A stretch of DNA of 64,000 bases from Hemiscyllium ocellatum (lineage: Eukaryota): NCBI RefSeq assembly GCF_020745735.1, contig NC_083427.1:981211-1045210 (forward strand), given 5' to 3'. This document shows positions 1 to 64,000 of the stretch, piece by piece. The translations under genes and the position numbers were made by a program. Below the pieces are notes generated by a model. It was not told the DNA's origin. It did not search any database and saw nothing but the letters and a program-made list of their open reading frames with translations. Every line of letters begins with the position of its first letter. The stretch's first letter is position 1.

Positions 1-133
1 TTTTGAAGGTTCGTCCCTTCACGCTGAGGATATGCCCTCGTATTGAAGCTGTTGTGCGAGGGAAATTATCTTCTGCTCATACACTGTATACAGTTTTATC
101 AGTATTCAGTAAGATTCAATGACACTCCACCCT

Positions 134-1395
134 TATTCTTCGAAACTGCATTGCGCTCAAAGGCAGAATCTTCAACTGATCTTCATAAGATAAGCCTGGT
201 ATCCAGTGGATCATTTTTGTAAAGCCTCTGTGGACTCCCTCCAATGCCACACGTCCTTCTTTAGACAGGAGTCCAAAACTGCCCACAATATTCCAAATGT
301 GCTCCTAATGGACCCTTATACCCTTGTCCCTCAAACTATCATTGTATAATCTGTGACGTTGGCAACAATGCCCTCAGTTCCTTCGTTTAGATCTTTTATG
401 AATAAAGTAAATAGTTGTGGTCCCAACGCTGACCCTGCAGAAATCCAGTAGTCACTGGCTACCATCCTGAAAATGACCTCCCTATCTCCACATTTTTCTT
501 CTGACATCAGCCAATTCGCCACTTATGTCAGTGAGTTATGCCAAACACTATGGCTCTTATTTTATTTAGCAGGTCTCCATGCTTGTCAAAATCAAAGTAC
601 ATCGTGTTTACTGGGTCTCCTTTGTCTTACTTGATGGTTGCCTCCTCAAATAATTTTTTTTTCAGATTTGTAAGGCATGGCTTCCATTGACGAAGCTGAA
701 ACAACCCTATTTTATCATCACACGCAAGTATTCTGCAATCTTACGTTGAATAATGGACATGAAAATCTTACTAACGACCGAGGTTAGGCTAATCAGCATA
801 AATGTCACAGCTTTTGAGTTAAATAATTCGTTGCAAGAAACTGGACATTAACAGATTACCATTTATCTCTTTCTTAGATAAGCTTTCTTAGAGAAGCAAT
901 ATAAAATGACAAAGCCATTATAGCGTTAATTAGAACAAAGAACAAAGAAAATTTACAGTCCAGGAACAGGCCCTTCAGCTCTTACCCTGAGCTGATCCAA
1001 ATCTATTGTCTAAACCTGTCGGCCAATTCCTAAGCATCGGTATCCCCCTGCTCCCCACCTACTCACGCATCTGTCCAGACACATCTTAAATGAATCTACC
1101 ACGCTTGCCTCTATCACCTCTGCCAGCAATGCGTTCCAGACACCCACTGCCCTCTGTAAAAGTACTTGCCGCGTGTATCCCCCTTAAACATTTCAGCTCT
1201 CTCCTTGAAAGCATGACCTCTCGTATAGGAAAAACCTTGCCTTTATCTATCCTGTCTATACCCTTCATGACTTTGTAAACCTCAATCAGGTCCCCCATCA
1301 ATTTCCTTTTTTCTAATGAAAACAATCCGAACGTTCTCAACCTCTCTTCATACCTAGAACCATACCAGGCAACATTCTCGTAAACCTTCTCTGCA
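134..1395 (-). mobile_element. CR1-clade LINE remnants, including a 3' end with (AGAACA)-type tail at about 934-950
   Basis: Minus-strand ORFs with RT C-terminal motifs (FIKDLNEGTEGIVANVTDYT; YEERLRTFGLFSLEKRKLMGDLIEVYKVMKG). Borders approximate. Confidence 0.75.
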
Positions 1396-1588
1396 CCCTT
1401 GCTGATATATCTTCTTTCAACCAAGTCTCTATGATTGCAATACGTCATTCTCACAGGCACCAATACAAGTCCTAAGTTTATCTACCTTACACACAATACT
1501 CTTTGCATTAATGTAGATACACTTCAGGCCACCAGTTCTTTTGCATTCATCTGTTATCTGCCTACTCTTCCACTTATTAATGTTACCT

Positions 1589-1860
1589 TTATGATCTTAC
1601 ATCACTAGTATCTGCATCACTGTCTAATTGTCTTCTCTTCTGGTTTCCACCACGCCTGGCACATTCGTTTAAAACCTTCCCAACAGTACTAGCAAAAACT
1701 CCCCCAAAGACATTTGTTCCAGTCTGTTTCAGACGTAGACCGTCCATTTTGTAATAGTCCCACCATCCCCAGAACCGGTCCCAATGCCCAACAGATCTGA
1801 ACCCCCTCCCTCCTACACCAACCCTCAAGCCACGTGTTTATCCTGCCTATTTTTCATTTC
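1589..1860 (-). mobile_element. CR1 ORF1 remnant (SGNH/esterase-like domain)
   Basis: GFRSVGHWDRFWGWWDYYKMDGLRLKQTGTNVF resembles the GF..HW..FW....Y..DGLHL...G motif of CR1 ORF1 esterases. Confidence 0.6.
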
Positions 1861-2249
1861 TACGCTGGCTATCAATTGACATGTGCCTTGTGTAGTTTCA
1901 GAATACTCTCCTGAATCATTGGAAACAACGGATCAGACGAAATTCGATAGAAGGCTGATTTTTCAGACTTGGTTTAATTAAGAAGCTGTTATTGAGGAGA
2001 ACTCGGCAAATAATAAGTGAATACCATAAAATGAATCATTGCGATCCAAGATAAAAGTTAAGACACACGAATCAGTAATAATATTGATTATTATCATGAT
2101 GTTAATAAAGTAAAACATTCTCACATGCAGAAAAATCTGGCTGTCAGAATGCATAAACCACAGACGGCTGAGAGCCTCTTATGGACATCAATCAAGGAAG
2201 TTAAATGAAATCTATGTGTTTTTGTGACAGCACTGCACTGCAACAGTAT

Positions 2250-2760
2250 AACAGCTTCTGTTGTACAGGGCATTGCTAAGGTAAACATCAGATATATATT
2301 GGACAGTGTTGGTCACTGTGCTTATGGAAATGTTAATGAGAAAGAAGAGAAAACAGGGGAGAGAGGCGAGGTCTGTACATTCTGGAGTTAAGCAGAGACA
2401 GAAGTCACTTAAGTGAAGCATATGGAGTGCTGAGGAAAATAGGTGGGGTCAATGATGAAAGATTGTTTCCTTTTTTGGGAGAATAGAGAAAAAATATCAT
2501 AGTTTTAATACAAGGACTCGACCATTTCAGACAGACATGAAAGAGAAATAATTGCTTATATATTTGTGAGTCTTTGTAATGCTCTTCCACAAAGACAGAG
2601 AAATCAGAACGGTATTAAATATTTACAAGGAAAGGTAAATAAATTTTTGATTTCAAGTGGATGGAACATTATTCAGTATGAAGGCATGTGGAGCTGAGGC
2701 AAATTTCAGATCAGCCATCATCTTCTTGAATGCTGTAACAGGGCTAGAAATGCTGCGCAG
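2250..2760 (+). mobile_element. Decayed CR1 3' fragment
   Basis: Similar to the 3' RT/UTR of other CR1 copies in the window. Confidence 0.55.
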
Positions 2761-4277
2761 GGTGTGGGGGGCATTCTTGTTGCCTCTTCTGAAGATATAA
2801 ACGGATAATAATCAGGAACAAATTAGATATTACTCAGTTTCAGCCAAGCAGCCTCAAAAACTTCGATTCCCTCCACTCCACCTCCACATGGCAAACAGCA
2901 TGCGATGATGCTGAATGTGTTTGCATTTAAAACGGGCACATAGACTACACTGAAAACGCTAAACAACGCTAGCAGTATCTGAGAAGAGCAGAAAAAAAGT
3001 TAAGACTTCACGCCATGTGTTTTAATCGGAGCCATCTGATGAAATATCATGATATGAAACTCCAACCCTGGTAAAAGTTTTCACAAAATCATAACGCTGT
3101 CTGTGAGGGTTGTGCCTGCTTCCCCAGGCAAAGATTTTACATTTAAACGTATATGCACGGCTCCTGTTTCCAGTTTATGCAATCTCTCGAAGTTCTCTTC
3201 TCTATACAAACATGTTCCGGCTGTTCATAATTCAAATGCACTAAATATGGACCAACAATTGCAGTGCTTTGAAAAAACAAAGCTCATTTCCAATGTAATC
3301 ATCATATTAATATTTCCACGTTAGTCAACATTCTGTACAATCGTTGGTGCAAGCTTTGAAATCACAGCACACAAACTCTTTGGTGGAGTCAAAAGCTGAT
3401 CTGTGATATCGTGTTGGAATTTATCATTTGCACCATTTTGAATTGATTTAACAAGCATGAACTGGAATTTCATTTGACTCTTTGTGCAATCCCACCAAGC
3501 TCTAACGTTATGCTCAAAAAGAAGCCTTCCTCAACGGAACAAAACACTTTTAACAATTCAATGCGTATCGAATCCTCCTTTGATTAACAAGTGCCAAAAA
3601 AACATTTTACACTTTCTCCTGAGTTCTGTCTGCTGCTTTTAAACTAAATCACACCAATCTATCAATATCGTCTTGATCTTCCGAATTGCGAGCCATTTTT
3701 TCAGTTGAATAGAACATTCAACTTTCAGCAGTACCATCTCGAAGATTATTCCCAAATGGATGATGTCAACTTGACGAAAAGCTTCTATCCATTTTTAAAC
3801 AGGCTGAATTTCGTCTCTTTTCTCGTGTTTTTTGTGTTCTGAATTCTTGAATTGACTTCAAAGACCAGTTGCAAGTTTTGAATTCTGCAAAATCTGTAAT
3901 TACTTTCATAGCTACTAACAGTCAAAGACTTTCAAATATTGACACACATTTCATACGGAATTTTCAAGAAACGAGTGACGCAAATTAAATCTGGTGTTTC
4001 TAATTTTATGGTTCTAGCAACCATTGCATGCATACATAACATTGCGTGGCCACTCGGTTGTCAGAGGTCACCATGTGTGGGTTTCGGTCTTAATTATTTA
4101 AGTGCCCCCTTTGTTCATGAATTCGCTGCCTGAACTTGACAAATGTTCATGGATATGGAATTAAAATATCACCAAGTTAAACACAAGGAAATAAGCACAT
4201 GCTGTTAATCTCTCTATTCTCAATTGATGCAGATTTCCATGATGTGATGTTGGTTCGTCTGCACACAGCTCAGCCCA

Positions 4278-4359
4278 TCACGATTCGTGAGTTAGAATCA
4301 ACGTGATTGGTTTCTCGCTCCACATGATGCAAATGAACAGAGCCTCCCGTGGTTTATTA
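4278..4359 (+). promoter_or_regulatory. Candidate IgNAR V promoter: TCACGA-T-TCGTGA palindrome (4278-4290), ACGTGATTGG CRE-like/inverted CCAAT (4301-4310), E-box CACATG (4321-4326), perfect octamer ATGCAAAT (4327-4334), TATA-like TTTATTA (4353-4359)
   Basis: Motifs read directly 90-170 nt upstream of the leader ATG. The octamer is the established Ig V promoter element; function of the other motifs is inferred. Confidence 0.6.
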
Positions 4360-4449
4360 GGTTGGAGCTCCGACACACGCTGTTACACAGAACAGGTTTT
4401 AATTCCAGCATTGGCTGCGTATGAAGTTCTGTTTCCTGGTGCAGAAACA

Positions 4450-4492
4450 ATGAATATTTTCTTGTTTTCGTGCCTTTTAGCCTGGTTACCAA
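4450..4492 (+). CDS. IgNAR: IgNAR leader exon MNIFLFSCLLAWLP(N)
   Basis: ATG at 4450, hydrophobic signal peptide matching the IgNAR MNIFL..LLA.LPNVFT pattern, phase-1 donor A|GTAAGT at 4493. Confidence 0.95.
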
Positions 4493-4618
4493 GTAAGTAC
4501 TTTTTCTCATAGATGTTCCACACATAAGGACCATGTTCATATTATTGAAATTTCCTTGTCTGAAGCTCTCCCAATGAGAAATAAATGTCATGAATTAAAT
4601 ATATTTTTCTCCGCACAG

Positions 4619-4893
4619 ATGTCTTTACTGCAGGGGTTGAACAAACACCGAGAACGACAACAAAGGAGACAGGCGAATCACTGACCATCAATTGCGTTCT
4701 AAAAGATTCCAGCTGTGCATTGGATAGCACGTACTGGTATTTCACAAAAAAGGGCGCAACAAAGCAGGAGAGTTTATCAATGACTGGACGATACTCGGAA
4801 ACAGTGAACAAGGGCTCAAAGTCCTTTTCTTTGCGAATTCGTGACCTAACAGTTGAAGACAGTGGTACATATCGCTGTGAAGCGTGTAGTTGT
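4619..4893 (+). CDS. IgNAR: IgNAR variable exon (vNAR, type II: extra Cys29 in CDR1)
   Basis: Acceptor CACAG|AT. Translation (N)[91 protein letters not shown] shows canonical C22, W36, C83, the deleted CDR2 typical of vNAR, and ends at the RSS heptamer. Confidence 0.97.
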
Positions 4894-4931
4894 CACAGTA
4901 ATAAACCTGATCTTCCACCAATACAAAAACA
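4894..4931 (+). other. V 3' recombination signal (23-type): CACAGTA - 22 nt - ACAAAAACA
   Basis: Heptamer 4894-4900, spacer 4901-4922, nonamer 4923-4931. Confidence 0.93.
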
Positions 4932-5131
4932 CCTTCAGATCTTCCGTGAAGCAAATTTGCCTTGTTTTGGCTTGTCAACGCTCAACATGCACTTTGTGGC
5001 CACTGCTCATGATACAGAATCGCAGGAGTCAAGTTCTAAAAGATTGTTAACAAAATTCAGGAGGGAAATTCAGAGAAGGGGCAGTTGGATATTCAGTGCA
5101 GTTGTTGAACTTACAGTTATGTGCAAGCATT

Positions 5132-5212
5132 TAATTTTGCACTGGGATGTATCACTGTGACAGTTTGGATGACCACAGCAATCGAGAACTCGACGTCTGT
5201 AATACAGAAACT
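5132..5212 (+). other. IgNAR: D1 segment (5160-5173, ACAGTTTGGATGAC) with 5' 12-RSS and 3' 23-RSS
   Basis: 5': TAATTTTGC (weak nonamer) - 12 - CACTGTG (5153-5159). 3': CACAGCA (5174-5180) - 23 - ACAGAAACT (5204-5212). Confidence 0.88.
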
Positions 5213-5401
5213 ATCAGCACACATTGTTACCAGAACCGCAAACATTTTGATTTATTGGTTATCAGGATGGCCAGCTACTCCGGAGTTTGGATGGATATCA
5301 AATTTGGTTTTCTGAAATAAATGTGAGAAGGTGCACATTGGTAGGAATCCAGATTGCAGTTTGTGCATCTAGTTGGTGTTTTTGTCTGAATGACAATGGG
5401 A

Positions 5402-5479
5402 AGTTTTTACAGTGCTGTGTGTGACTGTGTTATTGTACTACCACAGTGACTGTTCTTTGATTCCCTCAATACAGAAACG
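5402..5479 (+). other. IgNAR: D2 segment (5430-5441, TTATTGTACTAC) with 5' 12-RSS and 3' 23-type RSS
   Basis: 5': AGTTTTTAC - 12 - GACTGTG (5423-5429). 3': CACAGTG (5442-5448) - 22 - ACAGAAACG (5471-5479). Frames LLYY / YCT / IVL. Confidence 0.92.
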
Positions 5480-5804
5480 CCCTGGCACATGTGAATCCAC
5501 TGCTCATATAAATTATTACTTGCATGCTTAAGTACCTCATGCTGAAATATTTCTTGCGACTTTTAGGGCCTGGCAACTGCTATCGACCGATTTTCATACT
5601 CCTTTAGCTGATTATTGTGCGACTGTTAAAATCGTATTCACAAAGCAATATAGATAAGAATCCACGATTTGAAGAGTGGCTGAAAATTATAAACGTGACT
5701 GGGAATACAATATATAAAGGGAATGATTTGCGACACAATTGCTGTATCAATCAATCAATATCCTGGAGCATTTGAAGAATCTTCACTTATTTTTGCAACA
5801 ATGG

Positions 5805-5872
5805 ATTTCTTGTGCTGGTGTGAAACAATGTGTAGCTGTAATTACACAGTGACACAAGCCAGAGCACAAACC
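5805..5872 (+). other. IgNAR: D3 segment (5833-5844, TAGCTGTAATTA) with 12-RSS on both sides
   Basis: 5': ATTTCTTGT - 12 - CAATGTG (5826-5832). 3': CACAGTG (5845-5851) - 12 - GCACAAACC (5864-5872). Frame 2 encodes SCN, resembling the SCDY motif common in vNAR CDR3s. Confidence 0.92.
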
Positions 5873-6187
5873 TCTCGGACAGTTGTTCCTTTTTCTGCTT
5901 CTTATTAACATGATTCCATAATCAACTTTCTGTCATGAATGCTGCTTCATAGAGTTAACATCAATTCCAATTCGTTCCATTCTGGAATTGTGTACAAGTT
6001 TCACGTTGATTATAGACCAGCATGCTAGCGTTTCCATTGTCACCCAAACTGGCATTGGAGATAGTGGGGATACGAATGGATATAAATTGTTAATAAATGA
6101 AGATTTGTTAATGCTGTGAACATATATGGAAAATGGGAGAGAGGATTTGTTTTGGTATATTGATTATAGGACGTCTGCTTCACTGAC

Positions 6188-6226
6188 ACTTTTTGTATGG
6201 CGTTGAATGGGAGCTGATGGACTGTG
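6188..6226 (+). other. J 5' 23-RSS: ACTTTTTGT - 23 nt - GACTGTG
   Basis: Nonamer 6188-6196, spacer 6197-6219, heptamer 6220-6226. Confidence 0.92.
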
Positions 6227-6303
6227 ACAACTGCGACGAAGGAAGCGGGACCTTTCTGACAACTGCTGCGAAGGAAGCGGCACCATTCTGACTGTGGAAC
6301 CTG
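6227..6303 (+). CDS. IgNAR: IgNAR J segment, elongated by an internal 32-bp tandem duplication: QLRRRKRDLSDNCCEGSGTILTVEP
   Basis: FR4 motif EGSGTILTVEP, phase-1 donor CCTG|GTAAGT at 6304. Units 6227-6258 and 6259-6290 differ at 4 of 32 nt. Confidence 0.93.
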
Positions 6304-8305
6304 GTAAGTGACCCTCTTGCTACTTATCGCTACGATTTTGCAGTTTAGTAAGAAAAAACGTTTTCTTGTTAAAACAGGCTCAAATGCACAACGTGAGATT
6401 CAGAACATTTTCTAATCGACATGGTTTGCTTGCTAGAAATTATGTGTCTTCCAATTCAAACTCATTTGCAGATTTTGTTTGAGCAAATTTATGCTAATAT
6501 ACAAATATAGACGTAAATGCAGCTGAGAACAAGGCAATACAGAATCTAAATGTTAAACTTGCTTGGCATAGAGTATATAAGATTTTATTTGCGTAGATGA
6601 TGGCTTTAGCTGTTTACGCAGGAAACTGCCCAAGATGTGAAGCTGTACTAAGGCATGTCAGTATGACAATGGTATGCAAAACGTCTAATCTGAACAATTA
6701 ATGCAAGTCTAGATTGAAGAAAACTTTCTGCTAACATTAATGTTTTGGATTGTCTCTAAAATCAATGTTTTGAAAGACAATCCTCATTATTTAACATAAT
6801 TTCGATTACATTAACATTATCACAAAATCAACAAATGGACCGTTCAAATTTGAAGCTGGAACAATTGTAGCTCACCAAACCTGGGCTTGGTCAAGGTTGA
6901 GGTGCTGAATTTCGTCCTCTCCAATTCCACAAAATGGTGAATAACTGTGCACTGATTTAACCAGTGCCCTATTTCAGACAACTAGCGGAGAGTAATTTCA
7001 CTGTAATTTAGCGCGAATCCAGATTATCTGAAATATGCTCTCCCAGATACATGTCCATTTGTGGGTCGAAGTTTGTTGTGTTTAAGATGGTGTCGAATAT
7101 TTGAGAACTTTGAACCCACTACAGCTTTACTGTAAAATGTTTACTTGGCATTAAAGTGGAAATCATGTAGCCCATCTGTACGATATTAATTCTTAGAGTG
7201 GAATAGTCTTGCCTTGCTGATAATATTAATTGCTGTCCAATTTAATTCTTTTAACCACGTCAAGCTAAATAGTGTTTTGCCTTGCCCTCATGGATCCTCA
7301 GGACATCATACCGAACGAAGTAAGATCAATAGGTCGATGTGTGCATGACAGCATTGCTTTTGTGATGCAGTCACCTTGCTGTCGTATTCTTGGACAGGTA
7401 TTTACGAGTGCAGGTGATAATAGGGGAACCCCAAATCAGTAGTTCATAATTGACAACAACGAACAAAAAGGGTCAGAAATCAGGTTTCACCTGACACAGG
7501 GGCAGAGATCAGAAAGTTTGCGATTTAAAAAGAAAACTTGTTTGACCATAACCTGATGTCGTGTGACTTTTGACCTTGTCCACCCAGTTCAGCACAGGCA
7601 CCTCCGAATTTAAAAAATGCAGCTTTGCCGTGGTATCAATCCCACAACAGGAAGCATTCACTCCACTAAACAACTTCTGCAATTTGGGCAATCTCAGACT
7701 AATGTGTGAACACAGAAAATTATTTTAGTGCATCTAGAGGGTGCGTAGAATAGTTTGCCCCGGCAGAAGGTAGTGTTGAGGAAAGTGTTAATCCTTTTAA
7801 CTGTCCATCCCCTGAGATGTGATGGCCCTCAGGTTAAATCACCAACAGTCTTTTCCCTCTCATGAGAGAGCAGCCCCTGTGGTCTTGTAAGAATATGGTG
7901 TCTCAGCCAATAGCTTCATTTTTTTTCAGTTAATAGTTTGTTTGGGCATTCCATGGAATGCTGAGATGATGAAAACCGAACTTCAACTGTATTTAACTGA
8001 AATAGACGACAGAGATTTTCTGGTTTACTTTGACAGTTGTTTTCTCTTACTGTAAACATTGAAAAAAAACCAATTGTTTACTGTCTATGCTAGTTGCTTT
8101 GAAATGAAAAAAAAATCCAAGTTTCCCAGCGGTATGAAGTTAATCTCTACATTAATCACTATCTTCTAGCAAATTAGTGTCGGTGGTTCGAACTTGTTAT
8201 TTCATTACGATGTCTGTCAGTATTTACAGAGTTCTGTCATTTTCATAGTTCTGCCAAATATTAATCACTGTAATGCACCAGCTTGTCTGTGATGCATTCA
8301 TTGTG

Positions 8306-8453
8306 GGGTGTAGGTTGGCTCGCTGAGCTGTAGGTTTGATATCCAGACGTTTCATTACCTCCAAGTGAAGGAGGTAGCCACTGATGATGTTACCTAGCCA
8401 AGTAATGAAACGTCTGGAAATCAGACTACAGCTCAGTGAGCAAATCTACACCC
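8306..8453. mobile_element. Penelope-like terminal inverted repeat (arms 8306-8358 and 8402-8453) enclosing a hammerhead motif
   Basis: GGGTGTAGG...CCAGACGTTTCATTAC is the near reverse complement of GTAATGAAACGTCTGG...CTACACCC. A CTGATGA...GAAACGTC core is present. Confidence 0.75.
8378..8417 (+). ncRNA. Minimal type I hammerhead ribozyme motif (Penelope pLTR type)
   Basis: CCA-CTGATGA-T-GTTAC(CTAGCCAA)GTAAT-GAAAC-GTC-TGG: 3-bp stem I, stem II, loopless palindromic stem III (ACGT), GUC triplet. One extra nucleotide follows the core. Activity is not demonstrable from sequence. Confidence 0.55.
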
Positions 8454-9499
8454 TAAACCTCAACTTGAGCTACAAACCTTGCGAAGTATCAATTATTTCG
8501 TGGAAATTCCTTTCCTTTCAATTAATTCTGGGAATTCTGCTTTTTAAATGAATCTTGCATGTCTAAAGTATATCTGTTTTGTAGATTTTTTTAGAAAGGG
8601 ATATGGGCTTCGCCAACTGAGGCAGCTTTCTTTTCGTTTCAACAAAGTAAGGGTACAATGCACTTTACCCTATAAGATATGGTGTAAGCTGACTCCGTTC
8701 TTCATTATGATTTCGCAAGTCTATTGTAGTTATTGGCAAGTTGTACCAAACCCATCGTTCAGTCCGACATGCAGTTTTGTAAAAAAAAGTTACAACCTCT
8801 AGCTGCTGGACAGAGTTCATTAATTCTGCCTTTCCTTGAATGTCTTCCATATTACTGGGAAATTGTATCCGAACTTCATCTGATTTGCATTTTTTAAATA
8901 GACCGAATCATGGCATATCCACGTACATATGCAGGATTCAAGTATCAATTCTGTCAGGAGGACTGTAACGCCATTCCGGCAAAGGCAATTTTTCATTCCA
9001 GGGAATTGTCAGTTAACCCTTATCTGAACGGCCTCTGATGCATTTACATCTCACGTCACTGAGATGACCAATCAGAAGCACCACACAGTCCAGGAGGAAT
9101 CTTTTATGTACCTGGTTTATCTGAAACAAAACAAGCTTCTGCACATTCCCGTCCAGTTTCCCATTTGACAAATGACATCATTGTTTTAGTTTTCTGAATT
9201 ATTTGCTGGCCAGATGTGCTAACGTCAAGTAATCCATCCTTTTGGACACCATCGTCTTTCTGCAACTCAGAGTTGCACAAAATGTCATCATTTTGATTGT
9301 TCTTTTCTATTCCTCTTGCTAGGTATTCATCCCTTTCACCGAATTACTACATTGGACGTCATTTTCCGTGTTCTTCGTCACACGTGGCAAGATATTCTTG
9401 GAGTTTAATTGGCCCTCTGATGACCTAATGCCTCGTTTTATTTTTGAGAGTTTTTCATGTTTGGCAAACGGAGCATGTCCCCCTTAATTCAACACATAA

Positions 9500-10640
9500 T
9501 TTACGAACAGTTGCAATTCCTCCAACAGTCCCTCTGGCACACCACTTGTCAACCTTAGGATTACTCCTGCACACCTACTGTCACGTTCAGCTATTCTCCT
9601 GTCTATTTCAGTATTGTACAGTCCTCTGTCTTTCATTATCCACTATCAACATTGATTTGGCATTTTATCGAATATTTACGGGAAATCATCACGCACTGCA
9701 ACTGACGATTCCCTTTTATCCAGTTGATTTCTTAAATATGATTTCCCGTTCATAAAGCCGTGATTTCTTTGAACTTGTCCAGTTGCATCTTATTTTAAAC
9801 AGCTTCTAACATTGCAAACTGACTTGTGCCATTTTTGCTCGCTGTCTCAAAATGTTTTGATAAACTTGCTGAATGTGATGCTTTGCAATTCTAAAGGATC
9901 TTCCCAGCATTGGAGATGATCTGCAACAGTCAACACAAAATGTCAGTTATTTGAATGACATTTTCACTTTGGACGCAGGGATAATTTCACGAGGGGACAG
10001 GCAGTCTCGCCCCGCAGCTGCCACTATTTAGGCAGGCCCGTTTCTCTGTTGCATGTCATTTCCCTGCTTTTGCCCTTCCTTCGATTTGCCGATTAATTGC
10101 ATTTTCTAGAATGCTGCTTGTAGTCTGTCATGAAAACTGTTGGAAAATAAGTGTTCTATTTATTTCTTCTCTGTTGCGTTTGACAGCATGATTTGTCAAA
10201 CATTCATTTCTTGCATGCCTAATTTTCACTCTATAAATTATTTTATTTTCGAACGAGTTACAGGACCTCGTCCTCTCTCTTTCTTTAAACTCACTGTTTA
10301 GCTTCCTATCATATTCTGATTATTCAATCTTTCTTTCTTAATTTTCAGACATTTCATTCCCGAACATTTTAATATTCTGTCTAATTTTCTGACTTACCAT
10401 CTGTTTATCCACAATCACATACGTTTTCCTGAATGTAGATATAATCTTAAACCACAGAAAGCAGTTCTGAACCTTGGAATATTCCTTACTCTTTGGAATG
10501 TACCTACTTAAGTGATCTGAAATGTCTCGATACATGTTTGCCACTTTATCATGATCGAATTCTCCTCCATCTGATTTTCTAGTTCACTTCAGCCAGCTCT
10601 GATTTCGTGTCCACAGAATATGATTTTTATTTTAAAAAAA
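9500..10640 (-). mobile_element. Fragmented CR1 RT remnants
   Basis: Reverse strand shows SGVPEG- and HGFMNGKS-like RT motifs. The region is interrupted and borders are approximate. Confidence 0.5.
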
Positions 10641-11302
10641 CCGTTGTCTATCTCTCACATTGGTTGTATTATGCAATGGAGTTAATGTTGCTGATTCCTA
10701 AGAGCGCCTTTGAAATGAGATAATGAGTTAATCCGATCTCATTCCACCATTGCAGGATGTTCAATATAGGTTGAAAACTTGCGATTCGAATGAATGATTG
10801 CAAGATCTATTTTTATGAGCTGCACACGTGGGCTGTCTTTGCACGTCTAACTTTCACAGTTATTTTACAGATAATAGCTCGCATCATGATTTTTTGATTT
10901 TCTGACAAGCTGTTGCAATGTCTTCCTCTATGCTCTTCCTATTGTATTGTTGCACGTGGTGACACAAACAATGCTCACACAAATGACTCCTTGAAATGGT
11001 AATTTCTCAGCTTTACTCAAACCCATCCCACGGGCTGCTTTTCTGAAATGGGGTCACCCCTCTCCCTTTTATAAAACTAGAATAGCAAACTCTGAAGAAA
11101 TTCAGCCTTCCTGGAAGCATTGGTGGAGAGAAAGATTCAGAATATGCCTCCAGTCTGTTGTGACTCTATGAATGAACTGTAGAACTTGTATAGGCTTCCT
11201 ACCCCACCCCTCCCCGTCTTTTCTACATCATCTGTGGGAAGCCAATCCATATCATCTTGTGGGAAGGTTAATGTCGAAGGCCAAGAGTCGTTTCATCACC
11301 TA

Positions 11303-14232
11303 TTGGCCTCTGTATATGCTGAATATCAGCATGGACCTCACTAATGGCAATACGAACTAATGTAACTCTGATACTTGCTGGAAGCTATCACAAATTGATG
11401 CTTTCACACAGCCTGACGGAGAAGACATAAGCACATGCGTGAGAACATCAGTGTGCAGGTGGAATCAGTTATTATGTAGGGTATGTTGTTCCCAAGACTG
11501 ATATACATAGTCATTGCCATGGATGTTATTTATAGCATTTGATATCTAAATTTACAGCAAACTGATGCAGTTTGTTGACAGTGTGCTTGCTGGAGAGCAC
11601 GGAACAGTGGCCATGTGTAAAAGATTCAAAGAATGTAATCAACTCAATATTTCACTCGTGGGTTGATAGCTGCTGCATTCGTGTATTATTTCATTATAAA
11701 ATTTCACATGCGATATCTTCTCGTGTTATTGATGACGTGACTGTTGAGTATTGATAGACATTGGGGATTGATTAGAAGTCAGCAATAGACCAGTTCATAA
11801 AGCTAAGAGATTGTTCATTTCGGGCTTTTGTAATAGCAAAACCATGGCTGTCGTTGAACTTGAACAAATGGAAGAGAAAATAAATTCAAAAGTACTGTCT
11901 GACTTTGAGATAAAACGTTGATGGGTGAACAAGAAGTGCAATTTAGGATCTGGGTAGTAGAGTTCTGATCAGATTTACTTGAAAGATTTTGAAGATGGGA
12001 TCCCAGCATTGAGAATTGCAGAATAATCTAGAATACCTTTGAAGAGCTTGGAATTTCTGGTCACAGGTCAGCTGAGGTATTTTCGAGAGAGTAATTGATT
12101 TGATGGAACAAGCAGGTATTCCTGCTGATGACTGTATTAAGTAGTCTGGTGAGTATAACACGGTCACGAGTAAACACCAACTTGTGAAGAGTGTAGTCAG
12201 CTGCATTGGTGTAGAACATATTTGTTCACGTTAGCGATGGAAAGGAATAGATATATAGGCCAGGAGTCATATCTGGGGGAGAAGCAACTTTGATGCGACT
12301 AGGCAAGATTTAGGAAGCATAGGATGGGGAAGGAAACTGCAGAGGACCAGAACAATTGAAATCTGGAGCTTATTCACGGAACAGCTACTGTGTGTCCTTG
12401 TTAATTATATACATGTCAGGCAGGATGGAAGTTGTCGGGCGAGGCAGCCGTGGTTTAGTAACGAATTTGAGTGTCTTGTCAAGACAAAGAAGAAGGCTTA
12501 TGTTGGGATGAGACGTGAAGTCTCAGTTGGAACACTTGCGAGTTACAAGTTAGCCAGGAAAGACACAAAGAGGGAGCTAAGAAGAACCAGGAGAGTACAT
12601 GAGTGGTCATTAGCGGATGGAATGAGGGAAAACTCTGAGGCTATCATTCGGTATATCAGGACGAAAAGATTGACTCGAGTAAGATTAAGGGAAATCAAAG
12701 GTACGAGTGGGAAGTTGTGCGTGAAGTCAGAGGAAATAGAGGAATGGCTAAATGAATCTTGGCCTCTGTATATGCTGAATATCAGCATGGACCTCACTAA
12801 TGGCAATACGAACTAATGTAACTCTGATACTTGCTGGAAGCTATCACAAATTGATGCTTTCACACAGCCTGACGGAGAAGACATAAGCACATGCGTGAGA
12901 ACATCAGTGTGCAGGTGAAATCAGTTATTATGTAGGGAATGTTGTTCCCAAGACTGATATACATAGTCATTGCCATGGATGTTATTTATAGCATTTGATA
13001 TCTAAATTTACAGCAAACTGATGCAGTTTGTTGACAGTGTGCTTGCTGGAGAGCACGGAACAGTGGCCATGTGTAAAAGATTCAAAGAATGTAATCAACT
13101 CAATATTTCACTCGTGGGTTGATAGCTGCTGCATTCGTGTATTATTTCATTATAAAATTTCACATACGATATCTTCTCGTGTTATTGATGACGTGACTGT
13201 TGAGTATTGATAGACATTGGGGATTGATTAGAAGTCAGCAATAGACCACTTCATAAAGAGAAGAGATTGTTCATCTCGGGCTTTTGTAATAGCAAAACCA
13301 TGGCTGTCGTTGAATTTGAACAAATGGAAGAGAAAATAAATTCAAAAGTAATGTCTGACTTTTAGATAAAACGTTGATGGGTGAACAAGAAGTGCAATTT
13401 AGGATCTGGGTAGTAGAGTTCTGATCAGATTTACTTGAAAGAGTTTGAAGATGGGATCCCAGCATTGAGAATTGCAGAATAATCTAGAATACCTTTGAAG
13501 AGCTTGGAATTTCTGGTCACAGGTCAGCTGAGGTATTTTCGAGAGAGTAATTGATTTGATGGAACAAGCAGGTAGTCCTGCTGATGACTGTATTAAGTAG
13601 TCTGGTGACTATAACAAGGTCACGAGTAATAACCAACTTGTGAACAGTGTGGTCAGCTGTTTGCATTGGTGGTAACAGCTTTTGTGTAGAACATATTTGT
13701 TCAGGTGAGCGATGGAAAGGGATAGGTATATAGGCCAGGAGTCATATCTGTGGGAGAAGCAACTTTGATGCGATTAGGCAAAATTTAGGACGCATAGGAT
13801 GGGGAAGGAAACTGCAGAGGACCAGCACAATTGAAATGTGGAGCTTATTCACGGAACAGCTACTGTGTGTCCTTGTTAATTATAGACATGTCAGGCAGGA
13901 TGGAAGTTGTCGGGCGAGGCAGCCGTGGTTTAGTAACGAATTTGAGTCTCATGTCAAGACAAAGAAGGCTTATGTTGGGATGAGACGTGAAGTCTCAGTT
14001 AGAACACTTGCGAGTTACAAGTTAGCCAGGAAAGACACAAACAGGGAGCTAAGAAGAACCAGGATGGTACATGAGAGGTCATTAGCGGATGGAATCAAGG
14101 AAAACCGTGAGGCTATCATTCTGTATATCAGGACTAAAAGAGTGACTCGAGTAAGATTAAGGGCAATCAAAGGTAGGAGTGGGAAGTTGTGCATGGAGTC
14201 AGTGGAAACAGAGGAATAGCTAAATGAATCTT
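11303..14232 (+). repeat. Head-to-tail tandem duplication, unit about 1.46 kb (11303-12758 and 12759-14232)
   Basis: TTGGCCTCTGTATATGCTGAATATCAGC starts at both 11303 and 12759. Each unit is about 930 bp of unassigned DNA plus about 525 bp of CR1. Duplicated ORFs appear in the ORF track (11572/13028, 11815/13271). Confidence 0.95.
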
Positions 14233-15905
14233 TTTTGTCAGTTTTCACACAGGGAAAATACTATGTTGTTGAGGAGAATACAGAGATACAGGTCACTGGC
14301 CTGGATGGGATTGAGGTTCACAAAGAAGAGATGTTTGCAATTCTGGAAAGTTTGAAAATAGATAAGTCCACTGGGTCCGATGGGATTTATCCTCGGATTC
14401 CCTAGGGAGCCGGAGAGGTGATTGAAAAGCTTTTGGCTTTGATCCTGGTGTCTGAATTATCTACAGGAATAGTGCCAGAGGACTGGAAAGTAGCAAATGT
14501 TGTTCCCTTGTTCAAGAAGGTGAGTAAGGTCAACTCTGGTAATTGTAGAGCAGTGAGCATTAGTTCGTTTACGGGTGTAGTGTAGGAAAAGATGGTTAGA
14601 GATAGAATGTATAATTATCTGGAGAGAATGAAGTTCATTAGGGACAGTAGATACGGTTTTGTGAAGAGTAGGACATGTCTCACAAATCTTACTGAGCGCT
14701 TTGAGAAAGTGACCAAACACGTGATTGAGGGTAAAGCGTTTGATGTGTTGTTTTTGGATTTCAGTAAGGTACTTGATAAGGTTCCCACGGCACGCTATTT
14801 CAGAAAATACAGAAGCATATGATTGATGATGATCTAGTGGTTTCCATAAGAAATCGACCAGATGAAAACAGACAGAGGTTGGTGGTTCTGAGAAATATTC
14901 ATACTGGAGTTCAGTTACTAGTCGTGTATCACGAGAATCTGTTTTGGAGGCACTGCTTTTTGTCATTTTGATAAATGACCTGGACGAGGGTGCAGAAGGA
15001 TGGGTTAGTAAGTTTGCGAATGAAACTAAGGTTGGTACAGTTTGGATAATGATTAAGGATGTTGTGGATTACATAGAGACATAGATAAGCTGCTGAGTTG
15101 GGCTGAGAGATGGAAAATGGAATATAATGCGGAAAAGCGTGAGTTGATTCACTTTGGAAGGAGGGACAGGAATGCAGAGCACTGTGTTCATAGCAATATT
15201 CTTGGTAGTGTGGTTGGACAGAGAGATCTCGGTGTCCATGTCTGCACATCTCTGAAAGTTACCAACCAGGTTGATAGATTTGTTAAGAAGGCATACAGTG
15301 TATTAACTTTTATTAGTGGAGGGATTGAGTTTCGGAGCCATGAAATTATGCTGCAGCTGTGTAAAACTCTGGTGCGGCCGCACTAGGAGTACTGTGCAGA
15401 GTTATGATCACTACATTCTAGGAAGGATGGAAAGAGTTCAGAGGAGATTTATTAGAATGTTGCCTGGTATGGAGGGAAGATCTTACGAGGGAAGGCTGAG
15501 GGACTTGAGGCTGTTTTCGTTCCAGAGAAGAAGGTTGAGAAGTGAATTAATTGAGACATATATGATAATCAGAGGGTTAGGCAGGGCGAATAGTGAGAGC
15601 CTTTTTCCAACGGATGGTGACAGCTATCACAGAGGACATAACTTTACATTGCGGAGTGATAGATAAAGGACAGGCTTCAGAGATATTTTCATTATTCAGT
15701 GAATAGTAGGGGCATGAAACAGCCTGCGTGCAACAGTAGTAGAATCGCCAAAGTTAAGGGCATTTAAATGGCCATCGGATAGACATATGAATGAAAATGG
15801 AATAATGTAGTTTAGATGGGCTTCAGAACAGTTTCAGAAGTCGGTGCAACATCAAGAGATGAAGACCCTCTATTGCACTGTAATGTTCCATATTCTATGT
15901 TGTAT
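13709..15905 (+). mobile_element. 5'-truncated CR1 LINE with 3' tail; its first 525 bp are duplicated at 12234-12758
   Basis: YGFVKSRTCLTNLTERFEKVTKHVIEGKAFDVLFLDFSKVLDKVP, FINDLDEG and ERVQRRFIRMLPGMEG motifs, frameshifted. TTCCATATTCTATG tail. Confidence 0.9.
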
Positions 15906-16389
15906 AAAAAGAAAATGTGGTCTCGTTCCCTGACAGGAATGCTTTAAGTTTACGGGGTCCAATCAAAAATTGAATGGAGAGAAATCCATTTGTCTCTATC
16001 GAGAATACAGGGAATTGTTTTTGAAAAGAAAACCGTCTAAATTAAGGTAAATAGAAAGCAATGTCTTTTATGATCGAGATAAGTGTTAGGTTCAAGGAAT
16101 TTGGCTCCAGAAGGAGGGAATTTCACAGAAACAGTGTGTACATTATACAACAGCAAGGCGCGAAACATTTTGAAAGCTAATTTTAGGAAAAAAATGAGGT
16201 TATGGGAATTAAGAATAAGATTTCGGCGATAAAATAGGCGTGAACTGTTCATTTCTACACCCTGGTGAAATTCTGACAACTGTGATAGTACACACAGTTC
16301 GAAGGTGGGGAATTGATCTATGTGTGCTGCCAAACTGTACAACGTGTTGGCGAGAACCCGGGAAACAGCCTGATGATTCGAGCTGGACC

Positions 16390-18200
16390 ATTTAGAAGAA
16401 ATTTGAGAAGACGTTTGTTCATCTAAAGAGTGGTGAGAATGTGGATTTTATTACCGCAAGAAGTAGTTGATACTGATATATTGAATGTGTACAACAGGCG
16501 GCGAGATGTAGCACTTTGGAGGGAACAGGATAAAATGTTGTGGGGAGAAAGCAGGATTAGGCTATTGATTTGGACGATGAGTAGGATCATGAAGAATGTC
16601 AGAGCAGGCTCGAAGGTCTGAATGGCCTGCTCCTGTTCCTATCTTCTATGTTTCCATTTTTCGAGATAGTAGAGATTCTACTTGAGGAAGGAACAATTTT
16701 GCTCCCTCAAGTACTTGACCAAGGCCTCCAGATTCCTTTTGTCTCTGGTGTGTAAACGCACTTCTGTTGACTTTTCAAAATCACAATGATATCAAAATGA
16801 AAAGCTTGCTCAAAATTATTTCCTGATTATTACATGAGATCAAATTGTCTCGTTAGCAAGAAATGTAAAACAGATTATTGGAAATAAATCATTAATATTT
16901 CAATATTTGGTTTTTGTTTTAATATAGAAAGAAATGCTTTAATAAGTAGATGGGTTTAGGGCGCCGTATACAGAACGTCGAGTCTCGGAGGCTGAAAGTA
17001 CATTGATTAGTTTTTGGACAGTTGAAATGAGGAATTCTTCAGAGGCTAGTGCATCAACACAAATGTCTCACACGATTTCAGCTCGAGGAAATGTAAGAGT
17101 TCGAGTTGAGTGAAGCCATTGAGAGGTTGAGGACAAGGAAGAGAATTCTGAAATCGAGGGATTGCTTGACATGACCAATTACATCACAAAGCAGAGAGCC
17201 GGTCCTATGTACTTGGCCTGAGATTAAGACATTGCAGAAGGTGATTAGAAGACCCAAAGTTAGAAAGTGGGAGTTTGGCCAGGGAAGCATTTTCTAGATT
17301 GTACAAATTTGTCTTAATGTTTGAACAGTAGATAAGGTCCCCGTCAAATCAGACAGTGAAGTTAGATACAAAAATAGGTTGTCTTAATGAGGAAGTTGAG
17401 TGGCGACCATTTAGAGGTTTATAAAATCATGAGAACAATGTATAAGGTAAATATCAAAGTATATTCCCGAAGGAATATGACTCCAAATCTAGAATGGATA
17501 GTTTTAAGGATTGAAAGGAATCTGTGGTTCAGGTTTTTTTTCTGCACAGAGCGTGGTGTGTATATGAAATGACCTTCCAGAGAAAGTGGTAGAAGTGGTA
17601 CTGTAACAAAATTTAAATGATTTTCGGAAGGTAAATGAAGAGGAGATGGACAAAGTATCAGTAAATGAAGAAGGCCCTTGGAATGCTTTCCGTAATTGGT
17701 CAGTGCGCTGAGTATGAGTTAGTAGGTTATGTGACAGCTGTACAGGATATTGTTTCGGTCGCTTTTGGAATATTGTCTGTAGTGCTGGTCTCCCTGCTTT
17801 GGGAAGGACGTTCTGAAATTTGAGAGACTTCAGAAAACGAGTTACAAGGATGTTTCTAGGGTTGAAGGTGTTGAGCTATAGGAGACGATGAATTGACTGG
17901 GATTATTTCCCTTGGTGCGTCAGAAGCTGATTTGTGACCTTATCGAAGTTTATAACATTATGAATGGTAATGAGAACTGAAATAGACAATGTATCTTCCC
18001 CTGTGTGAGGAAGTCCAAAGATGGAGGTTGAAGGATCAAGGTGAGAGTGGAAGATATGAAAGACTTCTAAATGATATGTTTTTTCTCACTGAGGATGGTG
18101 AGTTAATGGATTGAGCTACCAGTTGGAGGTTTGATTGAAATGTTTCTTTCTGCTCCTTGGACTCCATCAGTAGAACAAGTGTGGATCTCACCTCAAGGTT
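16390..18200 (+). mobile_element. Cluster of CR1 fragments (3' end near 16650; further pieces 16930-18200)
   Basis: RT C-terminal motifs and a TTCTATG tail, matching other copies. Confidence 0.65.
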
Positions 18201-18348
18201 AAATATGATGCTGACATTACAACATGATGTTCTGATACAATAACATGATTTTTTGGGTATTATTTGAGAGTAAGCGATTGTACATGACATCACCGAAACA
18301 ATGTAGCCATCTATATGCAAGAGAGTAAGTCTTAATTTGTAATTTTAG

Positions 18349-18669
18349 GCAGACAGCCTTCTCCACCAGTCATCAGTCTACACTACTCTGCAACTGAAGA
18401 ACAGAGGGCAAACGGATTTCTTCAGCTGATTTGTCTCATCACTGGATACTATCCTGAAGGAACTGTAGTGACCTGGCAGAAGAACGGAAATACCTTAAAT
18501 TCTGGCTTTACAACTACATCTCCAACGAAAACAGCGACCAGTGATTTTAGCTCTACAAGTTTGCTTAAAGTGTCCCTGCAGGAATGGAACAGCGGCTCTG
18601 TGTACATCTGTCAAGTTTCTCATTCTGCTTCCAACAGTAACCAGAGAAAAGAAATTAGTTCAACATCGG
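18349..18669 (+). CDS. IgNAR: IgNAR constant exon C1
   Basis: TTTTAG|GC ... G|GTAAG. GRQPSPPVISLHYSATEEQRANGFLQLICLITGYYPEGTVVTWQKNG...EWNSGSVYICQVSHSASNSNQRKEISSTS; C1-set C-W-C pattern, IgNAR C1-like. Confidence 0.96.
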
Positions 18670-18963
18670 GTAAGAAAACTAAAAAAACTCACAGACTCAC
18701 ATTCATAAACGTAATCAGTTTTGTAATAAATATTAGACAAGATGGAAAATTATTTTGTTGGGTTATTACTGTGAATGAAACATTCTTGAATTAGTTGCAG
18801 TGAGTAATATCAATAGGAATTTGTAGTCCAGAGAAATGTTACAGCAAAAATAAGTCGAAATGAAACAGGTACCTAAACCCGCTCTTTCAAAAAAACAGTG
18901 GAGAATAACATCAGAAATTATTTCCCTTTGCTCTGTATAGGTCTGACTGAAATAACCAAACTT

Positions 18964-19260
18964 TTAGATTAGATTAGATTAGACTAGACTTACAGTGTGG
19001 AAACAGGCCCTTTCGGCCCAACAAGTCCACACCAACCCACCCATACCCCTTACCTAACACTACGGGGAATTTAGCATGGCCAATTCACCTGACCCACACA
19101 TCTTTGGACTGTGGGAGGAAACCGGAGCACCCGGAGAAAACCCACGCAGACACGGGGAGAATGTGCAAACTCCACACAGTCAGTCGCCTGAGGCGGGAAT
19201 TGAACCCAGGTCCCTGGCGCTGTGAGGCAGCAGTGCTAACCACTGTGCCACCGTGCTGCC
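18964..19260 (-). mobile_element. tRNA-derived V-SINE (HE1-like), full length, well preserved
   Basis: Reverse strand: tRNA-like head GGCAGCACGGTGGCACAGTGGTTAGCACTGCTGCC, central TCCGGGTGCTCCGGTTTCCTCCCACAG V-domain, (AATCT)n tail. Confidence 0.9.
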
Positions 19261-19739
19261 GTGAGCAAACCTCTTAATTGACAAGTTTAGGCAGAGTTTC
19301 TGGATATTCTCAGAATTAAAAATTCTTTTGCAACGTGGTAATCCCCCGCTTTTGCTTATTTTCCAAATCAATTCAGAGCAGCAAAATAAAGTTTTGACAA
19401 TGCACACACTTCATTACAAAGGAATCATTTTCAACAATGCGTATTTGTAAAGCTGTCGCTAGTGAGGATTTAGTATTGTCTGTTGCTGATTGCTGCCACG
19501 CAATTGTAGATAGGATGTATTGGGGGGACAATGTTCAGAGTAGCTAAGTAGAGAGATAAGGTGTCTGGTGGAAAGAGATAGAAATTTGTTATTGGAAGGG
19601 GTTCTACAGAATGTTTATTTGGAACATTTATTATATAGATCATCATTTAGACAGGACTTTAAAATACCTATCGGTGATAATGATCTCATTGACCTTCTGT
19701 GCTTAAAATGCATCGACTGTCACGATGTGGTAAATTTTC

Positions 19740-20440
19740 TCTGTCTCTACCTGTCTACCTTGCTCTAGAACTCCTGTTTTATTCCTGTCAGTTTTTTTCC
19801 TCTGTCTTTGTCTATCTATCTGTCTGTCTCTGCTTCCTCTGATCGCTGTCGTTCTGTCACTTCATCTTTGTTTTCACTGATCATGTGTCTATGTCTCGGT
19901 TTCTATGTACCTCTACGTCTCGGAATTATTTCTACTTTCGTCTTCTTGTTTCTGCAAGTTGGAATCATTTTTCGTGCATCAATTACTGTTGCTCCTTTTG
20001 CTTCTCTTAGGATTTGCACCTGTAGGTGTCCAATCCTCTATTTCTTATCTTCTTTCCCTCTAGCCTCTCCGTCCGTCTCTGGCTAGCTTCTCTGATCTGT
20101 CATCTCAAGCTCCCATTCACTAGCTTTATATCTCTATATCTATACCTGACTCACAGTTTGTCTGTCTCTGAATCTGTCTCTATGAATGCTCACTTCACGG
20201 ACCCACACGAAACACTTCATTTATCCAAATCTTTCTCTGACTTTCCTTATTGCTTGCTCTGTTTCTTAATTCTATTGGCAGAAGCAAATGATGCAAACCA
20301 ACAAACCTGAAAAGATGCAATGGCGCTTCATATTTGTTGTGTGTGCATATACATGTGTGTGTGGATATATATATGTGTGTGTGTGTATATATACACACAC
20401 ACACACAAGCATTAACACACAAACAAACACAAGACTCATG
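19740..20440. repeat. CT-rich low-complexity tract followed by a TG/TA/CA microsatellite, including the perfect palindrome (TG)6(TA)4(CA)6 at 20374-20405
   Basis: Read directly. Confidence 0.85.
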
Positions 20441-20578
20441 AGAAAGAGAGAAAGAGGGAGAGAGATGGTTGCATTTTTCATCCCTTCCTTGTTCACTGAT
20501 TTTGACATTCTTGTTGCACGCCTGGTCACATTATTGAATCAGGGACCAGAATCTGAATCTCTGATTTCTCTCTGACAG

Positions 20579-20875
20579 AGATAGCTGTATTATTAAGGGA
20601 GCCATTGGTTGAAGAAATCTGGATCAATAAAAGTGCCATTCTGGTTTGCGAAGTGCATTCAACAGTTGCCAGTCAGGTAGTTATCTCTTGGATGGTGGAT
20701 GGAAAGGTGCGGAATGAAGGCGTTCAAATTGAAGCAGCGAACAGAAACCAATATGTGACAATCAGCCGCTTGACTAGCACTGTGGACGAGTGGCAGAGTG
20801 GGGTGGAATACACATGTTCTGCAAAACAGGATCAATCATCACCCGCAGTATCAAAACGAACAAGAATGGCAAGAG
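20579..20875 (+). CDS. IgNAR: IgNAR constant exon C2
   Basis: GACAG|AG ... G|GTTGGT. EIAVLLREPLVEEIWINKSAILVCEVHSTVASQVVISWMVDGKVRNEG...EWQSGVEYTCSAKQDQSSPAVSKRTRMAR. Confidence 0.96.
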
Positions 20876-20955
20876 GTTGGTGACAAGAACTATGTATTTG
20901 TACATGTCATTTTATGAGCGAGGAAATACTAAAAATGTATGTACTTCTATTACAG

Positions 20956-21273
20956 TTAAATCAATGAAGACATATATCCGCCTCCTGCCTCCATCACCAG
21001 AAGAAATTCAGAACAGCAGCTCTGCTACTCTCACATGTTTGCTGAGAGGATTCTATCCTGACAAAATACGCGTTTTCTGGGAGAAAGATGGAGCTTCTGT
21101 CAACGAGAACATCACCAATTTCCCCACTGCTCTGGAACAGGACCTGACCTACAGCGCACGGAGCCTCCTCATTTTACCTGCAGCAGAATGGAAGAGTGGC
21201 GCAAAATACACCTGTACTGCCTCGCATCCACCTTCACAGTCCACTGTGAAAAGGGTCATCAGGAGCCCGAAAG
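20956..21273 (+). CDS. IgNAR: IgNAR constant exon C3
   Basis: 80-nt intron after C2. TACAG|TT ... G|GTAAGG. VKSMKTYIRLLPPSPEEIQNSSSATLTCLLRGFYPDKIRVFWEKDG...EWKSGAKYTCTASHPPSQSTVKRVIRSPK. Confidence 0.96.
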
Positions 21274-21899
21274 GTAAGGACAGTGTTCTAGCAACCATGG
21301 TCAACATTAACACTTTGTGTTAAATATCAACAGAACATGAAATCTTAACTAAACATTCTAAGGTTCCAGCAATTTTAAAATACACAAGATCTTTTGGAAT
21401 GAAACACCTTTAGCACACTGCACATGGCTATGAGGTAAACAGGAGAAGCAAAAACATCCAACAAGCGCATGGTCTCAAGGAGTGTGAAGCCTGCTGATAT
21501 TAAAAAAGGAAGGAACCTCCTGTGGCGCATTGCCCTCTTGTGGCATCCTGGACCAAGATGCTTGTGTTTACTTGCCACCTCCTCCAGAGTTGTGTGTTGA
21601 GTTATCTGAACAGGTTGACGAGAAAAATAGGTTAACTAAAAACTTATGTTAAGAGAAAGGGCTGAAACACAAGATTAATGTTTGAAGGCGTGTTGTCTTT
21701 CGAGAACAATGAAATTTGTTGAGAGGATGATTGTGTCGAAATGATTTTATGTTTTGCTTGCTTCTGTCACTGCTTCATGCTCCTCCTTTGATACCAGCTC
21801 GAGCGGTTGCTGACAGTCAACTGAAAGGTACTTAGAAATGCAAACATTTGTCGACGAGTAGAATTCATGCACATGAATTAACGTGTGCATTGGAAGGAT

Positions 21900-22790
21900 T
21901 ATATTATTCAGCCCTTTGACCATGGAGGTCACATGGAGGGCAGTGACAATGGATGTTGTAGATTACCGATGGACAGAGGTAAGATGCAGCCCTGGATTGT
22001 GGGTGCCAAGTGGAATTTAATGCGGAAAGCTGTGAGGTGGTTCACTCTGGAAATAGTTAAATGAGTCAAGTGTTCAAGGGGCACATGGTGAGATTTTTGG
22101 TGGTGCAGATGAGCAGAGGGATCTCAATGTCCATGTGCAGAGATCCTTGGAAGTTGCCACCCATGTTGATGGAGTTATTAAGAAGACTTACGCTATTTTA
22201 GTTTTGATTGGTAGAGGGAATGAGTTTCGGAACCATGAGTTCATGTTGCCTCTATGAAAAACTCTGGTGCGGCCACAGTTGGAATATTGCGTACAGTTCT
22301 CGTCACCACACTATAGGAAGGATTTGGAAGTTTTGGAAAGGGTTCAAAGGAGATTTACTGGGATGCTGCCTGATACCTCTTATGAGGAAATGCTGATGGA
22401 CTTGAGAATGTTTTCGTCAGAGTGAAGAAGTTTGGGATGTGACTTCATTGAGATATATAAGATAGTCAGAGGCTTAGATAGGGTGGACAATGAGAGCCTT
22501 TATCTTCGATTGGCCATGGACAGCACGCAGAGACATAGCTTTAAATTAAGTGTGATAGACATGGAGGTAGTTCCTTTCCTCACAGAGTAGTAGGGGCATG
22601 GAACGCATTGCCTGCTACAGTACTTGACTCGCAAACTTGAAGGGCATTGACATGGTCATTGGATATGGATATGGACGAGAATGGCATAGGGTCGGTTAGA
22701 TTGGCTTCAGGGTAGTTTTACAGGTCGGGGAAGCATCGAGGCCCGAAGGGCTTATACTGTGTTGTAATGTTCCATTTTCTAGATGATTAA
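21900..22790 (+). mobile_element. CR1 3' fragment
   Basis: RT C-terminal motifs (EQRDL.V.V..SL; RP.LEYCVQF) and a TTCCATTTTCTAG tail. Confidence 0.8.
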
Positions 22791-24171
22791 TTTTATTCTG
22801 ATCAGTTTTTATTTAAAATTCCATTCCCGCCTCTATCACTAAATTGTATTAGCTGAAAGGTTTTGAAAAAGCAAGACTATTTGGATGGAACATAAAATAT
22901 GAACCACCTATTGAGGAAGAAATGGTAATAGAGCGCGACTGAACTCAGGTTGCGAATCGACAAGTTCATGTTAACAGTCTGCTTGATTGAACAGAGATAC
23001 AGCAGAAGAGATGAACTCAGGACAGCCAGAGGAAAAGCAAGGATTTGTAGTGAAGAGTTTGGAATGCGAGACAGTAATATTAATCAACAAGGGAGTAGTT
23101 TTTGCAATATTCTCCCGCCCAGACAACCTGACCGAGGCAATGACATAACAGAGGAACTGCATAAGCTTTGCAATATGCGCACAAAATAGAATTATGCCGT
23201 TCGAACTATAGAATAGACATGGAGCATCATTCCTCACAAATATTATTGAAACTTTCAGAGATAACCCGATCTGTGAATTTTGTAATTGTACTAAAATTTA
23301 AGGTAACAATACAAACAGAACATTCAAGAACCTTCTTTTCATTTGTACTTTACGTTATGCACTAAGAAAGTAACTGTTATTGTACTAAGAGCAACCATTT
23401 TTCCTTTAGCAATCTAGGAGCATGCTTTCCCCTACGTTATGCATTCCTTTAAAATTATCACGATTCTGAACAAGTGTTAGTTTTGTCTATTCCCAACACC
23501 AGAGTTGAGAACTGAAAGACATGTGCTCACAATATTTTAGATTTCTTCACTTAACACTCTTCAAAGATGAGTAATATGAAAAACATCTCTTGAATGGGTC
23601 CTTGACTGAAACTGAATCATGCAGCAAGTATCTTTTATTTTCAAATAAAAACCTGCCGAGGAAATAGGCAGCAAAATCAGTTGAAAGGATGCAATCAATA
23701 AAAATGCAGTTTGATACCAATTTCTCAATTTCTCCATGAGTTTTTCTGACACAGAGCAAATAATGTTAGCTCATGTACAGCGGCCACATATGATATGTGT
23801 TTGCTCGTCTGGGATTGGATTCCGATAAATGCAGTTCATGTGGCAGCAATTGTCTTCTGACATTGGTAACTGCAATAGGTGAAAATGTGCAGCACTCGAA
23901 TGGAGACATTAGGCCTCAGTATACCCAAGGCAGAGCAGTTTCCAAATTGTTCAAGATTATATCGGAAATATTACTGAAGGCTTATCCATAATATTCAGAG
24001 TGAATGCAACCAATACGAAAAGGAGGACACAGCATCTGATTAACTAAGCCTAAACGGTCTCAGAAAACAGATAACAGATCGCAGTAAGTAAAACTATTTC
24101 CAACTCTAGTAGTGTTTTGGAATTGATTTCGATATCGCGGCCTGAAAACATGCATTCTTTTCTGTTTCGAG

Positions 24172-24492
24172 GTGATTGCCGTCAGACAGATATTGTGGTC
24201 CATCTACTGAAACCTCCGTTCCAAGAGATTTGGACGCAAAAGACAGCGACCATTGTGTGTGAAATTGTTTACAGCAACTTAGAAAACATCAACGTTTTCT
24301 GGCAGGTGAATGGGGCTGAAAGAACAAAAGGAGTCAAGACAGAAAATCCTATTTGGAACGGAAGTAAATTCACCATTTTGAGCAAACTTAAAGTCATTGC
24401 GTCAGAGTGGGACAGCGGTGCTGAATATGTTTGCTTGGTAGAAGACAGTGAATTACCAACACCAGAGAAAGCTTCTCTCAAAAAGAAAATTG
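24172..24492 (+). CDS. IgNAR: IgNAR constant exon C4 (N-terminal linker Cys, GDCRQTD)
   Basis: TTTCGAG|GT (unusual GAG acceptor) ... G|GTAAGT. GDCRQTDIVVHLLKPPFQEIWTQKTATIVCEIVYSNLENINVFWQVNG...EWDSGAEYVCLVEDSELPTPEKASLKKKI. Confidence 0.94.
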
Positions 24493-24756
24493 GTAAGTCG
24501 GGATAGTACTGCAATAACAACAAAATAGAATTGATTTCGGAAGTCTGAAATGAAAAAAAAAATATTTCGAAGAAACAGAGCAGGAATGGCAGAATCTATG
24601 GAGAGAAGAATAGGGTGAACGTTTCCAGTCCAGTATGTAACTTCCTAAAAATAGTAATTTATAATATTTTGATATAAGCCTGACTCATACAGTAGTTGAA
24701 TGGAATAAAAAATCCTGTCAAACCATTAATGCGTTCCAGTAAATTCCCCCTAAGTC

Positions 24757-24995
24757 AGCAGCAGAAAGTGGCTCACTGGTTTGCACTGCTGCCTCAAGGC
24801 ACAGGTTCAAATCGAACTCTGTGTAGAGGGTTCCCAAGTTCACGTGGGCTTCCATTGCGAGCTCCAGTTCTCGTCGACTATGTGCAAGTTAGATGGAATG
24901 GCAATGGGGTACGTGCTTTTGTCGGGAGTGGGTCTTGGAGGGATGCTCTTTGGCGTTTGGGTAGGGACTTGTTGGGCCGAATGGCTTGTTAAAAC
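24757..24995 (+). mobile_element. Degenerate V-SINE in the C4-C5 intron
   Basis: Head GTGGCTCACTGGTTTGCACTGCTGCCTCA and 3' GGACTTGTTGGGCCGAATGGC. Confidence 0.75.
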
Positions 24996-25293
24996 GTTAT
25001 GAGGAAATCATGGAAAGCCAATAGCCGTGGCTTCTTCTTTACTGAAAATGAGCGTGAAGAACTGTAAGTGGATGAATCATTTGCACTCCACGAATAGCAA
25101 TCTTTACAAAATGTATGATTGGCCCCAAGATTTAAACCAGCAAAGTAGGGGACATGAAATGCTGTAGCATTCAGAAATATTTGCATAGTCTGACAGATAC
25201 TAAATAATTTATAAACTATATGCATTACTAGCAATGAAATTCTAATGCAGATGTAAGATGGTCTCAGCTAAACAAACATCACTCTCTTTGCAG

Positions 25294-25676
25294 ACGACCA
25301 AATGCGTCTTCCTCAGGTTTATCTCCTGCAGCCATCGACAGACGAGATTGACGCTGAGAATTCAGCGACCCTGATGTGTCTCGTCACCAGCTTTTACCCA
25401 GCTGAGATCTACATTGGCTGGATGGCCAATGACACCCTTTTGGATACCGGGTACCGAACCCAATTGGATAGCCAGGCGGGGAATGGTTCCAACTTCGTGA
25501 CCAGCAGGTTGAGAGTCACAGCGGCGGAATGGAACAATGACACCACTTACTCCTGCTTAGTGGGACACCCATCCCTCAGCCGGGAGTTAATCAGAAGTAC
25601 AAACAAATCTCATGGTAAACCGACAGCAGTCAATGTTTCAGTCGTACTAAGCGATATTGTTAAAACCTGCACATAA
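25294..25676 (+). CDS. IgNAR: IgNAR constant exon C5 plus secretory tailpiece; internal donor at 25615 for the membrane form
   Basis: TTGCAG|AC. DDQMRLPQVYLLQPSTDEIDAENSATLMCLVTSFYPAEIYIGWMAN...YSCLVGHPSLSRELIRSTNKSH-G|GTAAA, then tail GKPTAVNVSVVLSDIVKTCT* with an NVS sequon and penultimate Cys. Confidence 0.96.
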
Positions 25677-25955
25677 CTTGCAGTGATTGACGAACTGTTT
25701 TCCATAGATAGGTTCATGTTACTATGGTAATAACTGTTAGAGTAACTGTTTAAGCATTTTCAATTCATTGCATGCATCAGTCACATTTAAGATCAGTGAT
25801 CACTTTTGTCAAAAAGAAAGTAGCCACTATTCCAAATTGCATCTGTTGGTAAAAGATAATTAAGCTTAGACTCTGAAACGCAAGGAAAGGCTTGTCTTGT
25901 AAGTCTGATCGTTCTGACGATCGCTTGAAACGTTCCATCCTGCTACGGCAGGAAA

Positions 25956-26002
25956 AATAAACCATGTTTAAGTCTGTATGTGGCTCCGATGGTTGTAATA
26001 AA
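25956..26002 (+). terminator. Candidate polyadenylation signals of the secreted transcript (AATAAA at 25956 and 25997)
   Basis: First canonical hexamers about 280-320 nt after the secretory stop, each followed by T/GT-rich sequence. Confidence 0.6.
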
Positions 26003-27009
26003 TGCAGAATGGAAATACTTTGACTTACTTATTCTTGGTTTGCATGTATAGTACTTCCAGAAAGATGATTTTGACCTTGATTGAAATGTGCGTGATACCC
26101 ACTTGTGAGAAGCCAGCACTGCTGCTTGTTTACACGTGCAGACCTTTAGAGCCACTCGGCATCACTCTGAGTAAACCACACTTATCCTCACCATTTTTGA
26201 CTGCACTCCTCCATCATGCAGAGCCAATGGGGTATCGCGTGGTAAAATAAAATGATTGAAGATATCGTGGTGTCAACTTGTTCAGTGTGTGAATCAGTTC
26301 TCCTCATTGCCCTTACCTTCATGTAGCCAGTCTTGGCAAGTACTCTACGTCCAGTCGTGACGTCCAGTCATTGTCTGTCGTATTTGTGTTGCATTTTCAC
26401 AAGGATCCATGCTTGAGTCCTCATATAGAGCAGTCTACAAGCATTCCATCACAGATATCATCCGAACAAGCTCAGCCTCCACTTCGACACTGATATCACA
26501 TAATTCTCTCTAACAACCGTATATTTCTCCTCTGTGTTTGACTAATACATCCTCAGACGTGACATAAAATCAAACAATGCAGAAGCCAAACTCATTGTCC
26601 TCTGTTTTGTCGTCAACTCAGGTTCGTCACTCTGTGGTGACAGTTGTTTTCTTTTCTGACTTGAAATTCGACATAAATGGAACATCTAAGTCCATCAATC
26701 ATCCCAACAGAAGACTGCCATTTTTCTGGTTTGTCTGCATTCACCAAAACCATATGATTCAAACTGACTGTTTCACCCATTCGTTGTCTGCTATGTATCA
26801 TGCACTCTCTATAGTCTTAAATTTACACCAAACTGAAATACCAGGTATGTGAATTCGCAGCATTTCCCATTTACCCAACACGACTGAACTTTTCAACCAT
26901 GTCTATTAATGCTTCCCGTGCAAAACGCTTCCTCACTTATCAAAATAACATGCAGTGAGTCAAATTCGTGTTTGGATACCCTTACCTTCATTTAACCAGT
27001 CTTTCCATA

Positions 27010-27300
27010 TATTCCATAGTACATAGAATATAGAACATAGAACAATACAGTGCAAAACAAACCTTTCGGCCCGAAATGTTGCACTGACCTATGGACTTTT
27101 CTCAGCTCGTCCCCCTACACTATCCCAAAATCATCCACGAGTTTATCTAAGGATTGTTTAAATCTCCCTATTGTGGATGAGTTGACTACCTTAGCAAGTA
27201 GGGAATTCCGCGCCCTTACCAGTCTCTGTGTACATCTTTCCTCTGACATCAATCTTAAATCTATCACCCATTAATTTGTAGTTATAATACATTTATCATT
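27010..27300 (-). mobile_element. CR1 3' end
   Basis: (CATAGAA)n tail and CTTTCGGCCC 3' motif on the + strand. Confidence 0.7.
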
Positions 27301-28559
27301 CTGATACAGTATGATGAATTTCACTCGTACAGCATCATTACTTCGTCAGTGTAAGAATCGTTGCATTCAACGTCACCCATGTAGAAACTCCACACTAACC
27401 CTAAATATTAGCAGGCGAAGTCAGAGTCCACCTGGACAATGAAAGCATCCATTTGAAGTATTATATGTGGATGCAAATCCATTATCAATCAGCTGATTCT
27501 ATCGTTGGTGTAATAGCGTTATGTCATTTCCTACCTGTGCACCAAACAGACCATTTTCCATGTATCAGTAGGTCTCCCAGCATCTGTGAAGAGAAAGCAT
27601 TATTATTTTGTTCACGTGACCTTCATTAAAACCAACGAGGAAGGGTCACTCGAAACGAAACGTTATCTCTGAGTTTTCTCCACCGATGCTGACAGTTCGA
27701 TTGGTGTATAAATAGGTAGGATTTATAAGGATATGGGTCAAGTGCTGGCAGGCGGGACTAGATTGTGTTGGGATATCTGGTTGGCGTGGACGGCTTGGAC
27801 CAAAGGGTCTGCTTCCGTGCTGTACATCTCTATGACTCTATGACTGTAAGTCATAAGTCCTTCGAGCAATTTTTGCTTTTGTTTCTGATTTGCAAGATCG
27901 ACAGCTTCTTTTTCCTTTTTTATGTAAAGTGTCATGGCTGAAATATTGCACACAATAAGCCGAAACCAATGCAGCAATCTGGGGAGTTGGTTGGCAGACT
28001 TGTGTCTAGTTTCAACTGCATCTACGATGCCTCTTCTCCAAAAAAAAACTACATTTTAACATGGGAGGAAAAAATCTTTAGCAAAACATTTGCAACATTC
28101 CGAATCTGCAAGGCACAAATTTCACATTGGCTATTCTGATTCGAAGTTTTTCGTGAGGTTATGTGTTCTGATTAGTTTATGAGGGAGGAATGCAAAGGAT
28201 TGTGGTTCTGAAATGTATGCATGAACACGAAAGCCTGCACCATTGGTCAGGTGTAAGATAGCACGCTCAGGTAACCTGCTTTGGTAAACATACATGTCTG
28301 AACAGCTGTTCATGAATATGATGACATTTTTTGACATTCAGCAGTTTTCGCAGTTTCAGGACATGCGATACTTATTCTCAGTAGATTGTATCTCCACATG
28401 TGACACTCTGCTTTGCTCTTCAATGTGACATAACTCCATGTTGAAAGGCATATCTGTGCGTGGATAGATCTGTTCAACGTGATGTGACAACTGTTCATGC
28501 TGGATTGGTGATTGGAGAGTTCATTTTCAATTGTCTGTTCTGTGTATCTGTACATGAGG

Positions 28560-29710
28560 CTGTCTCTGAGTGGGAAAATTTCAAAACAAGTTTTGTTTTT
28601 GATGAGTTTCCCCGTGGTAGGCAATTACACAAAATATTGAGGCATGGGATTGAGCGTGCTTTCACGGTTTGGATCAAAAATTGGCTAGCTGAAAGAAAAA
28701 GGTGGTGTTTGATGGGAAATATTCTTCTTGGAGTTCAGTTACTTGTGGTGTACTGCAAGAATATGATTGGGGTCCACTGCTGTTTGTCGTTCTGATATAT
28801 AACCTAGATGCGGCACAGAAGGATGGCTTAGTAAATTTGTGGCTGACACTAAGTTCGGTAGACTTGTGGATGGTGCCGAAGGACCTTGTGGATAACAGAG
28901 AGACATAGATAAACTATAGAGCTGTGCTCAGATGCGACAAATGGAGTTTAATGCGGGAAGGTGTGACGTAATTGACTTTGGAAAGAATAGAAGGAATAAA
29001 GAGCACTGGGCTAACAGTAAGATTCTTGGTTGTGGAGAGGAGCAGAGAGATCTCAGTGTCCATGTACGTAGATACTTGAAAGTTGCCACCCATTTTGATT
29101 GGGTTGTTATAAGGCATACAGTGTGTTAGATTTATTATTTTGTGTTTCAGAGTCACACGGTCATGCTGTAGTTGTGAAAAACTCTGGAGTGGCCGCAATT
29201 GGAGTATTTTGTACAGTTCTAGTAACTGCATTATAGGAAGGATGAGGTAGCTTTGGGAAGGGTTCAGACGATATATACTATGACTTTGCCCGGTTTGGAA
29301 ATGAGACCTCATGAGCAAAGTCTGACCGACTTGAGGCTGTTTTCATGAGAGAGAAATAGGTTGGAGGTGACTTAATTGAGACATACAAGATAATCAGAGA
29401 GTTAGATAAGGTGGACAGTGAGAGCGTTTTTCCTCGGATAGCAATGGCTCCCTCGAGAGGACATAGCTTTAAATTGCGGGATGATAGTTTTTGGACAGTT
29501 GTCTGAGGTAGTTGCTTTACTCAGAAAATAATAGGGGATTGAACGCACTGCCTGCAAGAATAGCAGACTCGCCAACTTAATGACACTTAAATGGTCATTG
29601 GCTCGGCATATGGACGAGAATTGAATAATATAGGTTAGATATACTTCAAATTGATTTCACAGGTCGGTGCTGCATTGATGGGTCTGTACTGCTCTATAAT
29701 CTTCTATGTT
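28560..29710 (+). mobile_element. CR1 3' fragment
   Basis: Decayed SGV.QGSVLGPLLF, EQRDLSVHV and ERVQ motifs. Confidence 0.8.
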
Positions 29711-30829
29711 CTGTGTTCTTTTTGGGATATGGTTCTGCAGTGGCTGTTTTGTTGTATATTAGAAAGACTGTGCTGTATGATGTCCAGCTATTCCGTACTG
29801 GTGGGAGTGTCAGTAACTAGAGCAGATTCATCAGGTCATGTAATGGGGTATCTATCCATGTCAGAAACTACCTTTGAATTGAAAAATGCTGCTGCTACTA
29901 ACATAGAATCTCTACATGTACAACCTTGCGTGACATGATGAAAATACAAACAGCGAAGCCGTTTGTGTGGCATCTGTTCATGCTAAAAAAAACCCTCATT
30001 TACTGAGGGTTCCATGGCATTACATGTTGGTTAGTTGTTGAAATGTGTTAGCCACCATTCTATGTCAGCTATTTGAAGCATCCGGTTTCGATAGACAGAA
30101 CTGAAATAAAGTTTGGGAATTGCCTTCTCTCTACTTCTCAATTTCACAGTCGAGATTCACTGTGCCAAAATATCTGCTTGCCATCGTAACCCGTCACTTC
30201 CATTGTTCTCTCCTCAGGAATTCGATAGCAACTCACCCAACTCCACTGAAGTCTTGTTATGAATTGCATATGCGTAAACTAAACTGATTTGCTTTTGGGA
30301 TGCGACAGATGCCACTTGCAGCAGTTGCTGAGAACACACAGCAGGTCAGTTCAAACCTAAATGGCATTGATAGACTAAAAGCCTGGACGTGAGCTTTGAA
30401 TACATTCTGTGAAGCCGTTTATTCTGTGACAAGTACGACACTTCTGTGATCATGATTATTTTAGATGAAATGTCCAAATGCCTGAATACATTATGAGCAC
30501 TAACTTCTTCACATTAACTATACTGGTGTGAATTCAAGATTTCTTTATGACAGACTTTATATTAGCATTAATTAAGGTTTCATTAATTTGACACTATGCA
30601 AGATTTCCAGCAGTTTCAGTGGCAATTAACTACGTGGGTTATGATAAGAAAGCAAGGAGGCTCCAAACTGATATGGACAGTCTGTTCCCGGGGCAAGAAA
30701 AGATCAGATGGATTATTTTGTAGATTAAGTACAAGTTTATCCTCTTTGGCATTACGGCCTTCAACGAGGAGTATCTCTGAAAAGCCAGGAGAATGGGAAA
30801 TGTTAATGCTAAAAGCGAATTGAGAGTCT

Positions 30830-31650
30830 GATTATATTAGTTCTTGAAATCTAACAAATGCAAGAAAGAGATAGAATGCTAAGAGGGTTGGTGTGAAGAC
30901 AACAATCAATAAAACGAAGGAGCCGTGCATTGCCTTGTGGAAGTGAAGCTGATGGCATGCCCTTGTCTGTATCAATAGTGCCGAGATGAGGTTCGTCCAC
31001 AGTGTCAAGGTTCTGGAAATGATTACGACCAACAACCTGTCTGGTCTATCCATGTCGTCTCAATGTTCAAGAAAACAAAAGAGCATATCTACTTCCTCAG
31101 GTGGCTGAAGGCAATTTGATATGTCCACAAGCGCTCTTATCAATTTTCACAGATGCACCATAGTCAGCCTTCTCTGTGCATGCATCATAGTGCGATTTGG
31201 CAACAGCTTCTCCCATTACCACCAGAAACTACAAGAGTCATGAATACAGCCCCGTCCATAACATAACCCAGACTTCCAGCATTGAAGACGTGTTGATTTT
31301 CCAATCTCTTGAGAAGCCAACAATTGAATCAAAGACCGCTTTCACTCCTGCTCTGTTTTCTTCCAGCCTCTTCTATCAGACAGAAGACATAAAAGCTTTT
31401 GCACATGTGCAAATAGATTCAAGAATAGCTTCTTCCCTGCTGCTATTAGATTCCTGAATGGAACTCTCAAATGTTACATTTCATGTTGATCTCGCTCTGT
31501 GCCTCTTATCTGCAGCTGTATCGTTTTATGTTCGCTCCGTCCGAGGACCCTGCATACTTTGTTTGGTATGATCTGCCTACACTGCACGAAAAACAAAACA
31601 TTTCACTGGACCTAGGTATGTGTCAATAATAATTCCAATCAAATCAAATT
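30830..31650 (+). mobile_element. Rex1/Babar-clade LINE 3' fragment
   Basis: With one frameshift: KKTKEHIYFLRWLK/QFDMSTSALINFHRCTIVSLLCACIIVRFGNSFSHYHQKLQ, matching the Rex1/Babar pattern KKA.QRLYFLR.L....LT.FYRC.IES.L..CI.VW.GN. (ATCAA)n-type tail. Confidence 0.7.
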
Positions 31651-34600
31651 TATTGGAAAGCAAAGAGCAGCAGCTATGTTTTAAGGAGTTCAATCGCAAG
31701 GAAATTTGAATAAGAATACATGCATTGCTTCAAATTTGTAGAATTGCTAAGATTGCACCGAGACATAGTGCAAAATCTATTACCTTCACTTAAGTTAGGA
31801 TGCAATTTCCTTTCAAATGAATTGTGATGGATATCCAGATGACAAACTTGTGAGATTGTCGGACCATCCCATGAAACGACTATGAAGAGACTGCTCTAAT
31901 AGTTTGAGCTAATCGAATAATGAGAGATTGACCGAGCATGTGCATGACGGTGTACGGTTGGTGTTTGTATTTAATGACTTTAGTGGCAATGTGGATGCAT
32001 GGAAAAATTACTCGAGGTAGGCGATCCAATGCTGTCGAGAATGGTGAATCAGGATCAAGGGGTGGGACGGCCTGCTCCATGCTTCCATATTCCTGTCATC
32101 TCAACAGCAGAAAGCTACAGAATCGAAGATAATTAAAACAAAAAGGAGAGTAACAAATCAACGAGAGAATGAATAAAATGATGGAAAATTTCAGGCATTC
32201 CTAAGTATGTTTTCATTGAGCTATTTCATGGAAGAAGGTGAATAATGAAAGCATTGGGGCGAACAGGAGTGGCCATTGTAACTGTTTCTTACAGAATTTT
32301 TTTCTTCACTAAGGAGGGAATTAATGGAAAGAGTGTAATTTTAAAAAAGGATTCTAGTAAAATTTTATATTAAATAATAATGAGAATGAATGTATTGTAG
32401 AGTCAAACCTCCTGGAAAGTGCAGATATATTTCGTGGTAAAAGGAACCCAGTGAGGAAATAATAGATGCTCAAAGGATCATTTGCCAATTCTCACGAAAT
32501 GTATGTGAGGTAGCAGAGAATTATAATTGTAAGTCTACAACTATTCCAGCCTCGAAAATGTCTCGATGTTCGACCAGAAAATTAAAGGCCAGTCCGTTTG
32601 TACTCCATGGAGGGCACTTTATGAGAACCAATTATTAAAGGTCAGGTGGAAAGATACTAAGAAAGAGTTGGACTAATCATGGAAAGTCAGAATGCATTTG
32701 TGATGTGAACATCGTGTGTTATGAAGTTAAGCGGTTTTTTTGGTGAAATAGCATCAAGGGGACTCTTAGGGATAGTATTTCGGTAATGTCTAAATGGATA
32801 TAGTGAGGCATTTGCCGAGATCCAACGTAGAAGACTTGTCAGAAAAAAAAGCCCATGAAATAGAAGTGAGTGCCAAGTTTGATCACAAAATTGTGTCACC
32901 GACAGGAAGCAATGTTTAACACTGCAGAATGTGTTCCTTTGATTTTTTTTTTACCATTTCCAGTGTTGTATGACACGACTTAGTGTTTTATCGCTTGGCA
33001 TTTGAGCTGTACATTCATGATATATATTTTAACGTGGAAGTTTTGATTTGGATTTCGTTGATGATACAGAGGCAGTGGCATCGTTTATATTAATGATAAT
33101 GGCCGTCAAATGCAGCTTTATATTACTGGTTCAGTTCTGATGGTGAAATATGATAATTTGAATTCAGTGTGTAAGTGGGAATATATAAAGTGAAGAGGAT
33201 GTCAGAAACTTTACAGTATAGTCCATCGGTCCATGTTTGCTGAAGAACAGGTGATGAAATGCGTTAAAAAAGGCATGTGTGAACCATTGAGATGTTTTCC
33301 TGCTTTCGATGAAATGTTGAACACAAAATATATTCAATGCTCAAACTCTGTGGTTTGTTGATTGAATCAAACGCAGCAGTTTTGTGTGAAGTCCAAGTCA
33401 CCAGGTTCGTGGAAAGGCAAAATTGTTCAGGATAGAGGACAACAAGTTATACAAGAATGTTGGGATAAATTTTAAATGGATGTACCATTGTTATTTTCCT
33501 CCCAAGACAGGCGGCAGAGTTCCAGCTAAATTGTACAGTACAAAATAATGAGGGGTTTATGTATTTGGGCAGCGAGTTCATGGTATTATTGCGGGGAAGA
33601 CATAGGGAAATACATTAATGCATTATAGACAAGTAAAGTGATTTTTTACAGTCACATTCTGTAATTAGAACAAAATAATTGATTGTCTTTTAACCAGTGG
33701 GTACCTCTAAGGACGACATGTGAAGTAAGGGAGAGAAAAGCATTTCCATCCGATGCTGGGTGCTGTCTGAGATTTGTGTCCTGGTTTGATGGTTGAGACA
33801 GAAATCCTCAAGTTATTTGGAAGCAGTTTGGATGTGAAGCTGGGTGTTGTGTGCTTCAGAAATGTTGGATGGTTCTATAGTTCTGCAAAGTTTCATTCAT
33901 AACGTGATCGCTAAATTGATCACTTCAAACCTGTCAATGGAACTTTATTAGTGGGAGCTGTTTTGAAGTTAGAATGAATCATTTTGGATAAAGTTATCAG
34001 TCAGTTGGAGAAATGTGCATTAATTACAGAAATGAAGACATGATTCAAAACAGGAATAAAAGGTGTTCAAATAATTGATTGGTATTTTGACGAGGTAACA
34101 AAGTTGAAATGCTGGCATGAAATTACAAGAGGAAGAGAAACAATGCATTTCTAAAATTGTAAAGTCACAGAATACAAAGACAATTGTAAAAGATGACGAA
34201 GTTACATAATTGTCAAATGAGATGGAGTATCTATGTTCTTCCGATTTGAAAAAACATATATAGTGATCTGTACTGAACAGGCCACTGGTTAAATCTTTCT
34301 ATGAGAACTGGCGTTCTCTTCCCCATCCCCAATCGTTGCCCATTTCATGTAATCTTTAATACCTAATTAGCATCTGATTCCACTTTATGCCTATGAGTGT
34401 TCTGCGCCGAGTGATATCAAGTGTAATTATTTTAGATGGATTTACTTTAATTGTTGTTGGTACCAAGAGGCAAGATATTAGTTGGTGGTCACTAGATGCT
34501 GTTGTCATCCTCACTTTTTTCTCCGTACGTGAAAAACACAATTCTATGGGATTTTAATACATTTTACAGATCCATCGATGCACAGATTCATAACAGCACA

Positions 34601-34719
34601 GAAAAGACCCTTTGCTCCATCGTGCCTCCTCCAACGTGCACGAAACATGCACTAATTGCAATTTCCTGCACTTGTCCCATATCCTTGAATATTGTGATGT
34701 TTGAAGTATATTTCCATTT

Positions 34720-36520
34720 CTTCCAAGTTGGCAAGGTTTCCAGCCAATGTGAGAAGTTGTTGGCAGTTAGGAACAAGGGAAACTTGAAGACCTTCTACAG
34801 GTATATCAGGAATGCAAGAATGACTGGAGTAAGATTAGGCCAATCAAAGATGACTTTGTAAAGTTGTGTGTGGAATTTGAGGACATAACTGAAGCACTTA
34901 ATGAATACTTTTCGTCAGTTTTCTCGTTGGAAAAGGGAAATGTTTGTGAGAATGCAGACTAGAAGAATTGATGGGATTATGCTTGACAAAGTGGAAGTTT
35001 TAGCAATTTTGGAAGATCTGCAAATAGTTAAGACCCTTGGCCAGGTGGGGTTTATCCTCGAATTCTCGGGGAAACCAATGAACAGGTTGCAGAGCCCTTT
35101 GCTTCGATCATTATGTCACCATTCCTGAAAAGAGTAGTGCCAGAAAACCGGATGATAACAAATGTTGTTCCCTTGTTTAAGAAGGAGAGTCGGGACAACC
35201 CTGATAGTTATAGGCCAGTGAGACTTACAGTGGGTTATAAGAGATACGATATATGATCGTCTGGTAAAGAATGATTTGATTAGGGATAGTCAACACGGTT
35301 TTGCGAACTGTGGGTCATGTCTCACTAACCTTATTGAGATCTTCGAGATGGTGACAAAGCAGATGGATGAAGGTCAAGAGGTTGATGTGACGTATTTGGA
35401 CTTCAGTAAGGCGTTTGATAGGATTCCACGTGGTAGTCTATTGCACAAAATATGGAGTCGGGATTGAAGGTGATTTAACGGTTTTGATCAGAAATCGGCT
35501 GGCTTAAAGAAGATAGAGGATGGTGTTCGATGGGAAATGTTCATACTGGTTCTTGGTTATCAGTGGCATGCAGCAAGGGTCTGGTCTGGAGGCACTGGTG
35601 TTTGTCATTTTTATAAATGATCTGGATGTGGGCTTTAAAGGAGGAGTTAGTAAATTAGCGGATGACACTAAGGTAGGCAGAGTTGTGGTTAGTGCCAAAG
35701 GATGCTGTGGGCTATAGAGGGACACAGTTAAGATGCAGAGCTGGGCTGAGAAGTGTGAAATGGAGATTAATGTGGAAAAAGTGTGAGGTGGTTCACTTCA
35801 AAGAAGTAACGGGTATACAGAGTACTGGGCTTGAGATCAAATGTTTGCCAGTGTAGATGAACCTGGTCGGTGTCCAGGTGCATAAATCCCTGAAAAATGT
35901 CACCCAGTTGGATAGGGCTGTTAAGAAGGCATATGGTGCATTCGCCACAAGATCATGCTTCAGCTGTCCAAGATACTGGTAAGGCTGCACCTGGAATATT
36001 GCATGCAGTGCTGGTCACCGCACTATCAGAAGGATGTTGAAGCTTTGGAAAGGGTTCAGAGGACATTTGCTAGGATGTTTCCTGGTATGGAAAGAAGGTC
36101 TTTTGAAGAAAGGCTGAGGGAACTGAGGCTGTTTCCATGGGAGAGAAGAAAATTGAGAGGTGACTTTATCAAAGTGTATCAGATCATAACATGGTTAGAT
36201 AGGGTGGGCAGTGAGAGCCTTTTTCCTCGGATGGTGATGGCTAACATGAGGGGACTGAGCTTAAACAGAGGGATGTTAGATTTAGAACAAATATTCGGGG
36301 CAGTTTCTTCACTCAGAGATTACGAGGGGCGTGAAATTGCCTGCCTGCAGTAGTAGACTCGACCAAGTTAAGAGCATTTAAATGGGCATTGGGAATACGT
36401 ATAGATAATAATGGAATGGTGTAGGTTTGAAGGGCATCAGAGTATTTTCACAGGTCGGTAAAGCATTGAGGCCCGAAGGGTCTGCACTGCGCTGTAACGT
36501 TCTATGTTCGATGTTCTATG
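34720..36520 (+). mobile_element. 5'-truncated CR1 LINE with TTCTATG tail
   Basis: QHGFANCGSCLTNLIEIFEMVTKQMDEGQEVDVTYLDFSKAFDRIP, FINDLDVG...ADDTK and LEYCMQCWSPHYQKDVEALERVQR. Confidence 0.9.
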
Positions 36521-36539
36521 TTACCTCGCCAATATGTGC

Positions 36540-37420
36540 ATTCCAAATTCTCTCGACGTGTTGAATGACACTCTGAACCTGATGCCCCTGTCGTAACTGA
36601 CTCCTCAACCAAGGGGGGCAGGTGTTCTCTATTAAAACTTTGCATACCTCTCGTAATCGTAAACACGTAAATCATTACCCCTTCTGTCTACTCTGTTTTG
36701 AAGAAAATGATCCAAACCCTATCTAGGATCATAACATAGCTCAATTTCTCCATCCCAGGCAACATCCTGGTGAATCTTCCCTCTCTCCCCTCTAATCCTG
36801 TCACATCCTTCCTGCCATGACAAGACCAGAACTGGACATCGTACTCCAAACCTGGCCTGACTGACGCTTTGTACAAGTCCAAAATTACTCATTTATGCTC
36901 TATGGCACGAAAGATGAAAACAAGTGTGCCTAACAGTACTTCATCTTGTTTCTTCTTCCAAAGCATATTATCTTGCACTTATCAGGGTTAATGATCATGT
37001 GTTTTAGGTCTCCAATCACCCAATAGGATTTTCACTATTTACCACTCTTCCAAATGTGGTATCTTCTGCAAGTTTGCTTCATAAACCTCCTCCCCCCACA
37101 TTTTTATTTGAATGTTTTGTGTATCTAACGAACAATATGGGTCCGTAAACTGCTCCGAGTGGTGTACCGTTTCACACAAGTCTGCAGTGATCCAAACAGC
37201 CTTCTATCATTGTCTTTGAGTTCTATTACAGAGCCAGTTTCTGATCTGGCGTGAAAGCTTTCGATCAGGTCCATGTGCTTTAACTGTCTCAAATAATGTA
37301 CAGTAAGAAGTCTTTCAAAAACTTTGATGCAATCCATATATAAACTACGTCAAATGATCTCCTATTGTCCACACATTTTAGTGTATTTTCAAAAATTTCC
37401 AACAAATTTGTTAGGCATGA
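36540..37420 (-). mobile_element. CR1 fragment, tail-to-tail with the preceding copy
   Basis: Minus-strand LYKASVRPGLEYDVQFWS...FTRMLPGMEKLSY. Confidence 0.75.
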
Positions 37421-37672
37421 CATCCCTCTGAGAAAGCTATGTTTACTATTCTCTGCCCTCTATTGCCTGTTCTCACAACTATATAGTCTACTCTGTCGTG
37501 GAAGTCCCATGATAGAACATTAATTCCTTTACTGAAGTTTACTCAGTCTGACAACGAATGTATCAAATATCACACAACTGTCAGTGCCTTGATATTACAT
37601 AAAACGTGCCGGGATTTTTTCTTTTGTCGATGTGACTAAGTTTTCAACAAAAAACTTCTCCACTAATTGCAG

Positions 37673-37830
37673 GTATCCCTGAAATAAAAGAGGACCCGGT
37701 AGACTATGACGTCGAAGAAAACGAACGAGAAAATTTCGATGGAGGTGCCAACAGTTCATTATCCATTATGACGTTTGTCGTCCTGTTTATTCTCAGTTCG
37801 CTGTACAGCACATTTGTAACTGTGCTTAAG
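37673..37830 (+). CDS. IgNAR: IgNAR transmembrane exon TM1
   Basis: AATTGCAG|GT ... AAG|GTAAGA. GIPEIKEDPVDYDVEENERENFDGGANSSLSIMTFVVLFILSSLYSTFVTVLK: acidic spacer plus antigen-receptor TM motif (TF..LF..S..YST..T). Phase 1 matches C5 and C3. Confidence 0.94.
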
Positions 37831-38113
37831 GTAAGAACACATTTTAATAGCTGTGTTACATTCGGCTTTCATAGATGAAATCATGCTCATCTGCACATAA
37901 TAATGCAGAGCTATTACTCAAAAAATAATAATTTTCTTCAAATTGATCTTGAGTGATTAACTGCCGTCTTGAATAAACGTCCTCATGGGATGATTGCACA
38001 GAGGAATGCGAGCACACATTTTAAAAAGGTAAAAAAAGAATAGAAAGAAGTTCAGCACAAATTGTTTCAAATAGTTCTGCATCTCCATGAAGGAATGTGG
38101 AAAATATTAATTC

Positions 38114-38185
38114 ATGAATCAGATTAACTAATTAGTTTAGTTTAGATTAGTTTAGTTCAGATTAGTTAATGAATCAGATTAACTA
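38114..38185. repeat. 17-bp direct repeat (ATGAATCAGATTAACTA) flanking a 38-nt (TTAG[T/A])n tract
   Basis: Copies at 38114-38130 and 38169-38185, read directly. Confidence 0.85.
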
Positions 38186-38639
38186 GTGACAGATCAAAGT
38201 GAATTTATAGGAAAAGCATCGGTATGAGAGGCGACTTTATTTGCAACATGCAGCATTCTTCCAGATCTTTATAGGATAGATGCAGACATATTTTAAAAAT
38301 CTATATATATTATGAAACCTGATTCTAGTCCACCACTTGCATTTGGAAGCACGGGTTTTCAGAGCGCTGCTCCTGTGAAGTGTGATTTTTAGCTTTATTC
38401 ACCCCAGTCCAATACCAAATCCTCGACATCATGCAGAAAGATTGTTTGACTTGGTGGTGTATTAATACAGTCACAGAACGCACAAACGCAATTTCTGCAG
38501 AGTTGTGCCGATCTAACTATTCTATTCGCACATTCCAGCATTTGAGTTGTATGTTAGAATTCTTGAAGTACTCATCCATGTAAACATTTAAAGATTAAAA
38601 AGTTCTTTTTCTCACATCTACTACCCTCCGAGGCATTAC

Positions 38640-39180
38640 CCTGCAGATGCCCACTACCGTCTGGCTGAACAAATGCTTCATAAAAAATCATTCTGAAACA
38701 CCTGCCCATCATTTTCAATTATGTTCCTTCTTTACTGAACACCTAATTAAAAGAAATAACAGTTTCCCGTCTACCCTGTCCATGCCACTTGTAGTCATAT
38801 GCATCTCAACCACGTTCCCCTATCTGGTTTCTCTGTTGTAAAGAACACAACCTGGATGAACAAAGCATCTGCTAATATTTAGAGCTCGCCAGCGCTGCTT
38901 AATCTTCTAATAACTCCCTCCACTTAAAAAAATTCCTTGGTGTCGTGTTGTAAACAGAACTACACACAGTAATCCAGCTGTGGACTAAACGAACTTTTGT
39001 AAAATTCCAACATAACCGTCCTGATCTCACATCTCTAACATACGTACTGACAAAGGCAAGGGTCCAGAATGTATTCTTAAAAAAAGGCACTCGATATCCA
39101 CACACCTCAACATCTCCAGCATCTTTTATAAGAGGAAATGGTTCATCACATCACTCCCTATCATGTTTGCACTAATTAAT
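38640..39180 (-). mobile_element. Decayed CR1 3' fragment
   Basis: Minus-strand similarity to RT C-terminal motifs of other copies. Confidence 0.6.
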
Positions 39181-40277
39181 ACTGTTACCAAGCATCCTTC
39201 TGTACTCTGTGACCATCATCATCAATATCACCATTAGATAATGATGATTGAGTTACCAGTTCAATACATAGGTTTGATGCATCTCAAGAGTTATCCTGTT
39301 TCACTGCATTTCGCTCAGAACTAATTTCAGCCACCTTGTGTAATTCACCTTAATAGAAATTCACCATGATCACTGCAACCATGCAAAATCCATTTGATGT
39401 TTAAAGTCACGACATCATTTGACTGAATCTGCATAATGCGGAATCTACCACCAAAATATCTTTCTTGCCTTGTGCCCTCTGCAGCCAAACACAAAGTTAA
39501 GAATTCGGTGTAACTATAACAGGATATCCCGCTCATTACGTCCCACACATAGCCTTCAATTATTAATCTGTAATCTATTAATGAAATACAGAAGCTCTGA
39601 AGAAAGTTCACTGCACCTGCAGCATTAAATCTGGTTTCACTGTACAGATGCTGCCGGAGGTTTTCCATCAATTTCAAAATTTGTTTTTGATTTCCAGTAT
39701 CCACAGATCTTTAGCTTTTTGAAAAATGAAAATGCTTTGTCTGAGAAAACAAAATCCTGCATGACAATTTTTGGCTTTGCAAACAGGTGAAAGCCTAATT
39801 TCACGGGGCAGCCGATTGAAATAGAGAAGAAGATTCATGGATTTTGTTTTGGGAATTTCGAGGAGTTGCCAAGGGCCTTATTATAATTTTAAATAATACA
39901 CACAGACATATGGTGCTGTCAGTTCATTCTTCCATCTTTGTTCAAGCATTGAATACAGTCTCTCCTGGAATTTCCCACTCTACCTTTAGAAACTTGATTC
40001 TCAGCAGATTACCGATATATGCTGCAGAGTGCACTTTCACATTTTGACCTTAAATGGCCTCTGAAACATTTAATTGCCGCAGCATTACTGCATCAGCGAT
40101 TACATGGTCACCTGCAAGCTCGGTTTTCAGTGAGGCTGTTCCAAGTTGCAAGCAGGATGATGACGTCGAGTGAAAATCAATTCAATTAATTTATTAACTG
40201 GAACTCAGAATTTGCTGATGTTTTGTAATCAAATTTGAACTGTCTTTGCCAACTGTAAACAACCTTACATTTGCCCA

Positions 40278-41220
40278 AAAGAGAGAAAATGCTGGAAAAT
40301 CTCAGGAAATTTGGCAGCATCTGGAAGGAGAGAAAAGAACTGACGTTTCGGGTCTAAAAGACCCTTTGTCAAAGCTAGAAAGGGGAGAAATAGGGAGGTA
40401 TTTATACTAGGCTGGGAGAAGGTGCCATTTGTGCATGGCTTCACAAGCAAAGGTAGCAGTAAAGAGGTGATAATGACAGTACAGAGAGAGATTATAGGCT
40501 TATTAGAAGCTGAGGCCAGTGCTATGTGACAAAATATGTGGGGGATTGGTTGGGGGAGGGGGTGCGAGATGGAGGGCGGGAATGGGTGAAGCAGAGACAA
40601 AATGGGAAACGAGGAGAAGGGTAGCAAAGGGGGAAGAGGAGAGGTAAAAGGTGATGAGAGAGTGGGGAGCGAGAGAAAGAGAGACAATCAAGAAATAAGA
40701 GGCACAGAACAGTGAAAAAAAATAGAAAATTAAGATAAATAAAATAATTGAAATTAAATTATGGAGCAAAATGAAAACAGAGGGGTCGAGATGGGATAAT
40801 CATCTGATGTTGTTGAATTCAATGTTGAGACCGGCAGGCTGTAATGTGCCTAGTCGGAAGATGAGCTGTTGTTCCTTCAGTTTGCATTGAGTTTCACTGG
40901 AAAATTGCAGCAGGCCAAGGACAGACCTGTGGGCATTGGAGCAAGATTATGTGTTGAAGTGGCAAGCCACGGGAAGGTCCGGGAACTGATTGCGTACACA
41001 TATGGCTCCAGAAGCAAAGGTAGCAATAAAAAGGTGATAATGACGGTGTAACTAGTACAAATAATCTCTATTTCTCCCTTTTTTTGATTTGAGAAGGGGT
41101 CAGTTAGACTCAAAACGTCAGGTCCTTTCTCTCCTTACAGATTTTGCCAGACTTGCTGCAATTTTCCACCGTTCTCTCTTTTTGTTTTCAGATTTCAGCA
41201 TCCGCAGTAATTTGCTTTTT
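40278..41220 (-). mobile_element. Penelope-like element 3' end with inverted terminal repeat, in the TM1-TM2 intron
   Basis: Minus strand encodes the PLE C-terminus (FRLGTLQPAGLNIEFNNIR*). The pLTR has degenerate hammerhead cores at 40340-40373 (-) and 41088-41121 (+). The two ends are inverted copies. Confidence 0.8.
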
Positions 41221-41596
41221 TCTTACATTTTCCCATGTGGGTCGTGATCTAACTTTATTTCCTTGTACTCGTTTTATTTGGTAAATTGCCAGAGAATTTC
41301 TCTGCGCAGTATTTGCTATGCTACTGAACTTAAATCTCCTCTACAAAACATGAATCTATGCTTCATTTACTTTTCTTCCAAGTCCAAATTTCTCTTTGTA
41401 CGTTGTTTACTTGAAGAAAGGTCTAACCAGAGATGAGGCTACCTGATCATGGAGTTTTGTCAATCCTTTCCAGATCACAAAACATACCACTCGATTTCAT
41501 ACTGATAGTCTGCGATTTGCCTTTTGTGTATGCTTCAGAATGTTGAACGTTTTTATAGATTTTCTTATCGTAATTATTGGATTTTGCTCTCTGCAG

Positions 41597-41605
41597 GTAA
41601 ACTGA
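41597..41605 (+). CDS. IgNAR: IgNAR TM2 (cytoplasmic) exon V-N-stop
   Basis: Polypyrimidine tract TTTTGCTCTCTGCAG|GTA AAC TGA gives a K-V-N tail, analogous to the KVK tail of membrane IgM. Confidence 0.8.
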   Translation, partial: VN

Positions 41606-42363
41606 CCATCACTGATGAAAACAATTACTTCTGACTTCATTGAAAGCTTGTGTGTGAAGCTCCATCAGATGCTGATTAGAAATGGCATTGAATTGAATTT
41701 TGCTCTCAATCATATCGGCCCTTCCACGGTATCACTTCAACGTGTATTCTTATGTGATCTCAACTCTGGAATGAGAAATACTTGCATATTCTTGGTCATT
41801 AATGTTTGCCTTCACGCTTTCTTTTTTAAGTCTTGGAGTTAAAGAAATTTCATGAAACTGCTACAAGTTGAGGAAATCATTCTTCCCCATTTAAATAAGC
41901 TAAAGATGCATCTTTGAAAGTTGCCAATTGTCGGCAACATTTTGAAAAAAAAAGGGTATCCTATGTTCCTCATCTGCTAGACAATACATCTTTGAGAAAG
42001 GTAACCAGAGAAACCTTCCAAACAGGCACGCGCTCAAGTATAGCATTCTTATCCAAGAGCATGAGATAGATAAAAGCCTATTAATTTGACAGAATGTCGA
42101 GTCATTACTACAGAAGACATAGAAAATGTATTTTCCAAGACTTGGAAACAAATCTACAAGTCTGAATATTTTGCTCCCCACTGTTGTTATTAATTATCTG
42201 ACAGTGAGAGCCGACATTTCCTCTGTTCAGCATTTTTATTTGCGATAAGTGATAAGGCTATCAATGCTGAGTTTCAGCAATTGCTTCGTTTGCTAGAACC
42301 CGCAGTGCGAACGATTGAGAATATCTTAAGGATATTTCGAGATACAGAACCCAGCGAACACTT

Positions 42364-43254
42364 AATAAAAATACTTGAGTGTAGCATATAATTTGATTCC
42401 ACCTTGAAAAAGTCGCAGAATTTCACATTCACGTAGAAATTCAATGGACATTTTGTAAACTGCCATTACTATCCATAATACCACATATGTGGAAATGTGT
42501 TCACATATAATTGCTTATTTCAAACAACGGTTACGAATTCCCAGAACCATTGTTGTTATGAGACAATAGGTGCACTAAAGCAATTTCGTGAAGGGCGATT
42601 TTCAAACAGGGTTCAAATGAACAGTGTTCATTGTCTCTCTCTACTAACAAAAACAAAAGAAGTCTAATTGGCACCAGATACTGTGTAACATCACAGTTAA
42701 TAATTAAATGACTGATTTCTGTGCTGTTTATTTTGCTGCAAACTTTCCAAGTTGCAATGGAAGTGATTAAATGTAAGAGAATACATTTTGTTTTGAGTGG
42801 ATCAGAGATTCATTCTTGAAATTAATGAGCCATTCAAACCCATGTAAGCTCTTCTGCTTGCTCAGTACCTTCATTCCATTCCCACATGAGTTTTCAACCC
42901 TTTGAGTTAATTTTATTGACAAGACTGCAATTCTTATGATTTTCAAAATAAATGAAGTGTCAGAAGCAGAAGAAACTTGCACTCATTTGTGCAAACTGCA
43001 GAAATGTAATGCTGCCAACAATAGATATCACTGTTGTAATATAATTTAGTTATTGCCTTCCTATTCTGTCAAGTCTGTGGTGTGAAATGTACTTGCTGTT
43101 ATCTACTCCATATTGCCAATCATTTATATGTTGTTTAAATCCTGACCTTCAATCTAACATGTTTTCAAAATGTAATGTTATTCAGTTTGTTCCACTGATG
43201 ACGTCAGTATTCACATATTTTTGCCTCATAAATGATTTTCCTTTTGCAAATAAA
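42364..43254 (+). terminator. Candidate poly(A) signals for the membrane transcript (AATAAA at 42364, 42947, 43249)
   Basis: Canonical hexamers downstream of TM2. The one at 43249 is followed by a T-rich tract. Which is used cannot be decided from sequence. Confidence 0.4.
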
Positions 43255-43789
43255 ATCTGTTTTTAATTAAGCAACTGATGTGCAGAGCTTTATTCATTTA
43301 CTTTCAAAGTTTGCTGGCCGTAACAATCGTCAGATTTAATTGAAACTCAGTCCTGTAAAGTGGGAAGCATTGACACTATCAAACTTTATTGCCCATCGAC
43401 AAACTCTCCTTGCGAGATCATACGTTTTTATCTGCTACAATCTCTGTTAGATAGGGGACTGCAAAAGCATGTCAGGTTGTTAACTGATTTGAAGGGGTAT
43501 TGGCAGGCACTGTTTGATCCCTTGCAATGTATATCCTTGTATTTATGCAGAGTAGAGCGACGAGGTTTGACAATTATCATGTAACAAAGATGAGGGTTAA
43601 AACGTCATTGAATTACTGCCACCGATATTAGTCATCAACAGAATCTAGTCTTCAGTTCTGAATTCTTCCTGAAAGACAGTAAGAATTGCATCTAACTGTA
43701 ATGAATCAGAAACGCTATTCAGTAATGAATGAATCAATTATTGAAGACTAATCAGCAGATCTTGATACCTTGGCACTGGAAATTACTAC

Positions 43790-45570
43790 CCAAGATCCAT
43801 TAACCTGACTACCTTGGCTGCCCGATCATCTCAGTCTGCCCCTGTCCAACTTAACTCATCTCCACAAACCTACTTACTGTCCTGTTCCTCTGTTCCAGGA
43901 ACTTCCCACATACATTCGGACACTATCCATGCCCTCCAACCCCTCGAAGACTTTCGCTTCCCTGATCTCCGAAGCCTCATTTTCACCATTGTCGTCCATA
44001 GGGACAATAGAACTCCATCTACCATGATGAAGGCCTCCAAGCCATCCGTTTCTTCCTCTTAAGGTATCTCCAATAGTAGCTTTCCACGAACACTCTCATT
44101 CATTTGGCTGAACTGACCCTCACCGTGAGTAATTTATTCTTTGAATCCTCCAACTTTCTCCAGACAAAGGGGTAGCCAAGGGCATCCACATGGGCCACAG
44201 CAATGCTTGTCTCTTTGTCGGTTATGTTCTACAGTTTCACTGGTTCCATTTTCCACCTTTTCCTCCGCTACATTGATGAGTGCATCAGCACCACCTCGAG
44301 CTCTCACGGCGAGATTGAACAGTTTGTCAACTCCACTGACACATTTTGCCTCATCTGGACCATCTCAGAACCCCCACCCCACCTTGCTGGACATCTGCAT
44401 CTCCATTCACGGTGACTGACTCAACACTGACATCACCTACAAACCTATCGACTCGCACTGCTCCCTGGACTAAACCACCTCCCACTTTGCCTGCTGTAAA
44501 ATCCCGAACACTTATTCCCACTTGCTCCGCCTCTGCTGCATCTGCTCCCAGGAGAACCAGTTCCAACACAGAACAAACCAGATGGCCTCCGTTTTTGAAG
44601 ACAACAACTTTCCCTTCCATGTGATTGAAGATGCCCTCCAACGCATCTCATCCATTTCTCGGACCTGTCGACCGCCTCACTCCTCCAACTGCAACAAAGA
44701 CAGATAGCCCCCCCCACCCCCCCGGTCCTCACGTTCAACCCCACCAACCTCTGTCTACATCTCATCATTCTCCTGTATTTCCATCACGAACAACTGAACC
44801 CCACCAACAGAGATAAACGTCCCTCCTCATCCCATCCACTTTCCAGAAAGACCGTTTCCTCTGCAACATTATTGTCAATTCCCCGCCCCATTCAATGCAC
44901 TTTCCTCTCCCAGCACCTTCCCGTGCCAACGCAGGAATTTCAAAACCTGCACCCACACCTACCCCCTTACCTCCGTCCAACGCTCCAAAGGAGCCTTCCG
45001 CATTCATCAGAGTTTTACCTGCATTTCTACACATGTCGTTTACTCTGTCCGCTGCTCCCGATTTTGTCTCCTCGACATTGGAAAGACAGGAAGCCTACTT
45101 GCAGAGCACTTCAGATAACATCTCCAGGACACCGAAAGCAACCAACACCACAGCCCCACGGCCGAACACATCAACTCCCACTCCCACTTCACCAAGGACA
45201 TTCAGGTCCTGTGTCCCCTCCATCGCCATTCCTTTACCACCCGACCCATGAAGGAAGAACACCTCATCTTCAGTCTTGGGACCCTTCACGGCATCAATGT
45301 GGATTTTACCAGTTTCCTCATTTCCCCTCCCCCGACGTTATCCCTGTTGCAAACTTCCAAATCAGCAGTACACTCATAACTGATGTGATCTGTCTGCCCT
45401 CCTCTCTGACCTATCACCATTACCCGCATGTTCGTCTATCTATCACACTCTCAGCTCCAGTTCGCCCAGCCCACCTCCCTCCACCCCTTCGGCTCACACC
45501 CCAAATACTGTTGAAGAGCGCTTGCCCGAAACCTTGATCCTCCTGCTCCTCGGCTACTGCCTGACCTACA
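43790..45570 (+). mobile_element. Penelope-like retroelement (RT plus GIY-YIG endonuclease), decayed
   Basis: FLQTKGVAKGIHMG.SNACLFVGYV, FLRYIDECIS (YIDD box), LLDICISIHGD; QSFTCISTHVVYSVRCSRFCLLDIGKT...AEHFR*HL (GIY-YIG); LIFSLGTLHGINVDF; pLTR remnant CTGTTGAAGAGC..GCCCGAAAC at 45508-45532. Confidence 0.88.
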
Positions 45571-46909
45571 CTAATTTTCTAACACCACACGTTCGATTGA
45601 CTATTACGTATCGTGTTTAATTAATTATTTTATACAGTATGAGTGCAATTCCGTTCATCTCTGGGAGAATGCAGAGATTTTATATTTTGCAGTGGGTAAT
45701 TCCTGCCTTCCCAAAGCTGAAGATTCTGATCAATAAATGATCAATGCCTTGACTGAGATAGCAATGCTCCCGAGACGATATTTAAAAGTATTTTACAATG
45801 TCTTGTGAACAATCATATGAGATTTCACACCACAGTGTTCCTGCAATTAGCCACATGGTCAGTCTTCAGTAGCCTTAGACAAATCGTGAATTTTCGGTGG
45901 CATATCTTGCCATGATAAGAAACCTTAGAGTCCAAAGATTTCTAGACATCATTAAGTTGCTCACTCTTAATGAAATTCCTTACTGTCTTAAGTCTAGTTT
46001 CAAGGCAGACCTCATGTTAACTGTTTCCAACATAATAACGTTTGCAACAATATCTTAATTTCAAGCATTTCCTGAGCATTGTAAATGGTTCAACAGCTCT
46101 TGTATCGAAACATCAAGAGATTCAAGTGGTATCAGCCTACTAATTCAAATTTAAGTCAGTGATTTTCGATAGTTATTGGTGATGCATTCATTCAAGCATC
46201 ATCAACTTTATTGGAATAGGTCAAAGTGATCGTCCATTATATTTTGTGCAAACAAAATCGTCAACGTTACACATGAATTAGTTTCACTGCCAACCATATT
46301 CTAGCGGAAAATGGGCATAAGTGACTTAACATTGGGATTCAGAGAAGTGATGTTAACACCTTACAGAGCCCAATAACACACGTGCAAAACAACCGGATGG
46401 GTAATATTAATTTCAGTAGCCTGAAAAGAATGAAAATAGATTCCAGAAACAATGATGTTGAACCTTCCAAACTATGTCCCTGATTGGTGTGATGGTCAGA
46501 TTATGAGAATCTTTGCCCAGATTCACCAAACTGCATTTTACTAATTATAGATGAAAAACATTAACCTGTCAGCAAATTTGGCATGTATTATTTCTTTCCC
46601 CACTTATCACAGTCAAACTGGCGATCTCAATTGAGTAATACAAAAGCGCAATTCAATTGAAATTGTTCATTTTTTTTATCTCAGGAGATAACTCTAAACC
46701 ACGACCTTTCCTTACTTCGAAAGTAGCCGAATTTAATGAAATCTCGACAGAAAGTTACACTGTGCAACATGATCAGAAACCAGTTTATACTTTGTTGTCG
46801 TGGTGCACTTCTGTAAAGGAGAATGGGTTTATGTCACTGCATTTCACTCCACCTAGAGGCTAAGACTAGCCATTAGGAAAAAGCAATGACTGCAGATGCT
46901 GAAACGAGA

Positions 46910-47024
46910 TTTTGGATTAGTGGTGCTGGAAGAGCACAACAGTTCAGGCAGCATCCGAGAGGCATCAAAATCTCCTCGGATGCTGCCTGAACTGCAATGG
47001 TCTTCCAGCACTACTAATCCAAAA
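46910..47024. repeat. Near-perfect palindrome (50-bp arms, 15-nt spacer) derived from Penelope pLTR sequence
   Basis: TTTTGGATTAGTGGTGCTGGAAGAGCAC..CAGGCAGCATCCGAG versus CTCGGATGCTGCCTG..TCTTCCAGCACTACTAATCCAAAA. The arms resemble the pLTRs at 45540-45570 and 48915-48960. Confidence 0.85.
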
Positions 47025-48023
47025 TAATGCGAGCTATTACATGTCTGAGGAACAGGAGGAGACATATCACATTGCATAAACAGCAATTGTGTTCATTTAG
47101 ATCGCAAATAATGCCTGGCAGAAAAGTTCATAAACCTTGACACCGTTGTTAACACATATCCAATTATGTCATTGGGAAAGCTTAACGTGCCAGTAGCCAT
47201 TAGCTTTCGTGAGTTATTTGTACCGTTTGTGTCATAATTGTTTCCTATTTCATTCCAGAATGGCCTATGTATAATTAAAACTACTGCTAGCTTATTCTTG
47301 TACTATCCAACAAGAAGATATGTTAGTAAATTATGCCGACACAATAAATATCTTTTATGTAGTTTCTGATCCCAACAGCCATACACTGCTCATGTATAGG
47401 TTTGAGAAGTGTGCTGATTGCTTGGCAATTCAACCGTGATTGGCCGATGCATTGCCATTCAGAAAACAATGCACAGCTACACTCTTGTCGTGTTCCTGCG
47501 TATCACCAAAGACGTTAGTATAATGGAAAAATCAATTGGAAATGCTTACTATATTTATTATTCTGTTAAGTTTGCTACTGGTCTGTTAAAAAGCAATTCT
47601 GTCTTTATTTTATTGCATTTGAACAACAGCGAAAGAATAAAGTTTGTGTTATATTTTAATTTCGGAAGGTCTACCTGCCGAATTGTGTCTGGAATGCAAG
47701 ACGTTATATTTACCTTTGAAATAATAAAATAGTTAGTGCTGAGACTAGACAAACACCAAACTTCACTAATGCCTTTGAACTGCACTTGTTGCACAGCCTT
47801 CTGTGCCCTGGAATGATAATTACTCATCAAGATGCTTGTTAAATGTTATGAGACTGCCTCAACCACCCTCTCTGGCAAATATTACATTCTGCTACACCCT
47901 CTGGGTAGAAGAAATTTATCTCAGAACAACTTCAAGCCGCTTACTCGTCATTTTGCATTAATGTCACATGGTGTTAAGTACACGAACCATAGAGAAAATA
48001 AAATCTCACAATTTCACATGTTG

Positions 48024-48720
48024 AGGCGGCACGGTAGCTCAGTGGTTAGCACTTCTGCCTCACAGCGCCATTGAATTGCTCTCCCCCAGACAAGCCCTGC
48101 CTGTCCAATCTCTCCTCATGACTTTCATGCCAATTAACATCCCAGCGAATCTCGTCTACTTCCTGTCAACTGTTTTGAGATCCTTTTTGCAGTGTGACAA
48201 CAAGAACTGAACACAATATTGCATTTCTGGTCTAAGTAATTTCTGTTCTAAAGTTGTAACAAGACTTACTTTCTCCTATTGTTCTAGGCCTTGGTCTTTG
48301 AGGGCAAGCGTCCCAAATGCCTTGTTTACCGCTGCAAATGTCCATGCAACTTCAGTGATCTGTAGACGTATATACCAAGATCCCTGTGTTCCTCAGTGTT
48401 ACCTCGAGTTGCATGATTCGTGATATATGTCTTTCCATTTTGCAATCTCCCAAAATGCATCACGTCCCATTGCACAGAATTAAATTTCATCTGTCACGGT
48501 TCTACCCGATTTCCCAGATTATTAGTATTAGACTCTGCTCCGAGACAGTTCTGCTCACTATCAACGACATCAACAATTGTCGAGTCATGCATAAACATGC
48601 TAACAGCATGGAGACCGGATCCTCAAACAGACTGTCGTAAATAAAAAAAAGTCATTGACAACGCTCAAGGCCGGTCAATGAGCACTACAGCCCCCAGAGT
48701 CATCACAAAGAGTACCATTC
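48024..48720. mobile_element. SINE head only (48024-48070, +) abutting a CR1 fragment (-)
   Basis: GGCGGCACGGTAGCTCAGTGGTTAGCACTTCTGCCTCACAGCGCCA followed by antisense CR1 RT sequence. Confidence 0.7.
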
Positions 48721-48849
48721 CCAACTGAAAGTGCTCTTTGAGATGACTGAACAGTTTTTTTTCCCCACAAGCAATCCTGCTTTGCATTGTTTTATCTGCT
48801 TAGTTTTAGAGTTGTTATTGCACACCTCTGGAGCAGACAGGGCTGAACT

Positions 48850-49010
48850 CAGGCCTTCTTCAGGAATGCTGGGGTTATTTCCAAAACATTTTCCGGCTTA
48901 TGACCGAAACGTCGATTCTTCTGCTCCTTGGATGATGCCTGACCTACTGCGCTTTTCCAGTAACACATTTTTCGGCTCTTATCTCCAACATCTGCAGTCC
49001 TCACTTTCTC
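48850..49010. mobile_element. Penelope pLTR remnant with split, inverted hammerhead halves
   Basis: Minus strand ATTCCTGAAGAAGGCC (48853-48868); plus strand GGCTTATGACCGAAACGTCGATTC (about 48895-48918). Confidence 0.65.
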
Positions 49011-51508
49011 CCACTATCACTGTACTGCAAGGGCTCTAAATATCTTTTTTCTATGTTTTCGAAACAACTTGTTCAGTTATGCTATTGCATACATACAAAA
49101 GAATTATTTTTTGCACCCGAGCCTTCTGGTTCACAGGTACCTATTTGAATACGTTAAATCTACAGAGATATGATTAAACACCACCAGGTGGAATTTGAAA
49201 CGAGGAATTGAATCGATTTGAACCCACAGCTTTTGTGCTGCAGGACACTTCACACATTCATTTCAACTTATTCAGTCAAGCTATTCAAAGATGCTAATCT
49301 GCTCCTCTGGAGAAGGTGGGATTTCAACTAGGATCTGTTGGTTTCGGGATACGTCTTCACATTGTTGTAGGAATTTCCTCATTAAACTGTTCACAGATAT
49401 TATGACATGCCCCTTGAGCAAATTGGACTTGGCCTCTGAGACTCCTGATTAAAAGGCATGAACACTGGCACTTCACAACAAGAACCCTAATTCTTCACCA
49501 TTCTTTTGACAATGGTGGGGCAGGGTGGGAGGGGTTCCTGAATATTCCAGAGGAGGCCTGTTGCCTCTTTTGTATTGAATGTGTTTCTTCCAAATTAAAA
49601 GAAGTGGTGAGCTGGTGTGCGTGTGCAACCCTGTACTGGCTGAAAAAACATTCTATTCAGGAGCACTTCCCGCTGCTACGTGGCAATATATACCACACAT
49701 AGACATTTGGACGGAATGTACTGTCAGCTGTAAGAAAGTGTGCTTGTTTAATACAGAAAGGGCATGAGGGAGAAAGCGACAGACTGAGAGATAGAGCGAG
49801 AGGAGATTGATCGTGGGTGGGTACTGAGAGAGTGGGGGAAAACTCGAGTTATGGTTTAAAGGATGGCAGGCAATGAGAAAAAGGTGGAGAGAGGCAGAGG
49901 GAAACAGTGAAAACTGGAGGTCGAAAGTTAAAACGGCGCTGGTATGCAAAAGAGACAGTGTGAGTGAGAAGGAGAGAGAGGAAGTTAGTGAGAAAGAAAG
50001 TATGGTAAGAGTAGGAACCATGTATTTCTGAGTCTCACTTTTGTAAGTTAAAACAAATTTGCTCCATTCTTTCCTCCATGGTAATTGCTTGGTTTTGGAT
50101 ACAACCAACAATGTCGTGTCTCCTCAATAATCTATTTTAACAACACAGAATCTGATTCCGAACTCTCAAGTAACTTTTCTTTGCCCAGTTCAAGAACAGT
50201 TTATTTTATTTATATATTAAGAATTTTCATTTTGTTCCATTCATTACGTTTCGCTTTCCCACTTATAATTGCAAAGAATGCCTTTAAATCCTTCAGGTGT
50301 ATTTGGAAATAATATCACAGTCTCGCAGGTAATATTAATTCGAGGGTGAAGCCAAAATATATTTTCAGACACATCAGTCACCAGTTCCAAGATATCAAAG
50401 ATGCAATAGTCTGAAATCCAAGGAATGCAGATTTGGGATTTTCGAAAAAAGTTTGGAGAAATTTCCACAGAAAAACAATAATGGGGCAGCATTGAAGGTG
50501 ATTAAGCACCATCAATAACATTTCAACGTTGAAGTTAATCTCGACAAGAATCATGTGGTCAATGAAGGAAATATGCAACAAGTGATGTGGGATACAACAG
50601 GAAGTGTACGGTCATTCGAATGCGATTTACAAATCGGTGATTATTAGAAGAATCTGGTGAAATATTTTTAAACATGGTATGAATCGTTCCCACTATAGGA
50701 CCGAGGACAGGGAGAAGAGAAAACAGAGGTTGAAATTCAATTTGTAATGAATCTCGTGATGACAAGTATTTGTAATTGATAGACGTTTCGATCAGTAATG
50801 GAATGGAAAATGGCAAGAAAATGCAGTTGAGAATCAACATTGGCTACGTTGAATAAACGGAGCAGACTGGAAGAGCTAATAATCTAACTCTGTTGCAGCA
50901 TCTGATCTTCATGGCGTTAATATTAGCAGTCTGAACATCCGTCGTATTTGGACAAAGTTTGTGTACCTAATATTAAATATTTCCGAGTGATTCCCACTTC
51001 AAAACATGTTGTATCCATTTTAATTGCTTCGGCAGCCTTTTTTCTCCTGAGAACAGAAGAGTTCCTGCAGTTCATTTCCAAACATGTCTCACTGTTGCAA
51101 AGAGACAAGAAACGTGTCGAGGGATGCTTTGTATCCACTTTTTTCTATTAGCTGATTAAGACAGCTTCATTTCGGTACTGGAATGGGTGAGACTCTCAGT
51201 CAACTTTAGGAATTCACACTTGATCTAGCTCACATAGGCCATAAAGCCAAAAACTTAACAATTACAGTTAGTTTAATCAATGAACATTTGCAACATCAGC
51301 ATGGAAACTGTCACTTCACATTGTATTCCAGAAACTCCAAATTGGGGGAAAGATCACCAAATATATTGCTGAAAATTTACACCACTTCATTCAAGATAGG
51401 GGGAATTGCTTAACGAGATATAACGACAGAAAACTCGCAATAATATCCATAACATTTTTACACATATTGGAACTGTTGTATCACATAACTATTCCTGATT
51501 ATTTTTAG

Positions 51509-51765
51509 GTGTTGCCACGAGACGGACGTTTCTGTCAATACAATGAACAATTTCATGAAAAAGATTTGGCCAAAACAGACAGCGACCATTATGTGTGAAA
51601 TCATCTGCAGCGACTTAGAAGACATCACTACGTTGTTCCAAGTAGATAGGAGTAAGAGAACGGAAGAGTAAGAGTAAGTGACAACTAGAAATCCTCAGTG
51701 GAATGGAAGGAAATTCATCACTATGAGCAAGCATCAAGTAATGGTAGCAGATTGGGAAAACTATG
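51509..51765 (+). pseudogene. Decayed IgNAR C4-like exon
   Basis: TTTTAG|GT acceptor. With one frameshift it reads CHETDVSVNTMNNFMKKIWPKQTATIMCEIICSDLEDITTLFQVDRSKRTEE*E*VTTRNPQWNGRKFITMSKHQVMVADWENY, colinear with C4 (CRQTDIV..IWTQKTATIVCEIVYSNLENI..NPIWNGSKFTILSK..EWD). It contains stops and is 3'-truncated. Confidence 0.9.
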
Positions 51766-51999
51766 AAATACCAATGTCAGCCAAAAAATTCTGTTGGGCC
51801 AGAGCACTGGCGAAAAGTCACGCAGACATACTACGACGCAGAAACTCCACACAGTTTGTCACCCACGTCTGGAATCAAAACCAATTCCGTGGTGCCCTGA
51901 GTAAACATTGCTAACCATTGATCCCATTGAGTCTGCACGAACCTGAAGAACATTCCATCCAAATCCACCCACGCCCTATCACCAAACAGTACTTTTGTT

Positions 52000-52420
52000 T
52001 TAAATATTGCTAACCAATCTAACCTGCACACGACACGAAAATTTTCTGCATGGCCAATCTATCTAACGTGCAGATTTTTAGATAGCATGGAAATGCTCAT
52101 AGACACCGGGTGGCTTACAAACTCCAAACAGACGCTCGTCTAAGTCAGGAATCCAACTCGGATCCCCGGTGCAGTGTGGCATCAAATATTTCACCCGACA
52201 CTCATGGCACGGGGACTCAGTAGTTCAGTGGTGAGCACCGTTGCCTCACAGTATCAGGAAATTAGTTCCTATTCCTCGGGCGAGTATCTGCGTGCAATTT
52301 GCGCGTTCTCCACACATGTCGACGTAGATTTCCTTGCACCGTCCAGAGATTTGCAGATTGGGTGAATTAACCATGCCATTTGCCCATAACGTCAAAGAAT
52401 GTGCAGGTTAGTTGGGGTTC
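52000..52420. mobile_element. Two degenerate V-SINE fragments (- then +) in the pseudo C4-C5 intron
   Basis: Similar to SINE body and head sequence elsewhere in the window. Confidence 0.6.
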
Positions 52421-52804
52421 AGTGGCAAGTAAAATGAGCTACTGTTATAACAAATCATTCACTGTCCACATAAATTACCCATATACATAGCAATATGCAA
52501 TATTATAATTTTGACCTTGTTCATTCTGTAAATACTAATCTGAATATGCTATAATTGATTGCATCCCATCAGTTACTGTCATTTTTTTAAAAGCTGATCG
52601 ACTCGACCTTCTGGTAATTGAACACGAAAAGGAGGTAAAGCTACCAAAATTCAGCATGAGTTTCATCGATGAATAATTGGAGTTATGTGTAAGTCTTTGA
52701 GATAGAAGATAATTCTACACCTCCATACGTATACTATGAGAAACAACAAAAATTGTTAAATCTGTACAAACAACGGACTCAGCAAAGTATGGTTCTTTTG
52801 ACAG

Positions 52805-53163
52805 TTGATGAAATGCGTCCTCATGAATTTTACATCCTGATCTCATCCACGGCCGAGATTAACGCAGAGAAGACGGCTTTCCTGCTCTTATCCTGCAGAA
52901 AGTTACGTCGGCTGGATGGTTAATTACGCACTTTCAGATCCAGGGTACTACAGCCCAGTGGACCGCAATAGAGAAAATGTTTCAGTTCCAATACCAGCTG
53001 ACTAAGATTCAATGCAGCAGCGCAATGCAGGGGAACCAACTACTCCTCGTTCGGCGACATGGCCTTCAGCTGCAAGTTAATTAAATTTCAAATAATTCCG
53101 ATGGAAAAACCAACGTTTGTTAATGTTTGACATGTTCTGATTTACAGTTTCATGTCCTGTTCA
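52805..53163 (+). pseudogene. Decayed IgNAR C5 plus secretory-tail exon
   Basis: TTTTGACAG|TT acceptor. Blocks VDEMRPHEFYILISSTAEINAEK, YPAESYVGWMVNYALSDPGY and tail GK/PTFVNV*HVLIYSFMSCS align with DDQMRLPQVYLLQPSTDEIDAEN, YPAEIYIGWMANDTLLDTGY and GKPTAVNVSVVLSDIVKTCT. Multiple frameshifts and stops. Confidence 0.88.
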
Positions 53164-54364
53164 TCATCTGAATTATCTACAGTATAGATTCTGGGAGATG
53201 TATTTCACCTTTTACGCCAAAATCTGAGCAACTGTGTCTGATGTAGATATTCTGAAAATCTCATGAATGGTTCACTGGCATTATTAGAGCAAGACAGAAT
53301 TGTTAAAGTGGCTTTGATCATTTCAAATAATGCAGAAACAAAATCTGAAGGCTTCCGTACCCATATTTTGCAAAATTTTATTTTACACTTGATTCAAATA
53401 CGCATACTATCCAGTGTGATATGTGAACAGTGCAATACGACTGGTGCCCAACGTTTTACGTCCTTGACTGTTGTTTTAATCATTTACTCCGAGGTGATCT
53501 ACAAATCAAGACTTCACGCGTGTGTTGATGGCACCTGGCTCTGCTTGAACAGCTTTTATTTTGAATCGGCGGCTTCTCTCTGAACAATGCTTGTATGATA
53601 GCTATGAGTGGACGGGCAGAAGATCCAACAATGAAAAAATATAGAGACCATCAAAACCAATTTTTACTGTTCCTGCCAAAACATTCATTTCAGAATTCCC
53701 TGATCCACTCTTCTCTTTGGCCATTGTCCGATGCAAAACCAGGATTCAGAGTATCAACATCCCAATGGAAACCGAGCTTTCTCCAAACATTATTGACTCC
53801 ACTCCAACGACTGGTTTCTTGCCACTTTGAAATTTCACTCGACTCTCAACTTTTCTTTGCTCATGAGTTGCTGAAAATGTTATTATTTCCTTTGTTACAT
53901 GTCGATTTGACGACTGAATCTATCTCCTGGAAAAACTCCGATCATCTTGCACATTCAAAATATTTCTTCGATTTTCGTCCTTTGACATCATTCGTAGGGC
54001 TTCCGTATTTACAGCAATCAAAATGTACACTGAAGTGGTAGAATGAGAACGTGATTGAACTATTAATATAGATATCCAGGTTGGTGAACTCAGTTGATGT
54101 CTCACCACAGTTGCTGCTGGAATTGGAGGTTGATTAACAAATCTGGAATTGCTCTTAGCAATAGCGACCATGGGACCACCTTAAAAAAAAACACTGTTTC
54201 GTTCAGATCCCACTTCATTAAACAAAATCTCCTAGGCCTTATACAAACTGCGCAGGCATTTTCTAAAGTTGCTGTAGAATTGCCGCATGAGCCATTCAAT
54301 TTGCGCGCAATTAGAGGTTGGTGAAAAGTGCTGATGTCTCCATTTTGTGAACAAAACAGAATTG

Positions 54365-54690
54365 GGTGGCACGGTGATTCCATGGTTAGCACTGCTGCCT
54401 TACAGCACCAGGGACCTGGGTTTGCTTCACCCCTCGGTCAACTGTCTGTGTGGTGTTTGCAGATTCTCCCTGTGTCTGCGTGGCTTTCCTTTGTGTGCTC
54501 TGGTTTCCTCCCACAATCCAAAGGTGTGCAGGTCAGGTGAATTGGTCATGCTACATTGCCCGCAGTGTGAGGTGCATTAGTTAGGGTTAAATGTAGGGGG
54601 TGTGTTTGGGTGGGTTACTGATCAGAGAGGCGGTGAGGGCATGTTGGATCGTAGGGCCTGTTTGCACACCACACAGAATTTAATCTAATT
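54365..54690 (+). mobile_element. V-SINE (HE1-like)
   Basis: tRNA-like head, V-domain and TAATCTAA tail. Confidence 0.85.
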
Positions 54691-55879
54691 TGGAAGACAT
54701 TCTTGTTGTCCTATAATATTAATCTCTTCTGTATCCCACTTTTCTACTGTCTGATTGATGGCAGTTAATGGCTGTTACGTCAAAAACAATAAAAGATTTT
54801 CCATGTTTTTAATATGTCTGCTGATCCAATCATTGTCACAATCGTTGAGTTTCACGCTCATCTCGTGGGGGACAAGAGATCTTTGTTTAATCTCTACTGC
54901 TAATACTTCGTATGCACGATGTCAAAATGGAAGCTCTGGCACAGGTTAATGGATTGATTGGCAAGCTGCAGTCCAGGAGGATCGTCCAGAAAGCTCAGCG
55001 CTGTGAGTGGAGAGGATAGCAAATCTTTGCATAAAAACTCACAGCGACAACCGTTATTGCAAGTGTCAGACTTTGCATGGGATTTTGTTGGTTAAAAGTC
55101 TCCAATACAAGGTTTGATTTTTAGAATGCAAAGAAGGAATGCAAAGAGTAAACTTATTACAGATGAGATAATCTGTTAACTCAGAGAAGTGCACACCTGT
55201 AATTATGTCAGAGAACGCACACTCACTAACCAAATTTGCGCAATACATGCCTGACCTGCCCACGGGTACGCAAAGGTGTCTGAGAATTACTGTGGCAGCA
55301 GTTCACACTCTGTCCAATGGAACGTTAAGACGTTTATTCTCATGGTAACACGATGATTTTGGCGAACATTTTTTTCTGAGATGTATTATCTGTCCATCCC
55401 AGATGTTGTCTTCATAAGTAGACAAGAGATGGCTTGATGAAATGTTGTACCTGCTAATGCTGGAGCATCCCTCTGTGATTGGGGGAAAGGCTGCTGTTGA
55501 ATAAGTGTGCATATATCTTTCCTGGTGGCTTGTTTAGAAAGGGAGAGATTTGGTAGCATAGGATGTGTCACCTATGTACACAGGCAATATTTTTCTGAGT
55601 GGGAGAAGCACAGAAAATACATAAAATTTCTGATCTACGTTACATGATCCGAACTCTACTGTTCTAACACAATAAGTACATATTTTTTTCGCTATGATGG
55701 ACATCGTGTCAATCAGTATCAGGATGACAAAATTATCAGCTCTGTTTTCAAGAATGGTAAGTTGAAATTTTATTCCATCACCAAACCTGTGATCACTAGT
55801 TTCATTTCGTCACTCCTATGCTGTATTCTGATTTCAACGTGAAAAAAAAATTTATAACAACTACCAATCCCTTCTCGAA

Positions 55880-57800
55880 ATCTTGAGGAAGTCCTTTAAG
55901 TATATTAAAGGAAAAATGACACCAAGAGAGAATAGAACCCTTCGTGGACCAAAGTGGACATGTATGTGCAGAACTGCAGGATATGAACGAGGTTCCCAAT
56001 GATTATTTCTCCTCTGTGATCACCATGGAGGAAGACGTGAAGACTTAGAAACTTAGGGAAGATGGCATGATGGCTTGGGGACAGTCTCTATTGCAGTAGA
56101 TAAGCTTTTGTGTATATTAGCATGCATGGAGATAAATCTCCTGGTCCTGACCAGATATATCCAGAAATATTGCAAGGAGCTAGAGAAGTAATTTCAGTGA
56201 ACCTGACTGATATTTTTGCGTCATTGGTAGCCACAGGTGAAGACCGAGAAGGCTGGAGTATAGCGAATTTGGGCCTATTATTGAAGATGAACTGCAAAGA
56301 GATGGCTAAAAATAAGCTCAACATCTGAGTTGGGTTAGTTCCGAAAGAAGATTCGGAGAGATAAAATCGACATGCCATTGGAAATACAGGATTTGTCAGC
56401 ATGGTTTTGCGACTGAGAGATCATGCCTCACAAATATTCTGGAGTTCTTTGATGAAGTGAATAGGAACGTTGACAAAGGCAAGGCGGCATATGATGCGGC
56501 GCGGTGGCACAGTGGTTAGCACTGCTGCCTCGCAGCGCCAGAGACCCGCGTTCAATTCCCGACTCAGGCGACTGACTGTGTGGAGTTTGCACATTCTCCC
56601 TGTGGGTGGGTTTCCTCCCACCGTCCAAAGATGTGCACGTCACATGAATTGGCCATGCTAAATTGCCCGCAGTGTTAAGTAAAGGGGTAAATGTAGGCAA
56701 ATGGGTGGGTAGCGCTTTGGCCAAAAGGCCTGTTTCCACACTGTAAGTAATCTAATCTACATGAATTTCAATATCGCATTTGATACGTTTCCATATGTTA
56801 GGCTACTCTGGCAGATTAGATCGCACGGAAGCCTGTGAGTAGTGGAAAGCCTCAAGGCTCAGTACCTGGCCCATTGCTGTGCCTTATCTATATCCATGAT
56901 TAATACGTTTGCTGATAACACTGAAATAGGTGTGGACAGAGGAAGGGTATCAAAAATTGCAGCACGACCTTGATCAGCTGGGAAGGTCGGCCGTGAAATG
57001 GAGTTTAATCTTGATAATTGCTATACTGCATTTCAGAAAGTCAAAAGAGGGAAGGAGATTCATGGTGAATGAGAGGGCCTTAAGGAGTGTAGTGGAACAG
57101 AGGGATCTTGGAGTTCAGTTTCACAGTTCTGTGAAAATGGAGTCACAGGTAGACCGGATAGTGAAGAGGGCTTTTGGCACACTGACATTCGTCAGTCAAA
57201 GCATTGAGTATAGAAGTCATGAAGTTATGTTGCAGAAATGCAGGATGTTGGCGAGGCCACACTTGTAGTATTGTGTTCAATTTTTAAAAACGTTTTGTAG
57301 GAACGAACGAGGTCAGAAGACATTTACAAGGATGTTTCAATGACTCAAGAGTCTGAACGAGAGGAAGGGTTGGACAGGCGAGGCCTTTTCTTCTTTACAG
57401 CGAAGGAGATGCAGGGCGAATGTTAGAGAGTTGCATATGATCATGGGAGGCATAGATAGGGCGAATGCACGCAGTCATTTCCTCAGCATTGGGGAATGGA
57501 GGACTAGAGAGCATCAGTTCAAGATTGGGGGGAAAGTATGAAATGGAATCAGATGGATAACCTTTTCTTTAACACACAGTGTTGGACGTTTATGGAATGA
57601 GCTGTACATGGAAGTGTTGAAGTCGGGTACATTATGAATATTTGAAATGCATATGTTTAAATACATGGTTAGGAAAGGATTCGAAAGATGTGGACCAAGT
57701 GCAGAGAAATGGGGTAATTGTGGACGGAACCTTTGCTCGGCATGGGACAGTTTGGACCAAAGGGCTGTAGGACTTTATGACTCTCAGTGCAGTATGACCC
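55880..57800 (+). mobile_element. CR1 LINE interrupted by a V-SINE
   Basis: KSPGPDQIYPEIL, HGFA...CLTNILEFFDEV and EQRDLGVQFHSSVKMESQVDRIVKRAFG. Confidence 0.85.
56496..56759 (+). mobile_element. V-SINE nested in CR1
   Basis: Full head-to-tail copy. The LINE sequence resumes across it (GCATATGAT | CTACATGAATTTC). Confidence 0.9.
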
Positions 57801-60210
57801 AGAAGTCTACGAGTTTGAAGAAGACATATTGGCAAGGGTTAATGAGGATACCGAATGAGCATTTATTTTTCGTCATTGGTTGCTCTTTAGAATGTGGTGG
57901 TGAACATCTTCTTTGAATTGTTGCAGTGCCTTTGGTGAAGATACACCACAATATCTTCCAGGAGCATGATCCAGGATTTTCCCTCAGTGACATCAGAGGA
58001 ATTGTAATTGATTTGTCGGTGTCGATGGTGACTGCTGTGGAAGGGAACTTGCACTTGGTGATGTGCAAGAGCAACTGAAGCCATTGTCATTCTCCATGGA
58101 AGTCGAAGTTACTGTTTAATGTTACTATTAAAATTTGCACCTTGTTGAATTTCTGTCATGCGGTTTGCACATTGTTCTTAGAGAGTACCATGAAATAAAT
58201 GGCAAATGATGGTGTATTTGCTGCCAATCAAATGTCCTGTTTTATCGAGTGTTGTCAGAGTTAACTGACCAAGGCAAATCAAGAATCATCTGGAGGCCGT
58301 CGAGATTGGTCATGCACGAGGCACTTCATATAATAACAGAATTCTGACGAATTAAAAAAAGGCTATTCGGCACAACATGCCTGCACACACTGCACACAGT
58401 TCCACTGTCTGCCACATTGTTGCAATCAGGCAATGGAGCTTTTGCCAAAACCAACCCTCCGAGCATGCAGTTCAGTGGACACTGTTGGACACATCGTGAT
58501 ATTGTCAATGCAATTATCCTGCACGTCTTTGGACTGTTGGGGGAATCTACAGACACAAAGATAATAAGCAATCTCTACACAGACAGTCGCCAGAATCGAT
58601 CCCAGTTAGTTTTCCCTGAACTGAATTTCATTGAATTGAACTGAATTAGCATTACTATCACATGTTCTGGACAGAGAACAATTGTTTGCAAGTCACCACA
58701 TAATAGGTATAAGTCTTAGGTAAAAGTCACCAAGATACAGAAATTTACGTATTGGTTACTAAATAGAAAGAAAGGTCTGTCGTATGAATAAGTAGGAAAG
58801 TGAAATCATTCTTGTGCTGCTCCTCGCCTTCTTTCATGCATATTTCATTGAACCAGTGTGGAACCCCTTCCATTGCTGTTGTTGCAAATTGGCTCTGCCG
58901 AGCTATGAGGTTGTAAGTTTGTTGGAGAAAAGTTCTCTGTTGATACTTCTATGTTCCACTGCACTGATGCCCCGTTTTGTTTTTCTAGATCTGTTCCGAG
59001 TCCATCTCGTTTAGCATGACAACTGTACACAATACAATGCAATTATTCTCATTGTGACAATGATTTGTGCTATGATAACATGCCTGTGCACTGGCCTGTC
59101 TTACCAATAATGTCATGGCGAGGTCCATTTGCAGCAGACAACTTCGTGAGGACGAGGTCAATTATATTTTTCCTTCTTACTGGTCACCCCATTGCGTGCC
59201 ACCCCAGCTCTCTTTTCAATTCGTGCTCAGCATGGAGGAGTACTGATTTAATTGGTTGATGAGGATCCCTTGCAAAATGTTGACCTGATGCCGTGAGACT
59301 TCATGAACTCCAGAGTCAATGTTCTGTACTGTGAGATAAACTCATACTTGACTGAGTTCCTGCATCACAAACTCTGCTGGATATGCCCGAAAAATAGGAA
59401 ATAAATAGCTGACAGAAGATGATGGAGGTGTTTGAGATATTTGAGTAGTGCATGCGGCAATGTCAGGCTCATTTCTGACTCCCCTGTGAAACAGTTTCTT
59501 CAATCTGGATCTAACCGTCAGATACAACGCCATGCAGATTCCACAGGGATGGATTTTCTGTTATGCTTTTATGCCTTATTTGATACAACGTATCTGTCTG
59601 GGATCAGTTGAGAACACACTGAATATTTTGTGAAACCATTTCGAACTGCAGTTAAAAGTCGCTCACATACCTCAGGGCAATCATAAAGGGACACTAAATA
59701 CTATATTTCCTTTGCGCCCACACTCCTGAACATATTAAATGAAAACATTGTCTTCCATCCTAATATCCCTTATTTCGGTACAATTTATAGATCGCCAAAA
59801 TGCGTCGAGGAGAAAGACAGCTGAAAGTAATTAAAGTTTGGTCTTTTTTCAAAGTAAAACATAACAAAGAACATCGAAGACAATTCGGGTAACTTCCAAT
59901 GAAAAGGGGAAGAAAACCAGGAATTTGCTTTAAATAACTTAAATCTCTCTAAAAGAAAAACTAGCTATCTTAAATCCAAGAATTATCTTTTCTTATATAT
60001 AATGGATACACTAAACATAAATGTAGATTACATTTGGGGTTAAATTGTTGTGTTCAATGTTGATACATGCTGTTTCAGAAAGAATCAGTCTATACAAGCG
60101 TTTCATAAATCTTGGGGACAGATGCATGATACTGAAATCGGATGTTAGACATCTTGTCAAAATGCTCCTGTAAAATTCCGTGGAAGGCAACGAGCATTTG
60201 GTCATGATAT

Positions 60211-60534
60211 GATTAGATTCTCTACAGTATGGACACAGGCTCTTTGGCCCAACAAGCCCACACTGACTCTTTGAAGTGTAACCCACTGCAGACTCATTCC
60301 CCTACTTTTACCCCTGACTAAAACTCCAAACACGATTGGCAAATTAGCATGGCCAATTCTTCTGATCTGCACATCGTTGGACTGTGGGAGGTACCCAGAG
60401 TACCGGGAAGAAACCCACGTAGACACGCGGAGCACATGCAAACTACACTCAGGCAGTCGCCTAAAGCTGGAATCGAACCCAGGTGCCTGGCACTGTGAGA
60501 TCGCAGTGCTAACCACTGAAGCACCATGCTGCCC
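60211..60534 (-). mobile_element. V-SINE (HE1-like)
   Basis: Reverse-strand head, V-domain and tail. Confidence 0.85.
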
Positions 60535-62139
60535 AAACTACTGAGCCAGCGTGCTGCTCATTAATATGTACTCAAGTCAAGAACAGTTAACCTGTAAACA
60601 TTTCCCATTTCATGACAAGTTTTCATATTATTAAGTTGTGATTTTTGATATTCAGTGTGATCAAGACAGTCTTTCCCTATTTCCGATTGGCTTCTCGTTC
60701 TACGTGACATCACTCGTCTAAACATTTACTTCCAGCTTATGTGGGAACGTGCATCATTGAAGCCAATAAACCAGTGACACGACTATCAGCAACTGCGCTT
60801 TGTAAAGATAGAATCTCAGAAAAGCGATTAGAACTGCTTGCTTAACTTCTTTTCTTAACATGGACATTCAATTCTCCTTCTTTAAGTTTACTGTTAAATG
60901 CAAGAAACCAAAGAACTGATGAAATTCCATAAATTAAAATAAACTCAGTACAAATGATGATCTGTTCACATGATTAGGCCTGATATTGCAAGAGTGGCAG
61001 GGTTTCTGATCCAAGCCTTTAACATTGATCAAGGCATTTACAAGTAAATAAACATGAAAAGCGTTCCTACCACAGCCTTTAAATCATAATTAAGAAGCTC
61101 AGAATGTCAAACAGCTCATTAATCTTGAATTCCTCACTGAAACAAGATCCAGACATTCCACGTGGAACAACAAAAAAAAAATAGAATTAAGCTAAATAAT
61201 TAAATAATAGAACAATCCAAAACAAAATTAAAAGGTGGAAGTAAACACTCCTTCGCATCACCACAGTGTCCCTGTTCAAGGTATTCTGTAGATGGAAGAA
61301 ATGATCGACGATGAAGGTTGTTGACAATTACATCAATGACTCAGAAAAGGAAATCTTCAATAAAGCTTTATAAGGATACACATTGAGAAGAAAGTTAACT
61401 TTGTGTATTTTCCCTTCCAAATGTATTGCCAGTCTCAAGACCTTGCCAAATGGGTAAACCCAGAAATAGATTCAGGATTGCCATACCTGGCCGGGAGTGA
61501 AAATGCCAAAACTGGAGAAATCTTTCAAACCATGTTTTAGCATTATGCGGGGATATATTCCGGGAAGCTATCAGGAACATCAAATAAAACATTCTGAGGC
61601 CCTTGGGCAAATATATTGAATGAGCCATTGACTTTTACAAGAAACACGAGGTAACGAAGAACTTACATTGCCACCTGCATAATGTATTTACTTGCAGATA
61701 AAATATGAAATTCTATCCTTCATATCAATTGGATGCAATCCTTGGAAATTGCTATCTATCAGAGTTACAATGTGACTTGATGTATATCGGAATGTTAGAA
61801 GCGATATTGTTTTAAAAGGGTTGAATTCCAGGACAGTGAAAAATCCTTGTGTCACCTCTGCCATGAAAGAAATGAATGTTTGCTTTGTATCTTAAAACTT
61901 GTACTCTCTCTTATTTACAATATAGCTTCGTAAGATTTGCAGGTAAGGCTATTGTTGGAGTGATATTTACTTGAACAATAGCAAACAATCAGAACGTCTG
62001 CCATCTTGCTCAGCCGATAAAATTCATTTGCATCCAACGATAGAATTCAAGTGCACCTTCACTTTGAACGTGGCTCCTGTTTTATTTTGTAAACAAAATT
62101 ATTTGTCGATCAACGCAACGGTGAAATTTGTCAACATAA

Positions 62140-62645
62140 TGTGCTGGACTATAACAAATAAGGCTCAGAAAAGGTTGACAAGGATGTATCCAATTTTGGA
62201 GGATTTGACTGAATAGGCTGTGGCTGCTTTCCATGGAGCGTCAGGGGCGAAGCTGCATAAACTCATCATAGAGGTTTATAATATCATGGGAGCATGCATA
62301 ATAATAGGACACAAATATTTCCCCTAGCGTGGGGATTCCAGAACTAGAGTGCATACGTTTATGGTGAGATGGGAAATCTTTAATAGGGATCTCAGGGGAA
62401 CGTTTTGATGCTTGCTTTGTCAGAGGGTGATCCTTGTATGGAAGAATCTGCTGGAGGAAGTGGTGGAGACTGGTACAATTGGTACCATTTTAAAGGCACC
62501 TGGACGGATATTTGAATAGGAAGGGTTTAGAGGGATATGAGCCAAGTGCTGGCAAGTGAGACTAGATTAGTTCAGGATATCTGTTTGGCATGGACAAGTT
62601 GAAATGAAGGATTTATTTCCCGTGCTGTACGGCTCCATGACTCCA
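62140..62645 (+). mobile_element. CR1 3' fragment
   Basis: RLTRMYPILE motif and (ATGACTCC) tail. Confidence 0.7.
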
Positions 62646-62835
62646 AATATTATTGAAGTTTTATTCCAGTTTTCTCGGAAGTTCCCGTCGCTTAATCGAA
62701 CAAATACTTTCAGAATGTTTTTCCAGCTTTGTGTTTCCTTCAATGACTCAGTTTGTAAAATTCATCCTGAGTTATTGTAACCATTATGCCACAAATGAAT
62801 AAATACATTTTGTGGTAAAATTCAGTCAGCCAGTG

Positions 62836-63126
62836 TGTGGCACGGTGGCACAGTGGTTAGCACTGCTGCCCCACAGCGCTTGAGACCCGGGTTCAATTCC
62901 CGACTCAGGCGACAGACTGTGTGGAGTTTGCACAGTTCTCCCCGTGTGTGCGTGGGTTTCCTCCGGGTGCTCCGGTTTCCTCCCACAATCCAAAGGTGGG
63001 CGGGTCAGGTGACTTGGCCATGCTAAATTGCCTGTAGTGTTAGGTAAGGGGTATGGGTAGGTTGCAGGTCGGTGTGGACTTGTTGGGCCGAAGGGCCTGT
63101 TTCCACACTGTAAGTAATCTAATCTA
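62836..63126 (+). mobile_element. V-SINE (HE1-like), well preserved
   Basis: Nearly identical to the 18964-19260 and 56496-56759 copies. GTAAGTAATCTAATCT tail. Confidence 0.9.
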
Positions 63127-64000
63127 AATGGAATCTCTTTCAGTTTTATATGTGTGAAGAGCTGCTAATTGATTTTGTTGTTGAATTCGCTCTTGGGGTG
63201 TGCGTGACACTGGTATGGTCAATGGTAATGCACAATTAATTGCCTTTGAGAAATGCTAATGAGCTCAGTATTTGAACTTGTGAAATCTATATCTTGTTGC
63301 CGCACATGCTCGTGCTTCAGAACGGGACTTCAAGTCATTGATTCAGTAAAAAGATGGAATGTGGAAAATAGTATTCCATATCAGTGTGGTCAGAGTCTTG
63401 CATGGGACCATTCGCATTAGTGTCCCTTGTGAGTTCTTCCGTTTCAGTTCCAGACTACACAGCTCATCGGATTGGGATTAAGGAACTTAATGTTTAAATC
63501 ATCGTAAAATGGAGAGCCACAGAAAAGCACTGAGTTAGTGTCGTAGAATGTCATGCACAGCAAATCCACCCTTCAGTTCCAAATAATTAACTACAAACTG
63601 AGTACATAAATCGATTGAATTGAATTGAATTGAATGCTTCATTTCAATGACTCGAGTGAATTCCGCAAAAGAACTGCCAAGTTTCGAAATGAAAACCATT
63701 ATGTATGAATCATTCTCTCAACAATTTGGGATTACGTTTGACCACAGATTTATCGAGCCTCATGATGACAACATAAAGCCAAAAGTTGTGGGTGCTGCAA
63801 GTCTGGAAGTCAGAGAAACTCAGAACACTCTCTGTGGAGAAGAAAGCCGTGTTAATGTTGCAAGTCCAGAGATCCATATTCAGCCATCAGCTTTTGGCTG
63901 AAAGAAGAGGTCAGGGTCGTAAACTTCTATGATTGGTAAGTGAACCCCTTGTTTCCAAAAGGCCAAGTAAAAGGGAGGAACTGATGATTCTACAAGTGAC

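Follow-up and report, generated by a model that had tools for sequence, protein, structure and literature searches.

A germline 32-bp tandem duplication within the J segment of an intact IgNAR cluster of Hemiscyllium ocellatum

Whether an antigen-receptor J segment can be lengthened by an inherited copy of itself, and whether such a copy would then contribute to unusually long antigen-binding loops, are questions raised by a single IgNAR cluster of Hemiscyllium ocellatum. The DNA analysed (hereafter the window) is a stretch of 64,000 nucleotides, corresponding to forward-strand positions 981,211 to 1,045,210 of contig NC_083427.1 in NCBI RefSeq assembly GCF_020745735.1, and all positions given below are counted from its first letter. 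A prior examination of the letters alone (the sequence-only reading) had proposed that the window contains a germline cassette for ultralong single-domain CDR3s, in the form of a 77-nt J carrying a 32-bp tandem duplication with 4/32 mismatches and kept open by a shift of reading frame.

The J segment occupies positions 6227-6303 of the + strand, the strand on which every cluster feature described here lies, and consists of two 32-nt tandem copies followed by a 13-nt tail. Tandem Repeats Finder (6225-6292, period 32, 2.1 copies, 88% matches, 0 indels) and direct comparison of copy 1 (6227-6258) with copy 2 (6259-6290) both confirmed the proposed architecture, the two copies having 4 mismatches in 32 nt (positions 9, 10, 23 and 27 of the unit). 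Immediately upstream, sequence reading places a recombination signal sequence (RSS; 6188-6226) comprising the nonamer ACTTTTTGT (6188-6196), a 23-bp spacer and the heptamer GACTGTG (6220-6226), and the same RSS also precedes other J paralogs and a J of a related species. Three-frame translation agreed with the sequence-only reading in that the frame from 6228 is free of stops, and reads QLRRRKRDLSDNCCEGSGTILTVEP, while the remaining two frames, including that proper to copy 1, run into TGA; splicing to C1 fixes this sole open frame, the last G of the J being in phase with the C1 exon at 18349. The additional 32 nt of copy 1 are thus read in a shifted frame, as QLRRRKRDLS(D), and copy 2 corresponds to the ordinary J (NCCEGSGTIL), homologous to 42-45-nt J segments found in read contigs. 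The tail (6291-6303) encodes TVEP, ends with the opening base of a split codon, and is followed by the splice donor GTAAGT at 6304-6309. An RSS adjoining the coding end, an open frame with x-G-x-G-T and an in-phase donor, as required of a functional J, are all present, and by every criterion that can be read from the DNA the segment classes as a member of the IgNAR J family. Each unit border carries the same 4-nt microhomology, TGAC (6225-6228, 6257-6260 and 6289-6292). The motif RRRKR (6231-6245) lies within the only open frame of copy 1, and the added peptide is strongly basic. Inspection of the sequence ahead of copy 2 disclosed no usable cryptic RSS (CTTTCTG is devoid of the essential CAC, and no nonamer lies at 12 or 23 bp), and copy 1, being devoid of any GT, contains no alternative splice donor.

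Around the J the IgNAR cluster is complete, in the order V-D1-D2-D3-J-C1 to C5 on the + strand, with no sign of decay. An exact immunoglobulin promoter octamer (ATGCAAAT, 4327-4334) stands upstream of a leader exon (MNIFLFSCLLAWLP, 4450-4492; donor GTAAGT at 4493), and the same leader occurs in the Chiloscyllium punctatum models P0008 and P0019. The V exon (4619-4893) encodes a vNAR domain whose CDR1 contains a Cys and whose last residues are YRCEACSC; its best matches in the PDB were vNARs (E from 1e-43, for 7fbj, to 1e-22), and among the 20 candidates in the protein search, none of which came from transcripts of the organism, its identity to Chiloscyllium plagiosum vNARs was 80-87%, as befits a hemiscylliid, bamboo-shark-like animal. 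Its RSS (4894-4931) combines the heptamer CACAGTA and the nonamer ACAAAAACA with a spacer of 22 rather than 23 bp, as is also drawn for the IgNAR clusters of the bamboo shark in a figure legend (PMC8692893). Three D segments follow, namely D1 (5160-5173; 12-RSS 5132-5159, 23-RSS 5174-5212), D2 (5430-5441; 12-RSS 5402-5429, 23-RSS 5442-5480) and D3 (5833-5844; 12-RSS 5805-5832, 12-RSS 5845-5872). The resultant pattern of V-23, 12-D1-23, 12-D2-23, 12-D3-12 and 23-J, with the V spacer at 22 bp, is that of IgNAR. The 321-nt C1 exon (18349-18669) begins 12 kb downstream of the J, and begins like the sequence downstream of J in cDNA contigs of related species. The C2-C5 exons and the secretory tail (20605-25676) fall within the open frames 20605-20883, 20790-21323, 24117-24506 and 25302-25676, and C4 matches the solved IgNAR constant domain 2mkl ('Novel antigen receptor') with an E value of 1e-52. 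A vNAR-type V, three D segments, and five constant exons with a secretory tail together place the cluster among those of IgNAR, and the prior statement that all exons remain open held for V and for C1-C5. Besides the Cys of CDR1, the V end (CSC, 4885-4893) and the J (CC, 6264-6269) carry Cys codons, as do reading frames of D2 and D3; copy 2 has TGC where the J segments of relatives have the Tyr codons TAT or TAC.

That the duplication might be an artefact of assembly, or of collapse or expansion of the repeat, was a concern of the sequence-only reading, which looked to raw genomic reads for the answer, and short tandem repeats are known to cause such errors. Reads were represented by Logan contigs, from which rare variants are dropped, derived from runs of the same organism. 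Contigs from runs X1, X3, X4 and X5 (two studies, and four samples that are perhaps not from different individuals) span 6199-6414 (6174-6414 in X3) with 0 differences and 0 gaps, and in each of the four the depth of the contig bearing the duplicated J approximates that of the unique upstream contig over 6039-6203. A fifth sample, X25, yielded a 428-nt contig aligned to 6103-6389 with 5 substitutions and 0 gaps; the substitutions listed (6155, 6173 and 6181) are all upstream of the J, and a similar variant flank occurs in X3. The duplicated J, identical in sequence, is thereby present also on a second background diverged by ~1.7%. An un-duplicated allele, which would be recognised by a clean 32-nt skip, was not seen in the contigs of the five runs. 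The artefact explanation is opposed both by the reproduction of the duplication, at the depth of its flank, in independent k-mer contigs of five runs from at least two studies, and by the 4 mismatches between the copies, as a result of which 31-mers tell them apart. It is excluded for practical purposes, and the duplication is a real germline variant in the structure of an IgNAR J.

Comparison with other IgNAR J segments in read contigs of the species and its relatives revealed an ordinary J of 42-45 nt both in this genome and in that of a relative. A paralogous 42-nt J (~NYYGSGTILTVEP), in which the RSS is followed by ACAACT, ACTAC and sequence corresponding to 6273 onward, was recorded in runs X1, X4 and X5 and was absent from X3, a pattern suggesting that an IgNAR cluster, or a J, is present in some samples and missing from others. 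Run X25 added two further J types, one with GGTGGCACCTTTCTG (T-F-L, like copy 1) and the other with TACGACGTTTAC. All four of X1, X3, X4 and X5 also contained a 485-nt contig in which a D3-type 12-RSS and D (TACATGGAGT) are fused directly to J sequence from 6270 onward, and this is the germline-joined D3-J of another cluster. The germline J of related organism C starts with ACAACT followed by ATTATGAAGGA, and fits the YYEGGGTILTVKP ends of published bamboo-shark vNARs. In related organism B (run X13) the contigs covered the upstream flank, and none extended over the J. Run X16, a small, amplicon-like and RNA-labelled run from a related species, contained the germline J flank (RSS plus upstream sequence) at high depth, and it therefore mixes genomic and cDNA products. 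The occurrence of an ordinary 42-45-nt J behind the same RSS, in this genome and in a relative, identifies copy 2 plus the 13-nt tail as the ancestral 45-nt J, to which copy 1 was added. Compared with ordinary hemiscylliid J segments such as that of Chiloscyllium plagiosum (encoding YYEGGGTILTVKP), the present segment has the same 23-RSS, FR4 core E/Y-G-x-G-T-I-L-T-V-x-P and splice phase to C1, and likewise follows three D segments. It differs in its length of 77 rather than 42-45 nt, in that its first 32 nt are a frame-shifted copy of J itself, and in the Cys codons that replace Tyr codons in copy 2.

The additional copy most likely arose by a 32-bp head-to-tail duplication at the TGAC microhomology, through either replication slippage or unequal exchange, the latter possibly between two slightly different J copies. 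The bases that distinguish copy 1 (GAC, ACC TTT CTG) match states present in other J paralogs of the same genome, so that the divergence of 4/32 may reflect exchange between paralogs and is unreliable as a clock. Dating of the event from these differences was therefore rejected, and the earlier opinion that it is not very recent, drawn from the same count, is unsafe. A germline origin through RAG, in place of slippage, would be in keeping with the left boundary of the duplication, which falls in a 4-nt window (6225-6228) that includes the RAG cut site 6226|6227, and with the germline-joined D3-J paralog seen in all four runs. No RAG pathway, however, leads to a clean head-to-tail copy in which both units are untrimmed and free of N or P nucleotides, and the right breakpoint is not on a heptamer border. 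Moreover, an internal 32-nt duplication can begin at only ~14 positions if RSS and donor are both to be left untouched, which gives the coincidence at the left boundary a probability of ~0.07-0.2. As the TGAC microhomology is enough to explain the duplication, a RAG origin is considered very improbable.

With only one functional-looking RSS (6188-6226), and none usable before copy 2, the distance from the RAG cut to FR4 must be 32 nt greater than in an ordinary J; cleavage at 6226/6227 would leave a coding end of 77 nt instead of ~45 nt. On the strength of these signals the duplicated J can probably be rearranged. A guide to subsequent trimming was provided by cDNA contigs of organism C, in which the common FR4 portion is immediately preceded by ACTATTAT and the J is kept to within ~2-3 nt of its 5' end. 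Trimming on so small a scale in a relative implies that most rearrangements of the duplicated-J cluster would keep most of copy 1, and under ordinary trimming in-frame joins would be predicted to gain up to 10-11 residues (QLRRRKRDLSD). These would lie before the usual NCC-EGSGT-ILTVEP, in the C-terminal limb of CDR3. Without trimming, the end of V, the three D segments and the part of the J that runs to the E of EGSGT amount to 96 nt, or 32 codons, and an extended CDR3 of roughly 26-32 residues is to be expected. In a naive bamboo-shark library CDR3s ranged from 6 to 28 residues, half of them having 15-16 (PMC12865624); the addition of ~11 residues to that mode gives ~26-27, inside the recorded range. 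The gain of about 11 J-encoded residues claimed by the sequence-only reading is consequently supported by the single RSS and by the modest trimming of the relative, whereas its description of the product as ultralong is not: the extended loops belong to the upper tail of known vNAR lengths, and even the 32 untrimmed codons fall short of the cattle-type class, with its CDR3s of at least 40 residues and dedicated long segments.

Evidence for selection or use was sought in the open frame itself and in transcribed sequences. The required frame stayed open in 64% of shuffled versions of copy 1 and in 71% of the complete set of tandem duplications that would shift the frame of the ancestral 45-nt J. 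A perfect doubling of copy 2 would have been open from the outset, with the reading QLLRRKRHHSD. With openness at the level of chance, and an exact duplicate already open, nothing points to selection, and that the J is still open, as the sequence-only reading remarked, is uninformative in this respect. Neither V-J nor J-alone words were present in the only RNA-like runs of the organism (X21 and X22, tissue unspecified). Runs X25-X28 were entertained as an RNA source, all three sampled J words being present, and were rejected as DNA, the X25 contig covering intergenic sequence. The RNA or amplicon contigs of two related species ran from 6261-6270 into C1, contained only ordinary J segments, and included none that spanned the border between copies 1 and 2. 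Seven IgNAR clusters are present in the whitespotted bamboo shark, and one V-J pair accounts for 96% of the blood repertoire (PMC8692893). Where one cluster is so dominant in a relative, any other cluster is a priori a minor contributor.

Three readings of the status of the duplicated J were weighed against these results. The one preferred, and judged probable with some reserve, is that of an inherited variant, neutral or mildly deleterious and unselected, in one of many IgNAR clusters; any long, very basic CDR3s that it gave would be a small fraction at most. A point that tells against neutrality is that the duplication is common to a copy diverged by ~1.7%, on which the J is identical, and that no allele lacking it was seen; this combination would be in keeping with a long-lived variant, and so with one that is tolerated or beneficial. 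If benefit were the cause, the duplication would have been maintained for its fixed 11-residue extension, as a cassette for a dedicated class of long-loop vNARs. Such maintenance would accord with the intact cluster and probably rearrangeable J, with the presence of the duplication in all five samples as well as on the diverged background, with the small J trimming of the relative, and with the precedent of cattle, where the short duplication of a gene segment aids a long CDR3 (PMC11447701). It is nevertheless unlikely, given an open frame no more frequent than chance would provide, a predicted loop length within the known vNAR range, and an extension that is a polybasic, low-complexity, shifted-frame peptide and not a designed stalk. 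The absence of V/J words from the RNA-like runs of the organism, and of the duplicated J from the expressed repertoires of two related species, weighs in the same direction.

The opposite possibility is that the segment is a functional dead end, its products being counter-selected or the cluster silent, and that it is tolerated because other clusters would carry the repertoire. Long, positively charged or Arg-rich CDR3s are counter-selected in mammalian B cells, and RRRKR, placed as it is in the sole open frame, matches the minimal furin-type (proprotein-convertase) motif R-X-K/R-R, so that a secreted IgNAR containing it might, if expressed, be cleaved. To the prospect of polyreactive Arg-rich loops and of cleavage may be added that of unpaired Cys, from the codons for it at the end of V, in two of the D segments and in the J, together with the lack of V/J words in the organism's RNA-like runs and the dominance of one cluster in a relative. 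Against this, the octamer, leader, V, RSSs and all C exons are intact and show no decay, the RNA runs are of unspecified tissue, and both furin cleavage and polyreactivity are themselves predictions; a dead end is considered unlikely. The neutral or mildly deleterious variant remains the reading preferred. It is likewise not to be expected, although conceivable, that the duplicated J is in use and defines a minority vNAR class with a germline-fixed, basic extension of ~11 residues containing RRRKR and a CDR3 of ~26-32 residues.

The closest parallel is the cattle IGHV1-7 segment, in which an 8-bp repeat at the V 3' end contributes to ultralong CDR H3 and forms the ascending stalk strand, together with a 148-bp D, the CDR3s having 40-70 residues (PMC11447701). 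Both are short germline tandem duplications within a gene segment that lengthen the germline-encoded CDR3; in cattle the repeat belongs to V and is of demonstrated use, while that of the shark is on the J side and would contribute ~11 residues if used. Germline-joined clusters of IgNAR and other shark immunoglobulins, with pre-joined D-D or D-J (PMC8692893), are similarly inherited changes in the CDR3 segments of single clusters. Those, however, are RAG coding joints from which RSSs have been removed and in which diversity is reduced, whereas the duplicated-J cluster retains every RSS and still requires four rearrangement steps. The supplement to the same study contains no germline J sequences (PMC8692893). 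The suggestion that a J-side route of this kind had not been described is upheld to the extent that no paper was found on a J lengthened by an internal, frame-shifting tandem duplication, an absence that is not proof of novelty. The broader notion of a J-side contribution to length is, by comparison, known in principle from human IGHJ6, a long J that gives several residues to long CDR-H3s; both represent germline J-side length, IGHJ6 by a run of Tyr and the shark J by frame-shifting self-duplication.

Were the segment used, it would be the first J lengthened by frame-shifting self-duplication and kept in a working antigen-receptor cluster, an indication that simple slippage in a J is able to add a new, hard-wired class of CDR3 length to a single-domain antibody, and a natural scaffold idea for long-loop vNAR libraries. 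If unused, it would serve as a small example of the way in which the multi-cluster organisation of shark immunoglobulins tolerates odd variants in single clusters. In either event, software for repertoire analysis that takes the J to be ~45 nt long would place the boundaries of CDR3 and J wrongly in the duplicated-J cluster.

Elsewhere in the window, repeat-derived open reading frames with the motif ERVQRRFxRMxPGMExRSYEERLR were recorded at 12500-15700, within the 12-kb intron between J and C1, and again at 35955-36353. Those of the intron gave no match in Pfam; both the intronic and the downstream frames look like fragments of a retroelement. A strong GC skew is apparent at 12-18 kb of the window.
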